A model generated the notes under the pieces. That model had not been told where the DNA came from. It saw only the letters and a list, made by a program, of their open reading frames with translations, and did no database searches. Made by a program: the position numbers and the translations under genes. Shown here piece by piece: positions 1-46,259 of a stretch of 46,259 nucleotides of DNA. The stretch comes from Oscillospiraceae bacterium (GTDB lineage Bacteria > Bacillota > Clostridia > Oscillospirales > CAG-272): positions 1-46,259 of the forward strand of contig SVSV01000002.1 of the NCBI GenBank assembly GCA_015064125.1, given 5' to 3'. Numbering within the stretch: the stretch's first letter is position 1; each line of letters starts with the position of its first letter.

Positions 1-8
1 CCGAAGTT

Positions 9-245
9 GTGGCACGCCCTGCGCGCCCCATGAACCGTAAGAGAAAAAAGGTTTGCATTTTCTGTGCTGACAAGGTTCAGTTTATCGATTACAAGGATAC
101 CGCTAAGCTGCGTAAGTTCATCAGCGAACGCGGCAAGATCCTGCCCCGCCGTATTTCCGGCACCTGCGCAAAGCACCAGCGCGAGCTGAACACCGCTATC
201 AAGCGTTCCCGTCAGGTCGCACTTCTGCCCTACGTAACCGACTGA
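9..245 (+). CDS. rpsR: 30S ribosomal protein bS18
   Basis: 78-aa ORF with a GTG start near the window edge. Basic N-terminus plus KVCx[34 protein letters not shown], typical of bS18. A hairpin and T-run follow. Confidence 0.93.
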
Positions 246-259
246 TTACGGCAAGATCA

Positions 260-294
260 AAAAGCACTCTGCCAGGCAGAGTGCTTTTTTCTTT
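260..294 (+). terminator. intrinsic terminator after rpsR
   Basis: GCACTCTGCC/GGCAGAGTGC inverted repeat (264-284) followed by TTTTTTCTTT. Confidence 0.8.
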
Positions 295-311
295 ATGCAA
301 AGTCACAACAC

Positions 312-346
312 AAAAAACGCCCTGCTGATGCAGAGCGTTTTTTTTA
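312..346. terminator. bidirectional hairpin terminator at the 3' end of the PHP-domain gene
   Basis: AACGCCCTGC..GCAGAGCGTT stem flanked by an A-run on the left and a T-run on the right. Confidence 0.65.
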
Positions 347-352
347 TAGCAA

Positions 353-1390
353 TTACGCTTTCGTTCCTTTTAACTCATCCAGGAAATAAGCGCGGGTCCA
401 AGCAACGTTGCCGCGTGCATCACGCACCTCAAAGCGTACCCAAGGATTCCAACGCGGATATTCATGCTCGTCGTTCTGCTTAATAAAGCCGTTGAGATCA
501 AAGGTCACCTCAGTGAGGGGCTGATCGTCCGTCCCGTAATGCTTGCGATGATAACGGTAGTTAGAGACCATTGCGATCGAGGCAGCCTCGGAGGTGGCAA
601 TGTGCAGCACACCGTCTTCGATATACAACTCATTGATCGAGGGACCCGTAGAAGCATAAAAATCACCCTTCTCAAGCGCCTCGATAACCGTGCCGTATTG
701 CAGATTTTCTGCTTTCACCGTGATCCAGCCACCAAAGGCATCTATCTTCGCGTGAATATCATCTGCTGCCACGGGCATCACGTTCTCACCCGAGCGAAGC
801 AGGTCTACCATCGGCTGGGGCGTATCGTGCTGACCGCCGATATTGCAGCCCGTATTAAAGACCTCGATACCCCACAGGCCCTTCAGGCCCATGTAGTCGG
901 TATAATCAAGGCTGGACCAAACGGGGTGATTCAGGCAAACCAGGAACCCCGCCTCCGTTCCTCTGCGAATGGCATCGTTCACGCCGTTGATAGAATAATG
1001 GAATTTATAAGGATGGTCAATCATTTCCTGCGTCGCATACGCCTTAGTGTGCTCCTGCCAGATGCTCTTTACGCTCAACACCGGGCAATGCGTAATATCG
1101 GGCGACTTAGCGTAAAAATTGACATGATATGTCTTCCTAAAGCAATAAGCATTGGACCAACCGTCGCTGTTAAGGATCTCCACGCCATTGATGGCCAAGA
1201 AATTCTCATCGCTCAGATGGTTTTGCGGCACCATCACCTCGTGATCGGTGTAAGCGACAATGGAATATCCCTTTTCCTGATACATGGCCTTGATCTCCTC
1301 CGCGGTAAAATCACCGTCGGAGATCTTGGTGTGCGTATGCATGTTTGCTTTATAAAAATTGCCGTTTTCGGGCAACAGATAATGCTTCAT
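353..1390 (-). CDS. PHP-domain metal-dependent phosphoesterase (CehA/McbA-like)
   Basis: ORF 353..1603 trimmed to the ATG at 1390, which is preceded by GGGAGGTG. N-terminal MHTHTKISDG His/Asp motif, later YTDHE and DDIH motifs typical of the PHP fold. Confidence 0.75.
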   Translation of the reverse strand: MKHYLLPENGNFYKANMHTHTKISDGDFTAEEIKAMYQEKGYSIVAYTDHEVMVPQNHLSDENFLAINGVEILNSDGWSNAYCFRKTYHVNFYAKSPDITHCPVLSVKSIWQEHTKAYATQEMIDHPYKFHYSINGVNDAIRRGTEAGFLVCLNHPVWSSLDYTDYMGLKGLWGIEVFNTGCNIGGQHDTPQPMVDLLRSGENVMPVAADDIHAKIDAFGGWITVKAENLQYGTVIEALEKGDFYASTGPSINELYIEDGVLHIATSEAASIAMVSNYRYHRKHYGTDDQPLTEVTFDLNGFIKQNDEHEYPRWNPWVRFEVRDARGNVAWTRAYFLDELKGTKA

Positions 1391-1475
1391 ATCAGCACCT
1401 CCCTTTCTGTGCTTCATTGTAGCACGAAAAAAAAAGAAAGTCAAGCAATAATCGCAAACTTTACCTATTTTATTC

Positions 1476-1509
1476 AAAAAATCCCCACACTGAAGTGTGG
1501 GGATTTTTT
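1476..1509. terminator. bidirectional intrinsic terminator
   Basis: AAAAAATCCCCACAC-TGAA-GTGTGGGGATTTTTT, a perfect stem with A- and T-runs on either side. Confidence 0.85.
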
Positions 1510-1514
1510 GGCCC

Positions 1515-3107
1515 TTATTTTTTACAGCGCAAAGCATGTATGATCTCGGCCGTGGGAAGGGCCAAAACGGCAAGGGCGGCAAAAAGCACCAGTAAATTGC
1601 CAATGAGCCCGTAAAGTGTGCGCCCCTCGCGCACGGTAGCGGTATAAAGCGCCATACCCTGTGTCAGGGGAGGCAGTAGCTCGTGCGGGGTACCGTTTGG
1701 CGCGATCACTGAGGAAATACCCGTATCCGCTGCACGCACCACCCATTTGCCGCTTTCTATGGCACGCAGGCGTGCCTGCGCGTGGTGCATATACACACCG
1801 CGCGAATCTGAAAACCACGAATCGTTGGTCGCAAGCAACAGCAGCTCGGCGCCATCCCCTACACTGTCGCGCGTCAATTCCTCATAGATAGAATCAAAGC
1901 ACAAAAGCGCACCGATCTTGCCGTATTCGGTATCAAACAGCGCACTGTCCTGCCCGGGAGCAAGGTCATCCGAAAGCATACCGATATCGGCAAGCAGCGG
2001 CAGCAAAAACTCGATCACCGGGCGCCACGGCACATATTCACCGAAGGGCACCAAATGGCGCTTGGCATAAACATTTTCATCAACCGTGCCATCAGGATAC
2101 ACGGCAAACAGGGCGTTGTATTCATTGCCCTGCTCATCGGTATGAAATGCACCGCAAAAAACAGTGACGTCATAGGTCTTGGCAAGCGCCATCACGTATT
2201 TGCCAAGCTCAGTGCGCTCATCAAGATCATCGGGCACAAAGGTTTCGGGAAAAAGCACGATATCCGCCCCCTGTGCCGCTGCCTTAGCGGTATATTCGGC
2301 ATAAATTTCATAGGTCTTGCTACGGCTGTCCCCCGTCCATTTCAGCTCTGACCCTACGTTACCCTGCACGGCGGCCACAACGATAGGCTCACCCTTATCG
2401 GGATCGGCCGTAAGATACCCCACGCTGCCAAAAAGCAGCGCTACGGCAAGCACGCTAAGGCAAAAAACGCCGCAGGAACGCACGCAACGGCGCTCCTTCA
2501 GGTTCAAAAGGGCAAGGGCAAGATAGCCATTGCACAAAACCACAGCAAGTGTGATGAAATAAGAGCCAAAAAGCGCCGCAGCCCCCACTATCACCCCGTA
2601 ATTGATCTGCCCCAAGGCAAGACGCGCCCACGGCACACCCATCCACGTGAGAGTCTGACTCCATTCCGCCACCACGTACTGAGCGGCGAACAAGAGCGGC
2701 ACCAGGGGGGCAAGACGCCCCATTGCTTTGCGGCGGCACAAATAGCCGAAAAGCGGTAGAACAAAGGCTGCAAATATCGTTTGCAGAAGCGAAAGCCCCA
2801 ACCAGCAAATGGCAACCAGCAGCACGCCCTCAGCCTTGCTGACCCCCAAAAAATCAAGGGGATACAGACTCAAAAACCAGTGCAGCGTGGTCATAAAAAA
2901 GCAAAAATAATACCAAAAGCCAATACGATATAGTCGCCGATAACGCACATCCTTATCGCGTGCCAGCGTGAAAAACACCAAGAGCGCAGGCACCATGCTC
3001 ACCCACTCTAAAAACCCAAGCACGGGATAACAGAGCGTAAGGCCCGTCACAACGCCACTCACGGCAAGCAATAGCCACGCATAACGCCGTACAATCTGCT
3101 GTATCAT
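1515..3107 (-). CDS. lnt: apolipoprotein N-acyltransferase
   Basis: 530 aa. Hydrophobic multi-TM N-terminal half, then a CN-hydrolase domain with E (LFPETF), K (AKRHLVPFGEYVP) and C (GALLCFDSIY) triad motifs. Confidence 0.8.
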   Translation of the reverse strand: MIQQIVRRYAWLLLAVSGVVTGLTLCYPVLGFLEWVSMVPALLVFFTLARDKDVRYRRLYRIGFWYYFCFFMTTLHWFLSLYPLDFLGVSKAEGVLLVAICWLGLSLLQTIFAAFVLPLFGYLCRRKAMGRLAPLVPLLFAAQYVVAEWSQTLTWMGVPWARLALGQINYGVIVGAAALFGSYFITLAVVLCNGYLALALLNLKERRCVRSCGVFCLSVLAVALLFGSVGYLTADPDKGEPIVVAAVQGNVGSELKWTGDSRSKTYEIYAEYTAKAAAQGADIVLFPETFVPDDLDERTELGKYVMALAKTYDVTVFCGAFHTDEQGNEYNALFAVYPDGTVDENVYAKRHLVPFGEYVPWRPVIEFLLPLLADIGMLSDDLAPGQDSALFDTEYGKIGALLCFDSIYEELTRDSVGDGAELLLLATNDSWFSDSRGVYMHHAQARLRAIESGKWVVRAADTGISSVIAPNGTPHELLPPLTQGMALYTATVREGRTLYGLIGNLLVLFAALAVLALPTAEIIHALRCKK

Positions 3108-3145
3108 AAATATCTAAGAACAGGGCAAAAGCCCCGCTATTCCTT

Positions 3146-4105
3146 TCAGTTAAAATCCTTTAAAAACCACACGTCCTCAAGAGGAATTTCAAAGCTCTTG
3201 CCCTCTAAGTAAGACAAGAGATCATCTCCTGAAACGGTGTCAAAAACCAGCTTATAGGCATACAGCGCCTGATATTTATAGCCCCTGCCCTTTTCGGCGC
3301 GGTTTTTGCCGTATTTGCCATCGCCCAGCAGCGGATGTCCGATATGTGCAAGATGCGCGCGGATCTGATGGGTGCGCCCCGTTACCAGCAGGACCTCAAG
3401 GAGCGAATTGCCGTTTTTTTCGCGAAGCACGCGATAACGCGTTTCAATATTTTTGCCACCGCGCAAGGGGGCATCCGACACGGTTACAAGATTTTTGTCA
3501 CTGTCCTTTCTTAAAAATCCAAGCAGTGTATCAGCCTTTCTCGGCATTTTACCTCGGGCGGCGCAAAGATAGTATTTTGAAATTTCGTCGCGCTTGATCT
3601 TTTCATTCATTACACGCAGTGCCTCGGCGTTTTTAGCGGCGATCACAATGCCCCCCGTGTTGCGGTCGATGCGGTTACAAAGCGCGGGAGCAAAGGATTG
3701 CTCGGCATCGGGGTCATATTCGCCCTTTTGATAAAGATAGGCCTTGACGTGTAAGATCAACGTATTTTCGCCCCCGGCCGTATCCTCGTGCACCAAGACA
3801 CCCGGGCGCTTATTCAGGAGCATGATATTTTCATCCTCGTAAAGAATGGAAAGCTTTGGCGTGATGGCAGAGAGTGCCCCATCATCGCGCGCAGGCAGGT
3901 CAAAAAACTCATCCTTGATAAAAAGCTCTATCTCATCACCCTCAAGCAGCACCTGATTTTCCTTGGCACGGGCGCGGTTTACCTTGATTTTTTTGGTGCG
4001 AATGGCCTTATACATCATAGAAAGCGGCAGTCCCTTCACGGCCTTGCTCAAAAACTTATCAAGGCGCTGTCCCGCATCGTTTTTCCCGATCTGCAAAATA
4101 CGCAT
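3146..4105 (-). CDS. RluA-family rRNA pseudouridine synthase with N-terminal S4 domain
   Basis: RLDKFLSK S4-like start, a NRIDRNTGG catalytic Asp motif and the HQIRAHLAHIGHPLLGDGKYG signature. SD AAGGGGGTGG lies upstream of the ATG. Confidence 0.85.
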   Translation of the reverse strand: MRILQIGKNDAGQRLDKFLSKAVKGLPLSMMYKAIRTKKIKVNRARAKENQVLLEGDEIELFIKDEFFDLPARDDGALSAITPKLSILYEDENIMLLNKRPGVLVHEDTAGGENTLILHVKAYLYQKGEYDPDAEQSFAPALCNRIDRNTGGIVIAAKNAEALRVMNEKIKRDEISKYYLCAARGKMPRKADTLLGFLRKDSDKNLVTVSDAPLRGGKNIETRYRVLREKNGNSLLEVLLVTGRTHQIRAHLAHIGHPLLGDGKYGKNRAEKGRGYKYQALYAYKLVFDTVSGDDLLSYLEGKSFEIPLEDVWFLKDFN

Positions 4106-4190
4106 TCTGCCACCCCCTTGTATGTGATAACCTTATTATATAAGATAGTGCATTTTTTTGCAAGTGGTTTTGAAAAACTTTACGGGGGTG

Positions 4191-4219
4191 TTGACCGCAC
4201 ACCGAAAACGTGATAAAAT
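4191..4219 (+). promoter_or_regulatory. candidate sigma-A promoter for mtaB
   Basis: TTGACC (4191-4196), 17-nt spacer, TGaTAAAAT (-10 at 4214-4219). Confidence 0.5.
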
Positions 4220-4250
4220 AAACATATTACCGCAAAAAGGAGGGAACGTT

Positions 4251-5558
4251 ATGGAAAATGCGCGCGTAGGACTTATCACACTCGGCTGCAAGGTCAATCA
4301 ATATGAAAGCGAGGCGATCGCCGAGGCATTTGAGGCACGCGGCTTTACCGTTGCCTCCCCCGATGACGTATGCGACGTTTACGTCATTAACACCTGTACC
4401 GTTACCGCCGAATCTGACCGTAAGGCACGGCAGGCCATACGGCGTGTGGCAGCCCTCAATCCTAATGCCGCCGTATTGGTTACGGGGTGCCTGGCACAGT
4501 CACACCCACAAGACGTAGCCGCGATCAAGGGTGTAGATTATATCTGCGGTAGCCGTAACAAGCTAAGTATAGTCACCGCGGCCGAGCACATACGCGCCAA
4601 CGGAAAGCCCAAAAGCGCACACATTGAGGTCCCCTTGCTGGAAAGCACGCCGTTTGAAGCAATGTGCATCACGCGCTTTGAGCGTACACGCGCCTACGTT
4701 AAGATCGAGGACGGCTGCGAAAATCGCTGTACCTACTGTGCCATTCCCGCCGCGCGCGGACCCGTATGCTCCAAGCCACAGGACGAGGTGGTCCGCGAGG
4801 TAGCAGGCCTCATTCACGGCGGCTGCCGTGAGGTGGTGCTGACGGGTATTGAAACAGCCTCCTATGGCCGTGACCTCAAAAGCACCTCCCTCATTACCCT
4901 TTTAGAGGCAGTTGATGCGATCAAGGGTGATTTTCGCATACGGCTCGGTTCTCTTGATCCCTCATTGATGAAGGAGGATTTCGTCGCGCGCGCCGCGCGG
5001 CTTACGCATCTTGCCCCGCATTTTCACCTTTCGATACAAAACGGCTCCTCCCGCGTGCTGGCCGCTATGCGCCGCAAATACAACCGCGACATGGCACTTG
5101 ACGCTATCAGACGCTTGCGTGGTGCGATCCCCAATGTCGAATTGACCGCTGATTTTATCGTAGGCTTCCCCGGCGAGACCGAGGAGGATTTTGCCGACAC
5201 GCTTGCCTTTGCAAGAGAAGCAGCATTTTTACAAATGCACGTATTTGCCTACTCGCGACGTGAGGGCACGCCTGCCGCCGCAATGGGTGCACAGATCGAT
5301 TCCAAAACAAAAAAAGAACGCTCAGCTATGCTGATCGCACTGGGTCAGGAGCTACGCCGAGAACGCCAAAAGCACGCCCTGCTGGCGCCTGTACGCACTG
5401 TACTGTTTGAAAGCTTTGAAAACGGTATTGCCGTCGGGCACACCGACAATTTTTTGGAGGTGGCCGCAAGGTCTCCCGTGCCGCTACACGGACAGATGAT
5501 AAGGGTGCGATTGACCGCCATTGAAAACGACAGGCTTTTTGCCACACCGGAAAGGTAG
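4251..5558 (+). CDS. mtaB: tRNA t6A37 methylthiotransferase (radical SAM, MtaB type)
   Basis: ORF trimmed to the ATG at 4251, preceded by AGGAGGGA. N-terminal TLGCKVNQYESE, radical-SAM CENRCTYC cluster and a C-terminal TRAM-like region. Confidence 0.82.
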   Translation: MENARVGLITLGCKVNQYESEAIAEAFEARGFTVASPDDVCDVYVINTCTVTAESDRKARQAIRRVAALNPNAAVLVTGCLAQSHPQDVAAIKGVDYICGSRNKLSIVTAAEHIRANGKPKSAHIEVPLLESTPFEAMCITRFERTRAYVKIEDGCENRCTYCAIPAARGPVCSKPQDEVVREVAGLIHGGCREVVLTGIETASYGRDLKSTSLITLLEAVDAIKGDFRIRLGSLDPSLMKEDFVARAARLTHLAPHFHLSIQNGSSRVLAAMRRKYNRDMALDAIRRLRGAIPNVELTADFIVGFPGETEEDFADTLAFAREAAFLQMHVFAYSRREGTPAAAMGAQIDSKTKKERSAMLIALGQELRRERQKHALLAPVRTVLFESFENGIAVGHTDNFLEVAARSPVPLHGQMIRVRLTAIENDRLFATPER

Positions 5559-5564
5559 GAAACC

Positions 5565-6935
5565 GTGCAACAGAATTTTTTCGGAGTCCCGATTCCCTCC
5601 CTGCTTGTATCGGGCTTTACGCAATTTAACGAGGAGCAGCTGAACGCCACCGCCGCAAGGCTCGGGCTTGCTATAGAGGGGCAGGCACTGATCACCGCAA
5701 AAAAGCTGTTTTCCGATACGCATCATATCCCGACCGTAGCAGAATTACAGCTGCTTGACGTCCTGGCGCCCCATTTGGTACGATACGGCACCGATGCCGC
5801 CGTTACCGCCCTTGATTTTAAAGATTCAGAGGAAGCACACGTATGGCAGGATATGCTCCGCGTGCATAATGCTAAACAAACGGGCGCGACCGTTCCACCG
5901 ACACTCGCCGCGCTGCTTACCCTCTCATCATACGCACTGAAAAAAGCAGGACGGCACGCCGATACGAGCAAGCTGTTTTGCGATACTTCACCGGCTTTAG
6001 CTGCTGCTTTTCTTGGAAGATCTCCTCATCTCTCGCTCGATCTCGGGGCGGTAAAGGTAGCCTTAGCGCCCGAAGCTCCTCCCCGTAAAAGGCCGCAGCC
6101 GGGGCTTTTTGTGTTGGCCGTGCGCACAGCGCTGCCACACCTCGGCACCGACGTGATAGCCAGATTTTTTCAGCGCTACGAGGCGTACACGCCCCTACCC
6201 TTGATGGCGGTCGGTAAAGAAGGACTTGGCGCCCACCTGCCGCACCTGCCCGTCGGGTTAGAAATTGACCTTGCTACCGCAGGTCTTTTTGACATGGCCG
6301 CCTTATCCGGCTGCTGTCAGGATACCGTGCTGGTGGCCATGATACCCCGCCACGCGACAGCGGTTTTAGCCGACGGTGCACCTGCTACACTCATCGGTCA
6401 TATATTGCACACGCCAATGCTTTGTGTAAAAAGCGGCCCCGTTTCGCTTGTGCACCTGCCCCTATCCCTGCTATGCGCCTGGCAGCATGCGCTCTGCCGT
6501 GCCACCTGCCATGGGCAGGACGCAGCGCCCACAGCCGATGCCGTGCAGATAACCGCCGCACACGACCTTGTGCTTGGTGGGGTGTCATATACGGGCAATC
6601 AGCTTTCCCCCTTGCTTTCCTTGCTACGGGAGATGTGCCGCACAGGTGCCGATATGCACGGCGCCACGTTGACGGCCACACTGCGTTTACCCGAAAACGG
6701 TCTTTCGGGTGCCATCGCGCCCCTCATTGCCTACCATCGCTTTACCGCAGAGCTTGCCCTACCCACGCCCAACACACAGATCCTGTGTGATCTGACCCTG
6801 TCGGCACCCACACTGACGGTTGGCATCGCAGCACCGCGACACCCCTTGGCAAAAGAGCCACTTATCGCACTCGACAAGGCACTGGCTGACGGTGATTTTG
6901 CCGCCCTGCGCCATGCGATCTACGCAAACCCCTGA
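5565..6935 (+). CDS. hypothetical Ala/Leu-rich protein, weak PurL/AIR-synthase-like architecture
   Basis: 456-aa ORF. GTG start lies 6 nt after the mtaB stop, with AGGTAGGA upstream. The N-terminus resembles the PurL linker (GL..E....PT.AEL..LD) and the C-terminal part resembles AIRS_C, but no catalytic motifs were recognised. Confidence 0.5.
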   Translation: MQQNFFGVPIPSLLVSGFTQFNEEQLNATAARLGLAIEGQALITAKKLFSDTHHIPTVAELQLLDVLAPHLVRYGTDAAVTALDFKDSEEAHVWQDMLRVHNAKQTGATVPPTLAALLTLSSYALKKAGRHADTSKLFCDTSPALAAAFLGRSPHLSLDLGAVKVALAPEAPPRKRPQPGLFVLAVRTALPHLGTDVIARFFQRYEAYTPLPLMAVGKEGLGAHLPHLPVGLEIDLATAGLFDMAALSGCCQDTVLVAMIPRHATAVLADGAPATLIGHILHTPMLCVKSGPVSLVHLPLSLLCAWQHALCRATCHGQDAAPTADAVQITAAHDLVLGGVSYTGNQLSPLLSLLREMCRTGADMHGATLTATLRLPENGLSGAIAPLIAYHRFTAELALPTPNTQILCDLTLSAPTLTVGIAAPRHPLAKEPLIALDKALADGDFAALRHAIYANP

Positions 6936-6995
6936 GCCATACGGCGGATGTGCGCCTGCATTTTTACAAAAACTAAAAAAAATTGCAAAAAAGAC

Positions 6996-7024
6996 TTGCA
7001 TTTTAAAATTTTATATGCTATAAT
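6996..7024 (+). promoter_or_regulatory. candidate sigma-A promoter for rpmB
   Basis: TTGCAT (6996-7001), 17-nt spacer, TGcTATAAT (-10 at 7019-7024). Confidence 0.6.
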
Positions 7025-7092
7025 AATTGTCGCTGTTAAAAATCTAATGGATATAACGATAAGCACCGCGAGGTGTGACAGGAGGTGTCAAT

Positions 7093-7278
7093 ATGGCAAA
7101 GTGCAGTGTATGCGGCAAAGGCGTAGTGTTTGGTCAAAACGTTTCCCACTCCCACCGCAAGACCAACCGTTCTTGGAAGCCCAATATCCGCAAGGTTAAG
7201 GCTATCGTTGACGGGACCCCCACTACCGTGGCGGTTTGCTCCCGTTGCTTGCGTTCGGGTAAAATCACCCGCGCATAA
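7093..7278 (+). CDS. rpmB: 50S ribosomal protein bL28
   Basis: MAKCSVCGKG..SHSHRKTNRSWKPNIRKV signature. ATG at 7093 is preceded by GGAGGTG. Confidence 0.92.
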   Translation: MAKCSVCGKGVVFGQNVSHSHRKTNRSWKPNIRKVKAIVDGTPTTVAVCSRCLRSGKITRA

Positions 7279-7296
7279 TCTTGAATTGGTGCATTG

Positions 7297-7336
7297 AAAA
7301 GGGCGGTCGCCACAGGGTGACCGCCCTTTTCTTTTC
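7297..7336 (+). terminator. intrinsic terminator after rpmB
   Basis: GGGCGGTC..GACCGCCC stem followed by TTTTCTTTTC. Confidence 0.85.
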
Positions 7337-7342
7337 TCGGGG

Positions 7343-7371
7343 TTGACTTTTCGCCGCGCGCGCTTTATAAT
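7343..7371 (+). promoter_or_regulatory. candidate sigma-A promoter for proC
   Basis: TTGACT (7343-7348), 17-nt spacer, TATAAT (7366-7371). Confidence 0.6.
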
Positions 7372-7398
7372 AAAAGCAATACAGCTGTGAGGTGTGTT

Positions 7399-8175
7399 AT
7401 GAAGCTTGGTTTTATCGGTATGGGCAATATGGGACTGGCGTTGGCCGAGGGTTTTTTACATTCGGGGCTGCTTTCCCCCGCGGATCTCGCGGCCTTTGCC
7501 CCTAACCGCGAAAAATTACAAAAAAACGCCGCGCGCTTGGGATTTATACCCTGCAAGACGGCACATGAGGCGGTGGCCTTTGCCGACGTTGTGATAATGG
7601 CCTGCAAGCCCCAGCAGATCGAGGGTGTGCTAAATGAGCTTGGCGATGCGCTTTCGGGCAAGGCACTGCTTTCGGTAGCGCTTGGCTGGGACTATGCGCG
7701 TTATGCGGCAAAGCTGCCCAGCACGCGCATCCAGTTCGTGATGCCCAATACACCTGCGGCCGTTGGTGAGGGCGTGTTTTTGTTCGAAGAGCAAAATTCC
7801 CTGCAAAGCGAGGAAAAGCAAGCTCTGGCAGCGCTTTTTGAAGCACTTGGCACCGTTATTACCCTGCCCTCTCATTTAATGGGCATCGGCGGGGCACTCT
7901 CAGGCTGCGGCCCTGCCTTTGTTTGCATGATGATAGAGGCTTATGCCGATGCCGGTGTGAAATACGGCCTTACGCGTGAGCAGGCACTGAAAATGACGGC
8001 GGCGACCGTTGGGGGTACTGCAAAGCTCCTTTTGGAAACGGGCAAGCACCCGGGCGAGCTAAAGGACGCAGTATGCTCCCCGGGCGGCTCGACCATCAAG
8101 GGTGTCACTGCCCTTGAGCAGGCAGGCTTTCGCGCCAACTGCATCTCGGCCATTGATGCCATTATGAAAAAATGA
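7399..8175 (+). CDS. proC: pyrroline-5-carboxylate reductase
   Basis: MKLGFIGMGNMG Rossmann start and a C-terminal SPGGSTIKG motif. ORF trimmed to the ATG at 7399. Confidence 0.9.
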   Translation: MKLGFIGMGNMGLALAEGFLHSGLLSPADLAAFAPNREKLQKNAARLGFIPCKTAHEAVAFADVVIMACKPQQIEGVLNELGDALSGKALLSVALGWDYARYAAKLPSTRIQFVMPNTPAAVGEGVFLFEEQNSLQSEEKQALAALFEALGTVITLPSHLMGIGGALSGCGPAFVCMMIEAYADAGVKYGLTREQALKMTAATVGGTAKLLLETGKHPGELKDAVCSPGGSTIKGVTALEQAGFRANCISAIDAIMKK

Positions 8176-8176
8176 G

Positions 8177-8205
8177 AAAAGCCACTCCGAATGGAGTGGC
8201 TTTTG
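8177..8205 (+). terminator. intrinsic terminator after proC
   Basis: GCCACTCC-GAAT-GGAGTGGC followed by TTTT. Confidence 0.75.
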
Positions 8206-8712
8206 TTATACGCTCTTGCCTAAGCACTCGTCTATATAAGCCTCTACACTTTCCTCTGACATCCCCAACACCAGCGCACATTCGCTATATAAAAGGTGCT
8301 TGGCAAGGCGGCCGTATTCAAGGTCGGTAACAGGAAAATGCTTGTGCGCGGCAACCAATTCCTCGCGGCGCTTTTGTACAGTCTTCATCACCTGCACGTA
8401 GCCCGTGGGGCAAAGCGTGCCGATGGTAGAGCGATAGATCTCACGGCGTTGCTTTTCCTGCGGCACCTCAAGCAAAGGGGTCTTTGGCATCGCAGCGATC
8501 AGCGTTTCGATCTCTGCGGCGGTCATAAGGCGCCGCATCGGCACACGCTCATTATCAACGGGGGTATAGATGGTAGAGCTCATCGGATTATTCACAGGCA
8601 CAAGCAGATAATACGTACGCGTATCCGCTTGGTCGTAAGGTGATCTGCAGACGTCCTCTACGCGGCAGATGCCGTTAATACCGTAAACGATACATTCTCC
8701 AACCTCAAACAT
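8206..8712 (-). CDS. CarD/CdnL-family transcriptional regulator
   Basis: N-terminal FEVGECIVYGINGICRVEDV (CarD_CdnL_TRCF-like) within a protein of about 168 aa. ATG at 8712 or TTG at 8715; GGAGG lies upstream. Confidence 0.78.
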   Translation of the reverse strand: MFEVGECIVYGINGICRVEDVCRSPYDQADTRTYYLLVPVNNPMSSTIYTPVDNERVPMRRLMTAAEIETLIAAMPKTPLLEVPQEKQRREIYRSTIGTLCPTGYVQVMKTVQKRREELVAAHKHFPVTDLEYGRLAKHLLYSECALVLGMSEESVEAYIDECLGKSV

Positions 8713-8870
8713 CAAGTGTCCCCTCCTTTGATAAAATTCGCAAAAAACGCGTCTTGGCTCACGTCCTTATTCAATATTTTACCATATTTTAGCATTTTAT
8801 TCAAGAGTAAAATTTGATAAAAATACCGCGCCGCTTATTGGTGCAATCACACAAAGAGCCTGTACGGCGC

Positions 8871-8906
8871 AAAAAAGCGGCTTGACAAAATGCCAAGCCG
8901 CTTTTT
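8871..8906 (-). terminator. intrinsic terminator after galE
   Basis: GCGGCTTG..CAAGCCGC stem followed by a T-run on the minus strand. Confidence 0.8.
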
Positions 8907-8909
8907 ACT

Positions 8910-9914
8910 TTAATAACCCTTGGGGTTTTGCGACTGCCAGTTCCAGGAGTCGCGCACCATATCGTCAAGCCCATATGCGGCAACCCAACCAAGCTTTTCC
9001 TTTGCCTTAGCAGGGTCGGCATAGCAGGCCGCGATATCGCCCGGGCGACGGGGACCGATCTTATAGGGCACGGGCACGCCGTTGACACGCTCAAAGGCCT
9101 TTACCATATCCAACACACTGTAGCCCATGCCCGTGCCAAGGTTGAATACCTCAGCGCCCTTATCCTCATAGCCAAGCGCCGCCACGTGACCGCGGGCAAG
9201 ATCGACCACGTGAATAAAGTCGCGCACGCCCGTGCCATCGGGAGTGGGATAATCATTGCCAAACACCGAAAGCTCCTTCAGCTTGCCGACAGCCACCTGC
9301 GTGATATAGGGCATGAGATTGTTTGGAATACCGTTGGGATTTTCACCGATCATACCGCTCTTATGCGCGCCAACGGGATTGAAATAACGCAGCAGGATCA
9401 CCTGCATATCGGGGTCGGATACACAGTAGTCACGCAAAATGACCTCGATCATATACTTAGTCCAACCGTAAGGGTTAGAGCAATTGCCCGTGGGGCTATT
9501 TTCAGTAATGGGGCACCTTTCGGGCGTGCCGTAGACCGTCGCGGAGGAGCTGAAGATCAGCTTTTTAACACCCGCCCTTTTCATGACACGCAACAGGGTA
9601 AGAGTAGAATTGATATTGTTATCGTAATATTCAAGGGGCTTTCTTACCGACTCTCCCACAGCCTTATAGCCTGCAAAATGCACCACGGCATCGATCTTGT
9701 GCTCAGCAAAGATCGCGTCCATCGCGGCCTCATCTGCCACGTCAGCCTCGTAAAGCGGCACCTTTTTGCCAATGATTTTTTCAACGCGCGCCACCGCCTC
9801 GGGGCAGCTGTTGTAAAAGTTATCTACGACCACGACCTCATGGCCTGCAGCATCCATTTCAATGATCGTGTGCGTGCCGATATAGCCCGCACCGCCTGTC
9901 AGCAAAACCTTCAT
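8910..9914 (-). CDS. galE: UDP-glucose 4-epimerase
   Basis: MKVLLTGGAGYIGTH NAD-binding start plus YGWTK (YxxxK) and FNPVGAH motifs. ATG at 9914 follows AGGAGG. Confidence 0.93.
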   Translation of the reverse strand: MKVLLTGGAGYIGTHTIIEMDAAGHEVVVVDNFYNSCPEAVARVEKIIGKKVPLYEADVADEAAMDAIFAEHKIDAVVHFAGYKAVGESVRKPLEYYDNNINSTLTLLRVMKRAGVKKLIFSSSATVYGTPERCPITENSPTGNCSNPYGWTKYMIEVILRDYCVSDPDMQVILLRYFNPVGAHKSGMIGENPNGIPNNLMPYITQVAVGKLKELSVFGNDYPTPDGTGVRDFIHVVDLARGHVAALGYEDKGAEVFNLGTGMGYSVLDMVKAFERVNGVPVPYKIGPRRPGDIAACYADPAKAKEKLGWVAAYGLDDMVRDSWNWQSQNPKGY

Positions 9915-10051
9915 ATAAGCCTCCTGATACAAATCATTATTACATAAACAGTATAACTTTTTTCGCGCGGCATGTCAATATTTTCGGACAAAACAATTTA
10001 GATATGCGACATACGGGATGCAAAATCACCGCATTTTTTTACAAGTGCCTC

Positions 10052-10080
10052 TTGACAAGAGGCATTGTGAGTGCTATAAT
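10052..10080 (+). promoter_or_regulatory. sigma-A promoter of the trpB leader
   Basis: TTGACA (10052-10057), 17-nt spacer, TGcTATAAT (-10 at 10075-10080). Confidence 0.7.
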
Positions 10081-10099
10081 GTGCTCATAACATAAAAAC

Positions 10100-10370
10100 C
10101 GTTGATGCGGAGATAAAGGCAGTTATGCCCCCACAGAGAGCCTGCGATGCTGAGAGTCAGGTGGGAAACAAGCTGTTAAATGGACCGCTGAGGGCGTGGA
10201 TGAACTGCCTGTGGCAAAGTATTCTGCGACGTGGGGCAAGCGTGATTGCCAAGGATATGTCAGTATCCGACAAAGGGCATAGATTTTCTATGAATGCAAG
10301 GTGGCACCGCGGATAAGCTATTATTCGTCCTTGACAGATGGTTTTTATTCTGTCGGGGCGTTTTCTTTTT
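10100..10370 (+). promoter_or_regulatory. T-box riboswitch, tryptophan specifier (UGG)
   Basis: AGAGAG (10135-10140) and GCTGAGAG stem I motifs. Specifier-loop AAATGGA has UGG at 10181-10183. Conserved T-box GGTGGCACCGCG lies at 10300-10311. Terminator CGTCCTTGACAG..CTGTCGGGGCG is followed by TTTTCTTTTT (10326-10370). Confidence 0.85.
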
Positions 10371-10406
10371 AAAGGAACGCCCACACCGCACAAAAAGGAG
10401 AAAAAA

Positions 10407-11627
10407 ATGAAGCTGAACAACGTAGACTTTGAAACCTATTTTGCAAACTATCCCGACGATAAGGGCTTTTTCGGCAAATACGGCGGCGTTTTTGTGGAGG
10501 AAAAGCTGAAGCGCGCCATGGCCGAGATCACCGAGGCCTATTTTTCGATCTGTCAATCGCGCAAATTTATTGCCGAGCTGCGCCGTATCCGCAAAGAATT
10601 TCAGGGGCGCCCCACGCCCGTAACACACCTTGAGCGCCTTTCCGACGCCATGGGCGGCAAGGTGCAGCTTTATGCCAAGCGCGAGGACCTCAACCACTCG
10701 GGCGCTCACAAGCTGAACCACTGCATGGGTGAGGCACTGCTTGCCAAGTTCATGGGCAAGAAAAAGCTGATTGCCGAAACAGGTGCAGGTCAGCACGGCG
10801 TGGCACTGGCCACCGCCGCTGCCTACTTTGGCCTGAAATGCGACATTTATATGGGCGCGGTCGACATCAAAAAGCAGGCCCCGAACGTAGCACGCATGAA
10901 GATCCTCGGTGCGAACGTTATTGAGGTCACCCACGGTCTGCAGACCTTAAAGGAAGCGGTCGATGCCGCATTTGACGCCTACAGCCGCGAATACGAGGAT
11001 GCCATTTACTGCATCGGCTCGGTGCTGGGGCCCCATCCCTTCCCCATGATGGTGCGTGATTTCCAGAGCGTTGTCGGCATCGAGGCAAGAGAACAGTTTA
11101 TTGATATGACGGGACACCTCCCTTCCGCGATCGTTGCTTGTGTGGGCGGCGGCTCTAACGCTGCGGGCCTGTTTGCAGGGTTCCTTAACGACCCCGTGGA
11201 TATTTACGGTGTTGAGCCCTTAGGGCGCGGTGAAAAGCTGGGCGATCACGCCGCCAGCCTCAAGTACGGCACCGAGGGTATCATGCACGGCTTCAACAGC
11301 ATTATGCTCAAGGATGAAAACGGCGCCCCCGCCCCCGTTTACTCGGTGGCAAGCGGCCTTGACTATCCCTCCAGCGGCCCCGAACACGCGTTCCTGCAGG
11401 AGATCGGGCGCGTCAAGTACGACGTGATCAACGATGAGGAAACGATCGATGCATTCTACCGTCTTGCACGCCTTGAGGGCATCATTCCTGCCATTGAAAG
11501 CGCGCATGCCGTGGCCTTTGGTATGAAGCTGGCACAGCAGATGGACCACGGGTCGGTACTGATCAACCTTTCGGGGCGTGGCGACAAGGATATGGACTAC
11601 ATCATTGAAAACTACGGCATCAGATAA
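10407..11627 (+). CDS. trpB: tryptophan synthase beta chain (stand-alone)
   Basis: [13 protein letters not shown], the PLP-lysine motif HSGAHKLNH and GAGQHG. ORF trimmed to the ATG at 10407, which follows AAGGAG. No trpA is adjacent. Confidence 0.9.
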
Positions 11628-11641
11628 GGGCAGGTGGCTTT

Positions 11642-11729
11642 GGCGCAGACCAAAACACACCCGGTATTTATTTGAACGGCAAAGCCACCTCGTTTTATCG
11701 GTTATGCGGATAGGCGAGGTGGTTTTTTA
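11642..11729 (+). repeat. about 87-bp direct repeat, copy A (contains a terminator-like hairpin)
   Basis: GGCGCAGACCAAAACACACCC..TTATTTGAACGGCAAAGCCACCTCG..CGAGGTGGTTTTTT. Near-identical to 11884-11969. Confidence 0.85.
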
Positions 11730-11883
11730 GCTTGATTTTAAAGTAGAAAACCCACGGGTTTTCATTTTTATGTGTGTTTTTAGCCGCGCTCTCGGCACTC
11801 GACGTACAAAGTACGCCTCACATGCCGAGATCACGCCTTCTGCATCCAAATCCACGCTGCCCTGCTTTGTGCTGATCTATAAC

Positions 11884-11969
11884 GGCGCAGGCCAAAACAC
11901 ACCCAGCACTTATTTGAACGGCAAAGCCACCTCGTTTTATCGGTTATACATAGGCAAGGTGGTTTTTTA
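11884..11969 (+). repeat. about 87-bp direct repeat, copy B
   Basis: Same unit as 11642-11729, with a few substitutions and a 2-nt indel in the hairpin loop. Confidence 0.85.
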
Positions 11970-11992
11970 AAAAAGCACACCCAACATTTATT

Positions 11993-12036
11993 AAAAGAGC
12001 CGCACTGTCATCAATGACAGTGCGGCTCTTGCTTTT
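11993..12036. terminator. bidirectional terminator at the 3' end of the ABC-transporter operon
   Basis: AGAGCCGCACTGTCAT-CAA-TGACAGTGCGGCTCT, flanked by A/T runs. The preceding AAAGCACACCCAACATTTATT resembles the start of the 87-bp repeat. Confidence 0.8.
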
Positions 12037-12051
12037 GCATACACAGTACAC

Positions 12052-12858
12052 TTAAAGCACCTTGGCAAGAAATGCCCGCAGGCGCTCATTTTTGGGATGA
12101 TTAAACAGCTCGTCTGGCGTGCCCTCCTCGGCGATCACGCCGCCATCCATGAAAATGATACGGTCGGCCACCTCACGGGCAAAGCCCATTTCATGCGTAA
12201 CGATCGCCATCGTCATGCCCTCATTGGCAAGCTCCTTCATCAGATCCAACACCTCGCCGACCATCTCGGGGTCAAGGGCGGAGGTCGGCTCATCAAAAAG
12301 CATCACCTTGGGGTTCATCGCCAGTGCGCGCACAATAGCAATACGCTGCTTTTGGCCTCCTGAAAGCGTAGAAGGATAGGCTTCTGCCTTTTCGGCAAGG
12401 CCAATGCGCGCCAAAAGCGTCATGGCCTTTTCCTGCTCCTCAGCCAAGATCTGTGCCTTGGTTTCAGTGGGCTTTTCAGCCTTGCCGAGCAGCGAGCGCC
12501 ACTTCTCGCGGCGCAGTCGCTGACAACGCAGCATCACGGGCGCCAGCATAATATTCTGAAGCACGGTCTTGTTGTTGAAAAGATTGAACTGCTGAAAGAC
12601 CATACCCATCTTCTGACGATGAATATTGATATCAACACGCGGATCGGCGATATTTTCATTATCGAAAATGATCTCGCCGCCCGTCGGGTCCTCAAGGCAA
12701 TTCAGGCACCGCAAAAGCGTACTCTTACCCGACCCCGAGGCACCGATGATAACCACCTTTTCGCCTGCCTTGATATCAATGGAAACCGATTTTAATACCT
12801 CAAGCTCACCAAAGCTCTTGGAGAGGTCCTTGACGCTGATCAGCACGTTATTTTCCAT
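12052..12858 (-). CDS. polar amino acid ABC transporter ATP-binding protein
   Basis: Walker [10 protein letters not shown], signature LSGGQKQR and Walker [12 protein letters not shown]. The ATG at 12858 follows GGGAGGTG and overlaps the permease stop by 11 nt. Confidence 0.9.
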
Positions 12859-13561
12859 TTGTCGCACCTCCCGCATTTCTATCACTCTTGGCCATCCTCT
12901 TTTCAATGACATGCAGCACTCTGGTCAGCGCCAGCACCACAACAAGGTAGAGCGCGGCGGCAATAAGGAGTGGGAACAAATAGTCAAAGGTGCGCGATTG
13001 AATAAGACCGGGGATCTTACCGAGGTCATAAATGCCAACGTAGCCAACGATAGAGGTCTCCTTGACGAGCATAATGAACTCGTTAAAAAGCGGCGGCAAG
13101 CAGTTGCGCACAGCCTGCGGGATGATAATGGTACGCATCGTTTGCCAGGTAGAAAGGCCGAGCGAGCGCCCTGCCTCCATTTGTCCGTCATCAACGCTCT
13201 CAAAGCCCGCACGTGCAATTTCCGCTACGTATGCACCCGAATTAAGACCAAAGGTAATGGCACCGATCATAATACCGTTATCCCAGAAGGCAAATACCAC
13301 AAAGTACAGGATCATCAGCTGAAGCACCACGGGTGTGCCGCGCACAACGGTAATATAGATATTGCAGATTTTGGTTGCGATCTTCAGCTTACCCGTTTTT
13401 TTGTTGATGTAGTTCACCATAGCAAGAATAACACCAATGGTGATACCGATCACAGCAGCCATCAAGGCGATCAACAGCGTGTTGCCAAGACCCTCAAGAT
13501 ACATTTTCCAGCGGTTCTGCACCAAAAAGGCCTTGCCAAACCGCGTCCACAGTTCTTTCAT
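12848..13561 (-). CDS. polar amino acid ABC transporter permease (His/Glu/Gln/Arg/opine family)
   Basis: 237 aa, multi-TM, with an [22 protein letters not shown]-loop motif. Confidence 0.9.
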
Positions 13562-13574
13562 AAATTCCCCTTGA

Positions 13575-13606
13575 AAAAGGTGAGCGGGATATCCCGCTCA
13601 CCGATT
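13575..13606 (-). promoter_or_regulatory. intercistronic hairpin between the binding-protein and permease genes
   Basis: GGTGAGCGGG-ATAT-CCCGCTCACC (13579-13602). On the minus strand it is followed by TTTTTCAAGGGGA and the permease ATG. Confidence 0.5.
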
Positions 13607-13614
13607 TTTATTTG

Positions 13615-13892
13615 TATAGCCGAAGAGGGTCGAACCCACAAGGCTTGGGCAGGCAAAAACGGGCTCTCACGGCAGGAAAACACTTTGCAATACGGTATAT
13701 TCCTGCAGTATTTTCCTTTGTCATAACACCTTTTTGCTCTGCCGAAGCTGGGAGCCACCTCTTAGCTGAAAGATTTTTAGCAGATTTTGTTGTGGCGCGG
13801 CGCGGTCATGCAATACCTTACAAGCCGCGGCGCGGCAAAAGCTGCAAAAATGTTACGCCAAGAGGCTTATGTATTCGGCTCTCTTCGGCTAT
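13615..13892. mobile_element. MITE-like non-coding element, full copy (278 bp) with terminal inverted repeats
   Basis: Left end TATAGCCGAAGAG, right end CTCTTCGGCTAT (its reverse complement). The first 225 bp or so are near-identical to 17734-17959. There is no credible ORF. It sits between the binding-protein stop (13898) and the permease start (13561). Confidence 0.6.
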
Positions 13893-13897
13893 TGCAA

Positions 13898-14794
13898 TCA
13901 GTTTGCGCTTGCAAGCATCGTCTGTGCGGGCAGCTTATCCATGAGAATGGCGTCGATACGGCCAGCCTTGAGGTCGGCCAATGCCATTGCGTACTTCTCG
14001 TACTGCTTCACCTCGGCACCTGCAGCCTTCACGACTACGGTGATCTCCTCACCCTCAGCATCCTCGGTTACGTAAGAGTAGCCTGCATCAGCTGCAGCGG
14101 CGGTGATGATCAGGTCACCGCTGGTGCCCTGCTGTACGCCAACCTTCTTACCTGCAAGGTCCTTAACACTGGTGATGGGCTCCTTCTTATCGGAAACGAT
14201 CACGAGCGTGGAGCTGTAGTAAACGTTAGAGAAATCCATCATAGCGGCACGGTCCTCATTGATGGTAAGACCGGCAGCGGCAACGGCAAGACCGCTGTCA
14301 TTCTGCACGCAGGTGGGAATAGTGTCAAATACAACGTCCATTACCTGGATCTTCTTGCCCATGTTTACGGCAACCTGGCTCATGATAGCAATATCAAGGC
14401 CAACCACTGCCTCGTTGTAGATAAATTCGAAGGGAGCAAAGCCCGACTCGGTGTAAACCGTGATCACGTCGGTAGCAGAGCCGAAGTCCCAGCTGACCAC
14501 AAGGTCGCCTGCCTCGGGAGCAGTGCCGCCGTTCTCAGCGTAATCGGCAAGCTTGGTGTAGTATTCCTCATACTTAGCCATTTTGCCATTGGCAACCCAC
14601 TCGTCAACCACAGCGTTGACAGCAGCAAGCAGATCGGCATTGTTCTTCTTTACGCCAATACCGAAATCCTCCTTGATCAGGTCAGCGGCATCGGTTGCAA
14701 CGAAATCATCATTCTTTTTGCCGCAGGATGCGAAAGCAACCACAGTGGTCAGCAGCATCAGCACGGCGAGTGTAAGGGCTACAATCTTTTTCAT
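13898..14794 (-). CDS. amino acid ABC transporter substrate-binding lipoprotein
   Basis: Signal peptide with lipobox (VVAFASC), then an SBP_bac_3-like body. ORF trimmed to the ATG at 14794. Confidence 0.85.
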   Translation of the reverse strand: MKKIVALTLAVLMLLTTVVAFASCGKKNDDFVATDAADLIKEDFGIGVKKNNADLLAAVNAVVDEWVANGKMAKYEEYYTKLADYAENGGTAPEAGDLVVSWDFGSATDVITVYTESGFAPFEFIYNEAVVGLDIAIMSQVAVNMGKKIQVMDVVFDTIPTCVQNDSGLAVAAAGLTINEDRAAMMDFSNVYYSSTLVIVSDKKEPITSVKDLAGKKVGVQQGTSGDLIITAAAADAGYSYVTEDAEGEEITVVVKAAGAEVKQYEKYAMALADLKAGRIDAILMDKLPAQTMLASAN

Positions 14795-14844
14795 AGCAAT
14801 CTTCCTCTCAAAACATATGATAATATACCTTTCGGCACCTTGCA

Positions 14845-14873
14845 ATTATAGCGCATAAATATACACTTGTCAA
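14845..14873 (-). promoter_or_regulatory. candidate sigma-A promoter of the ABC-transporter operon
   Basis: On the minus strand: TTGACA (14873-14868), 17-nt spacer, TATAAT (14850-14845). Confidence 0.6.
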
Positions 14874-14981
14874 GCACTTTCTTGAATTTTTACATTATTT
14901 TTATAAAATACCCACCGTAAACGCACGGCCGCCATACACAAAAGCAAGGGCACAGATCATGGCACTGCGCCCTTGCTGCTC

Positions 14982-16094
14982 TTATTTTACAGCGCCTGCG
15001 GCAGCCGCGATCTCGGCGGCAACCGCATCTGCGGCGCGCCCTGCCGACACGGTAACGTCGCAAAGCTCCTCATTACGATATTCATCGTCAAGCGATAGAA
15101 TACGGCAGGTCCTGTCGTCGGGGGAAAGATCACGCGACACAATATCGCGAATGACGTCATAGCGTGCGCGCTTCATAAAGACCGTCAACGCACGGGAACG
15201 GTATCGGTTTTTCAATGTCAGCGCCCCACAAATATCAATAGGGATCACAGCAAGACCGCCGCGGCTGACAATGCCGTCGATCGATGCGGCAGAGGTGCCG
15301 AAATAATGGCCGCTGTAAACGGTGGTTTCCAAGAACTTCCCTGACTCGCGCTCCTTAATAAAGGTAGCCTCATCAAGAAAATGATAATCACAATCGCTCT
15401 CCTCGCAGCGCTTGGGACGCGTGGTAGCGGTGGTGGGCTTTGTCATACCGTAACGGGCAGAAAGCGCTTTGGCAACGGCGTTTTTTCCACTGCCCGTGGG
15501 ACCGACCAAGCAGACCACGCCGCCGTTTTCAAGATTGGGACGCTCATCGGAGAAGGCCTCGCAGATCATATCAACAAGATGCAGAAAATCATCGTAGGAA
15601 TTGACTGAAAGCAGACCAGAGAGATGCGTATTCCACGGGCGGCGGAAAAGCACGGGATAGGTCGCGGGCGTGCGGGTGATGTTATGGGCACCGTCATCAA
15701 GCAAAATATCAAGGCTGACCATATCCTTGCGTGTACCGATGAGAATATTCTCGGAAGGGATCTCAGGGAAATCCTGTACCAAGCGCATGGCGCGTGCTGA
15801 CATACAGGCAGGGGGCACGGCAGTGATAAAAAAGACCTCAGCACGTGCGGCAAGGCGGTGCACAAACTCCTTTGCCCCGTCAAAGATCGGCTGATTGGCA
15901 ACGAACTCGGGGTCGGAAAAATAAGTAATGCGCTCATCTATCCCGGTGCCGCTTTCGCCCCAACCGCGAATATCGTAAATCGTATAAGGGGGATCCACAC
16001 CGTATTTTTTATTTAAGCACTCCAGCGCGTAGGCATTGCAAACGTATAAGATATCATCTACATCAAGCCCCACGCGCAACCTGTATTTTTTCAT
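14982..16094 (-). CDS. fusion protein: 5'(3')-deoxyribonucleotidase-like HAD domain plus guanylate-kinase-like domain
   Basis: N-terminal VGLDVDDIL..ILLDDGAHN (NT5C-like). C-terminal half has the P-loop GPTGSGKNAV and TTRPKRCEESDCDYHFL (Gmk-like). Confidence 0.72.
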   Translation of the reverse strand: MKKYRLRVGLDVDDILYVCNAYALECLNKKYGVDPPYTIYDIRGWGESGTGIDERITYFSDPEFVANQPIFDGAKEFVHRLAARAEVFFITAVPPACMSARAMRLVQDFPEIPSENILIGTRKDMVSLDILLDDGAHNITRTPATYPVLFRRPWNTHLSGLLSVNSYDDFLHLVDMICEAFSDERPNLENGGVVCLVGPTGSGKNAVAKALSARYGMTKPTTATTRPKRCEESDCDYHFLDEATFIKERESGKFLETTVYSGHYFGTSAASIDGIVSRGGLAVIPIDICGALTLKNRYRSRALTVFMKRARYDVIRDIVSRDLSPDDRTCRILSLDDEYRNEELCDVTVSAGRAADAVAAEIAAAAGAVK

Positions 16095-16229
16095 CGCAAT
16101 TCCCCTTTTTTTATAGTATTTTCAGTATATCATAAAACAATGGCAAGCGCAAGTGGGAATGCGTGAAAAACCAACGGAAAGCAACGAAAAAAATTCTTGC
16201 AATTTTTTGCAAAAACTGAAAAAAAGGTG

Positions 16230-16258
16230 TTGACAAACCGAAAGGCTTATGTTATAAT
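16230..16258 (+). promoter_or_regulatory. sigma-A promoter of the tRNA-Met/tRNA-Glu operon
   Basis: TTGACA (16230-16235), 17-nt spacer, TGtTATAAT (-10 at 16253-16258). Confidence 0.7.
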
Positions 16259-16288
16259 ATCAAAGCGTTGTGAAAAACGCCACAATAT

Positions 16289-16365
16289 GGCGGGATAGCT
16301 CAGCTGGCTAGAGCAACCGGTTCATACCCGGTAGGTCATGGGTTCAAGTCCAATTCCCGCTACCA
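16289..16365 (+). tRNA. tRNA-Met (CAT), elongator type, CCA encoded
   Basis: Cloverleaf read by eye. Acceptor GGCGGGA/TCCCGCT, anticodon loop TTCATAC, TTCAAGT T-loop. One G-A mismatch in the T-stem. Confidence 0.82.
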
Positions 16366-16405
16366 CAATACACACAAAATGCGGCTTGCCGCATTTTGTG
16401 TATAA

Positions 16406-16480
16406 GGCCCGTTGGTCAAGCGGTTAAGACACCGCCCTTTCACGGCGGTAACAGGAGTTCGATTCTCCTACGGGTCACCA
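16406..16480 (+). tRNA. tRNA-Glu (TTC), CCA encoded
   Basis: GGCCCGTTGGTCAAGCGGTTAAGAC.., anticodon stem CCGCC/GGCGG with loop CTTTCAC, and T-arm GGAGTTCGATTCTCC. Confidence 0.92.
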
Positions 16481-16523
16481 AAAGCAAAAGACCACCCCAA
16501 ACGGGGTGGTCTTTTGCTTTTGG
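16481..16523 (+). terminator. intrinsic terminator after tRNA-Glu
   Basis: AAAAGCAAAAGACCACCCC-AAAC-GGGGTGGTCTTTTGCTTTT. Confidence 0.85.
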
Positions 16524-16668
16524 TGATTCGCGGTGCGAATCGACAAGGTGTGTGACTAAAAGTCACACACAGGAGTTCGCATACCCCGCCCGAAGATCGG
16601 GGTGCTTGCACACCAGGCGCAGGGCGTGGGTATATTCGCCGTAGGCGAAATTCTCCTGCGGGCAAACA
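16524..16668 (+). other. tRNA-Glu-derived structured segment (split duplicate of the tRNA 3' half)
   Basis: ACAGGAGTTCG (16569-16579) and ATTCTCCTGCGGGCAAACA (16650-16668) copy the tRNA-Glu T-arm and acceptor 3' end (16451-16480). They are separated by a hairpin-rich insert of about 70 nt. Upstream is an 8-bp stem with the 7-nt loop CTAAAAG. Confidence 0.55.
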
Positions 16669-16669
16669 A

Positions 16670-16716
16670 CGCAAAAGGCACAAGCGGTCTGCCGAGAGCA
16701 GGCCGCTTGTGCCTTT
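16670..16716 (-). terminator. intrinsic terminator after the LacI-family gene
   Basis: AAGGCACAAGCGG..CCGCTTGTGCCTT stem followed by a T-run on the minus strand. Confidence 0.8.
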
Positions 16717-16721
16717 ATTAT

Positions 16722-17708
16722 TTAAGCAGGATCTATATCCTTTATTGTATTTCCCTCATAAAATCTTGATTTCAGCTCCAATTGCACAATCGGGAGATTC
16801 GGCGATCTCTTGCCGATCTTTTGGCACAATATCTCAATCGTTTTGATGCAAAGCAGCTCAATATCCGACGGTATGCAAGCAACGTCAAGCACCCCATGCA
16901 AGGGATAAGGGTCGTTATCTATAGATATCACCGATACATCCTCAGGCACACGCAGCCCCATCACCTCAAGCTCGGAAAGTATTCCCTGCGTGATATAGCC
17001 ATACGCACCGAATATGGCACTGGGCGGTGGAAAATCCCCTGAGAACAGCTTTCTCACGCCGTCCCTGCCCGCCTCTTCAAAGCGATGAAGTGAGGTGTAC
17101 ATCAGACACGCATCAACCGCAAGGCCCAGCTCGGAGCAACACGCCTCAAATTTTTTTTGCTTTGGCACGGTATAGGCTTCCCCCACAAAGGCGATGCGCC
17201 TGTGGCCCTTGGCCATCAGGTGCTCCAGAGCGTCGTTGATGCCATAGCTTTTTTCAAGATATATTTCCGAGCCGTATTGGATCTGCCTTTTTGAGCCGAG
17301 CACCGAAACAAGCACAGTATCACATTTGATCGCCTTGTCAAAGGACGCATCGATCAGCACAAGGCCGTCAACCTTTGAATGCTCGGTATAATAACGCACA
17401 AGCTCATTCTTCAGGGTGTTGTCAAAATTGCTGATCGACAGCAGCATGGTGTATCCGTTTGCCTCCATGCCCCGCTTCAACGCTTCGATGATATGTATAT
17501 AGTATTTACTAATGGCCTCTGGAATAATAACGGCAATAACGGGCTTGTCATAACGGGCATGATAAAACTGCTGAAAGCAGCCGTGCTCTCTTGCTACCGC
17601 GAAGACGTGCTCACGCATGGCATCGCTGACATCCTCTCTGCCCGAAAATGCCTTTGACACGACCGACACCGATACGTTGGCGAGCTGCGCAAGCTTACTG
17701 AGCGTCAT
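16722..17708 (-). CDS. LacI-family transcriptional regulator
   Basis: N-terminal HTH LSKLAQLANVSVSVVSKAF, then a periplasmic-binding-protein-like sugar-binding core. SD GGGGAGGG lies upstream. Confidence 0.88.
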   Translation of the reverse strand: MTLSKLAQLANVSVSVVSKAFSGREDVSDAMREHVFAVAREHGCFQQFYHARYDKPVIAVIIPEAISKYYIHIIEALKRGMEANGYTMLLSISNFDNTLKNELVRYYTEHSKVDGLVLIDASFDKAIKCDTVLVSVLGSKRQIQYGSEIYLEKSYGINDALEHLMAKGHRRIAFVGEAYTVPKQKKFEACCSELGLAVDACLMYTSLHRFEEAGRDGVRKLFSGDFPPPSAIFGAYGYITQGILSELEVMGLRVPEDVSVISIDNDPYPLHGVLDVACIPSDIELLCIKTIEILCQKIGKRSPNLPIVQLELKSRFYEGNTIKDIDPA

Positions 17709-17733
17709 GTTTTATCCCTCCCCATTTGGAAAT

Positions 17734-17959
17734 TATAGCCGAAGAGAGCCGAACCCACAAGGCTTGGGTAGGCAAAAATGGGCTCTGACGGCAGGAAAAC
17801 ACTTTGCAATATCGGTATATTCCTGCAGTATTTTCCTTTGTCATAGCACCTTTTTGCTCTGCCGAAGCTGGGAGCCACTTTTCGGCTGAAAGATTTTTAG
17901 CAGATTTTGTTGTGGCGCGGTGCAGTCATGTAATACCTTACAAGCCGCGACGCGGCAAA
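17734..17959. repeat. second, right-truncated copy of the MITE-like element
   Basis: Starts with TATAGCCGAAGAG and runs collinear with 13615-13840 with scattered substitutions. The right inverted repeat is absent. Confidence 0.75.
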
Positions 17960-18035
17960 TATACCCTGATAAGTATAACATGAATACAAGGCTTAGTCAA
18001 TCAAAAAAACAGAAAAAATTTCTCACCCGGTATCC

Positions 18036-18064
18036 TTGACAAACCTAAGATAAAGTGATAGACT
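18036..18064 (+). promoter_or_regulatory. candidate promoter of the MFS/ceramidase-like operon
   Basis: TTGACA (18036-18041), 17-nt spacer, TGaTAGACT (-10 at 18059-18064). The perfect palindrome ATTCTATAGAAT at 18071-18082 lies just downstream. Confidence 0.4.
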
Positions 18065-18109
18065 TATTCCATTCTATAGAATAAAAGGATCCAACAAGGT
18101 CAAGCGAAA

Positions 18110-19354
18110 ATGGAAAACAGATATTTTAAGGACAAGCGCATCAGTCTGCTTGTTCTTTCTACGGTCATGACGGCATACGGATTCCTGTGCATGACGAAAT
18201 ATTGCTTTTCGGCGGCAATGGTATTTATTGTCGACGAGGGCTATATGACAAAATTTGAAACAGGTATGATCTCGGCCGTGTTCTGGGCGGTATATGCCGT
18301 TATCCAATTATTTGGCGGCGTGCTTGCCGATAAGTTCAGGCCCGAAAAACAGTTGGCGATCTCTCTGCTTGGCTCCGGTATTATCAATCTGGCCATATAT
18401 TTTTGTTATGAAAACTACATACTCACGATGGTGCTGTGGTCGCTCAATGCCATCCTGCAGTTCAGCGGCTGGCCCGCATCGTTTAAGATCGTATCCTCTA
18501 TGGTGCACGAATCTCAGCGCCAGGCGGGGACGGTCATTATCACTATTATGTCACCTATAGGGGTTCTTTTCAGCTACGTTGTGGCAGCATTGGTGGCGCA
18601 TTGGCAACAAAACTTTATCATTTCCTCTATCGGGTCGTTCCTGCTGATGATCGCGTGGCTCATCACCGCAAAATACACAAATCGCTTTGTTGTCACCGAA
18701 CAGATTCTGCCGGAAGACAAGAAAAATACAAAAGTCGGCGATGCGCCACAGGTGAGCTTTTTAAGGCTTGCCTTCTCGTCGGGTCTTATATTCTTCTTGG
18801 TGCTGACGTTTTTGAGGTCCTTTATCACGCAGATACAAACGCTTATCCCCGTCATGATCAACGAGAGCTACGAGGGTGTGCAGCCCGCGTTCGCCACGGT
18901 CCTTAGCTTTGTCGTGCTTGTGTGTAACGTCCTGGGGCCGATACTGGCAAACAAGCTGGCTTATTTTTTCAGAAACGAGATGCTTGCCACTGCCTTAATG
19001 TTTGCGCTGACGATACCTGCGGCATTTTTCACGCTTTTGCTTGGCAGCGTCAACTATTGGTTTATCATCGCCGCCACGGCCCTTATCGTTTTGTGTGCCT
19101 CTGCCAACGGATACTTCACCATGACGCTTGCTTCGGTGGCATTTGTCAAGTGGGGCAAGGGTGGAACTGTTGCGGGCATCACCAATGCAGCAGCGGCTTT
19201 CGGCATTGTAGGCGCCAATTTTGCACTCACGCTCATCGCAGACAAATTCGGTTGGATACCGACGCTCATCACCCTCATCTCGCTGATCGTATTCGGCACA
19301 GTTCTTGCTCTTATCGGCACACCCGTCTGGAAAAAATTTAAAAATCTTACGTAA
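18110..19354 (+). CDS. MFS transporter
   Basis: 414 aa with about 12 predicted TM segments and a GGVLADKF motif between TM2 and TM3, typical of MFS. Confidence 0.82.
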   Translation: MENRYFKDKRISLLVLSTVMTAYGFLCMTKYCFSAAMVFIVDEGYMTKFETGMISAVFWAVYAVIQLFGGVLADKFRPEKQLAISLLGSGIINLAIYFCYENYILTMVLWSLNAILQFSGWPASFKIVSSMVHESQRQAGTVIITIMSPIGVLFSYVVAALVAHWQQNFIISSIGSFLLMIAWLITAKYTNRFVVTEQILPEDKKNTKVGDAPQVSFLRLAFSSGLIFFLVLTFLRSFITQIQTLIPVMINESYEGVQPAFATVLSFVVLVCNVLGPILANKLAYFFRNEMLATALMFALTIPAAFFTLLLGSVNYWFIIAATALIVLCASANGYFTMTLASVAFVKWGKGGTVAGITNAAAAFGIVGANFALTLIADKFGWIPTLITLISLIVFGTVLALIGTPVWKKFKNLT

Positions 19355-19370
19355 ACCACAGGAGGTAGCT

Positions 19371-20870
19371 ATGCATCAAATAAAGATCGGTTGGGGCGAG
19401 GTCAGCCTTGTACCCGAAGGAAGAAAAGTAAATCTTGCAGGTCAGTTTTATGAGAGGATCACCGACGTGGTCGAAACGCCGATCACGGCAACCGCTATGG
19501 CGATCGAATGTGGCGCGGACAGTGCTATATTCTGCTCCTGTGACCTTGTTTCCACCAGCCATTATCTGCTTGATGCGGTAAGAGAGCGCTTGGTATCGGC
19601 AAAGGGCTTGCCTGCCGACAAGGTTATACTGAGTGCCATACATACGCACACAGCCCCCTCCTATTCAAACAGAGAGGACTTATCCAAATTAGGCGGCTCT
19701 GCACTTGACGTTTTGACCGCTCTTATGCCTGACGCGAAATATGAAAAGCTTGTTTCCTACGAGGGCGATGACCTCATTGACGGCGATGAGGCTCTGGCAT
19801 TTCTGGCAGACCGTATTGCCGAGGCGATCAAGCTCGCATGGGATAACCGCCAAGCGGGTGCGTATGCGCAGGGCTTTGGCAGAGCTGCGGTCGGTATGTG
19901 CCGCAGAGTTTGCTACAGCGACGGCTCGGCTAAAATGTGGGGCGACACCGACACCGCGACCTTTACAGAGCTTGAGAGCGGCAACGACAGCGGCATTGAG
20001 CTTCTTTTCACCTTTACCCCTGACAAAAAGCTCACGGGTGTTGTCGCAAATGTGGCCTGCCCTGCACAGGTGCTGGAGCACAGAAATTTTATCTCATCCG
20101 ACTATTGGGGCAAGGTCAAGGCTCTGTTGCGCCGCAAATACGGCGAGGATCTCTTCCTGCTCGCGCTTTGCTCCCCCGCCGGCGACCAATGTCCGCGCGA
20201 TATGGTACGTTGGGTAGAGCCCGAAACGCCGATCAATGACCCTAATATTATCAGAAACGACGTGACCGCGCGCAAGGCAGACCCCTCTATGTTTGACGTC
20301 AAGGGCTGTGAGGTGGTGGCAAGAAGGATCGCCAACGAAATTTTCTATGCCTTTGAGGACATCACCGTAGCCGACTACGTCAGCGAAAGCGTGCTCGAGC
20401 ACAAAAATATCACCCTTGATATGCCGCTGCGCCGCGTGACCCCCGCGCAGGCAGAGGCCGCCACCAAGGTGATCGAAGCTTTTGCCCAAAAGGTTGGAAA
20501 CGGAACCATCAACTTTAATGACAACGCGAGAATGCACGTGCACGCCGGCACGATCCTTCGAAGCAAGATCCAAGAGCAGCTTGACATCATTCCGGTTGAG
20601 ATTCACGCTCTGCGCCTCGGCAATATTGCCTTCGCAACCAACCCCTACGAGCTCTTCCTTGATTACGGCAACCAGATCAGGGCCAGAAGCAAGGCCTCGC
20701 AGACCTTCCTCGTTCAGCTTTGCTGCGGCAGCTACGGATATCTTCCCACCGAGAAGGCGGAAAGCGGCAGTCACTATTCGGCATACGTTTCAAGCGGCTC
20801 ATCGGGCCACGAGGGTGGCGACCTGCTTGTGCGCAAGACGGTATCCGAGATCAACGACATGCTAAAATAA
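19371..20870 (+). CDS. neutral/alkaline ceramidase N-terminal-domain-like hydrolase (function unknown)
   Basis: ATG at 19371 follows GGAGG. Pattern: IGWGEVSLVP..LAGQF..ATAMAIE.., ..VILSAIHTHTAPSY, resembling the ceramidase_alk family. Confidence 0.6.
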   Translation: MHQIKIGWGEVSLVPEGRKVNLAGQFYERITDVVETPITATAMAIECGADSAIFCSCDLVSTSHYLLDAVRERLVSAKGLPADKVILSAIHTHTAPSYSNREDLSKLGGSALDVLTALMPDAKYEKLVSYEGDDLIDGDEALAFLADRIAEAIKLAWDNRQAGAYAQGFGRAAVGMCRRVCYSDGSAKMWGDTDTATFTELESGNDSGIELLFTFTPDKKLTGVVANVACPAQVLEHRNFISSDYWGKVKALLRRKYGEDLFLLALCSPAGDQCPRDMVRWVEPETPINDPNIIRNDVTARKADPSMFDVKGCEVVARRIANEIFYAFEDITVADYVSESVLEHKNITLDMPLRRVTPAQAEAATKVIEAFAQKVGNGTINFNDNARMHVHAGTILRSKIQEQLDIIPVEIHALRLGNIAFATNPYELFLDYGNQIRARSKASQTFLVQLCCGSYGYLPTEKAESGSHYSAYVSSGSSGHEGGDLLVRKTVSEINDMLK

Positions 20871-20896
20871 AAAATTTGTCTTTTACAAGCCAACGC

Positions 20897-20935
20897 AAAA
20901 ACAGAGGTGCCCCCGAGGAGCACCTCTGTTTTTTG
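20897..20935. terminator. bidirectional intrinsic terminator
   Basis: AAAAACAGAGGTGC..GCACCTCTGTTTTTT. Confidence 0.85.
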
Positions 20936-20961
20936 CATACCGATAAACCAAAAAGCGACGC

Positions 20962-21909
20962 TTATACAATGCGATTTTTTTGCTCGCCGCGCAAAAAGGC
21001 CGCAAGATTATCGGCAACGGTGTTGACACACCGCGCACGCGCCTCGGCCGCGCCCCAAGCCATATGAGGGGTCAGACAGACGTTTTCGCGCCCCATAATG
21101 CGGTTAAACGGATGATCTTCATCAAAGGGCTCTTTGGCAAACACATCAATGCCAAGGCCGCCAAGGTGCCCTGCCTCGAGGGCCGCAGCAAGTGCCGCCT
21201 CATCGCAAACGGCACCGCGCGCCACGTTGATCAGAATGGCACCCTTTTTCATTTTGGCAATACGGTCGGCATTGATCAGCCCGCGTGTTTGAGGCGTCAG
21301 CGGCACGTGCAAGGAAACGATATCCGCCCTCTCGCAAAGCGTATCGATATCAACACCCTCAAACTCTGCCTCAGGCTTTTGGCGGCACATAAGCACGCGG
21401 CAGCCAAAGGCGCGTGCCAGCTCTGCCACGCGGCGGCCGATCCCGCCGCCACCGACCACACCCCAGGTAAGAGAAGAGATCTCATGGAAGATCGGCGTCA
21501 AGCAGTTGGCGACGCCTGCGCGCGTGTAATCCCCTGACAAAACGTGGTCACGGTATGCAAATAAATGCGTACAAAGCGCGAGCGCCATAGAAAGCGTCAG
21601 CTGTGCGACACTGTCGGTAGAGTAGGCGGGAACGTTGCAAACGGCGATGCCACGTGCGGCACAGTAAGCGGTATCGATATTATCGTAGCCCGTAGCGGTT
21701 TCGCCGATAAACTTCAGATTTTTCGCCCCGTTCAGGGTCTTTTCGTTCATTTTGAGCTTGTTGACCACCGCGACATCGGCCTCTTGCAGACGTGCGGAGA
21801 TCTCGTGCTCAGCACTGCCCTCATATACCGTCAGCGACCCGAGTGCCGCCAAGGGGGACAGGTCGATATCCGCGCCAAGCGTGGCCGCATCCAAAACCAC
21901 AATATTCAT
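20962..21909 (-). CDS. D-isomer-specific 2-hydroxyacid dehydrogenase (glycerate dehydrogenase-like)
   Basis: GVVGGGGIGRRVA NAD motif and a catalytic-region PHMAWG. ORF trimmed to the ATG at 21909, which follows AAGGAG. Confidence 0.85.
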   Translation of the reverse strand: MNIVVLDAATLGADIDLSPLAALGSLTVYEGSAEHEISARLQEADVAVVNKLKMNEKTLNGAKNLKFIGETATGYDNIDTAYCAARGIAVCNVPAYSTDSVAQLTLSMALALCTHLFAYRDHVLSGDYTRAGVANCLTPIFHEISSLTWGVVGGGGIGRRVAELARAFGCRVLMCRQKPEAEFEGVDIDTLCERADIVSLHVPLTPQTRGLINADRIAKMKKGAILINVARGAVCDEAALAAALEAGHLGGLGIDVFAKEPFDEDHPFNRIMGRENVCLTPHMAWGAAEARARCVNTVADNLAAFLRGEQKNRIV

Positions 21910-21913
21910 CCTT

Positions 21914-22816
21914 TTACTCCTTGTTGTCAACTACCATATGATATTTATGCAAAATTTCCACAGGGCAATACGAAAGCTTTGCCTGACGCAATCCCTCGTC
22001 GCCCGCATCGTCCTCACGGTTTACAAGTGTGACGGCGTGGCGTGTCACCTGCTCCTGCACAAAGCGATAATTGATATACTGATACGCACCCTTAAAGCGA
22101 CGATCTGCCTTTTCCACGTGCACGAGCAGCACCTCGTCAAGCACCTCACCAACAGTAAAGGCGGCAATTTCATCCTCCACGCGTACAAGGCCGCCGACCA
22201 GCGGCAATGCCTCATAATCCTCCAAAAGCGCAAGGACACGGCGGTTTTCGTATTGCTTGTCCTCGTTTTCCCCCGCTTCATTCGCAAAACGCTGCATAAA
22301 GGCCCGCACCTCGTCAAGATTGTCCGCGGTGATATCCTCGTATACGCGTGAGGGGTACAAGCGCTCAAACTGGTGCACAAGATTACGCTTTTTATTATAG
22401 CGGTGACCGCTCAGTGTCGCAAGATCAGCTGCGCTGTAAACGTAGTCTGCCCAACGGCGTGAGGTACCCTTTTCAAGCACACGGCAGTGCCGCTCAAAGC
22501 CCTCTACCTCATGTGCGGGCACCGCACAAAGACGGACCTTGGGCGTGTCCAGCTCCAAAAGATGGGGCAGTCCTGCGGCAAGCCCCTCTCCCTTCACCAA
22601 GGGCGGATAATACGAAAGGCCATATTTATTGTTGCGGCGCAGAAAAAGCACCTCATGTGAAAAAGCATATTCAATGCCCAGCATCTCGCCCCACATGTAG
22701 AAATAAAGCAGGCTGAGATCACAGATCACGGCATGCTTACCGGCAAGATAGGGGGCGACCTTGGTATAATCCTGCAGGGTAAGGGGCTTGAATTGCAGGG
22801 CGCAAGCAGTTTGCAT
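21914..22816 (-). CDS. DUF2156 (MprF C-terminal, LPG_synthase_C-like) domain protein
   Basis: FKPLTLQDY..DLSLLYFYMWG.. and GHRYNKKRNLVHQFERLY patterns typical of stand-alone DUF2156 proteins. Its stop lies 4 nt upstream of the dehydrogenase start. Confidence 0.7.
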   Translation of the reverse strand: MQTACALQFKPLTLQDYTKVAPYLAGKHAVICDLSLLYFYMWGEMLGIEYAFSHEVLFLRRNNKYGLSYYPPLVKGEGLAAGLPHLLELDTPKVRLCAVPAHEVEGFERHCRVLEKGTSRRWADYVYSAADLATLSGHRYNKKRNLVHQFERLYPSRVYEDITADNLDEVRAFMQRFANEAGENEDKQYENRRVLALLEDYEALPLVGGLVRVEDEIAAFTVGEVLDEVLLVHVEKADRRFKGAYQYINYRFVQEQVTRHAVTLVNREDDAGDEGLRQAKLSYCPVEILHKYHMVVDNKE

Positions 22817-22883
22817 AGATACCTCTTGAAATTTAATATACATATAGTATACCACACCGACGCACCAAAATCAACAGCAGAAA

Positions 22884-22924
22884 TAAAAAAGTGGCTTTAC
22901 GGACACCGCAAAGCCACTTTTTAT
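22884..22924 (-). terminator. intrinsic terminator after the HAD/GDPD operon
   Basis: GTGGCTTT..AAAGCCAC stem followed by a T-run on the minus strand. Confidence 0.8.
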
Positions 22925-22927
22925 AGA

Positions 22928-23656
22928 TCAAAGTAAAAACGCCAATTTTTCGGGCAGAGTACGATAATCGTCGATCTTTACAAAATGATAGCCTGCCAAC
23001 AGCACCGACTCATCGTTGCCGCCGGGGCCGTAATCATCTCCCACAAATACGGCCTCATCCTTATCGATACCGTGCTCCTGGCAGTATTGCGCCAGCGCAT
23101 GCGCCTTATTATACGGGAAGGGCGCCATATCAAAGGAGGAAGAACCGCCGACAAAGACCGTATAATCCGAAAAGGCTTCCTTTACCTCGTCGTAGATCGC
23201 ACGACGGCGCTTACGGTCGGGATCAAATGCCAGCTTGTCCGCCAGCTGCGCCTTTGTGCCAAGCACGGCAAAGGTGATACAGCCCGAGGGATGGTACTCC
23301 ACGCTATCCCCTGCGTATTCGGTAAAGCCGTATTTTTCACGGAAATAGCTCACCTTTTTCTCAATCGTGTCACGGTCAACGGGCAGCTGCTCGTCACGCA
23401 TCACGTCGATATCCCCCGTCGCCTCGTTATATTTGGCATATTGCATACCGTAGTTGCCGATGACATCAATGGGAAAGCGGTCAAGCTGCTCAAAAATACG
23501 GCGGCAGGTGCCTGCGCCTACCATAAGCAGGCGGTATTTTTGGCGAAGCGCCGTCAATGTAGCCAGATTTTCTGGCGTCAGCTTGCTTTTGTGTTGAGTC
23601 AGCGTTCCGTCAAGGTCGAAGGCAATCAATTTTACTTTTTTTGCATCAATAGTCAT
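22928..23656 (-). CDS. HAD-IIB family hydrolase
   Basis: FDLDGTLT motif I, a cap region and the GDDYGPGGND motif IV. Confidence 0.8.
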   Translation of the reverse strand: MTIDAKKVKLIAFDLDGTLTQHKSKLTPENLATLTALRQKYRLLMVGAGTCRRIFEQLDRFPIDVIGNYGMQYAKYNEATGDIDVMRDEQLPVDRDTIEKKVSYFREKYGFTEYAGDSVEYHPSGCITFAVLGTKAQLADKLAFDPDRKRRRAIYDEVKEAFSDYTVFVGGSSSFDMAPFPYNKAHALAQYCQEHGIDKDEAVFVGDDYGPGGNDESVLLAGYHFVKIDDYRTLPEKLAFLL

Positions 23657-23670
23657 AATACTACCATCCT

Positions 23671-24474
23671 TTATTCGTTTCTCATACCCTTTTGGGTAAG
23701 GATCTTTAAAATTTCATCTGCATTGTTGCACGTGATCAGCTTGGCACCCGCATCAATGGCGGCCTGCACACCAACCTCGTTTTTGACCGAGGCCCCTGCC
23801 CATGGCTCCACACCGCGTGCGGCCATTTTGGCAAACTCAGCGGGCTCGGCCATCAGTTCATCCTTTGAGCCAAACATACAGCAGCAATAGCCATAGCTGT
23901 ACGGGTCAATCTCACATTCACCAAGATGGTGCATGGGGTAATAGACGTGGAGTCTGAATTTTTTACCGTATTTGCGATAAATGTATTCGTGCAGCTTTCC
24001 GCTGAAGGTGTTGATGACCACACGGTCGGTAAGACCGTTTTCCTCCACAATAGCAAGCACGCGGTCACAAACCTCGTAAGAAATCTTTTCGTGCCCCGTT
24101 GTGGGGTATTCCTTTAATTCAAGGTCAAGCGTAAGCTCATCAAAGGGCTTAACGTACGCGATAAACTCATCAAGCGTAGGGATCCTACAGCCGGCGAACT
24201 CCTCGCCCTTCCAGCTGCCTGCATCAAGCGACCTTAACGCGGCCAACGTATGCTCACAAACAAGGCCCGTTCCATTGGTGGTGCGATCAAGCGTCGCGTC
24301 GTGGATAAGCACCAGCTCGCCGTCCGCGGTAATACGAATATCGGTTTCCAGCTGATCGACCCCTGCCTCCACGGCGGCGCGAAAGGCCTCCATAGTATTT
24401 TCGGGGTAAGTGGCACTAAGTCCGCGATGAGCTGCAACGTATATATGATCCTTCTTTTGTTCGTTGAATTTCAA
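23671..24474 (-). CDS. glycerophosphodiester phosphodiesterase
   Basis: AAHRGLSATYPENT..ETDIRITADGELVLIHDATLDRTTNG GDPD signature. The start codon is TTG at 24474, the only start that retains the HR motif; a G-rich SD lies upstream. Confidence 0.85.
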   Translation of the reverse strand: MKFNEQKKDHIYVAAHRGLSATYPENTMEAFRAAVEAGVDQLETDIRITADGELVLIHDATLDRTTNGTGLVCEHTLAALRSLDAGSWKGEEFAGCRIPTLDEFIAYVKPFDELTLDLELKEYPTTGHEKISYEVCDRVLAIVEENGLTDRVVINTFSGKLHEYIYRKYGKKFRLHVYYPMHHLGECEIDPYSYGYCCCMFGSKDELMAEPAEFAKMAARGVEPWAGASVKNEVGVQAAIDAGAKLITCNNADEILKILTQKGMRNE

Positions 24475-24557
24475 AGCCTTCCCCCCCTTTTTCCATCCTA
24501 ATCTTAAGATATTTTTAGGAGTTTGTCAATACTTACTGACACTTTTACGTAAATTTA

Positions 24558-24586
24558 TTGATTTTTAAAAGTGGATGTGCTATAAT
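24558..24586 (+). promoter_or_regulatory. candidate sigma-A promoter of trkAH
   Basis: TTGATT (24558-24563), 17-nt spacer, TGcTATAAT (-10 at 24581-24586). Confidence 0.5.
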
Positions 24587-24630
24587 ATGCTTATCCTCTA
24601 TTATGAAACTTTTGAAAGGTTTAGCAATAT

Positions 24631-25989
24631 ATGAAGGTCATTATTGTGGGCGGCGGTGCAGTAGGTGCTGCCATTTGCACCCAGCTCGCCCGTGAAAATC
24701 ACGACATTACCGTCATTGACGAAAACGCGGCCGCATTATCGGAATTATCCAATAGCTGCGACGTTTTCGGCATAGTGGGCAACGGTGCAGACCTATCGGT
24801 GCTGCAAAAGGCGAATGCTGAAAAAGCCGATCTGCTGATCGCGGTATCAGCCATGGATGAGATCAATATTCTGTGCTGTGCCGCTGCACGTAAGCTGGGC
24901 ACCAAGCACACCGTCGCACGCGTACGCAATCCCAAATACTCGGAGCTGATGCGCTTTTTGCAAAGCGAAATAAACCTCTCCTTTACCATCAACCCCGAGC
25001 TGGAGGCCGCCAACGATATTTATCGCCTGCTCCGCTTCCCTTCCGCTACGAAGATCAACACCTTTTGCCGCGGCAAGGTGGAGCTGGCAGAATTTTTGAT
25101 CGAGGAGAATTCTCCGTTTTGCGGCTGCACCCTCACCGATCTGCGTCACAAATTAAACTTTAAGTTTCTGGTCTGCGGCGTTTTGCGCGACGGCAAGACC
25201 TATATCCCCTCAGGCGACTTTACCATTCATGCAGGTGACATCATCTGCATGACGGCACGTGACAAGGAGATCACTCAGCTTTTCAAGGCGATGCGCGTTT
25301 ACGTCAATCCCGTGAAAAACGTATTGATCGTAGGCGGGGGGCGCGTCACCTACTATCTGCTCTCCCTGCTTGAAAAATCAAAGATCGACGTCACGCTTAT
25401 TGAAAAGGATCCCGCGCTTTGCCAGGAGCTGGCCAGCACATACAACTGCACCGTGATCTGCGACAACGGCACAAATCAGGATACTCTCCTTGAGGCCGGT
25501 GCTGCCAAGGCAGATGCCTTTTTGGCCCTCTCGCCCATTGATGAGGAAAATGCCATCATTTCGATGTATGCCAAAACGCTCGACCTTGACAAGATCGTCA
25601 CTATGATCAGCCGTATCTCCTACGTTGACTTTTTCAAGAGTGCCGGGCTTGACAGTATCGTATCCCCCAAATCCTCTACCGTCACCGATATTGTACGCTA
25701 CGTACGCTCCATCGCAAATGCCAACAATTATTCCGAGATCAATGCCCTGCACAGGATCCTGGACGGACACGTAGAAGCGCTTGAGTTTTCTATTACCAAT
25801 GATATTGAAAATTTAACCAACGTCCCTCTTAAGCAGCTACGCCCCCGCGCCGGTGTGCTGATTGCCTGCATTATGCGCGGTGAGGAAGTGATCATTCCTT
25901 CGGGTGATGACTACGTCGCCAAGGGTGATACCGTTATCATTGTGACCACCGGCGAAAGCTTTGACAGCATTAAGGATATTCTCGCTTGA
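24631..25989 (+). CDS. trkA: Trk system potassium uptake protein TrkA (two RCK/NAD-binding repeats)
   Basis: MKVIIVGGGAVG and a second VLIVGGGRV Rossmann motif; 452 aa. Confidence 0.9.
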   Translation: MKVIIVGGGAVGAAICTQLARENHDITVIDENAAALSELSNSCDVFGIVGNGADLSVLQKANAEKADLLIAVSAMDEINILCCAAARKLGTKHTVARVRNPKYSELMRFLQSEINLSFTINPELEAANDIYRLLRFPSATKINTFCRGKVELAEFLIEENSPFCGCTLTDLRHKLNFKFLVCGVLRDGKTYIPSGDFTIHAGDIICMTARDKEITQLFKAMRVYVNPVKNVLIVGGGRVTYYLLSLLEKSKIDVTLIEKDPALCQELASTYNCTVICDNGTNQDTLLEAGAAKADAFLALSPIDEENAIISMYAKTLDLDKIVTMISRISYVDFFKSAGLDSIVSPKSSTVTDIVRYVRSIANANNYSEINALHRILDGHVEALEFSITNDIENLTNVPLKQLRPRAGVLIACIMRGEEVIIPSGDDYVAKGDTVIIVTTGESFDSIKDILA

Positions 25990-26005
25990 TAGCAAAGGAA
26001 TTACT

Positions 26006-27445
26006 ATGAACTACCGCATGCTTATATATCTGCTTGGCATTATCACGATAATAGAAGCGGCACTGATGGCCTTCCCGGCACTTGTGGCGCTTATCTACGG
26101 TGAGAGTGCAGCACCCTTTCTGATCACAATGGCCATTATGCTGCTGCTTTCTCTGCCCATTGTGATCTTTAAGCCCCAAAACAAACGCATTTATGCCAAG
26201 GAAGGCTTCATCACAGCGGCCGCCTCTTGGCTGCTGCTTTCCTGCTTCGGTGCGCTGCCCTTTGTGCTTAGCGGCGCCATTCCCAATTATATCGACGCTC
26301 TTTTTGAAACCGTTTCAGGCTTTACCACCACGGGTGCCTCTATTTTAACCGAGATAGAAAGCCTGCCGCGCGGCATTTTATTCTGGCGCAGCTTCACCCA
26401 CTGGGTGGGTGGTATGGGTGTGCTTGTATTTATGCTTGCCATTCTCCCTGCCGATAACGGGCGCGCTATGCACCTGCTCCGTGCCGAGGTGCCCGGCCCC
26501 ACCAAGGATAAGATCGTGCCGAAAATGCGCCAAACGGCCTTGATCCTATACGGCATTTACATGGCATTGACCATAGCGCTCTTCATCGCCCTGCTTTGCA
26601 CCAAAATGCCCCTTTACGATTCACTTGTCAACGCCTTTGCCACGGCCGGTACAGGTGGCTTTTCGGTTAAAAACGCCTCCATCGGCGCCTATCAAAACCC
26701 TGCTGCGGAATGGGTGATCGCCTCGTTTATGCTCCTGTTCGGCGTGAACTTCAATATATACTTTTTATTGCTCATCAAACGCTTCGGGGACGTTTTGAAA
26801 AACGAGGAGCTTCGCGTATATCTTGTACTGTGTGCAATAGCTACTGCGCTGGTCACCTTCAATACCCTTTCGTATTTCCCCACCGTTGGCGACACCGTGC
26901 GCTCCGCCTTTTTCCAGGTAACTACCCTGCTCTCGACCGCAGGCTTTGCCACCGCCAACTATGATCTCTGGCCCTCGTTTTCAAAAACGATACTGCTGCT
27001 CGTGATGGTGATAGGCAGCTGTGCAGGCTCTACCGCAGGTGGCTTAAAGATCTCGCGCGTCATTATTGCTGTCAAGAATATGTTCCGCAGCGTGAAAAAA
27101 ACCATTCGTCCGCGCTCGGTAAACGTGGTGCGCATGGACGGCGAACCCGTGCCCGATGCGACTCTGCACGCAACGGCCAGCTATATTTCTATCTATTTTG
27201 CATTGATCGTGGTGGTGACACTTTTGATCTCGCTTGACGGCTTCAGTATCGAAACCAATCTTGCCGCGACGTTGGCCACCATCAACAATGTCGGCCCCGG
27301 CCTTGGCGCCGTTGGTCCTGCGGGCAATTACGCCGCCTTTTCTCCGCTTTCCAAGATCGTGCTGACGCTCACAATGCTGATCGGCCGACTTGAAATTATG
27401 CCCATGCTGATTTTGTTCTCCCCTGCCACGTGGCGCAAGGGATAA
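26006..27445 (+). CDS. trkH: Trk-type potassium transporter membrane subunit TrkH
   Basis: Multi-TM protein with TTTGAS, TAGTGGF, STAGFAT and NVGPGLG selectivity-filter-like repeats. ORF trimmed to the ATG at 26006. Confidence 0.9.
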   Translation: MNYRMLIYLLGIITIIEAALMAFPALVALIYGESAAPFLITMAIMLLLSLPIVIFKPQNKRIYAKEGFITAAASWLLLSCFGALPFVLSGAIPNYIDALFETVSGFTTTGASILTEIESLPRGILFWRSFTHWVGGMGVLVFMLAILPADNGRAMHLLRAEVPGPTKDKIVPKMRQTALILYGIYMALTIALFIALLCTKMPLYDSLVNAFATAGTGGFSVKNASIGAYQNPAAEWVIASFMLLFGVNFNIYFLLLIKRFGDVLKNEELRVYLVLCAIATALVTFNTLSYFPTVGDTVRSAFFQVTTLLSTAGFATANYDLWPSFSKTILLLVMVIGSCAGSTAGGLKISRVIIAVKNMFRSVKKTIRPRSVNVVRMDGEPVPDATLHATASYISIYFALIVVVTLLISLDGFSIETNLAATLATINNVGPGLGAVGPAGNYAAFSPLSKIVLTLTMLIGRLEIMPMLILFSPATWRKG

Positions 27446-27446
27446 T

Positions 27447-27848
27447 ACAAAAGCCCGACACAAGGTCGGGCTACAGCGCTCCCACAAACACAAATGTGTT
27501 TGGTACCACGCTCCCCTCGCCGGTGCGACCACACATCAGGTCCACGCCCTAAAAGCCTGCCACCGGCAGCCTTTTGTGCCCTGAACGGTGGCACACGGGC
27601 TTCCGAATCCACGTTTAATGCTCCACAAACACAAAAGCCCGACACAAGGTCGGGCTACGGCGCTCCCACAAACACAAATGTATTTGGTACCACGCTCCCC
27701 TCGCCGGTGTGACCACACATCAGGTCCACGCCCTAAAAGCCTGCCACCGGCAGCCTTTTGTGCCCTGAACGGTGGCACACGGGCTTCCGAATCCACGTTT
27801 AATGCTCCACAAACACAAAAGCCCGACACAAGGTCGGGCTTTTGTGTT
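27447..27848 (+). repeat. 184-bp tandem repeat, 2 full units plus a 34-bp partial third
   Basis: ACAAAAGCCCGACA recurs at 27447, 27631 and 27815, giving a 184-bp period. The two full units differ at 3 positions. Each unit has several hairpins (GCCCGAC-ACAAG-GTCGGGC, GCCTGCC-ACC-GGCAGC). Confidence 0.9.
27817..27848. terminator. shared bidirectional terminator (trkH on +, tRNA operon on -)
   Basis: AAAAGCCCGAC-ACAAG-GTCGGGCTTTTGTGTTT; only the last repeat copy carries the T-run. Confidence 0.7.
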
Positions 27849-27933
27849 TGGTGGGAGCGGGTGGATTCGGACCACCGAAGGCATTGCCAGCAGATTTACA
27901 GTCTGTCCCCTTTGGCCACTCGGGAACGCTCCC
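27849..27933 (-). tRNA. tRNA-Tyr (GTA), long variable arm, CCA encoded
   Basis: The reverse complement reads GGGAGCGTTCCCGAGTGGCCAAAGGGGACAGACTGTAAATCTG..GGTGGTCCGAATCCACCCGCTCCCACCA. Its architecture is almost identical to E. coli tRNA-Tyr. Confidence 0.9.
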
Positions 27934-27979
27934 ATATAAGCTTGTATATCTCGGCGGCGATGCCGCCGCCGAATATCAC

Positions 27980-28054
27980 TGGAGCTGGTGATCGGAGTCG
28001 AACCAACAACCTGCTGATTACAAATCAGCTGCTCTGCCATTGAGCCACACCAGC
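27980..28054 (-). tRNA. tRNA-Thr (TGT), CCA encoded
   Basis: The reverse complement reads GCTGGTGTGGCTCAATGGCAGAGCAGCTGATTTGTAATCAGCAGGTTGTTGGTTCGACTCCGATCACCAGCTCCA. Confidence 0.9.
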
Positions 28055-28071
28055 GAAATCGGAACGGATAG

Positions 28072-28100
28072 ATTATATCACACTTGCCACTTGTTGTCAA
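28072..28100 (-). promoter_or_regulatory. sigma-A promoter of the tRNA-Thr/tRNA-Tyr operon
   Basis: On the minus strand: TTGACA (28100-28095), 17-nt spacer, TATAAT (28077-28072). Confidence 0.7.
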
Positions 28101-28236
28101 TACCTTTTTCAAAAATAAATCAAATTATTTTTTGCTTTTACCGAACCTCTCATCTACCCCTATATAATTTTCAATTTCATCTTTATTTTATCACATTTTT
28201 ATGCTATAATACTTACAAACCAAAAAGGAGAAGGGC

Positions 28237-29208
28237 ATGGAAAAGATCAAAAATATCACAGTTATCGGATGCGGACGATGGGGTACCTTTATTGCATCAC
28301 ATCTCTCAAATGCCGGCTTCACAGTTACACTTTACGGACGCGAGAGCTCTAAAAACATGCAGGAATTGATCGCCACACGAAAAAATGCACTCATGCGCTT
28401 GCCCGACACCCTGCACCTGAGTACCGATCTCAAGGCAGCGTTGAAGGATTGCGACGTACTGGTGATATCCATTGCCTCGCAGCAGCTTCGCGCACTTTGC
28501 GGCGAGCTCCGTGCGGCAGGCTTTACAAAGGGCACAGTGGTGTTGTGCATGAAGGGCCTTGAGATCGGCACCGGAAAGCGTCTATCCACCATTGTTGAAG
28601 AGGAGCTGAGCGAGGATATCAATACAGCCGTATGGTTAGGGCCCGGACACGTACAGGATTTTTGCCGCGGTATTCCCAACTGTATGGTGATCGACAGCAC
28701 AAACGAGCAAACAAAGCGCTTATTGGTAGATGCCTTTTCGGGAAGGCTGATCCGCTTTTATTACGGTCAGGATATGATCGGAAACGAGATCGGTGCGGCA
28801 GCAAAAAATGTCGTTGGCATTGCGGCAGGCCTGCTTGACGGTATTTCCCTCTCACCCCTGAAGGGCGCACTGATGTCGCGCGGCACACGAGAGATCGCAA
28901 GGCTTATTGCGGCCCTTGGCGGCAATGAGCAATCCGCGTGGGGACTCTGTCATCTCGGCGATTACGAGGCAACGGTATTTTCCCCCCACAGCCACAATCG
29001 CGCATTTGGCGAGGCCTTTGCCAAAGGAGAAGCTTTTGACGCCCTGGCCGAGGGCTATTACACCGTAAGAGCCCTGAACATCTTAGCGGAAAAATACCTT
29101 GTTGAATTACCGATCTGCCACACGGTAGAGGCTGTGCTTTATCACGGTGCACACGTGCGTGAGGCACTGTTCTCGCTTTTTGAGCGCAGCATTAAAAACG
29201 AATTTTAA
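28237..29208 (+). CDS. gpsA: NAD(P)H-dependent glycerol-3-phosphate dehydrogenase
   Basis: ITVIGCGRWGT Rossmann start and KNVVGIAAG..L motifs. AAGGAG lies upstream. Confidence 0.9.
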   Translation: MEKIKNITVIGCGRWGTFIASHLSNAGFTVTLYGRESSKNMQELIATRKNALMRLPDTLHLSTDLKAALKDCDVLVISIASQQLRALCGELRAAGFTKGTVVLCMKGLEIGTGKRLSTIVEEELSEDINTAVWLGPGHVQDFCRGIPNCMVIDSTNEQTKRLLVDAFSGRLIRFYYGQDMIGNEIGAAAKNVVGIAAGLLDGISLSPLKGALMSRGTREIARLIAALGGNEQSAWGLCHLGDYEATVFSPHSHNRAFGEAFAKGEAFDALAEGYYTVRALNILAEKYLVELPICHTVEAVLYHGAHVREALFSLFERSIKNEF

Positions 29209-29234
29209 CCGATGCCACAGGGAGCGCGGCATCA

Positions 29235-29268
29235 GGCGCTACGGCATTTGCCGTAGCGCCCTTTTTTA
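29235..29268. terminator. bidirectional terminator between gpsA and the phage-like module
   Basis: GGCGCTACGGC-ATTT-GCCGTAGCGCC followed by CTTTTTT. Confidence 0.8.
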
Positions 29269-29529
29269 TTTTACCGTGCGTACCCACGCACCGTTTATAA
29301 GCGAATATGTGACTGTTGCCACGTCAACCTCTCCTTCGCCCTCAAGCAGCTCGGCCTCGGATCCCTCAGGAGCAAGCTCCTCTTTTATAGGATAATACCC
29401 GTGTGCAGCAGCAAAGACCGCATCGCGCGCAATGCGCCCTGCAAAATTTGATACCACACGTCCGTCAACCGTAACAGCGCCACACGGCGGTAAGATCGGT
29501 ATGCCGTTTTCAATACGATAACGTTTCAT
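29266..29529 (-). CDS. hypothetical small protein (third gene of the phage-like module)
   Basis: 87 aa. Its start overlaps the upstream stop (TGATG at 29527-29531). Acidic central stretch. No family recognised. Confidence 0.6.
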   Translation of the reverse strand: MKRYRIENGIPILPPCGAVTVDGRVVSNFAGRIARDAVFAAAHGYYPIKEELAPEGSEAELLEGEGEVDVATVTYSLINGAWVRTVK

Positions 29530-30971
29530 CAGGAGCCCTCCTCCAGCACCAAGCGTCCGCCAAAGTTCTCCATGGTGTCTGATGCCATAATTTCATAAGT
29601 GGCATGATTGATGCCGTTTGTGCTCAATATATCTCCGCCAACGCACAACCGCCCCACGCCCTTATGAGTGATCGGCATATGCCGCGTATAGGTCGCCCAA
29701 TAATATTCAGGATGCTTGGTTTGAAGTTCAGACGGCACCAGCAAATGCGGCTTACCGTAAACGCCAAAGCTGATGACGTAGCCATAGCTCTGAGTACGTG
29801 ACATATAGGGCTTACCGTAATCGTACTCAACATAATACTCATTGAGTGTGCCGTCATATTTTGACATATCCTCCAAATAGCACACGCTCATGCCCGTAGG
29901 ATGATCGTTGTTGAACAGCACGTCACAGATCATTGAGGTGGCGTTCCCCCACGCGTTTTCCTTGCCACGCCAAACAAACGGACACTCGCGCATATTGCCC
30001 ACAGTCCCCGAGCTTGCTTTGGTCACGCGAGAAAGTGCCTCACCCGACGGCTGCCTTACATACACAAGCTTGCAGCTTTCCTTATCCGAAAAAAACGCCT
30101 CAGGGTCATCAAGATCAATCAAAATAGGGTACCCCAACTCAGTTTCCTCACCAACGCCCAAAATTTTGACATTGTATTTGCCGCTCTCCTTACCGCTATA
30201 ATTGATAGCGGCAAGAGCGCCTACGCCGATCTTATCGGGCTCGGTAGTATAGAAGCCCGCGGCAAGTGTGCCGCTTGACACCTTTTGCCACGTGGTATTC
30301 AGAGTACACCTTATTACGCCACACATCACGCTTTGCAGGCTTCTTGTAGCAAATTCAACCAGCAAAAGCAGATAATCTGAAAACCAATCGGCCATCCTTT
30401 CGGTATGGGCAGCAGGATCATACAGGCGCGCTATTGGCATGATATCAACAAAAGTGCCTGTGTAGGGCAGCAGCCCCGCACGCGAATGCGGCTTGCCATC
30501 CTCTCCTATGCCCATTTCAAAGCAGGGGCGATATTCATACGTGGTGCCGTTTTTAAACATTGGCGCAAGCGTATAGCCACGCAGTGGCTTATCACTGACC
30601 GACACATAGGAGGGCGCTTGCGCACCGCTCATATCGATGCGGTACCAAAACGGCTTACAGCGATAGATGACCTCGCGGTTCTCTTCTGTAGGGCTTAGCG
30701 TAAAGCCCTCCTCACCGCGTGCTACAAAATCACGCCAGGTGCGTGTTTGCGCATCCCACGTAGCATTGAAAATAGGGCGCTGAAAAATACTGATATAGTC
30801 AAAATCATTGCGCACGGCCTGATCGCCCGCAGCGACGTTTGCCACCATGCCAAGCGCGAGATCGCAGCGCTCTCCCTGCGGCGAGATCCCGTCCTGCGGG
30901 AAACGTACCGACCAGGCATGCGGCACGCGCTCAGGCAGGAAAAATTTGCGCTGTCTTACGTGCTCGGTCAT
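29529..30971 (-). CDS. hypothetical 480-aa protein, putative phage tail-fibre/receptor-binding-like by context only
   Basis: Long clean ORF whose ATG overlaps the upstream stop (ATGA at 30968-30971). No motif recognised. Its position after a BppU_N-like gene suggests a distal tail component. Confidence 0.65.
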   Translation of the reverse strand: MTEHVRQRKFFLPERVPHAWSVRFPQDGISPQGERCDLALGMVANVAAGDQAVRNDFDYISIFQRPIFNATWDAQTRTWRDFVARGEEGFTLSPTEENREVIYRCKPFWYRIDMSGAQAPSYVSVSDKPLRGYTLAPMFKNGTTYEYRPCFEMGIGEDGKPHSRAGLLPYTGTFVDIMPIARLYDPAAHTERMADWFSDYLLLLVEFATRSLQSVMCGVIRCTLNTTWQKVSSGTLAAGFYTTEPDKIGVGALAAINYSGKESGKYNVKILGVGEETELGYPILIDLDDPEAFFSDKESCKLVYVRQPSGEALSRVTKASSGTVGNMRECPFVWRGKENAWGNATSMICDVLFNNDHPTGMSVCYLEDMSKYDGTLNEYYVEYDYGKPYMSRTQSYGYVISFGVYGKPHLLVPSELQTKHPEYYWATYTRHMPITHKGVGRLCVGGDILSTNGINHATYEIMASDTMENFGGRLVLEEGS

Positions 30972-31768
30972 TGTGTCTCACCTACCGATTTGTATTGCAC
31001 CGTACCGATCTGCCACTTGCCCGCTGCACGCGAATAGGTACACACGATATCAAAATCACCGTGCACGATGTCGGGGATCTGACCGTCAACAAACAGCACG
31101 TCAGCAGCATTTCCCCAATCGATCGACACTGCCACCATATCGCGCTTGGGTGCATGACAGTAGATCAGGATCCAGCTATCATCACCTACGTCATCGGGTC
31201 GAGGCAACACCATGGTAATGTTCTTCCAGCCGCCCTCCTCGCCGTAGATCTCAGAGGAAAGATCAAGAGCATACTTACGGTTGGATAACGGATGCAATTC
31301 ATACCCGTTGGCCGACAGAATGGGCTCAAGCGTGAAAACGCGCTCCTCGCTCAGCAGCCGCGCGGTGATGCTTCCCTCATCGTCGCTATCGCCCGGCAAG
31401 ATCTCATCGGCCGCCACAGACGGTGCTACGTCCACCTCAAAGGGCGGTGTTGTCAGCTTGCCGCCGTCAGCATCAACGACCGTAACGTCGCATTGCAGGA
31501 TCCCGACGTTACGCAGCATCCAGCTGTTAAAGGGCAGTGTCAGCGTGCCGTCGCAATTCACCTCACCCGCAAAGGCACGCAGCTCGCCTGCGGCATTTCT
31601 GGCATTTAAAAGCACCACCGCATTTTCCTCTACGCGAAGCGGCTCGCCAAAGGCAAAAAGCGCAAGACGCACGAAGCGCGTAGCATTATCACCCTGTCTT
31701 GCCACAACGGTTTGCAGCGTGTCACGCTCAGCTACGTCAAGCATCATTTTACACATACATTGTGTCAT
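30968..31768 (-). CDS. phage baseplate upper protein (BppU_N) domain protein
   Basis: ORF trimmed to the ATG at 31768, which follows GGAGG. The N-terminal 110 aa or so (..TVVARQGDNATRFVRLALF..GEPL..VVLLNARNAAGE..DGTLTLPF..ML..G.LQCDVTVVD.DGGKLTTPPFEVDV) fit the BppU_N Ig-like pattern. Confidence 0.7.
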   Translation of the reverse strand: MTQCMCKMMLDVAERDTLQTVVARQGDNATRFVRLALFAFGEPLRVEENAVVLLNARNAAGELRAFAGEVNCDGTLTLPFNSWMLRNVGILQCDVTVVDADGGKLTTPPFEVDVAPSVAADEILPGDSDDEGSITARLLSEERVFTLEPILSANGYELHPLSNRKYALDLSSEIYGEEGGWKNITMVLPRPDDVGDDSWILIYCHAPKRDMVAVSIDWGNAADVLFVDGQIPDIVHGDFDIVCTYSRAAGKWQIGTVQYKSVGETQ

Positions 31769-31844
31769 AAAAAACCTCCTGTTTTTGGTTTGCGGGGCCG
31801 CCCTCCCGGTTTGTCGCAATGACAAGAGCTGCCCGGCAGAGCCT

Positions 31845-31853
31845 ATTATAACA
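31845..31853 (-). promoter_or_regulatory. candidate extended -10 promoter of the phage-like module
   Basis: Minus strand TGTTATAAT. There is no good -35 at 17 nt (TTGACG sits at 21 nt). Confidence 0.35.
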
Positions 31854-31886
31854 CAGGAGGTAGTGATTTGTCGTCAACTGCTGCGC

Positions 31887-31932
31887 AAAAAAATTTGGCC
31901 TGCCCAAGACACCTTGGACAGGCCGTTTTTTT
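31887..31932. terminator. bidirectional terminator after queT
   Basis: AAAAAAATTTGGCCTGCCCAAG-ACAC-CTTGGACAGGCCGTTTTTTT. Confidence 0.8.
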
Positions 31933-31940
31933 ACCCCGTT

Positions 31941-32447
31941 TTACGGGGTAAATTCAAAAATCGCACGATGCCTTTCAAGCGCCAAAAGCAACAAGGTCCC
32001 CAGCGCTCCCACCGAAAGGATCTCACCGAGCCCTACCGTAAAAAACAAAAACGGCAGGCTTTCGGTCACGTCAACGTAGGCGTAACGAATAACAAAGGGA
32101 ATGATAAGCGTATTGGCTATGATAGGTGGCAGCGAGGCAAGATGGCGCCATCGACGCAAGAGATACGTGCCGAGCGCGCCGATCAGCGTTGCAAGCGTCC
32201 CAAAGAGTATATCGGGCACGGCAGCGCCCGTGAGCAGATTGGCAAGCAAGCACCCGACACTAACGCCCGGTATTGCTGCGGCCGTAAAATACGGCAGCAC
32301 GCAAAGCGCCTCGGCAAGACGAAGCTGAACAGCCCCCATACCCGAAAGCCCAAAGATGGCCGAAAACCACGTGAGCACCACGTACAACGCGGCAATGACA
32401 GCCGCGTGTGTGAGATACCGCATACGGCGGTAAGACTTTTTTTGCAT
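31941..32447 (-). CDS. queT: queuosine-precursor transporter QueT (ECF S-component-like)
   Basis: 168 aa, 5-6 TM segments, THAAVIAALYVVLT..LRLAEAL pattern. Directly preceded by a preQ1 riboswitch. Confidence 0.8.
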   Translation of the reverse strand: MQKKSYRRMRYLTHAAVIAALYVVLTWFSAIFGLSGMGAVQLRLAEALCVLPYFTAAAIPGVSVGCLLANLLTGAAVPDILFGTLATLIGALGTYLLRRWRHLASLPPIIANTLIIPFVIRYAYVDVTESLPFLFFTVGLGEILSVGALGTLLLLALERHRAIFEFTP

Positions 32448-32454
32448 AGCTTTT

Positions 32455-32498
32455 CTCCTTAGTTTTTATTAAGGTGAGGATGGTTGCGAACTCACCGT
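32455..32498 (-). promoter_or_regulatory. preQ1-I riboswitch (translational, overlaps the SD)
   Basis: Minus strand GGTGAG-TTCGCAACCATC-CTCACC-TTAATAAAAACTAAGGAG. This is a P1 hairpin plus an A-rich tail ending in the queT SD, matching the class I consensus layout. Confidence 0.8.
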
Positions 32499-32501
32499 AT
32501 T

Positions 32502-33788
32502 TTATAAATCCAGTATCCCGATCCTTTCAAGCACGTCGGTCACCTCAGCATACATGTAAAGCGAGCCGAGAGAAAACAGGGGCAGCCCCCTTTGGGCAGC
32601 CGCTGACACGGCGGCTCTGACCGCTGCCTCCACACTGTCAAAGCCCGTGGCCTTAACCCCGTGTGCGCGCCATACCGCAGCAAAATCAGCGGCGGGGAGG
32701 GCGCGCGGATTGTCAGGTGTCAGAGTAAAGACCTCCTCAGCCAGCGGCGCCAATTCCCCCACCATACCGTGATAATCCTTATCGGCCATCACCGCACAGA
32801 GCATCAGTACCCTTTTATCCCCAAAATACAAACGTATGCCTGATGCGGCCGCCGCGATCCCCTCGGGATTATGGGCGCCATCGGATATGATCAGGGGAGA
32901 GGTGCACAGCCTTTCAAAGCGACCGCGCCAGCGCACAACAGCGATCCCCTGCCGTATCACCGACTCACTGATCCGCATGCCCTTATCTGCCAAGGCCTCA
33001 AAAAGCGTGAGGACGGTGGCGAGATTTTGCGGCTGATAGGCACCAAGCAGGGGCAAATGCAGGCCTTTATATTTTCCGTACTGCACGGTGGTGCCCGACA
33101 AGTCGGCGCGAAGCACCGTCATGGGCGTATCCTCAGCGGCATAAAAGGAAACCCCTACCCTATCGCACGCCGCCTTTATCACGCCACGGGCGGCAGCGTT
33201 GTGCCCGCCATAGACCATCGGCGCACCCTTCTTGATAATACCTGCCTTTTCGGCAGCGATCTGCTCGACCGTATCGCCAAGATATTCGGTATGATCAAGC
33301 GCTATGCCGGTGATCACGGTAGCCAAGGGAGCTTTGATCACATTGGTGGAATCAAGCCGCCCCCCCATACCTGTTTCCAGCACCACCACGTCACACCCGA
33401 CGTTTTTGAAATACAAAAGCCCGATAGCAGTGATCAGCTCAAACTCAGTCGGGGCGTCTGCCATGCTGTCGGCAAAGGGCTTGACTGCGGCAGTGACCTC
33501 TGCCAACGCCTGATCCGAGATCGGCGTACCGCAAAAGCAGATCCGTTCGTTAAAATGCTTGATATAGGGCGACACAAACAGCCCGGTTTTATAGCCTGCG
33601 GCACGCAGGATCGACTCGGTCATCGCAGAGGTCGAGCCCTTGCCGTTGGTGCCTGCAATATGAATGAATCGCAGGCTATCCTGGGGGTCACCGAGCAACG
33701 AAAGCAATTCGGTAATGCGGGAAAGCCCCGGGCGGCTACCCTTCCAAACGACAGAATGGATATAATCAATAGCATCCTTGTACGTCAT
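32502..33788 (-). CDS. folC: folylpolyglutamate synthase / dihydrofolate synthase
   Basis: HIAGTNGKGST P-loop and a Mur-ligase-like middle and C-terminal region. ATGA overlap with the folT stop. Confidence 0.9.
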   Translation of the reverse strand: MTYKDAIDYIHSVVWKGSRPGLSRITELLSLLGDPQDSLRFIHIAGTNGKGSTSAMTESILRAAGYKTGLFVSPYIKHFNERICFCGTPISDQALAEVTAAVKPFADSMADAPTEFELITAIGLLYFKNVGCDVVVLETGMGGRLDSTNVIKAPLATVITGIALDHTEYLGDTVEQIAAEKAGIIKKGAPMVYGGHNAAARGVIKAACDRVGVSFYAAEDTPMTVLRADLSGTTVQYGKYKGLHLPLLGAYQPQNLATVLTLFEALADKGMRISESVIRQGIAVVRWRGRFERLCTSPLIISDGAHNPEGIAAAASGIRLYFGDKRVLMLCAVMADKDYHGMVGELAPLAEEVFTLTPDNPRALPAADFAAVWRAHGVKATGFDSVEAAVRAAVSAAAQRGLPLFSLGSLYMYAEVTDVLERIGILDL

Positions 33789-34405
33789 TGACCGATCTCC
33801 TCCATATGCTTTGCAAACGCGCGGTTACGTAACAGAAGGTAGAGCACAACACCCTCCGCTACACCGACCATCACATAATTGACAATGCGCCAACCGAGAA
33901 ACTGTATATACCCCAGCTCATATTTTGCAAGATACCATGCGGCAAGCCCTGCCGATTTCAAAAGCACTGAGCCAAGCAGATGCGCCACTGCCACCGCAGC
34001 TGCCACACGGGCGCCAAGCGGTTTTTTTATCACGTAATGGGACATCACACCCGCCGTAAGACCTACAACCGCCGCACCCAGTGTCACAATGGGATTGATG
34101 GGATAACCGTAAAGCAGGCATCCGAGCAGATCGGCCACCACGCCGACAAGCAGTGCGTGCACAGGCCCCAGCGCAATGCCGGCCAGCAGAATAGGCAGAT
34201 TTTCAAAGCTGATGCGGATAAATTCCTGAAACGGGTGCGGAATTTGCAAAAACTTGCCCAGCACCAGACTCATAGCAGCAAGCGCCGCCGCAAAGCAAAG
34301 ACGCCTGAGGCTACCAACACCCGAAGCACGCCTTTTTGCAGCACGTTTGGGGGTGTTTTGAGTAGTATTTTCTTCACCTGACAATGTTTTTTTCATATCC
34401 TTCAT
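33785..34405 (-). CDS. folT: folate ECF transporter S component
   Basis: ORF trimmed to the ATG at 34405, which follows AAGGAGG. Polytopic membrane protein (ISFENLPILLAG.. pattern), preceded by a THF riboswitch and followed by folC. Confidence 0.78.
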   Translation of the reverse strand: MKDMKKTLSGEENTTQNTPKRAAKRRASGVGSLRRLCFAAALAAMSLVLGKFLQIPHPFQEFIRISFENLPILLAGIALGPVHALLVGVVADLLGCLLYGYPINPIVTLGAAVVGLTAGVMSHYVIKKPLGARVAAAVAVAHLLGSVLLKSAGLAAWYLAKYELGYIQFLGWRIVNYVMVGVAEGVVLYLLLRNRAFAKHMEEIGQ

Positions 34406-34411
34406 AAAAAA

Positions 34412-34566
34412 ACCTCCTTCCCCGAAATCATTCGAAAAAAGGAGGCGACAAGCATCGCTCTTATTCAAACGAAGCGGGATGCAGAAAGGCAGCCGCGGAA
34501 ATCCTTCGTCCAACCGGCAACTCCCCGTCCCGTCGGCACTTAACGCTGCTTTTCTTACTCTTCTGA
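34412..34566 (-). promoter_or_regulatory. THF (tetrahydrofolate) riboswitch with SD-sequestering helix
   Basis: Minus strand AGAAGAGTAAG..GCAGCGTTAAGTGCCG..ACGAAGG..CCGCGG..CTGCATCCCGCTTCG matches the conserved blocks of the folT motif. Downstream, CCTCCTT pairs with the AAGGAGG SD. Confidence 0.8.
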
Positions 34567-34573
34567 TGTCATT

Positions 34574-34602
34574 ATTATAATCCCGCAAAATGAAAAAGTC
34601 AA
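34574..34602 (-). promoter_or_regulatory. sigma-A promoter of the folT-folC(-queT) transcript
   Basis: On the minus strand: TTGACT (34602-34597), 17-nt spacer, TATAAT (34579-34574). Confidence 0.65.
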
Positions 34603-34619
34603 TACTTGGCTGAAAATTC

Positions 34620-34648
34620 TTGACAAAACTTATAACCGATGCTAAAAT
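34620..34648 (+). promoter_or_regulatory. candidate sigma-A promoter of the hydrolase gene
   Basis: TTGACA (34620-34625), 17-nt spacer, TGcTAAAAT (-10 at 34643-34648). Confidence 0.6.
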
Positions 34649-34677
34649 TTTGATGATAACATTGGAAGGAGTCAGTT

Positions 34678-35499
34678 ATGCTTTACGAAACGATACAGCT
34701 GGGTGATTTTAAGAAGGCCACGCTTACTGCGATCTGTCTCACCCAAACAAACGTCCTTAAGCAAACGCCGCGCCGTGCCATTATCATCTGCCCCGGTGGC
34801 GGTTATCATTTTCTCTCCGACCGTGAGGCGGAGCCGATCGCTATACGGTTTTTAGCCGCCGGCTTTGCCACCTTTGTTTTGCGCTACGGCATTGGGGAAA
34901 ATGCAGCCGATTATCGCCCCTTAAAGCACGCAGCACTGGCTATCCGTTACGTGCGTGAGCATGCTGCCGACTATAATGTCGACCCCGATTACGTGTTTAC
35001 CTGCGGCTTTTCGGCAGGTGGACACCTTGCAGCCTCAGCAGGTGTTTTGTGGGACAGTCCCGTGCTTGACGACCTCCTTGAGGGCGCACCGCGCGACATT
35101 GCAAGACCTACGGGCATGATCCTTTCCTACCCCGTGATCACCGCTGACAGCACCTTTGGCCACATGGGCTCCTTTAGGTACCTATGCGGCACCGATGTAC
35201 CGACCGACGAGCAGCGCGACGTATTCTCGCTTGAAAAGCACGTAAAACCCACCACGCCCCCCGCCTTTTTGTGGCATACCTTCAACGATACCTGCGTACC
35301 CGTCCAAAACAGCCTCATGCTTGCCGAGGCAATGGCGAAGGCAGGCGTACCGTTTGAAATGCATATTTTCCCCGCAGGCATCCACGGCTTGGCACTCTGC
35401 AATGAGCAGACGGCAAGCGATAACCCCGCGTTCATCCTGCCCAACGTCGAGCCTTGGGCAGAGCTCGCCATCACGTGGGCGCGTCATTTGACGGTATAG
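34678..35499 (+). CDS. alpha/beta hydrolase (esterase, BD-FAE/Aes-like)
   Basis: CPGGGY oxyanion-type motif, nucleophile elbow GFSAGGH and a C-terminal HGL histidine. Confidence 0.8.
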   Translation: MLYETIQLGDFKKATLTAICLTQTNVLKQTPRRAIIICPGGGYHFLSDREAEPIAIRFLAAGFATFVLRYGIGENAADYRPLKHAALAIRYVREHAADYNVDPDYVFTCGFSAGGHLAASAGVLWDSPVLDDLLEGAPRDIARPTGMILSYPVITADSTFGHMGSFRYLCGTDVPTDEQRDVFSLEKHVKPTTPPAFLWHTFNDTCVPVQNSLMLAEAMAKAGVPFEMHIFPAGIHGLALCNEQTASDNPAFILPNVEPWAELAITWARHLTV

Positions 35500-35535
35500 G
35501 CGAAGAGCTTATGTATTCAGTTCTCTTCGGCTATA
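35495..35535. repeat. 41-bp mini-copy of the MITE-like element ends (hairpin)
   Basis: TATAGGCGAAGAG-CTTATGTATTCAGTT-CTCTTCGGCTATA. Same ends, and the same CTTATGTATTC core, as the right end of 13615-13892. Overlaps the hydrolase stop codon. Confidence 0.7.
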
Positions 35536-35539
35536 ACCG

Positions 35540-35575
35540 AAAAGCACCGAAATGCGTTGCATTTCGGTGCTTTTA
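35540..35575. terminator. bidirectional terminator (hydrolase / hpf)
   Basis: AAAAGCACCGAAATGC-GT-TGCATTTCGGTGCTTTT. Confidence 0.8.
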
Positions 35576-35576
35576 T

Positions 35577-36095
35577 TTATTCTTCGGTAATGAGGCCGTA
35601 GTTGCCGTCCTTGCGGCGGTACACGACCGAGGGCTTTTCGGTTTGGGCGTCACGGAACACAAAGAACTGATGCTCAAGCAGATTCATCTGCAAAATGGCC
35701 TCCTCAACCGACATGGGCTTGACGGGGATGTATTTCGTGCGGATCTGAAATTCACCCTCCTCCGCCTCCTCTATATCGCCGGGAATCGGCTCAAAGGCCG
35801 CAGGACGCAGGCGCTTTTCAAGACGCGTCTTGTTTTTTCTGATCTGACGCTCGAGCGCCTCAAGTGCTTCATCTATAGCATTCTGGAAGGTATCTGCCCC
35901 CTCCTCACAGCGAAAAATAGTGCCACTGTAGTATATAGTGATCTCAACGTACTGCAAGCCGTGACGGCAGGAAAACACCACCGTCGCCTCAGCATCCTCG
36001 CCGAAAAAGCGATCAAAGCGCGTCAGCTTCTTTTCGGTAAGCTCCCTCAGGGAAGAACGTACACTCATCTGTTTGCCACTCATGGTAATCTTCAT
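35577..36095 (-). CDS. hpf: ribosome hibernation promoting factor (long HPF)
   Basis: MKITMSGKQM.V...LRE..EKKL.RFDRFF N-terminal S30AE fold plus a C-terminal dimerisation domain (KPMSVEEAILQM..). Confidence 0.88.
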   Translation of the reverse strand: MKITMSGKQMSVRSSLRELTEKKLTRFDRFFGEDAEATVVFSCRHGLQYVEITIYYSGTIFRCEEGADTFQNAIDEALEALERQIRKNKTRLEKRLRPAAFEPIPGDIEEAEEGEFQIRTKYIPVKPMSVEEAILQMNLLEHQFFVFRDAQTEKPSVVYRRKDGNYGLITEE

Positions 36096-36237
36096 ATAAG
36101 AGTCCGCCTTTCTGCACCTCTCTTGGTACAGCTTTATTATAGCACAGATTTTGTGAAAAATAAATAGGTTTTTTGAAAAAAATATAAGTTTTTTGTGAAT
36201 AATTGCAACAAATTACGGGAAAATTTGCAAAAAAGCC

Positions 36238-37023
36238 TTATTCCGATATGATAAATGTCGCCTCATCACTGCCGTCGGCATCATCCCGGTCGTCAGCATC
36301 ATCCCGGTCGTCGCCGTCATCAGCGGTATGACTGTCAGCGTCGCTATCGTCATCAAAGGAAAACAGATCAAGCCCTACCTCCCTTGAGCGGTGGCGCAGC
36401 ACGACGCTCAGCACTGCGACACAGATCAGCACGACGAAGGCCACAAGCAAAACGGGATTAAAGCGCACGTAAAACGACTGGGCGCCGCTCACGGCCAAAA
36501 AGCGACTGCACACAAGAGAAAAAAGCTCAGGGAAAAGTGCCAACGGTAACACCGCCGCTTGCAACACAAAAAGCAGCACGCGATTCGGCACAAAGGCACA
36601 AAACAAAATCTTGGCCTGCTTTGCCGCCTCACTGTCCCCTGCTGCCCCAGCAGCACGCACGCGCCACAGCGTACACACCGCGAAGATCGACACAGCAAGA
36701 GAGATCAGAAAGAACAGCATCAGTAACACCGCGCCTACCGCCAAAAGCAAGTAAAAATTCCGCACGCCTTCACTGATCACATCACCGAGCAGATAAGTGC
36801 GCGCACTTTTTAAGGTGTTGAACAACAGCCGCAAAACCGAAACCTGCATGGGGCGTCCCAGCTGTATGGCAGACACGTTATAAAATGCCCCCATGAGAAG
36901 CAGCACGGCTGCCGCCACTAAGGGCAGTGCATACTGTAGCCATACGAAAAGCACTGTGCGGCGACAAGGATCCCGCCAGAGATCGACAAGAGCCCCCCAC
37001 AAGGTCTGCTTTTGATTTTTCAT
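36238..37023 (-). CDS. hypothetical polytopic membrane protein with acidic repeat tail
   Basis: 261 aa, about 5 TM segments. The C-terminus is DDDSDADSHTADDGDDRDDADDRDDADGSDE. ATGA overlap with the upstream HD gene. Confidence 0.65.
   Translation of the reverse strand: MKNQKQTLWGALVDLWRDPCRRTVLFVWLQYALPLVAAAVLLLMGAFYNVSAIQLGRPMQVSVLRLLFNTLKSARTYLLGDVISEGVRNFYLLLAVGAVLLMLFFLISLAVSIFAVCTLWRVRAAGAAGDSEAAKQAKILFCAFVPNRVLLFVLQAAVLPLALFPELFSLVCSRFLAVSGAQSFYVRFNPVLLVAFVVLICVAVLSVVLRHRSREVGLDLFSFDDDSDADSHTADDGDDRDDADDRDDADGSDEATFIISE
36278..36313. repeat. 18-bp tandem duplication inside the acidic tail coding region
   Basis: GCATCATCCCGGTCGTC(A/G) occurs twice; on the coding strand this gives DDRDDA twice. 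Confidence 0.8.
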
Positions 37024-37649
37024 TTCTCATTTCCCTCCAGGAAGTAGGCCGCCTCCATGTCGGCGGTAGCAAGCGCCATAGCAAGGGGGAATTTAGCAAA
37101 AGCAGCACCTACGGTATTATTATCCTCGGTGCCCGAAAAGCCCATATGATAACGAATGGCAAAGGCCTCATCACGCGTTAAGCGCATAAAGCCCGAAACG
37201 ATGTAAACCGATTTTTCGCCGTGCCCGTAGGGAAGCTCATCCTCGATGGTATAAAAGGGCACAGTCTTCCACACACCGTTTTCCTTGACGTTGCGTGTGC
37301 TTTCCTTATAGAAATTGATCTTGCAAAGGTCATGCAAGAGTGCCGCAATGGCAACGCTCTCCTCGGAATAGTCAACGCCGTAGATCTCACGCACGCGCGG
37401 GCGTGCCAGATAGTCGCAAAGACAATCGTATACGTTGAGGCTATGCTCAAGCAACCCCCCCGGATAAGCGCCGTGATAACGGGTGCTGGCAGGTGCTGTG
37501 AAAAAATCACAATTATCCGAGCAAAGATAGTCAAGCAGCTTCTGGGCTCCATCGCGATGGATTTTCTCCTTAAAGATCGAAATAAAGCGTTCTTCGTTTG
37601 AAAGCGCAGCGCCGCCCGAAGCGGCACCGTTGTCAAAAAACATTTCCAT
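37020..37649 (-). CDS. HD-domain phosphohydrolase
   Basis: ASTRYHGAYPGGLLEHSL and AALLHDLCK HD motifs; 209 aa. Confidence 0.78.
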   Translation of the reverse strand: MEMFFDNGAASGGAALSNEERFISIFKEKIHRDGAQKLLDYLCSDNCDFFTAPASTRYHGAYPGGLLEHSLNVYDCLCDYLARPRVREIYGVDYSEESVAIAALLHDLCKINFYKESTRNVKENGVWKTVPFYTIEDELPYGHGEKSVYIVSGFMRLTRDEAFAIRYHMGFSGTEDNNTVGAAFAKFPLAMALATADMEAAYFLEGNEK

Positions 37650-37848
37650 TCAGTTCCCTCTTTCTAAATTTTAAGTATAATTTTCCAATTTTTGTTTATC
37701 TAATTCCAAAAAGTGAGGAGCAAGTAGGCTTTCTTTTCCACGATCCATCAAAGACAGCGGCGTGGAATGCCTTGCATTCATTATACCACGCAAAGGCACC
37801 AAAGGCAATAACTTTTTGTCAACTTGAAAATTCTTTTGCACATACCCA

Positions 37849-37877
37849 TAGACAAGCATTGAAATTTATGTTATAAT
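37849..37877 (+). promoter_or_regulatory. candidate sigma-A promoter of hisS
   Basis: TAGACA (37849-37854), 17-nt spacer, TGtTATAAT (-10 at 37872-37877). The leader is only about 35 nt long. Confidence 0.55.
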
Positions 37878-37917
37878 GTATTTTGTATATTTATATCTCA
37901 CGTGAAAGGACTCCGAC

Positions 37918-39213
37918 ATGGAAATCAAACTCTCCACGCAGCCCTACAAGGGCACGCGCGACTTTTACCCCCGTGAAATGAAAATGCGAAACTGGTTTTT
38001 TAGCAAAATCAAAAAATCGCTTGAAGCTGCTTGCTTTGATGAGTACGACGGCCCCATGCTTGAAAGCCTTGACCTCTACGCCGCCAAAAGCGGTGAGGAG
38101 CTTGCCAAGGAGCAGACCTATAACTTTTCTGACCGCGGCGGCCGCAATCTTGCCATCCGTCCCGAAATGACACCCACGGTTGCCCGTATGGTGGCAGCCA
38201 AAATGGGTGAGCTCAATTACCCCTTAAAGTGGTTCTGCATTTCAAACATGTATCGCTATGAGCGTCCCCAGCGCGGCCGCTTGCGCGAGTTCTGGCAATT
38301 AAACGTTGATATTTTCGGCTGTGATACCTTTGAGGCGGACCTCGACGTTATCAAAAGCGCCATTTCGCTTTTGCGCGCCTTTGGTGCTGACCAGAGCATG
38401 TTCCGTGTGCACATCAACAACCGCCGCTTCTTCAACGATGCCATTGCCGCGATCGCAGGCACTGACGTTGAGGGCAGCCGCCGTGTTTCCAAGGTCGTCG
38501 ATCGCAAAAACAAGGTGCCGCGCGAGGCTTACGAGGCAGACCTCAAGGCCCTGGGGCTTGATGACGCGCAGATCGCCGAAATTGACGAGCTTTACACAAT
38601 GAGCGTCAAAGAAGCCACCGCCCTTTGCCCCGACTCCGAGGGTGCGCGCGAGCTTAACGCCCTCTTTGAGGCGCTGGAGAAAACCGACCTCTTAAAATAC
38701 TGCATGTTTGACTTTGGCATTATTCGCGGTCTTGATTACTACACCGGCACCGTCTTTGAGGTCTTTGACGAGGCGCCCGAGAACAACCGCGCCATGTTTG
38801 GCGGCGGTCGCTACGATAACCTTGTAGGGCTTTTTGTCAAAAACGCCAAGATCTCAGGTGTTGGCTACGGCATGGGCGACGTAACGCTTGAAAACTTTTT
38901 AACCACCCACCACCTCGTGCCCGACCTCGACAACGACGGTACCAAGGTGCTGGTCACGCGCTTTGACGACGTACCGCTCGAGGCCTACAACACACTGGTA
39001 GACATTTTGCAAGAAAGCGGTGTGCGCGCCGCGCTCTATCTTGGCAACAAAAAATTCGGCAAGCAGATCGACTTTGCCGCCAAGGAGCATTACAGCCACG
39101 TGGTGATCATGGGCGGTAACGAGCTGGCCGCAGGTGAGGTCAAGATCAAGAACCTGCAAACGCGAGAGGAAGTAACCGTTGCACACGAGGCACTGGGCAA
39201 ATTCTTTCACTGA
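37918..39213 (+). CDS. hisS: histidine--tRNA ligase
   Basis: PYKGTRDFYP, LAIRPEMTPTVARM and YRYERPQRGRLREFWQ class II motifs. Confidence 0.92.
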   Translation: MEIKLSTQPYKGTRDFYPREMKMRNWFFSKIKKSLEAACFDEYDGPMLESLDLYAAKSGEELAKEQTYNFSDRGGRNLAIRPEMTPTVARMVAAKMGELNYPLKWFCISNMYRYERPQRGRLREFWQLNVDIFGCDTFEADLDVIKSAISLLRAFGADQSMFRVHINNRRFFNDAIAAIAGTDVEGSRRVSKVVDRKNKVPREAYEADLKALGLDDAQIAEIDELYTMSVKEATALCPDSEGARELNALFEALEKTDLLKYCMFDFGIIRGLDYYTGTVFEVFDEAPENNRAMFGGGRYDNLVGLFVKNAKISGVGYGMGDVTLENFLTTHHLVPDLDNDGTKVLVTRFDDVPLEAYNTLVDILQESGVRAALYLGNKKFGKQIDFAAKEHYSHVVIMGGNELAAGEVKIKNLQTREEVTVAHEALGKFFH

Positions 39214-39231
39214 TTTTTAGGAGCAGCACCT

Positions 39232-39771
39232 ATGATCTATATGTTTTTAGCCAACGGCTTTGAGGAAATTGAAGCGCTTTGCCCCCTTGATCTGTTGCGC
39301 CGCGCAGGGCTTCAGGTCACCACCGTCGGTATTGGCGGCGATATGCTTTGCGGCTCGCACGGTATCACAGTCGCCGCCGATATCCCCGAGGGTCTTTATA
39401 AGGACGCCGCCCCCGATATGCTGATCTTCCCCGGCGGCATGCCCGGTGCCAAGCATCTGGACGAAAGCCGCGTAGTAGATACCGCCCTGAAGGCGGCGGC
39501 AAGGCACGGCAGCTATCTTGCCGCCATTTGTGCCGCCCCCATGATCCTGGGGCATCGCGGTCTGCTTGATGGTAAAGAGGCTATTTGCTTTCCCGGCTTT
39601 GAGGGGCATCTGACGGGGGCTACCCTTTCGCAAAAGCGTGTGGTACGTGACGGCAATATCATCACCGCCGCAGGCATGGGCGTAGCGCTTGAATTCGGTC
39701 TTGAGCTGGTGGCCACCCTGAAGGGGCGCGAGGCGGCCGAAGACCTGCGCCGCGCCGTACTGGCAGACTGA
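39232..39771 (+). CDS. DJ-1/PfpI family protein
   Basis: FLANGFEEIEA.. start and the nucleophile elbow AAICAAP. Confidence 0.85.
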   Translation: MIYMFLANGFEEIEALCPLDLLRRAGLQVTTVGIGGDMLCGSHGITVAADIPEGLYKDAAPDMLIFPGGMPGAKHLDESRVVDTALKAAARHGSYLAAICAAPMILGHRGLLDGKEAICFPGFEGHLTGATLSQKRVVRDGNIITAAGMGVALEFGLELVATLKGREAAEDLRRAVLAD

Positions 39772-40325
39772 TGAGCGCAAACGAAAAAAAAGCCCTGCGC
39801 CGCACCTTGCTTGATGCGCGCATGGCAATTTCCAAGGAGGAAAAGCACATGCTTGATGCGGCGCTTTGCGAGGCGATCGCCGCACATGAACGCTTTTTAA
39901 CCGCCGATGCTCTGCTTTCTTACCTCCCCATACGCGGCGAGCCTGACCTCGAAACACTTTTCGCACTGGCCGAGGCGCGCAACATTCCGATCTTTTTACC
40001 CCGTTGTGAGGCTGACGGTATGCGCTTTTTACGGTATACCGCAAAAAGCGCCCTCACCCCCGACCGCTACGGTATCGCGGCGCCGCCAAGCACCGCCGAC
40101 GAGGCTGTGCCTACCGCGAGCACGCTTTGCCTGGTCCCGGGCCTTGCCGCAGGAAGAGACGGCACCCGTCTTGGCTATGGCGGTGGATTTTACGACCGTT
40201 TTTTGCCCCGTTTTGAGGGATATTCTCTGTTTGCCGTATACGAACGCTTTGTGCTTGACACCCTGCCACACGAGCCGCACGATTACCCCTTAACGCACGT
40301 CATTACCGAGAAAGGAGAGCTGTAG
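39771..40325 (+). CDS. 5-formyltetrahydrofolate cyclo-ligase
   Basis: KKALRRTLL..R. start and a C-terminal GYGGGFYDRFL motif. TGATG overlap with the upstream stop. Confidence 0.85.
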   Translation: MSANEKKALRRTLLDARMAISKEEKHMLDAALCEAIAAHERFLTADALLSYLPIRGEPDLETLFALAEARNIPIFLPRCEADGMRFLRYTAKSALTPDRYGIAAPPSTADEAVPTASTLCLVPGLAAGRDGTRLGYGGGFYDRFLPRFEGYSLFAVYERFVLDTLPHEPHDYPLTHVITEKGEL

Positions 40326-40327
40326 CT

Positions 40328-41254
40328 ATGCCAAAATGGATACCCGACCGCCCTGCTTATAAGAAAGAGCACCGCACAGTTGGCTTTATGCTGCTGGCCG
40401 TTTTTCTGCTTTTGCTTGGCGCGCGTATGTTTACACATCTCTTTTCATTTGGTGATATCCCTTGGTTAATGGCACCCGTTGCGGCCCTTATTGCTTTTTT
40501 GCCCCCCATTGCAGCGTATCTTTTCTATCGCGGACGCGGCTATACGAGATCCCTGCGCCTGCAAGTGCCGCGCCACGTTCATCTGCCGCTGATGATCTTT
40601 GCCTTTGTTGCACTGTTTTTTGGTTCATTTTTATTATCCGTGCTCACGGGCGGCCTTGATACACTCGGTAACAGCGTAGCGCCATTTTCACAAAATACCC
40701 CCGAAACGGTATGGGAATTGCTGCTTTCGCTCATCACCATAGGCATCATACCCGCCCTTCTTGAAGCATTTTGCTTTTTTGGCATCACTGCGCTTGAATA
40801 CGAGCGACGGGGTACTGCACGTGCCCTCCTTTTGTGTACGGTGCTATTTGCGTTGGTGCATTTTGATACCGCCAATCTCCCGGCTTACCTGTTTGCAGGT
40901 ATCCTCTACACGCTGGTGCTTTACGCCACAGGCTCGCTTTTAGCCGTTGGCATCATGCATGCTCTTTACGCGGTATGTGCCCTTCCGATACATCGCTATC
41001 TTGTGGCGCTGTATCATTTTACGGGTACCGTACAGCTGTTTTTGTTCCTTTTTATTCTGTTCACTTTGGGGGCGCTGATCTTATTTTGCCGCAGTGCCGC
41101 GCGCATTTACCGCCAGCGCGACGAAAAGGGCCTGCGAAGCCCGCGGCGCGACGTACCCTATGAAGTGCAATTCTACACGCTTCTTGATGCTGTTTGTGAC
41201 CCTGCCGTGATCTTGTGCCTGGGTGCCGCCATTGCAGGCTTTATTCTGCTTTAA
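40328..41254 (+). CDS. CPBP-family intramembrane protease (CAAX/Abi-like)
   Basis: Polytopic protein with PALLEAFCFFG, FALVHF and IMHALYAV blocks in the CPBP order. The first motif is EA rather than EE. Confidence 0.7.
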   Translation: MPKWIPDRPAYKKEHRTVGFMLLAVFLLLLGARMFTHLFSFGDIPWLMAPVAALIAFLPPIAAYLFYRGRGYTRSLRLQVPRHVHLPLMIFAFVALFFGSFLLSVLTGGLDTLGNSVAPFSQNTPETVWELLLSLITIGIIPALLEAFCFFGITALEYERRGTARALLLCTVLFALVHFDTANLPAYLFAGILYTLVLYATGSLLAVGIMHALYAVCALPIHRYLVALYHFTGTVQLFLFLFILFTLGALILFCRSAARIYRQRDEKGLRSPRRDVPYEVQFYTLLDAVCDPAVILCLGAAIAGFILL

Positions 41255-41271
41255 CTCTATTTGAAAGACCA

Positions 41272-41303
41272 TAAAAAAAGACGGGGTTACCCCGTCTTTT
41301 TTA
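41272..41303. terminator. bidirectional terminator (CPBP gene / spoIIR)
   Basis: AAAAAAAGACGGGG-TTAC-CCCGTCTTTTTT. Confidence 0.85.
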
Positions 41304-41906
41304 GTTAAATATCTTGCCGGCTACCTCTAAAATCTTAAAGCGCAGACGGTATTTGCCGCCATTGCTGTCTGTGATAATACGGTACTGCTCTTCCGTGAGC
41401 CCTGCGGCAAGAAACGCCTCCTCGGCCTCGGCCTTCGTGGTCGCTGCGGAAAGGCACAGGGGCGGGAAAAGCACACACCACCAATTTGCCCCCTCAGCTT
41501 CGCCGATCATGACGCGCAGCGACAGATATTCCCCGGCGGGAAATGCCAGCTGCTCATACTCTCGCGTGGGATAGCTCTCCTGCCCGAGCGATACCGACAC
41601 AGCATCATCACACCCCTGCTTTTTCAGCGTGTTCTGCGCCACGGTACGAATTTCGCCAAGGCTTTCACGCAGCACCACCGCTGCCTCGTCGCGTGTTTGC
41701 ACGTCCCTTAAAAGTAACTGCGTGGTATGCAGCACCTCGTCACGCACCAGGAGCTTGAGCTGCTGATCCTTGTCGCTGTCTGAATTTGCCAGCACGTGCA
41801 GACGGATCACACTGTCATAGATCTCACTCTCCCCGTGCACGGGCAAAAGCACAAATGCCCCCAAAAGAAGCATGATAGCACAAAAAAATCCAAGCATTCG
41901 TTTCAT
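41301..41906 (-). CDS. spoIIR: stage II sporulation protein R
   Basis: Signal/TM start followed by VIRLHVLANSDSDKDQQLKLLVRDEVL, the SpoIIR hallmark. ORF trimmed to the ATG at 41906, which follows AGGAGG. Confidence 0.88.
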   Translation of the reverse strand: MKRMLGFFCAIMLLLGAFVLLPVHGESEIYDSVIRLHVLANSDSDKDQQLKLLVRDEVLHTTQLLLRDVQTRDEAAVVLRESLGEIRTVAQNTLKKQGCDDAVSVSLGQESYPTREYEQLAFPAGEYLSLRVMIGEAEGANWWCVLFPPLCLSAATTKAEAEEAFLAAGLTEEQYRIITDSNGGKYRLRFKILEVAGKIFN

Positions 41907-41978
41907 AAAAGCGCCTCCTGTTTTTGCTTGATACGACAAGGATACCCATTTTTAAAGCACTTTATACGTGTCGTACAA

Positions 41979-42018
41979 ACAAAAATGCCCCGACAGATCA
42001 CTCGCTCTGTCGGGGCTG
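41979..42018 (-). terminator. intrinsic terminator after the ThyX-like gene
   Basis: GCCCCGACAG..CTGTCGGGGC stem followed by a T-run on the minus strand. Confidence 0.8.
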
Positions 42019-42031
42019 ATTTTATCTTCAC

Positions 42032-42664
42032 CTAAATCTGATCCTCTTTTACGGCGATCAGATCGGCTGCGTAGGGCAAGGACAGGATCCAATCGCAAAG
42101 CGTATGCCACTCGGCAAGCTTATGCGTGCGCCGTGCGTAATAGATGTTAATGAGATTTTCGTAATTTAAGGTCACAGTACGCATCTGATTGAACGAAGAG
42201 GGTAAAAGCTGGATCATGTTGTGCCAAGCCTGCTTATCCGACTTATCTGCCACAAACCTCACGCGCTCACCCTCAAGATAGTTGATCAGTGCGTCAAGTG
42301 CCGCAAGACCGCCTTCATCCAGCCTGTCGCAGGAAAAATCCTCACGCGAAAAGGCCTTGACGTGAATTTTATGCATCGTGGAGGTGGAATTTGCCACCGT
42401 GCCGACCTTATATGTGTCAAATTCCTTCCACCAGTAAAGCGGAGCTGTAATATCCACCGACACAAAGATCTGACGCAGAAATTTACGGTGATCGGAGCCT
42501 GCACGTGCAAGGCGCTTGGCAAGATCAAGATCGTTTTGGCCAAACACAAATGCACCGTTTTCATCAAAGCTGCTGTCCATACGCGCCCAGCTGTTCATCG
42601 GATTGCGCGCGCCACGAATGGCATTATCAAAATTCATTACAGAGGTGCGTTCGATCAAAATCAT
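42032..42664 (-). CDS. ThyX-fold protein lacking the canonical RHRxxxxxxxS motif
   Basis: 210 aa. It is collinear by eye with FAD-dependent thymidylate synthase (AIRGAR.., SDHRKFLRQIFVSVDITAPLYWWKEF.., C-terminal LNYENLINIYYARR). However, the motif position reads FDTYKVGTVANSTS. ATGA overlap with the dxs stop. Confidence 0.55.
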   Translation of the reverse strand: MILIERTSVMNFDNAIRGARNPMNSWARMDSSFDENGAFVFGQNDLDLAKRLARAGSDHRKFLRQIFVSVDITAPLYWWKEFDTYKVGTVANSTSTMHKIHVKAFSREDFSCDRLDEGGLAALDALINYLEGERVRFVADKSDKQAWHNMIQLLPSSFNQMRTVTLNYENLINIYYARRTHKLAEWHTLCDWILSLPYAADLIAVKEDQI

Positions 42665-44571
42665 AATTTCACATTCTCCTTTTTGCTTTTCATCATAAGG
42701 TCACGCGCGGCATTTGCAAGCGCGATAGCATCTACTCCCGCTGCCTGCCACACGTTCTCGGTCTTACTCGGACACGCAAAGGGATCCTCGGCGCCCAAAA
42801 CGCGCGCACTACGCGAGCCAAGCAATTCAGCATGCAAAAGCGCAGCCCGCAAATTTTCACCGAAGCCTCCCGCACGGATCTCCTCCTCATAAAACAGCAC
42901 CGTCTCCCCCGCCAAAAGTGGCGCTACCTCGCGGGCAAGTATCGTGTACGGTGCCAGATACTCACAAAGCAGTATGCGCAGCGAAATGCCTTCCTGCATC
43001 AGCGCATCTGCCGCACGTAGCGCCTCAGCGGCAATGCGGCCATGCGTAACGACGGTAAGGCAGGGTGCCGTGCCGCTATCATATACACGCACCGTGGGTG
43101 CACTATCCGCAGCACCGCAAGGATAAAAGGCGGCAAGTAGCCGTGCGCTTTCACCGCCGCTGGGATAACGGAGCGCGGCCACCCCTTCGTGTTGCAAAGC
43201 GGCAGTCAGTGCCCTCTCAACGCCCTTCACGGTAACGGGGGCATAAATGGCTACGCCCGGCAGAGCGCTTAGCATTGCGACGTCAAAAACGCCGTGATGC
43301 GTCGGGCCGTCAGCAGTATTGAAGCCAGCACGGTCAATGGCAAGCGTCACAGGAAGATGCTGGAGCGCCGCATCGTGCACCAGCATATCAAACGCGCGCT
43401 GTAAAAAGGTAGAATAAACCGCCACCACAGGCCGCTTGCCACCTGCGGCAAGGCCTGCGGCAAAGGTTACGGCATGCCCCTCGGCAATGCCGACGTCAAA
43501 AAAGCGATTGGGATATTGCGCGCGAAAGGGCTCAAGACCTGTGCCATAGCTCATCGCTGCTGTAATGGCACAAATGCGCGCATCTGCGGCAGCGGCACGG
43601 CAAGCAGCATTACCAAATGCCGCAGAAAAGGTTTCAGCGGACGAAATTACCTCGCGCGGCGCTACGCCGTGGTAAAGATCCGGGCTGGCCTCGGCGGCAG
43701 CATCCCCCCTGCCTTTTTGGGTCTTAACGTGCAGGATCACGCTGGATTTTAGCTGCTTTGCATATTCAAGTGAAGCGATCAGGCCCTCAAGATCATTACC
43801 ATCGATCGGTCCGCGATAACGGACATTCATATGCTCAAACAGATTCTCGCGATAAAAAAGATGCTTCACACGACGCTTCAAGGCGCCCATAGCGCGGTAT
43901 AAGGGCTTGCCGACAAACGGCAAGCGCGAAAGGGCATTTGCCGTGAAGGCCTTGGCACGCAGGTATTTTTTTGAGCTGCGGATACGCGACAAATGCTCGC
44001 AAAGGTGTCCCGTGTTAGGGGATATCGACATTTCGTTTTCGTTGATGATGATCACAAGGCGAAGATCCCGACGGCAATTATTAAGCCCCTCGTAAGCAAG
44101 CCCGCCCGTCAGCGCGCCGTCACCGACGACCGCAACAGTAAAGGCATCACTGCCCGAAAGCACGTCTGCCTCAGCCATGCCAATGGCCGCGGAAATCGCC
44201 GTTGAGCTATGCCCTGCACCAAATGCGTCGTGAGCGCTTTCCCCGCGCTTAGTGAAGCCCGAGAGGCCACCCGGCATGCGCAAGGTATCAAATTGCTCCT
44301 TACGCCCCGTTAAAAGCTTATGCACGTAGCTTTGGTGTCCCACGTCAAAGATCACGTGGTCACAGGGCGTTTCAAACACGCGATGGATGGCAAGCGTTAG
44401 CTCCACCACACCGAGATTTGAGGCCAGATGCCCACCGTTTTCGCGCACACGGTAGGAAAGATATTCACGTATTTCTGCGGCAAGATGCGGGAGTCGATCC
44501 GCGGACAAGGCCTTGAGATCCGTGGGGCTGTTGATGCCCTGTAGCAATTCGTAGGCTTCAAAATTTTCCAC
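42661..44571 (-). CDS. dxs: 1-deoxy-D-xylulose-5-phosphate synthase
   Basis: LLQGINSPTDLK start, GHLASNLG, GHQSY.HK and GDGALTGG ThDP motifs. I prefer the GTG at 44571, which follows AAAGGGGGG, because the upstream ATG at 44598 sits inside the predicted -10/TSS region. Confidence 0.9.
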   Translation of the reverse strand: MENFEAYELLQGINSPTDLKALSADRLPHLAAEIREYLSYRVRENGGHLASNLGVVELTLAIHRVFETPCDHVIFDVGHQSYVHKLLTGRKEQFDTLRMPGGLSGFTKRGESAHDAFGAGHSSTAISAAIGMAEADVLSGSDAFTVAVVGDGALTGGLAYEGLNNCRRDLRLVIIINENEMSISPNTGHLCEHLSRIRSSKKYLRAKAFTANALSRLPFVGKPLYRAMGALKRRVKHLFYRENLFEHMNVRYRGPIDGNDLEGLIASLEYAKQLKSSVILHVKTQKGRGDAAAEASPDLYHGVAPREVISSAETFSAAFGNAACRAAAADARICAITAAMSYGTGLEPFRAQYPNRFFDVGIAEGHAVTFAAGLAAGGKRPVVAVYSTFLQRAFDMLVHDAALQHLPVTLAIDRAGFNTADGPTHHGVFDVAMLSALPGVAIYAPVTVKGVERALTAALQHEGVAALRYPSGGESARLLAAFYPCGAADSAPTVRVYDSGTAPCLTVVTHGRIAAEALRAADALMQEGISLRILLCEYLAPYTILAREVAPLLAGETVLFYEEEIRAGGFGENLRAALLHAELLGSRSARVLGAEDPFACPSKTENVWQAAGVDAIALANAARDLMMKSKKENVKL

Positions 44572-44601
44572 CGCAGCGCCCCCCTTTGATACTCTCATAA
44601 T

Positions 44602-44630
44602 AGTATACCATAAAAACTGCTTTTTGCAAA
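44602..44630 (-). promoter_or_regulatory. candidate promoter of dxs
   Basis: On the minus strand: TTTGCA (44630-44625), 17-nt spacer, TGGTATACT (-10 at 44607-44602). Confidence 0.5.
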
Positions 44631-44657
44631 GCCCTTTTTTCAAAGTTTAAAAATTAC

Positions 44658-44686
44658 TTGACACGGGGGGCGTGCCATGCTATAAT
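44658..44686 (+). promoter_or_regulatory. sigma-A promoter of the pnuC leader
   Basis: TTGACA (44658-44663), 17-nt spacer, TGcTATAAT (-10 at 44681-44686). Confidence 0.7.
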
Positions 44687-44689
44687 CAA

Positions 44690-44785
44690 GTCATATAAAA
44701 CAACTGCCACCGGGTAGTGTGACGCAAGGCGTCCGTTTGTACATCATTAGGTCTTAGAAGATGTGCAACGGGGGCTTTTCTTTTT
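44690..44785 (+). promoter_or_regulatory. leader RNA with intrinsic terminator upstream of pnuC (candidate riboswitch or attenuator, class unassigned)
   Basis: GCGTCCGTTTGTACATC (44729-44745) pairs with GATGTGCAACGGGGGC (44760-44775) and is followed by TTTTCTTTTT. A competing hairpin GACGC-AAG-GCGTC overlaps the left arm. Confidence 0.45.
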
Positions 44786-44797
44786 GGAGGTAACAAA

Positions 44798-45492
44798 ATG
44801 CACAATCCCTTTAGATCCCTCACCGGATTTGAGCTTTTTCTCTGGCTTTTCTCGTTGCTGCTGGGCACGGTGTGTTTTTTCTTTCCCCAACCAAGGACCC
44901 ACTCACCCTAATGGTCTCACTTGTTGGCTTTACCGCCCTGATCTTCACAGCAAAGGGCCTCGTGCTGGGACAGATCTTGATCGTGATATTTGCCACGCTT
45001 TACGGGATCATCTCATACCGTTTTGCCTATTACGGTGAAATGATCACCTACCTCGGCATGAGTGCGCCAGTGGCAATCGTTGCCATTGCTTTTTGGCTGC
45101 GCCACCCTTACAAAAAAAGCAAGCAGGTCGCCGTGCATCGCATGCGCGGCAAGGAATGGGCTCTGCTCTCCCTCTTGACGGTAATCGTTACTGTACTCTT
45201 TTATTTCGTGCTGAGGGCGCTCGGAACGGCAAGCTTGATCGTCAGCACCGTTTCGGTGGCTACCAGCTTTTTTGCGGCATCCCTCACGGTCCTGCGCAGC
45301 CCCTTTTACGCGCTTGCCTATACCGCCAACGACGCCGTACTGATCGTGCTTTGGATCGCGGCATCTATGAAGGATATTTCCAGCCTACCCATGGTAATCT
45401 GCTTTGTTATGTTTCTTGCAAATGACCTCTACGGCCTTTACAGCTGGCTGCGTATGCAAAAGGAGCAAGCAGAAGACGGCTTAACAACCTGA
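44798..45492 (+). pseudogene. pnuC: nicotinamide riboside transporter PnuC family, interrupted by a frameshift at a T6 tract
   Basis: The ATG at 44798 follows GGAGG and encodes MHNPFRSLTGFELFLWLFSLLLGTVCFFF, then stops at 44909. The rest of PnuC (..PTKDPLTLMVSLVGFTALIFTAKG..YGEMITYLGM..) is in the -1 frame, open from 44833. The two frames join cleanly if T6 (44875-44880) were T7. Confidence 0.65.
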
Positions 45493-45555
45493 ACGGTGTG
45501 CTTTGAATGACAAGCAATCCCATGTAGCGGTTCTAGTCCGCGCCGTCGGCGCGAA

Positions 45556-45597
45556 CAAAAAGAAAACGCCCCCGATCGGGGGCGTTTTCTTTTTGTT
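45556..45597 (+). terminator. intrinsic terminator after pnuC
   Basis: CAAAAAGAAAACGCCCCC-GATC-GGGGGCGTTTTCTTTTTG. Confidence 0.85.
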
Positions 45598-45742
45598 GGT
45601 GCAGTAGCAGGGAGAATATACGAACTTATATTATTAAAGCACGTCTTAATACAATCTTAATACCGCAAGGTAGAGTGCTAACGTCGTCTTTATCTGTTTT
45701 TTGGTAAACTATATATAGTAGAAACAATATAAGGAGATGTAT

Positions 45743-46259
45743 ATGCGACCTTTGCATAGATTTAAGCTGTCATCATTTCAAGTCATTTTACTTGGCTTTG
45801 CGGCAGTCATACTGATCGGGGCGTTTCTGCTGATGCTCCCCATATCAAGCAAGGAAGGCGTTGTAACACCGTTTTCGGATGCTCTGTTCACATCAACCTC
45901 AGCAGTATGCGTAACGGGACTTATCGTACAAGATACGGCAACCTATTGGTCGTACTTTGGGCAAGCGATCATTCTCATACTCATTCAGATCGGCGGCTTG
46001 GGTGTCGTAACGGTTGCGGCTTCGGTATCACTTCTCGCAGGCAGAAAGATCGGTCTTGGACAGCGAAGCACGATGCAGGAGGCAATGTCAGCCCCAAGCG
46101 TTGGCGGCATCGTCCGTCTGACTTGGTTTATTCTCAAGGGCGTGCTTATTATTGAAGTGATCGGTATGCTCGCTATGCTTCCTGTGTTTTGCATCGACCA
46201 CGGAGCAAAAGGAATATGGATGGCGCTGTTCCACTCCATATCGGCGTTCTGCAACGCAG
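45743..46259 (+). CDS. ktrB: KtrB/TrkH-family potassium transporter, 3'-truncated by the window end
   Basis: Not in the ORF track because the frame is open-ended. The ATG at 45743 follows AAGGAG. Translation: MRPLHRFKLSSFQVILLGFAAVILIGAFLLMLPIS..FTSTSAVCVTGL..IQIGGLGV. Confidence 0.8.
   Translation, partial: MRPLHRFKLSSFQVILLGFAAVILIGAFLLMLPISSKEGVVTPFSDALFTSTSAVCVTGLIVQDTATYWSYFGQAIILILIQIGGLGVVTVAASVSLLAGRKIGLGQRSTMQEAMSAPSVGGIVRLTWFILKGVLIIEVIGMLAMLPVFCIDHGAKGIWMALFHSISAFCNA

Follow-up and report, generated by a model that had tools for sequence, protein, structure and literature searches.

A three-gene operon, p1-p2-p3, was analysed on the minus strand of contig SVSV01000002.1 from an Oscillospiraceae bacterium (assembly GCA_015064125.1, positions 1-46,259, forward strand). 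The whole of this 46,259-nucleotide stretch is referred to below as the window. The genes and features of the operon are the following.

29235..29260, no strand assigned: GC-rich downstream hairpin, shared with the convergent gpsA; canonical terminator for gpsA only
29266..29529, minus strand: p3, small accessory protein of 87 aa
29529..30971, minus strand: p2, predicted ligand-binding head of 480 aa with an FGE-type C-type-lectin fold
p2 aa 1-217, minus strand: conserved N-terminal half of p2
30057-30320, minus strand: beta-rich insert of p2 (aa 218-305), absent from variants of ~400 aa
29544-29666, minus strand: segment of p2 (about aa 436-476) equivalent to the variable region of phage DGR targets
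30968..31768, minus strand: p1, putative adaptor/stalk protein of 266 aa (coding 31768 to 30971, stop codon 30970-30968)
31415-31768, minus strand: p1 N-domain (aa 1-118), BppU_N-type by fold match and by Pfam matches of orthologues
30983-31369, minus strand: p1 C-domain (aa 134-262), akin to the domain at the C-terminal tip of phage tail fibres
31791..31838, minus strand: 5' leader stem-loop, made up of an inner hairpin and a variable outer stem with compensating changes
31845..31853, minus strand: extended -10 element TGTTATAAT, orthologue consensus TGYTAYAAT, 12-13 nt downstream of the 12-mer
31867..31878, minus strand: invariant 12-mer GTTGACGACAAA, overlapping the -35 region
31897..31924, minus strand: upstream terminator (12-bp stem with 8 GC pairs, T-run), which ends the queT transcript and forms the upstream boundary of the module

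The initial annotation had described three minus-strand ORFs of 266, 480 and 87 aa chained by overlapping stop and start codons, and these were found as described: ATGA at 30971-30968 joins p1 to p2, and TGATG at 29531-29527 joins p2 to p3. The start codon of p1 is an ATG with AGGAGG ahead of it. The operon stands alone between queT/folC and gpsA. Pfam identified these three neighbours, in agreement with their earlier naming, together with an ECF S-component, and about 40 further ORFs of the window are housekeeping genes, spoIIR among them. The claim that the 46 kb hold no phage genes was borne out, as none of the window ORFs matched a phage structural, lysis or integrase family. Phage structural genes were likewise absent from the syntenic loci (flanks of up to 10 kb), and no att-like repeats were found in the window. 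The operon has tRNA genes ~1.2 kb away. Literature searches turned up neither this operon nor BppU-linked DGR targets.

The operon was also correctly credited with its own promoter element. TGTTATAAT at 31853-31845 was scored as an extended -10 promoter with 10 of 12 matches and the TG present. The 12-mer upstream of it occurs once in the window, and GTTRACGACAAA was found exactly once in each of 25 loci, on every occasion ahead of a p1-type gene. Wherever the DNA upstream of a p1-type gene was available, it contained the 12-mer, barring L023, which carries a variant with a one-to-two-base change, and L059, which has no exact match. At loci in other chromosomal contexts, the 12-mer is exact at L044 and present as GTTAACGACATA at L043. 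It was not found in the phage relatives L003, L032 and L038-L042; an extra match in L033 falls inside a CorC gene and was rejected as chance. With this distribution, the 12-mer is probably the site of a dedicated regulator. Comparison by eye with the consensus sequences of the Spo0A box, LexA and sporulation sigma factors gave nothing convincing. Scans of sequence collections with the promoter motif found no further regulon members: viral contigs yielded just one unrelated AT-rich sequence family, and metagenomes yielded one orthologue and two chance-level matches.

The promoter layout of the chromosomal lineage consists of GTTRACGACAAA, 12-13 nt and TGYTAYAAT, and in the three-gene form it is followed by a structured leader. 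The internal loop of this leader, ACCGGGRG at 31803-31810, is invariant. The leader architecture was the minimum-free-energy fold in 7/7 leaders of one folding set and also in the three-gene loci, L008 excepted (-15 to -23.5 kcal/mol), with modest shuffle z-scores of -0.9 to -3.5. The RNAalifold consensus obtained from a MAFFT alignment was weak because the stems are out of register, and a search of Rfam gave no family for the leader RNA. Conservation of the stem-loop structure is proposed with moderate confidence. The terminators that bracket the operon had both been called bidirectional. The upstream hairpin (31924-31897) has T-runs on both strands and is therefore truly bidirectional, but the downstream hairpin has a T-run on the plus strand (the gpsA side) alone; on the module strand it is followed by TGATGCC and no U-tract.

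The product of p1 consists of two domains joined by a flexible linker. The initial annotation assigned its N-terminus to the BppU_N baseplate family, an assignment that the window protein itself does not earn in Pfam, where it has no match even at E<=1. The family signature is found in its orthologues, 36 of 51 of which match PF10651 at E<=0.01 (best 1.1e-8). Foldseek matched the AlphaFold N-domain model to the N-domain of TP901-1 BppU (3uh8, E 3e-6, TM 0.74), to 4v96 (E 5e-7), and to the baseplates of NF5 (9m8o, E 1.7e-7) and 80alpha (6v8i, E 6.6e-6). In addition, an HMM of the N-domain matches the N-termini of phage fusion proteins (1e-13 for L032/L039, 1e-4 for L003). The presence of a BppU_N-type adaptor domain in p1 is thus supported by predicted fold and by orthologues. 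The C-domain also forms the C-terminal tip of collagen-like proteins and of one tail-fibre-like protein from a phage genome. Within it C204, D240 and C243 are invariant and H205 is near-invariant. HMMs of the C-domain and of p3 had no match in the phage loci compared, and p1-specific motifs found no relatives in IMG/VR. In nearly every full-length orthologue of the three-gene type, p1 is 265-267 aa long.

The other two proteins had been considered unplaceable. For p2 this no longer holds. Its model (pLDDT 93.5) matches the DGR variable protein TaqVP (5vf4, E 1.4e-6, probability 1.00) and 38 phage proteins that are mostly annotated as tail fibre (best E 3.7e-24, TM 0.76), as well as FGE-like and TvpA-like viral models. 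The homology to phage DGR targets extends over the full length of the protein. On the strength of its model, p2 is a head of the FGE-type C-type-lectin fold, homologous to the DGR-targeted receptor-binding proteins of siphophages. Sequence-level searches were less informative: Pfam gave nothing usable and no enzyme family for p1, p2 or p3, PDB sequence searches gave no match, and tblastn against GenBank phages gave one weak match (MT836575.1). Of the p3 orthologues, 5 of 20 weakly matched phrog_21264. This protein was found in chromosomal modules only. At the orphan locus L030 the p3 position is occupied by a Phage_tail_APC chaperone without detectable similarity to p3, and by position p3 may be an assembly chaperone.

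The origin of the operon can be read from its phage relatives. In these, a single protein of 596-733 aa combines a BppU_N adaptor, a neck and an FGE-type C-type-lectin head. P0063 and P0065 are such fusions of BppU_N with a p2-like head, and P0063 lies within a TMP-Dit-Tal tail module with a reverse transcriptase (RT) downstream. The neck is repeat-rich and by eye apparently coiled-coil (P0063-P0065). The phage homologues of p2 adjoin DGR reverse transcriptases, and at the homologous C-terminus L032 carries a template/variable pair of repeats whose differences, with one exception, fall at template adenines. The C-terminal variable region of the phage head is rewritten by the adjacent diversity-generating retroelement (DGR), at least in L032/L039. 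In the chromosomal lineage, by comparison, the gene is split in two: p1 retains BppU_N and continues into a fibre-tip-type C-domain where the phage protein has its neck, and p2 consists of the head only. In addition, p3 has been gained and the retroelement lost. The operon stems from the distal tail of a Clostridia siphophage and is now host-owned. The central proposal of the initial annotation, an orphan, translationally coupled module of phage derivation headed by a BppU_N-like protein among housekeeping genes, therefore stands.

Positions in the p2 tail that differ between species coincide with the phage variable positions, and change between species extends over the whole head instead of being limited to the equivalent segment. 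The most conserved region of p2 across the family is the virion-proximal half, not the variable-region-equivalent pocket. A tblastn search with phage RT found no match in the window or in any chromosomal locus, and no part of the module is repeated in the window as a template would be. Two other samples carry p2 without a single nucleotide difference, and a third carries it with 5 scattered SNPs, 1 of them within the variable-region-equivalent segment. An active DGR in cis was rejected on these grounds (no RT, no template repeat in the window, no hypervariation between strains). The operon offers a natural experiment, in which a DGR target keeps its binding scaffold after loss of the retroelement and evolves by ordinary mutation.

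Domestication of the module as a receptor-binding device, one of the possibilities raised by the initial annotation, is the one that the comparative evidence bears out. A check of synteny and dN/dS across relatives, as had been proposed, found the order ecfS-folC-queT-p1-p2-p3-gpsA unchanged in at least 10 species representatives with 41-77% p2 identity. The dN/dS values were 0.075-0.15 for p1, 0.10-0.29 for p2 and 0.09-0.30 for p3, against 0.03-0.17 for the flanking genes; dS was similar to that of the flanking genes for p1 and higher for p2. Thus, p1 is as constrained as its housekeeping neighbours, and the p2 head evolves fastest. Distances in p1 follow those in folC (Spearman 0.91), as do those in p2 within the long type (0.78). 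Codon usage and GC had looked host-like by eye. This is correct for p1 and p2, whose GC, GC3 and codon usage lie within the window range; for p3, the codon score is ~1.9 SD from the window mean, and GC3, at 0.44, is well below the mean of 0.61. Together, synteny, co-divergence with folC, host-like codon usage and dN/dS of 0.08-0.29 identify a domesticated module and no decaying remnant, and the conserved dedicated promoter agrees with this. At the level of sequence comparison, vertical inheritance under purifying selection is clear, and the bacteria appear to use the operon themselves. Phage receptor-binding genes are normally among the genes with the fastest turnover. Here such a gene has become fixed among housekeeping genes and has diverged in step with its host across a clade, a rare domestication that points to an unrecognised host role for phage tail-tip proteins in abundant uncultured gut Clostridia.

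Related operons were found in other housekeeping contexts. At L044 and L059, LRR_5 heads are accompanied by a small protein, and at L043 a fused long fibre is present. Judged from these gene contents, the head module is swappable (C-type-lectin or LRR), as is typical of phage fibres.

Several characterized systems resemble the operon in part. One is the baseplate of phage TP901-1 (BppU, ORF48, and BppL; 4V96, 3UH8), with which p1 shares the predicted BppU_N fold and, in its orthologues, the family signature. Both systems have a two-gene layout in which an adaptor is followed by a binding protein, the C-terminal domain of the adaptor is available to hold the next protein, and the products are cytoplasmic structural proteins without export signals. 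In contrast to TP901-1, the operon has no Dit, Tal or tape-measure gene and no prophage nearby, and it is chromosomal, vertically inherited and transcribed from a host promoter. The p1 C-domain is unrelated in sequence to that of BppU and belongs instead to a fibre-tip domain family, and the predicted C-type-lectin fold of p2 is not of the BppL type. Among DGR variable proteins (Mtd of Bordetella phage, TaqVP of a Thermus prophage, 5VF4, and TvpA of Treponema), TaqVP is the best PDB match for p2, and these proteins share the FGE subtype of the C-type-lectin fold with a C-terminal binding surface, which in p2 is predicted. However, p2 is without RT, template repeat and hypervariation and shows ordinary substitution under purifying selection only. 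It is also far larger than the minimal fold, carries the extra beta insert and has a separate adaptor partner.

Two further comparisons concern the arrangement of genes. In the gene transfer agent (GTA) of Rhodobacter capsulatus, tail fibres and head spikes are encoded far from the main structural cluster and are co-regulated with it. In both organisms phage-derived attachment genes stand alone among housekeeping genes, are vertically inherited and host-regulated and presumably act in trans. The particle cluster is known in R. capsulatus, whereas none is seen here; the taxa and proteins are unrelated, and a regulator of the present operon is deduced only from the 12-mer. Tailocin receptor-binding proteins (R/F-type pyocins, diffocins) are likewise domesticated from phages; their heads evolve fast and can be swapped, and a small chaperone is encoded next to them. 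Tailocin fibres, however, are encoded inside a tail cluster by lysis genes; here no such cluster lies within 46 kb, and the promoter looks constitutive.

The explanation tentatively preferred, short of an even expectation that it is right, is that p1-p2-p3 encodes a fibre under host control, which a phage-like particle would receive in trans. It corresponds to the cargo for a tailocin or prophage encoded elsewhere that the initial annotation had listed among its options. BppU_N adaptors plug accessory fibres onto the baseplate. The products of p1 and p2, made in coupled amounts, would form a complex in which the p1 C-domain holds p2 as BppU holds BppL in TP901-1. p2 would bind a species-specific ligand via the surface equivalent to the phage variable region, and p3 would aid folding or assembly. 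Since all three proteins are without export signals, like phage structural proteins, the complex would probably be assembled in the cytoplasm onto the particle and would serve as its target-recognition fibre. The particle itself, a tailocin, a GTA-like agent or a resident prophage, would be encoded elsewhere, and the common promoter motif would tie scattered fibre operons to one regulator. If so, the 12-mer and p1 provide a handle for finding GTA-like or tailocin systems in these organisms.

Some observations count against such a fibre. No genes for a phage-like particle were found in the 46-kb window or the fetched flanks, and the promoter-motif scans gave no other regulon members. The near-consensus extended -10 suggests constitutive vegetative expression, which is odd for a particle component. 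Because the chromosomal proteins lack the phage neck, the complex may no longer be trimeric or fit a baseplate. The p1 C-domain could also be a second binding head instead of a dock for p2.

A broader proposal, held more doubtfully, is that uncultured gut Oscillospirales run small host-owned fibre operons, dispersed over multiple loci among housekeeping genes under one GTTRACGACAAA regulator, which arm a particle or act alone. In each operon, a BppU_N/tip-domain base would be combined with a small helper and an exchangeable head, either C-type-lectin or LRR. The particle would be a GTA-like agent or a tailocin; otherwise, the product would be a cytoplasmically made binding device or an anti-phage decoy. 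Were this correct, a "frozen" DGR target would have led to a previously unrecognised domesticated phage system in Clostridia.

An unlikely alternative is that p1 and p2 work on their own at the surface of the cell or spore, as an adhesin or lectin complex. In such a complex, p1 would be anchored in a structure such as the spore coat or exosporium, the cell wall or the S-layer, the ligand of p2 would be a glycan or protein from the environment or a host, and delivery would occur by mother-cell assembly or lysis rather than Sec. The organism is spore-forming, as spoIIR in the window indicates, and spore-surface proteins require no signal peptide. The combination of a conserved p1 and a fast-evolving p2 head would suit an anchor that stays constant while its ligand changes. 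Collagen-like proteins are capped by remote relatives of the p1 C-domain, an arrangement reminiscent of BclA-type exosporium fibres, and the LRR_5 heads of the sister operons are typical of surface-binding proteins. Nevertheless, the promoter is of the vegetative sigma-A type and by eye has no sigma-E or sigma-K features. Pfam and a signal scan found no wall-binding, SLH or sortase signal, and p1, p2 and p3 have no signal peptide, TM segment, lipobox or C-terminal sorting signal, which counts against a simple surface adhesin. An internal LPYTG in p2 (aa 168) was considered as a sortase signal and rejected because of its position away from the C-terminus and the lack of a hydrophobic tail after it. 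BppU_N is known solely as an adaptor of phage particles, which also counts against a surface role. A surface lectin would be a candidate host- or glycan-binding factor of gut commensals.

It is distinctly improbable that the operon encodes a decoy, in which host p1 docks through BppU_N on the Dit ring of infecting siphophages as they assemble, leaving the progeny with a wrong or useless head or poisoning assembly of the baseplate. A decoy requires cytoplasmic proteins and a constitutive-looking promoter, both of which are seen; the close phage homologues are precisely the proteins with which it would compete, and the operon has long been retained in gut bacteria under heavy phage pressure. Yet PADLOC gave no match for p1, p2 or p3 at E<=1, and the locus does not lie in a defence island. 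An interface engaged in an arms race would be expected to vary, but the p1 N-domain has a housekeeping-like dN/dS (0.075-0.15), and a poison has no need of an intact, selected and diversifying p2 head or of alternative LRR heads. A decoy of this kind would represent a new defence principle.

Re-use of the FGE-type fold in a cytoplasmic role apart from particles and surfaces, as an enzyme or an intracellular binding or regulatory protein, has little probability. FGE-type C-type-lectin folds do include true enzymes, the proteins lack export signals, and a metal or active site could be built from C204, H205, D240 and C243 of the p1 C-domain. A possible enzymatic role of DGR variable proteins has been considered in the literature (PMC6328139). 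However, no Pfam enzyme family was matched, and the strongest conservation lies in the virion-proximal half of p2 rather than in the pocket equivalent to the variable region. As heads are exchangeable with LRR modules, a binding role fits and catalysis does not.

A decaying or recently stranded prophage remnant without host function, which had been listed earlier as an unusually well-preserved remnant, is contradicted by the refutation test that the initial annotation had set and is very hard to credit: the three genes are of phage descent or phage-like and the tRNA genes are only ~1.2 kb off, but the same locus with intact, length-conserved ORFs and no frameshifts is present in at least 10 species, no relative has a prophage there, selection is not relaxed (dN/dS 0.08-0.29, with flank-like dS for p1 and higher dS for p2), co-divergence with folC, host-like codon usage and a conserved dedicated promoter are evident, and neither an integrase nor an att-like repeat nor any other phage gene was found in the window. 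Some DGRs are known to act on remote targets, and p2 has bona fide DGR variable proteins among its homologues; its continued diversification by a retroelement elsewhere in the genome is nonetheless scarcely plausible, given 46 kb without RT or template-like repeat, identity of p2 in two samples, scattered SNPs in the third with a single one in the variable-equivalent segment, and interspecies change that is spread over the whole head.

The three chained genes between queT/folC and gpsA, here called p1, p2 and p3, are solidly supported as a domesticated phage receptor-binding module, one that is real and whose conservation was unexpected. The initial annotation described three minus-strand ORFs chained by ATGA and TGATG, and both overlaps are present. 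An own promoter element was also proposed, and an extended -10 does lie next after the upstream terminator. The claim of bidirectional terminators stands for the upstream one but not for the downstream hairpin, which lacks a U-tract on the module strand.

Features of the module
31924-31897, T-runs on both strands: upstream terminator, which closes the queT transcript
31853-31845, minus strand: extended -10 promoter, TGTTATAAT
31768 to 30971, minus strand: p1, 266 aa, ATG seven bases 3' of AGGAGG
30971-30968, minus strand: p1/p2 overlap, ATGA
30971-29529, minus strand: p2, 480 aa
29531-29527, minus strand: p2/p3 overlap, TGATG
29529-29266, minus strand: p3, 87 aa
29235-29260: downstream hairpin, a canonical terminator for the convergent gpsA only

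The neighbours gpsA, queT, folC and an ECF S-component were assigned by Pfam, which gave housekeeping functions to about 40 ORFs of the window, spoIIR among them. Window ORFs without a Pfam match had no phage structural PHROG match either. The picture of housekeeping neighbours without phage genes was thus borne out, as was that of host-like composition, since p1 and p2 fall within the window's distribution for GC, GC3 and synonymous codon usage.

The first protein had been read as BppU_N-headed. The p1 of the window itself did not match the Pfam model, its sole match being an uncharacterised PHROG, but PF10651 was matched by 36 of the 51 p1 orthologues (best 1.1e-8). In the AlphaFold model of p1 (pLDDT 83), the N-domain (aa 1-118) resembles the BppU N-domain of phage TP901-1 (3uh8, E 3e-6, TM 0.74; also 4v96) as well as baseplate adaptors from two other phages, NF5 and 80alpha. 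The BppU_N assignment holds at the family level and, as modelled, at the fold level. Beyond the N-domain come a disordered linker and then the beta-rich C-domain (aa 134-262), in which the motifs WILIYCHAP and GDFDIICTYS are nearly invariant. When the C-domain profile was searched against 1.84 billion representative proteins, only 41 matches were found. The close ones were either orthologues or proteins that resemble p1 but carry additional modules at the C-terminus. Among the remote matches, those examined (P0137, P0148, P0151, P0153) have the domain at their extreme C-terminal tip; they include two collagen-repeat proteins and one tail-fibre-like protein. The gene of the latter lies in a phage genome, and genes for a 261-aa protein, an 84-aa protein and an endolysin come just after it. 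Because its C-domain tips such fibre-like proteins and its N-domain has the BppU_N fold, p1 combines an attachment domain with a fibre-tip domain. Within the C-domain, Cys204, Asp240 and Cys243 are invariant and His205 nearly so. The Cys204/His205 and Asp240/Cys243 strands lie about 35-40 residues apart in the sequence, and the four residues could be a metal site or catalytic dyad.

The second protein was initially placed in no family, and direct sequence searches, Pfam included, did not recover one. It was placed by structure prediction and fold search. The AlphaFold model of p2, built with 61 homologues (pLDDT 93.5, pTM 0.91), had one significant PDB match, TaqVP (E 1.4e-6), the variable protein of a diversity-generating retroelement (DGR) in a Thermus prophage. 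TaqVP consists of one FGE-type C-type-lectin-fold domain that carries inserts (PMC6328139). Among predicted viral structures 38 matches were found, mostly annotated as phage tail fibre proteins and including FGE-like and TvpA-like entries (best match E 3.7e-24, TM 0.76).

The two proteins are joined in phages. P0063 and P0065 (696-733 aa) consist of a Pfam-matched BppU_N domain, a repeat-rich stretch that is apparently a coiled coil, and a region resembling p2; P0064 (691 aa) aligns in the same way, with no Pfam match recorded. P0063 is encoded in a siphophage tail module with tape measure, Dit and Tal, and a reverse transcriptase (RT) gene lies just downstream. An RT gene also lies 3' of the p2-like gene in L032/L039, L038 and L042. 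The HMM of the p1 N-domain matched the N-termini of the phage fusions (1e-13). Together, the fusions and this match indicate, by sequence comparison, that chromosomal p1 and p2 are two halves of one phage gene. The p1 C-domain and p3 had no counterpart among the phage loci compared.

A DGR was seen in L032, a prophage-like tail module of Clostridiales bacterium GWF2_38_85 with its RT at 9678-10886. The target is a 649-aa BppU_N plus C-type-lectin-fold protein, homologous to the p1 N-domain plus p2. Every difference but one between the two 113-nt copies (9247-9359 and 9441-9553, the second 194 nt downstream of the gene's C-terminal one) falls on an adenine of the downstream copy, which is the DGR signature. 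In L003 (11955-12272), a phage locus with a fusion and an RT, the template-like repeat is devoid of adenine, and the changes that separate it from the variable-region copy show no adenine specificity; this resembles a DGR with a template that was itself mutagenised and inactivated.

On the chromosome p2 is no longer a DGR target. Neither an RT nor a repeat of any module part was found in the window. The module was recovered nucleotide-identical from two other samples and with five scattered SNPs from a third. Between species the p2 tail keeps VGG, NH.T[YF] and GGRL[IV]LE and varies at positions that are DGR-variable in phages, and this variation is ordinary substitution.

The order ecfS-folC-queT-p1-p2-p3-gpsA was found in at least ten GTDB species representatives. 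All carriers are uncultured Clostridia/Oscillospiraceae-type MAGs, and most species-representative MAGs with a source in the title come from ruminant or other gut samples. A sister group has a shorter form at the same post-folC position, with p1 and a p2 of about 400 aa without the 218-305 insert, usually lacking p3 or queT. In one lineage the three genes occur in another non-phage context. The length of p1 is 265-267 aa in nearly all full-length orthologues of the three-gene type and 260-263 aa in the short-form lineage.

Identity to the window and pairwise dN/dS (NG86)
folC: identity 72-86%
gpsA: identity 71-86%
flanking genes: dN/dS 0.03-0.17
p1: identity 51-88%, dN/dS 0.075-0.15
p2, whole: identity 41-77%, dN/dS 0.10-0.29
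p2, N-half: dN/dS 0.07-0.23
p2, insert: dN/dS 0.2-0.6
p3: identity 43-79%, dN/dS 0.09-0.30

The dS of p1 is comparable to that of the flanking genes. Protein distances of p1 follow those of folC (Spearman 0.91), as do those of p2 within the long type (Spearman 0.78). The adaptor half, p1, is as conserved as a housekeeping gene, and the p2 head evolves fastest. The module is inherited vertically under purifying selection, domesticated and not decaying, as the initial annotation had suggested among its options.

Related operons, brought to light by the C-domain search, carry other heads. Downstream of each of the p1-like bases P0130 (398 aa) and P0135 (375 aa) come genes for an LRR_5 protein and for a protein of 58-68 aa; dapF neighbours one of these operons, and the other occupies a second, unrelated housekeeping context (L044 8001-10402; L059 522-2846). 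P0131 (886 aa) combines a p1-like base and a long repeat fibre in one protein, with a GH35 gene next door (L043 205-2865). The recurring plan is a base, a swappable binding head and a small helper, which is the modular logic of phage tail fibres. Its position suggests p3 as a putative assembly helper; its PHROG similarity is weak. In L030 (7305-9779), a fused p2-like gene of 680 aa stands as an orphan with a Phage_tail_APC chaperone gene after it, between HAD hydrolase/TilS-like/methyltransferase genes on one side and CorC/AI-2E transporter genes on the other. This locus lacks the 12-mer promoter, and no similarity was detectable between its chaperone and p3. In L033, too, a CorC gene neighbours a 715-aa relative, after which come two small ORFs that are holin-like by eye.

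The queT-p1 spacers are otherwise unalignable, yet each contains the 12-mer GTTRACGACAAA and, 12-13 nt on, TGYTAYAAT (L023 has the near-variant GTTGACGACACC). The 12-mer occurs once in the window (31878-31867) and exactly once in each of the 25 loci with a match, always upstream of a p1-type gene. Ahead of p1-like genes in unrelated chromosomal contexts it is exact in L044 and a one-base variant in L043; no exact match was found in L059, and the phage relatives lack it. In the window, ACGACA is the -35 hexamer with the best spacing, 18 nt. Since conservation of the 12-mer and -10 exceeds the needs of sigma-A, the 12-mer is suggested as a putative site for a specific DNA-binding regulator. Scans of public collections with the promoter pattern gave no further regulon members. 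In the three-gene loci, the transcript begins, over its first 50 or so nt, with a shared stem-loop (31838-31791), whose outer stem differs in sequence with compensating changes and whose internal loop, ACCGGGRG, is invariant (window 31803-31810, minus strand). With modest thermodynamic z-scores, from -0.9 to -3.5, and no family in Rfam, the leader is a probable, not a proven, conserved element. The loop is Shine-Dalgarno-like, about 25 nt upstream of the real one, and may act as a stabiliser of the STAB-SD type or as a binding site for a protein.

How might the module work? No signal peptide, TM segment, lipobox or sorting signal was found in p1, p2 or p3. Given the phage-structural build, missing export route, conserved adaptor and fastest-evolving head, the most economical mechanism, tentatively preferred, is that the module provides, in trans, a fibre for a phage-like particle that is put together in the same cytoplasm. 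The p1 and p2 proteins, translated in coupled amounts, would form a complex with p2 docked on the p1 tip domain, in the way that BppL is docked on BppU in TP901-1 (PDB 4V96). The ligand of the head would be species-specific, bound by the face that is diversified by DGRs in phages. Through the 12-mer they have in common, fibre operons at scattered sites would answer to a single regulator. There is a precedent in the Rhodobacter GTA, whose fibre and head-spike genes are spread over separate loci. A spore- or cell-surface lectin delivered without Sec is unlikely, and the sigma-A-type promoter weakens it. An anti-phage decoy that poisons assembly is more doubtful still, given that the would-be interface is strongly conserved and the p2 heads are kept under selection, and a purely cytoplasmic re-use of the fold is improbable. 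Scarcely credible are a well-preserved prophage remnant, rejected by the initial annotation's own yardstick of relaxed selection through synteny at one non-phage locus, low dN/dS and folC co-divergence, and an active target of a remote DGR, with no RT or repeat in the window and sample copies that are identical or differ by five SNPs.

Each component of the module is of a known kind, namely a BppU_N adaptor, an FGE-type C-type-lectin DGR variable protein and a fibre-tip domain. No description of the p1-p2-p3 arrangement was found in the literature searched. What sets it apart is that the derivative is split and free of a DGR, is fixed among housekeeping genes at one locus throughout a clade, has a conserved promoter to itself (with the leader in the three-gene form) and has sister operons with other heads. 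Without RT, template repeat or hypervariation, the module does not belong with active DGR targets, nor with baseplate-embedded BppU, and its behaviour fits neither prophage remnants nor the defence systems catalogued so far.

Three other elements were observed in the window. Directly upstream of queT, a preQ1-I riboswitch-like match (32453-32500, minus strand) scored 27.2 bits, below the gathering threshold of 39 (E 0.019), and is probably a divergent preQ1 aptamer controlling the transporter. Between trkH and a tRNA-Thr/tRNA-Tyr pair, a 184-nt unit occurs in two tandem copies that are 98% identical (27444-27840) and matched no Rfam family. Each copy ends in the same terminator-like hairpin (AAAAGCCCGAC...GTCGGGCTTTTGT), a third copy of which abuts tRNA-Tyr; the repeats may be tandem small-RNA genes. 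Directly downstream of dxs, a 210-aa ORF (42032-42664, minus strand) without a Pfam match has a very strong match to phrog_6721, of unknown function (E 5.6e-70); this is probably a conserved gene of bacteria that phages also carry.
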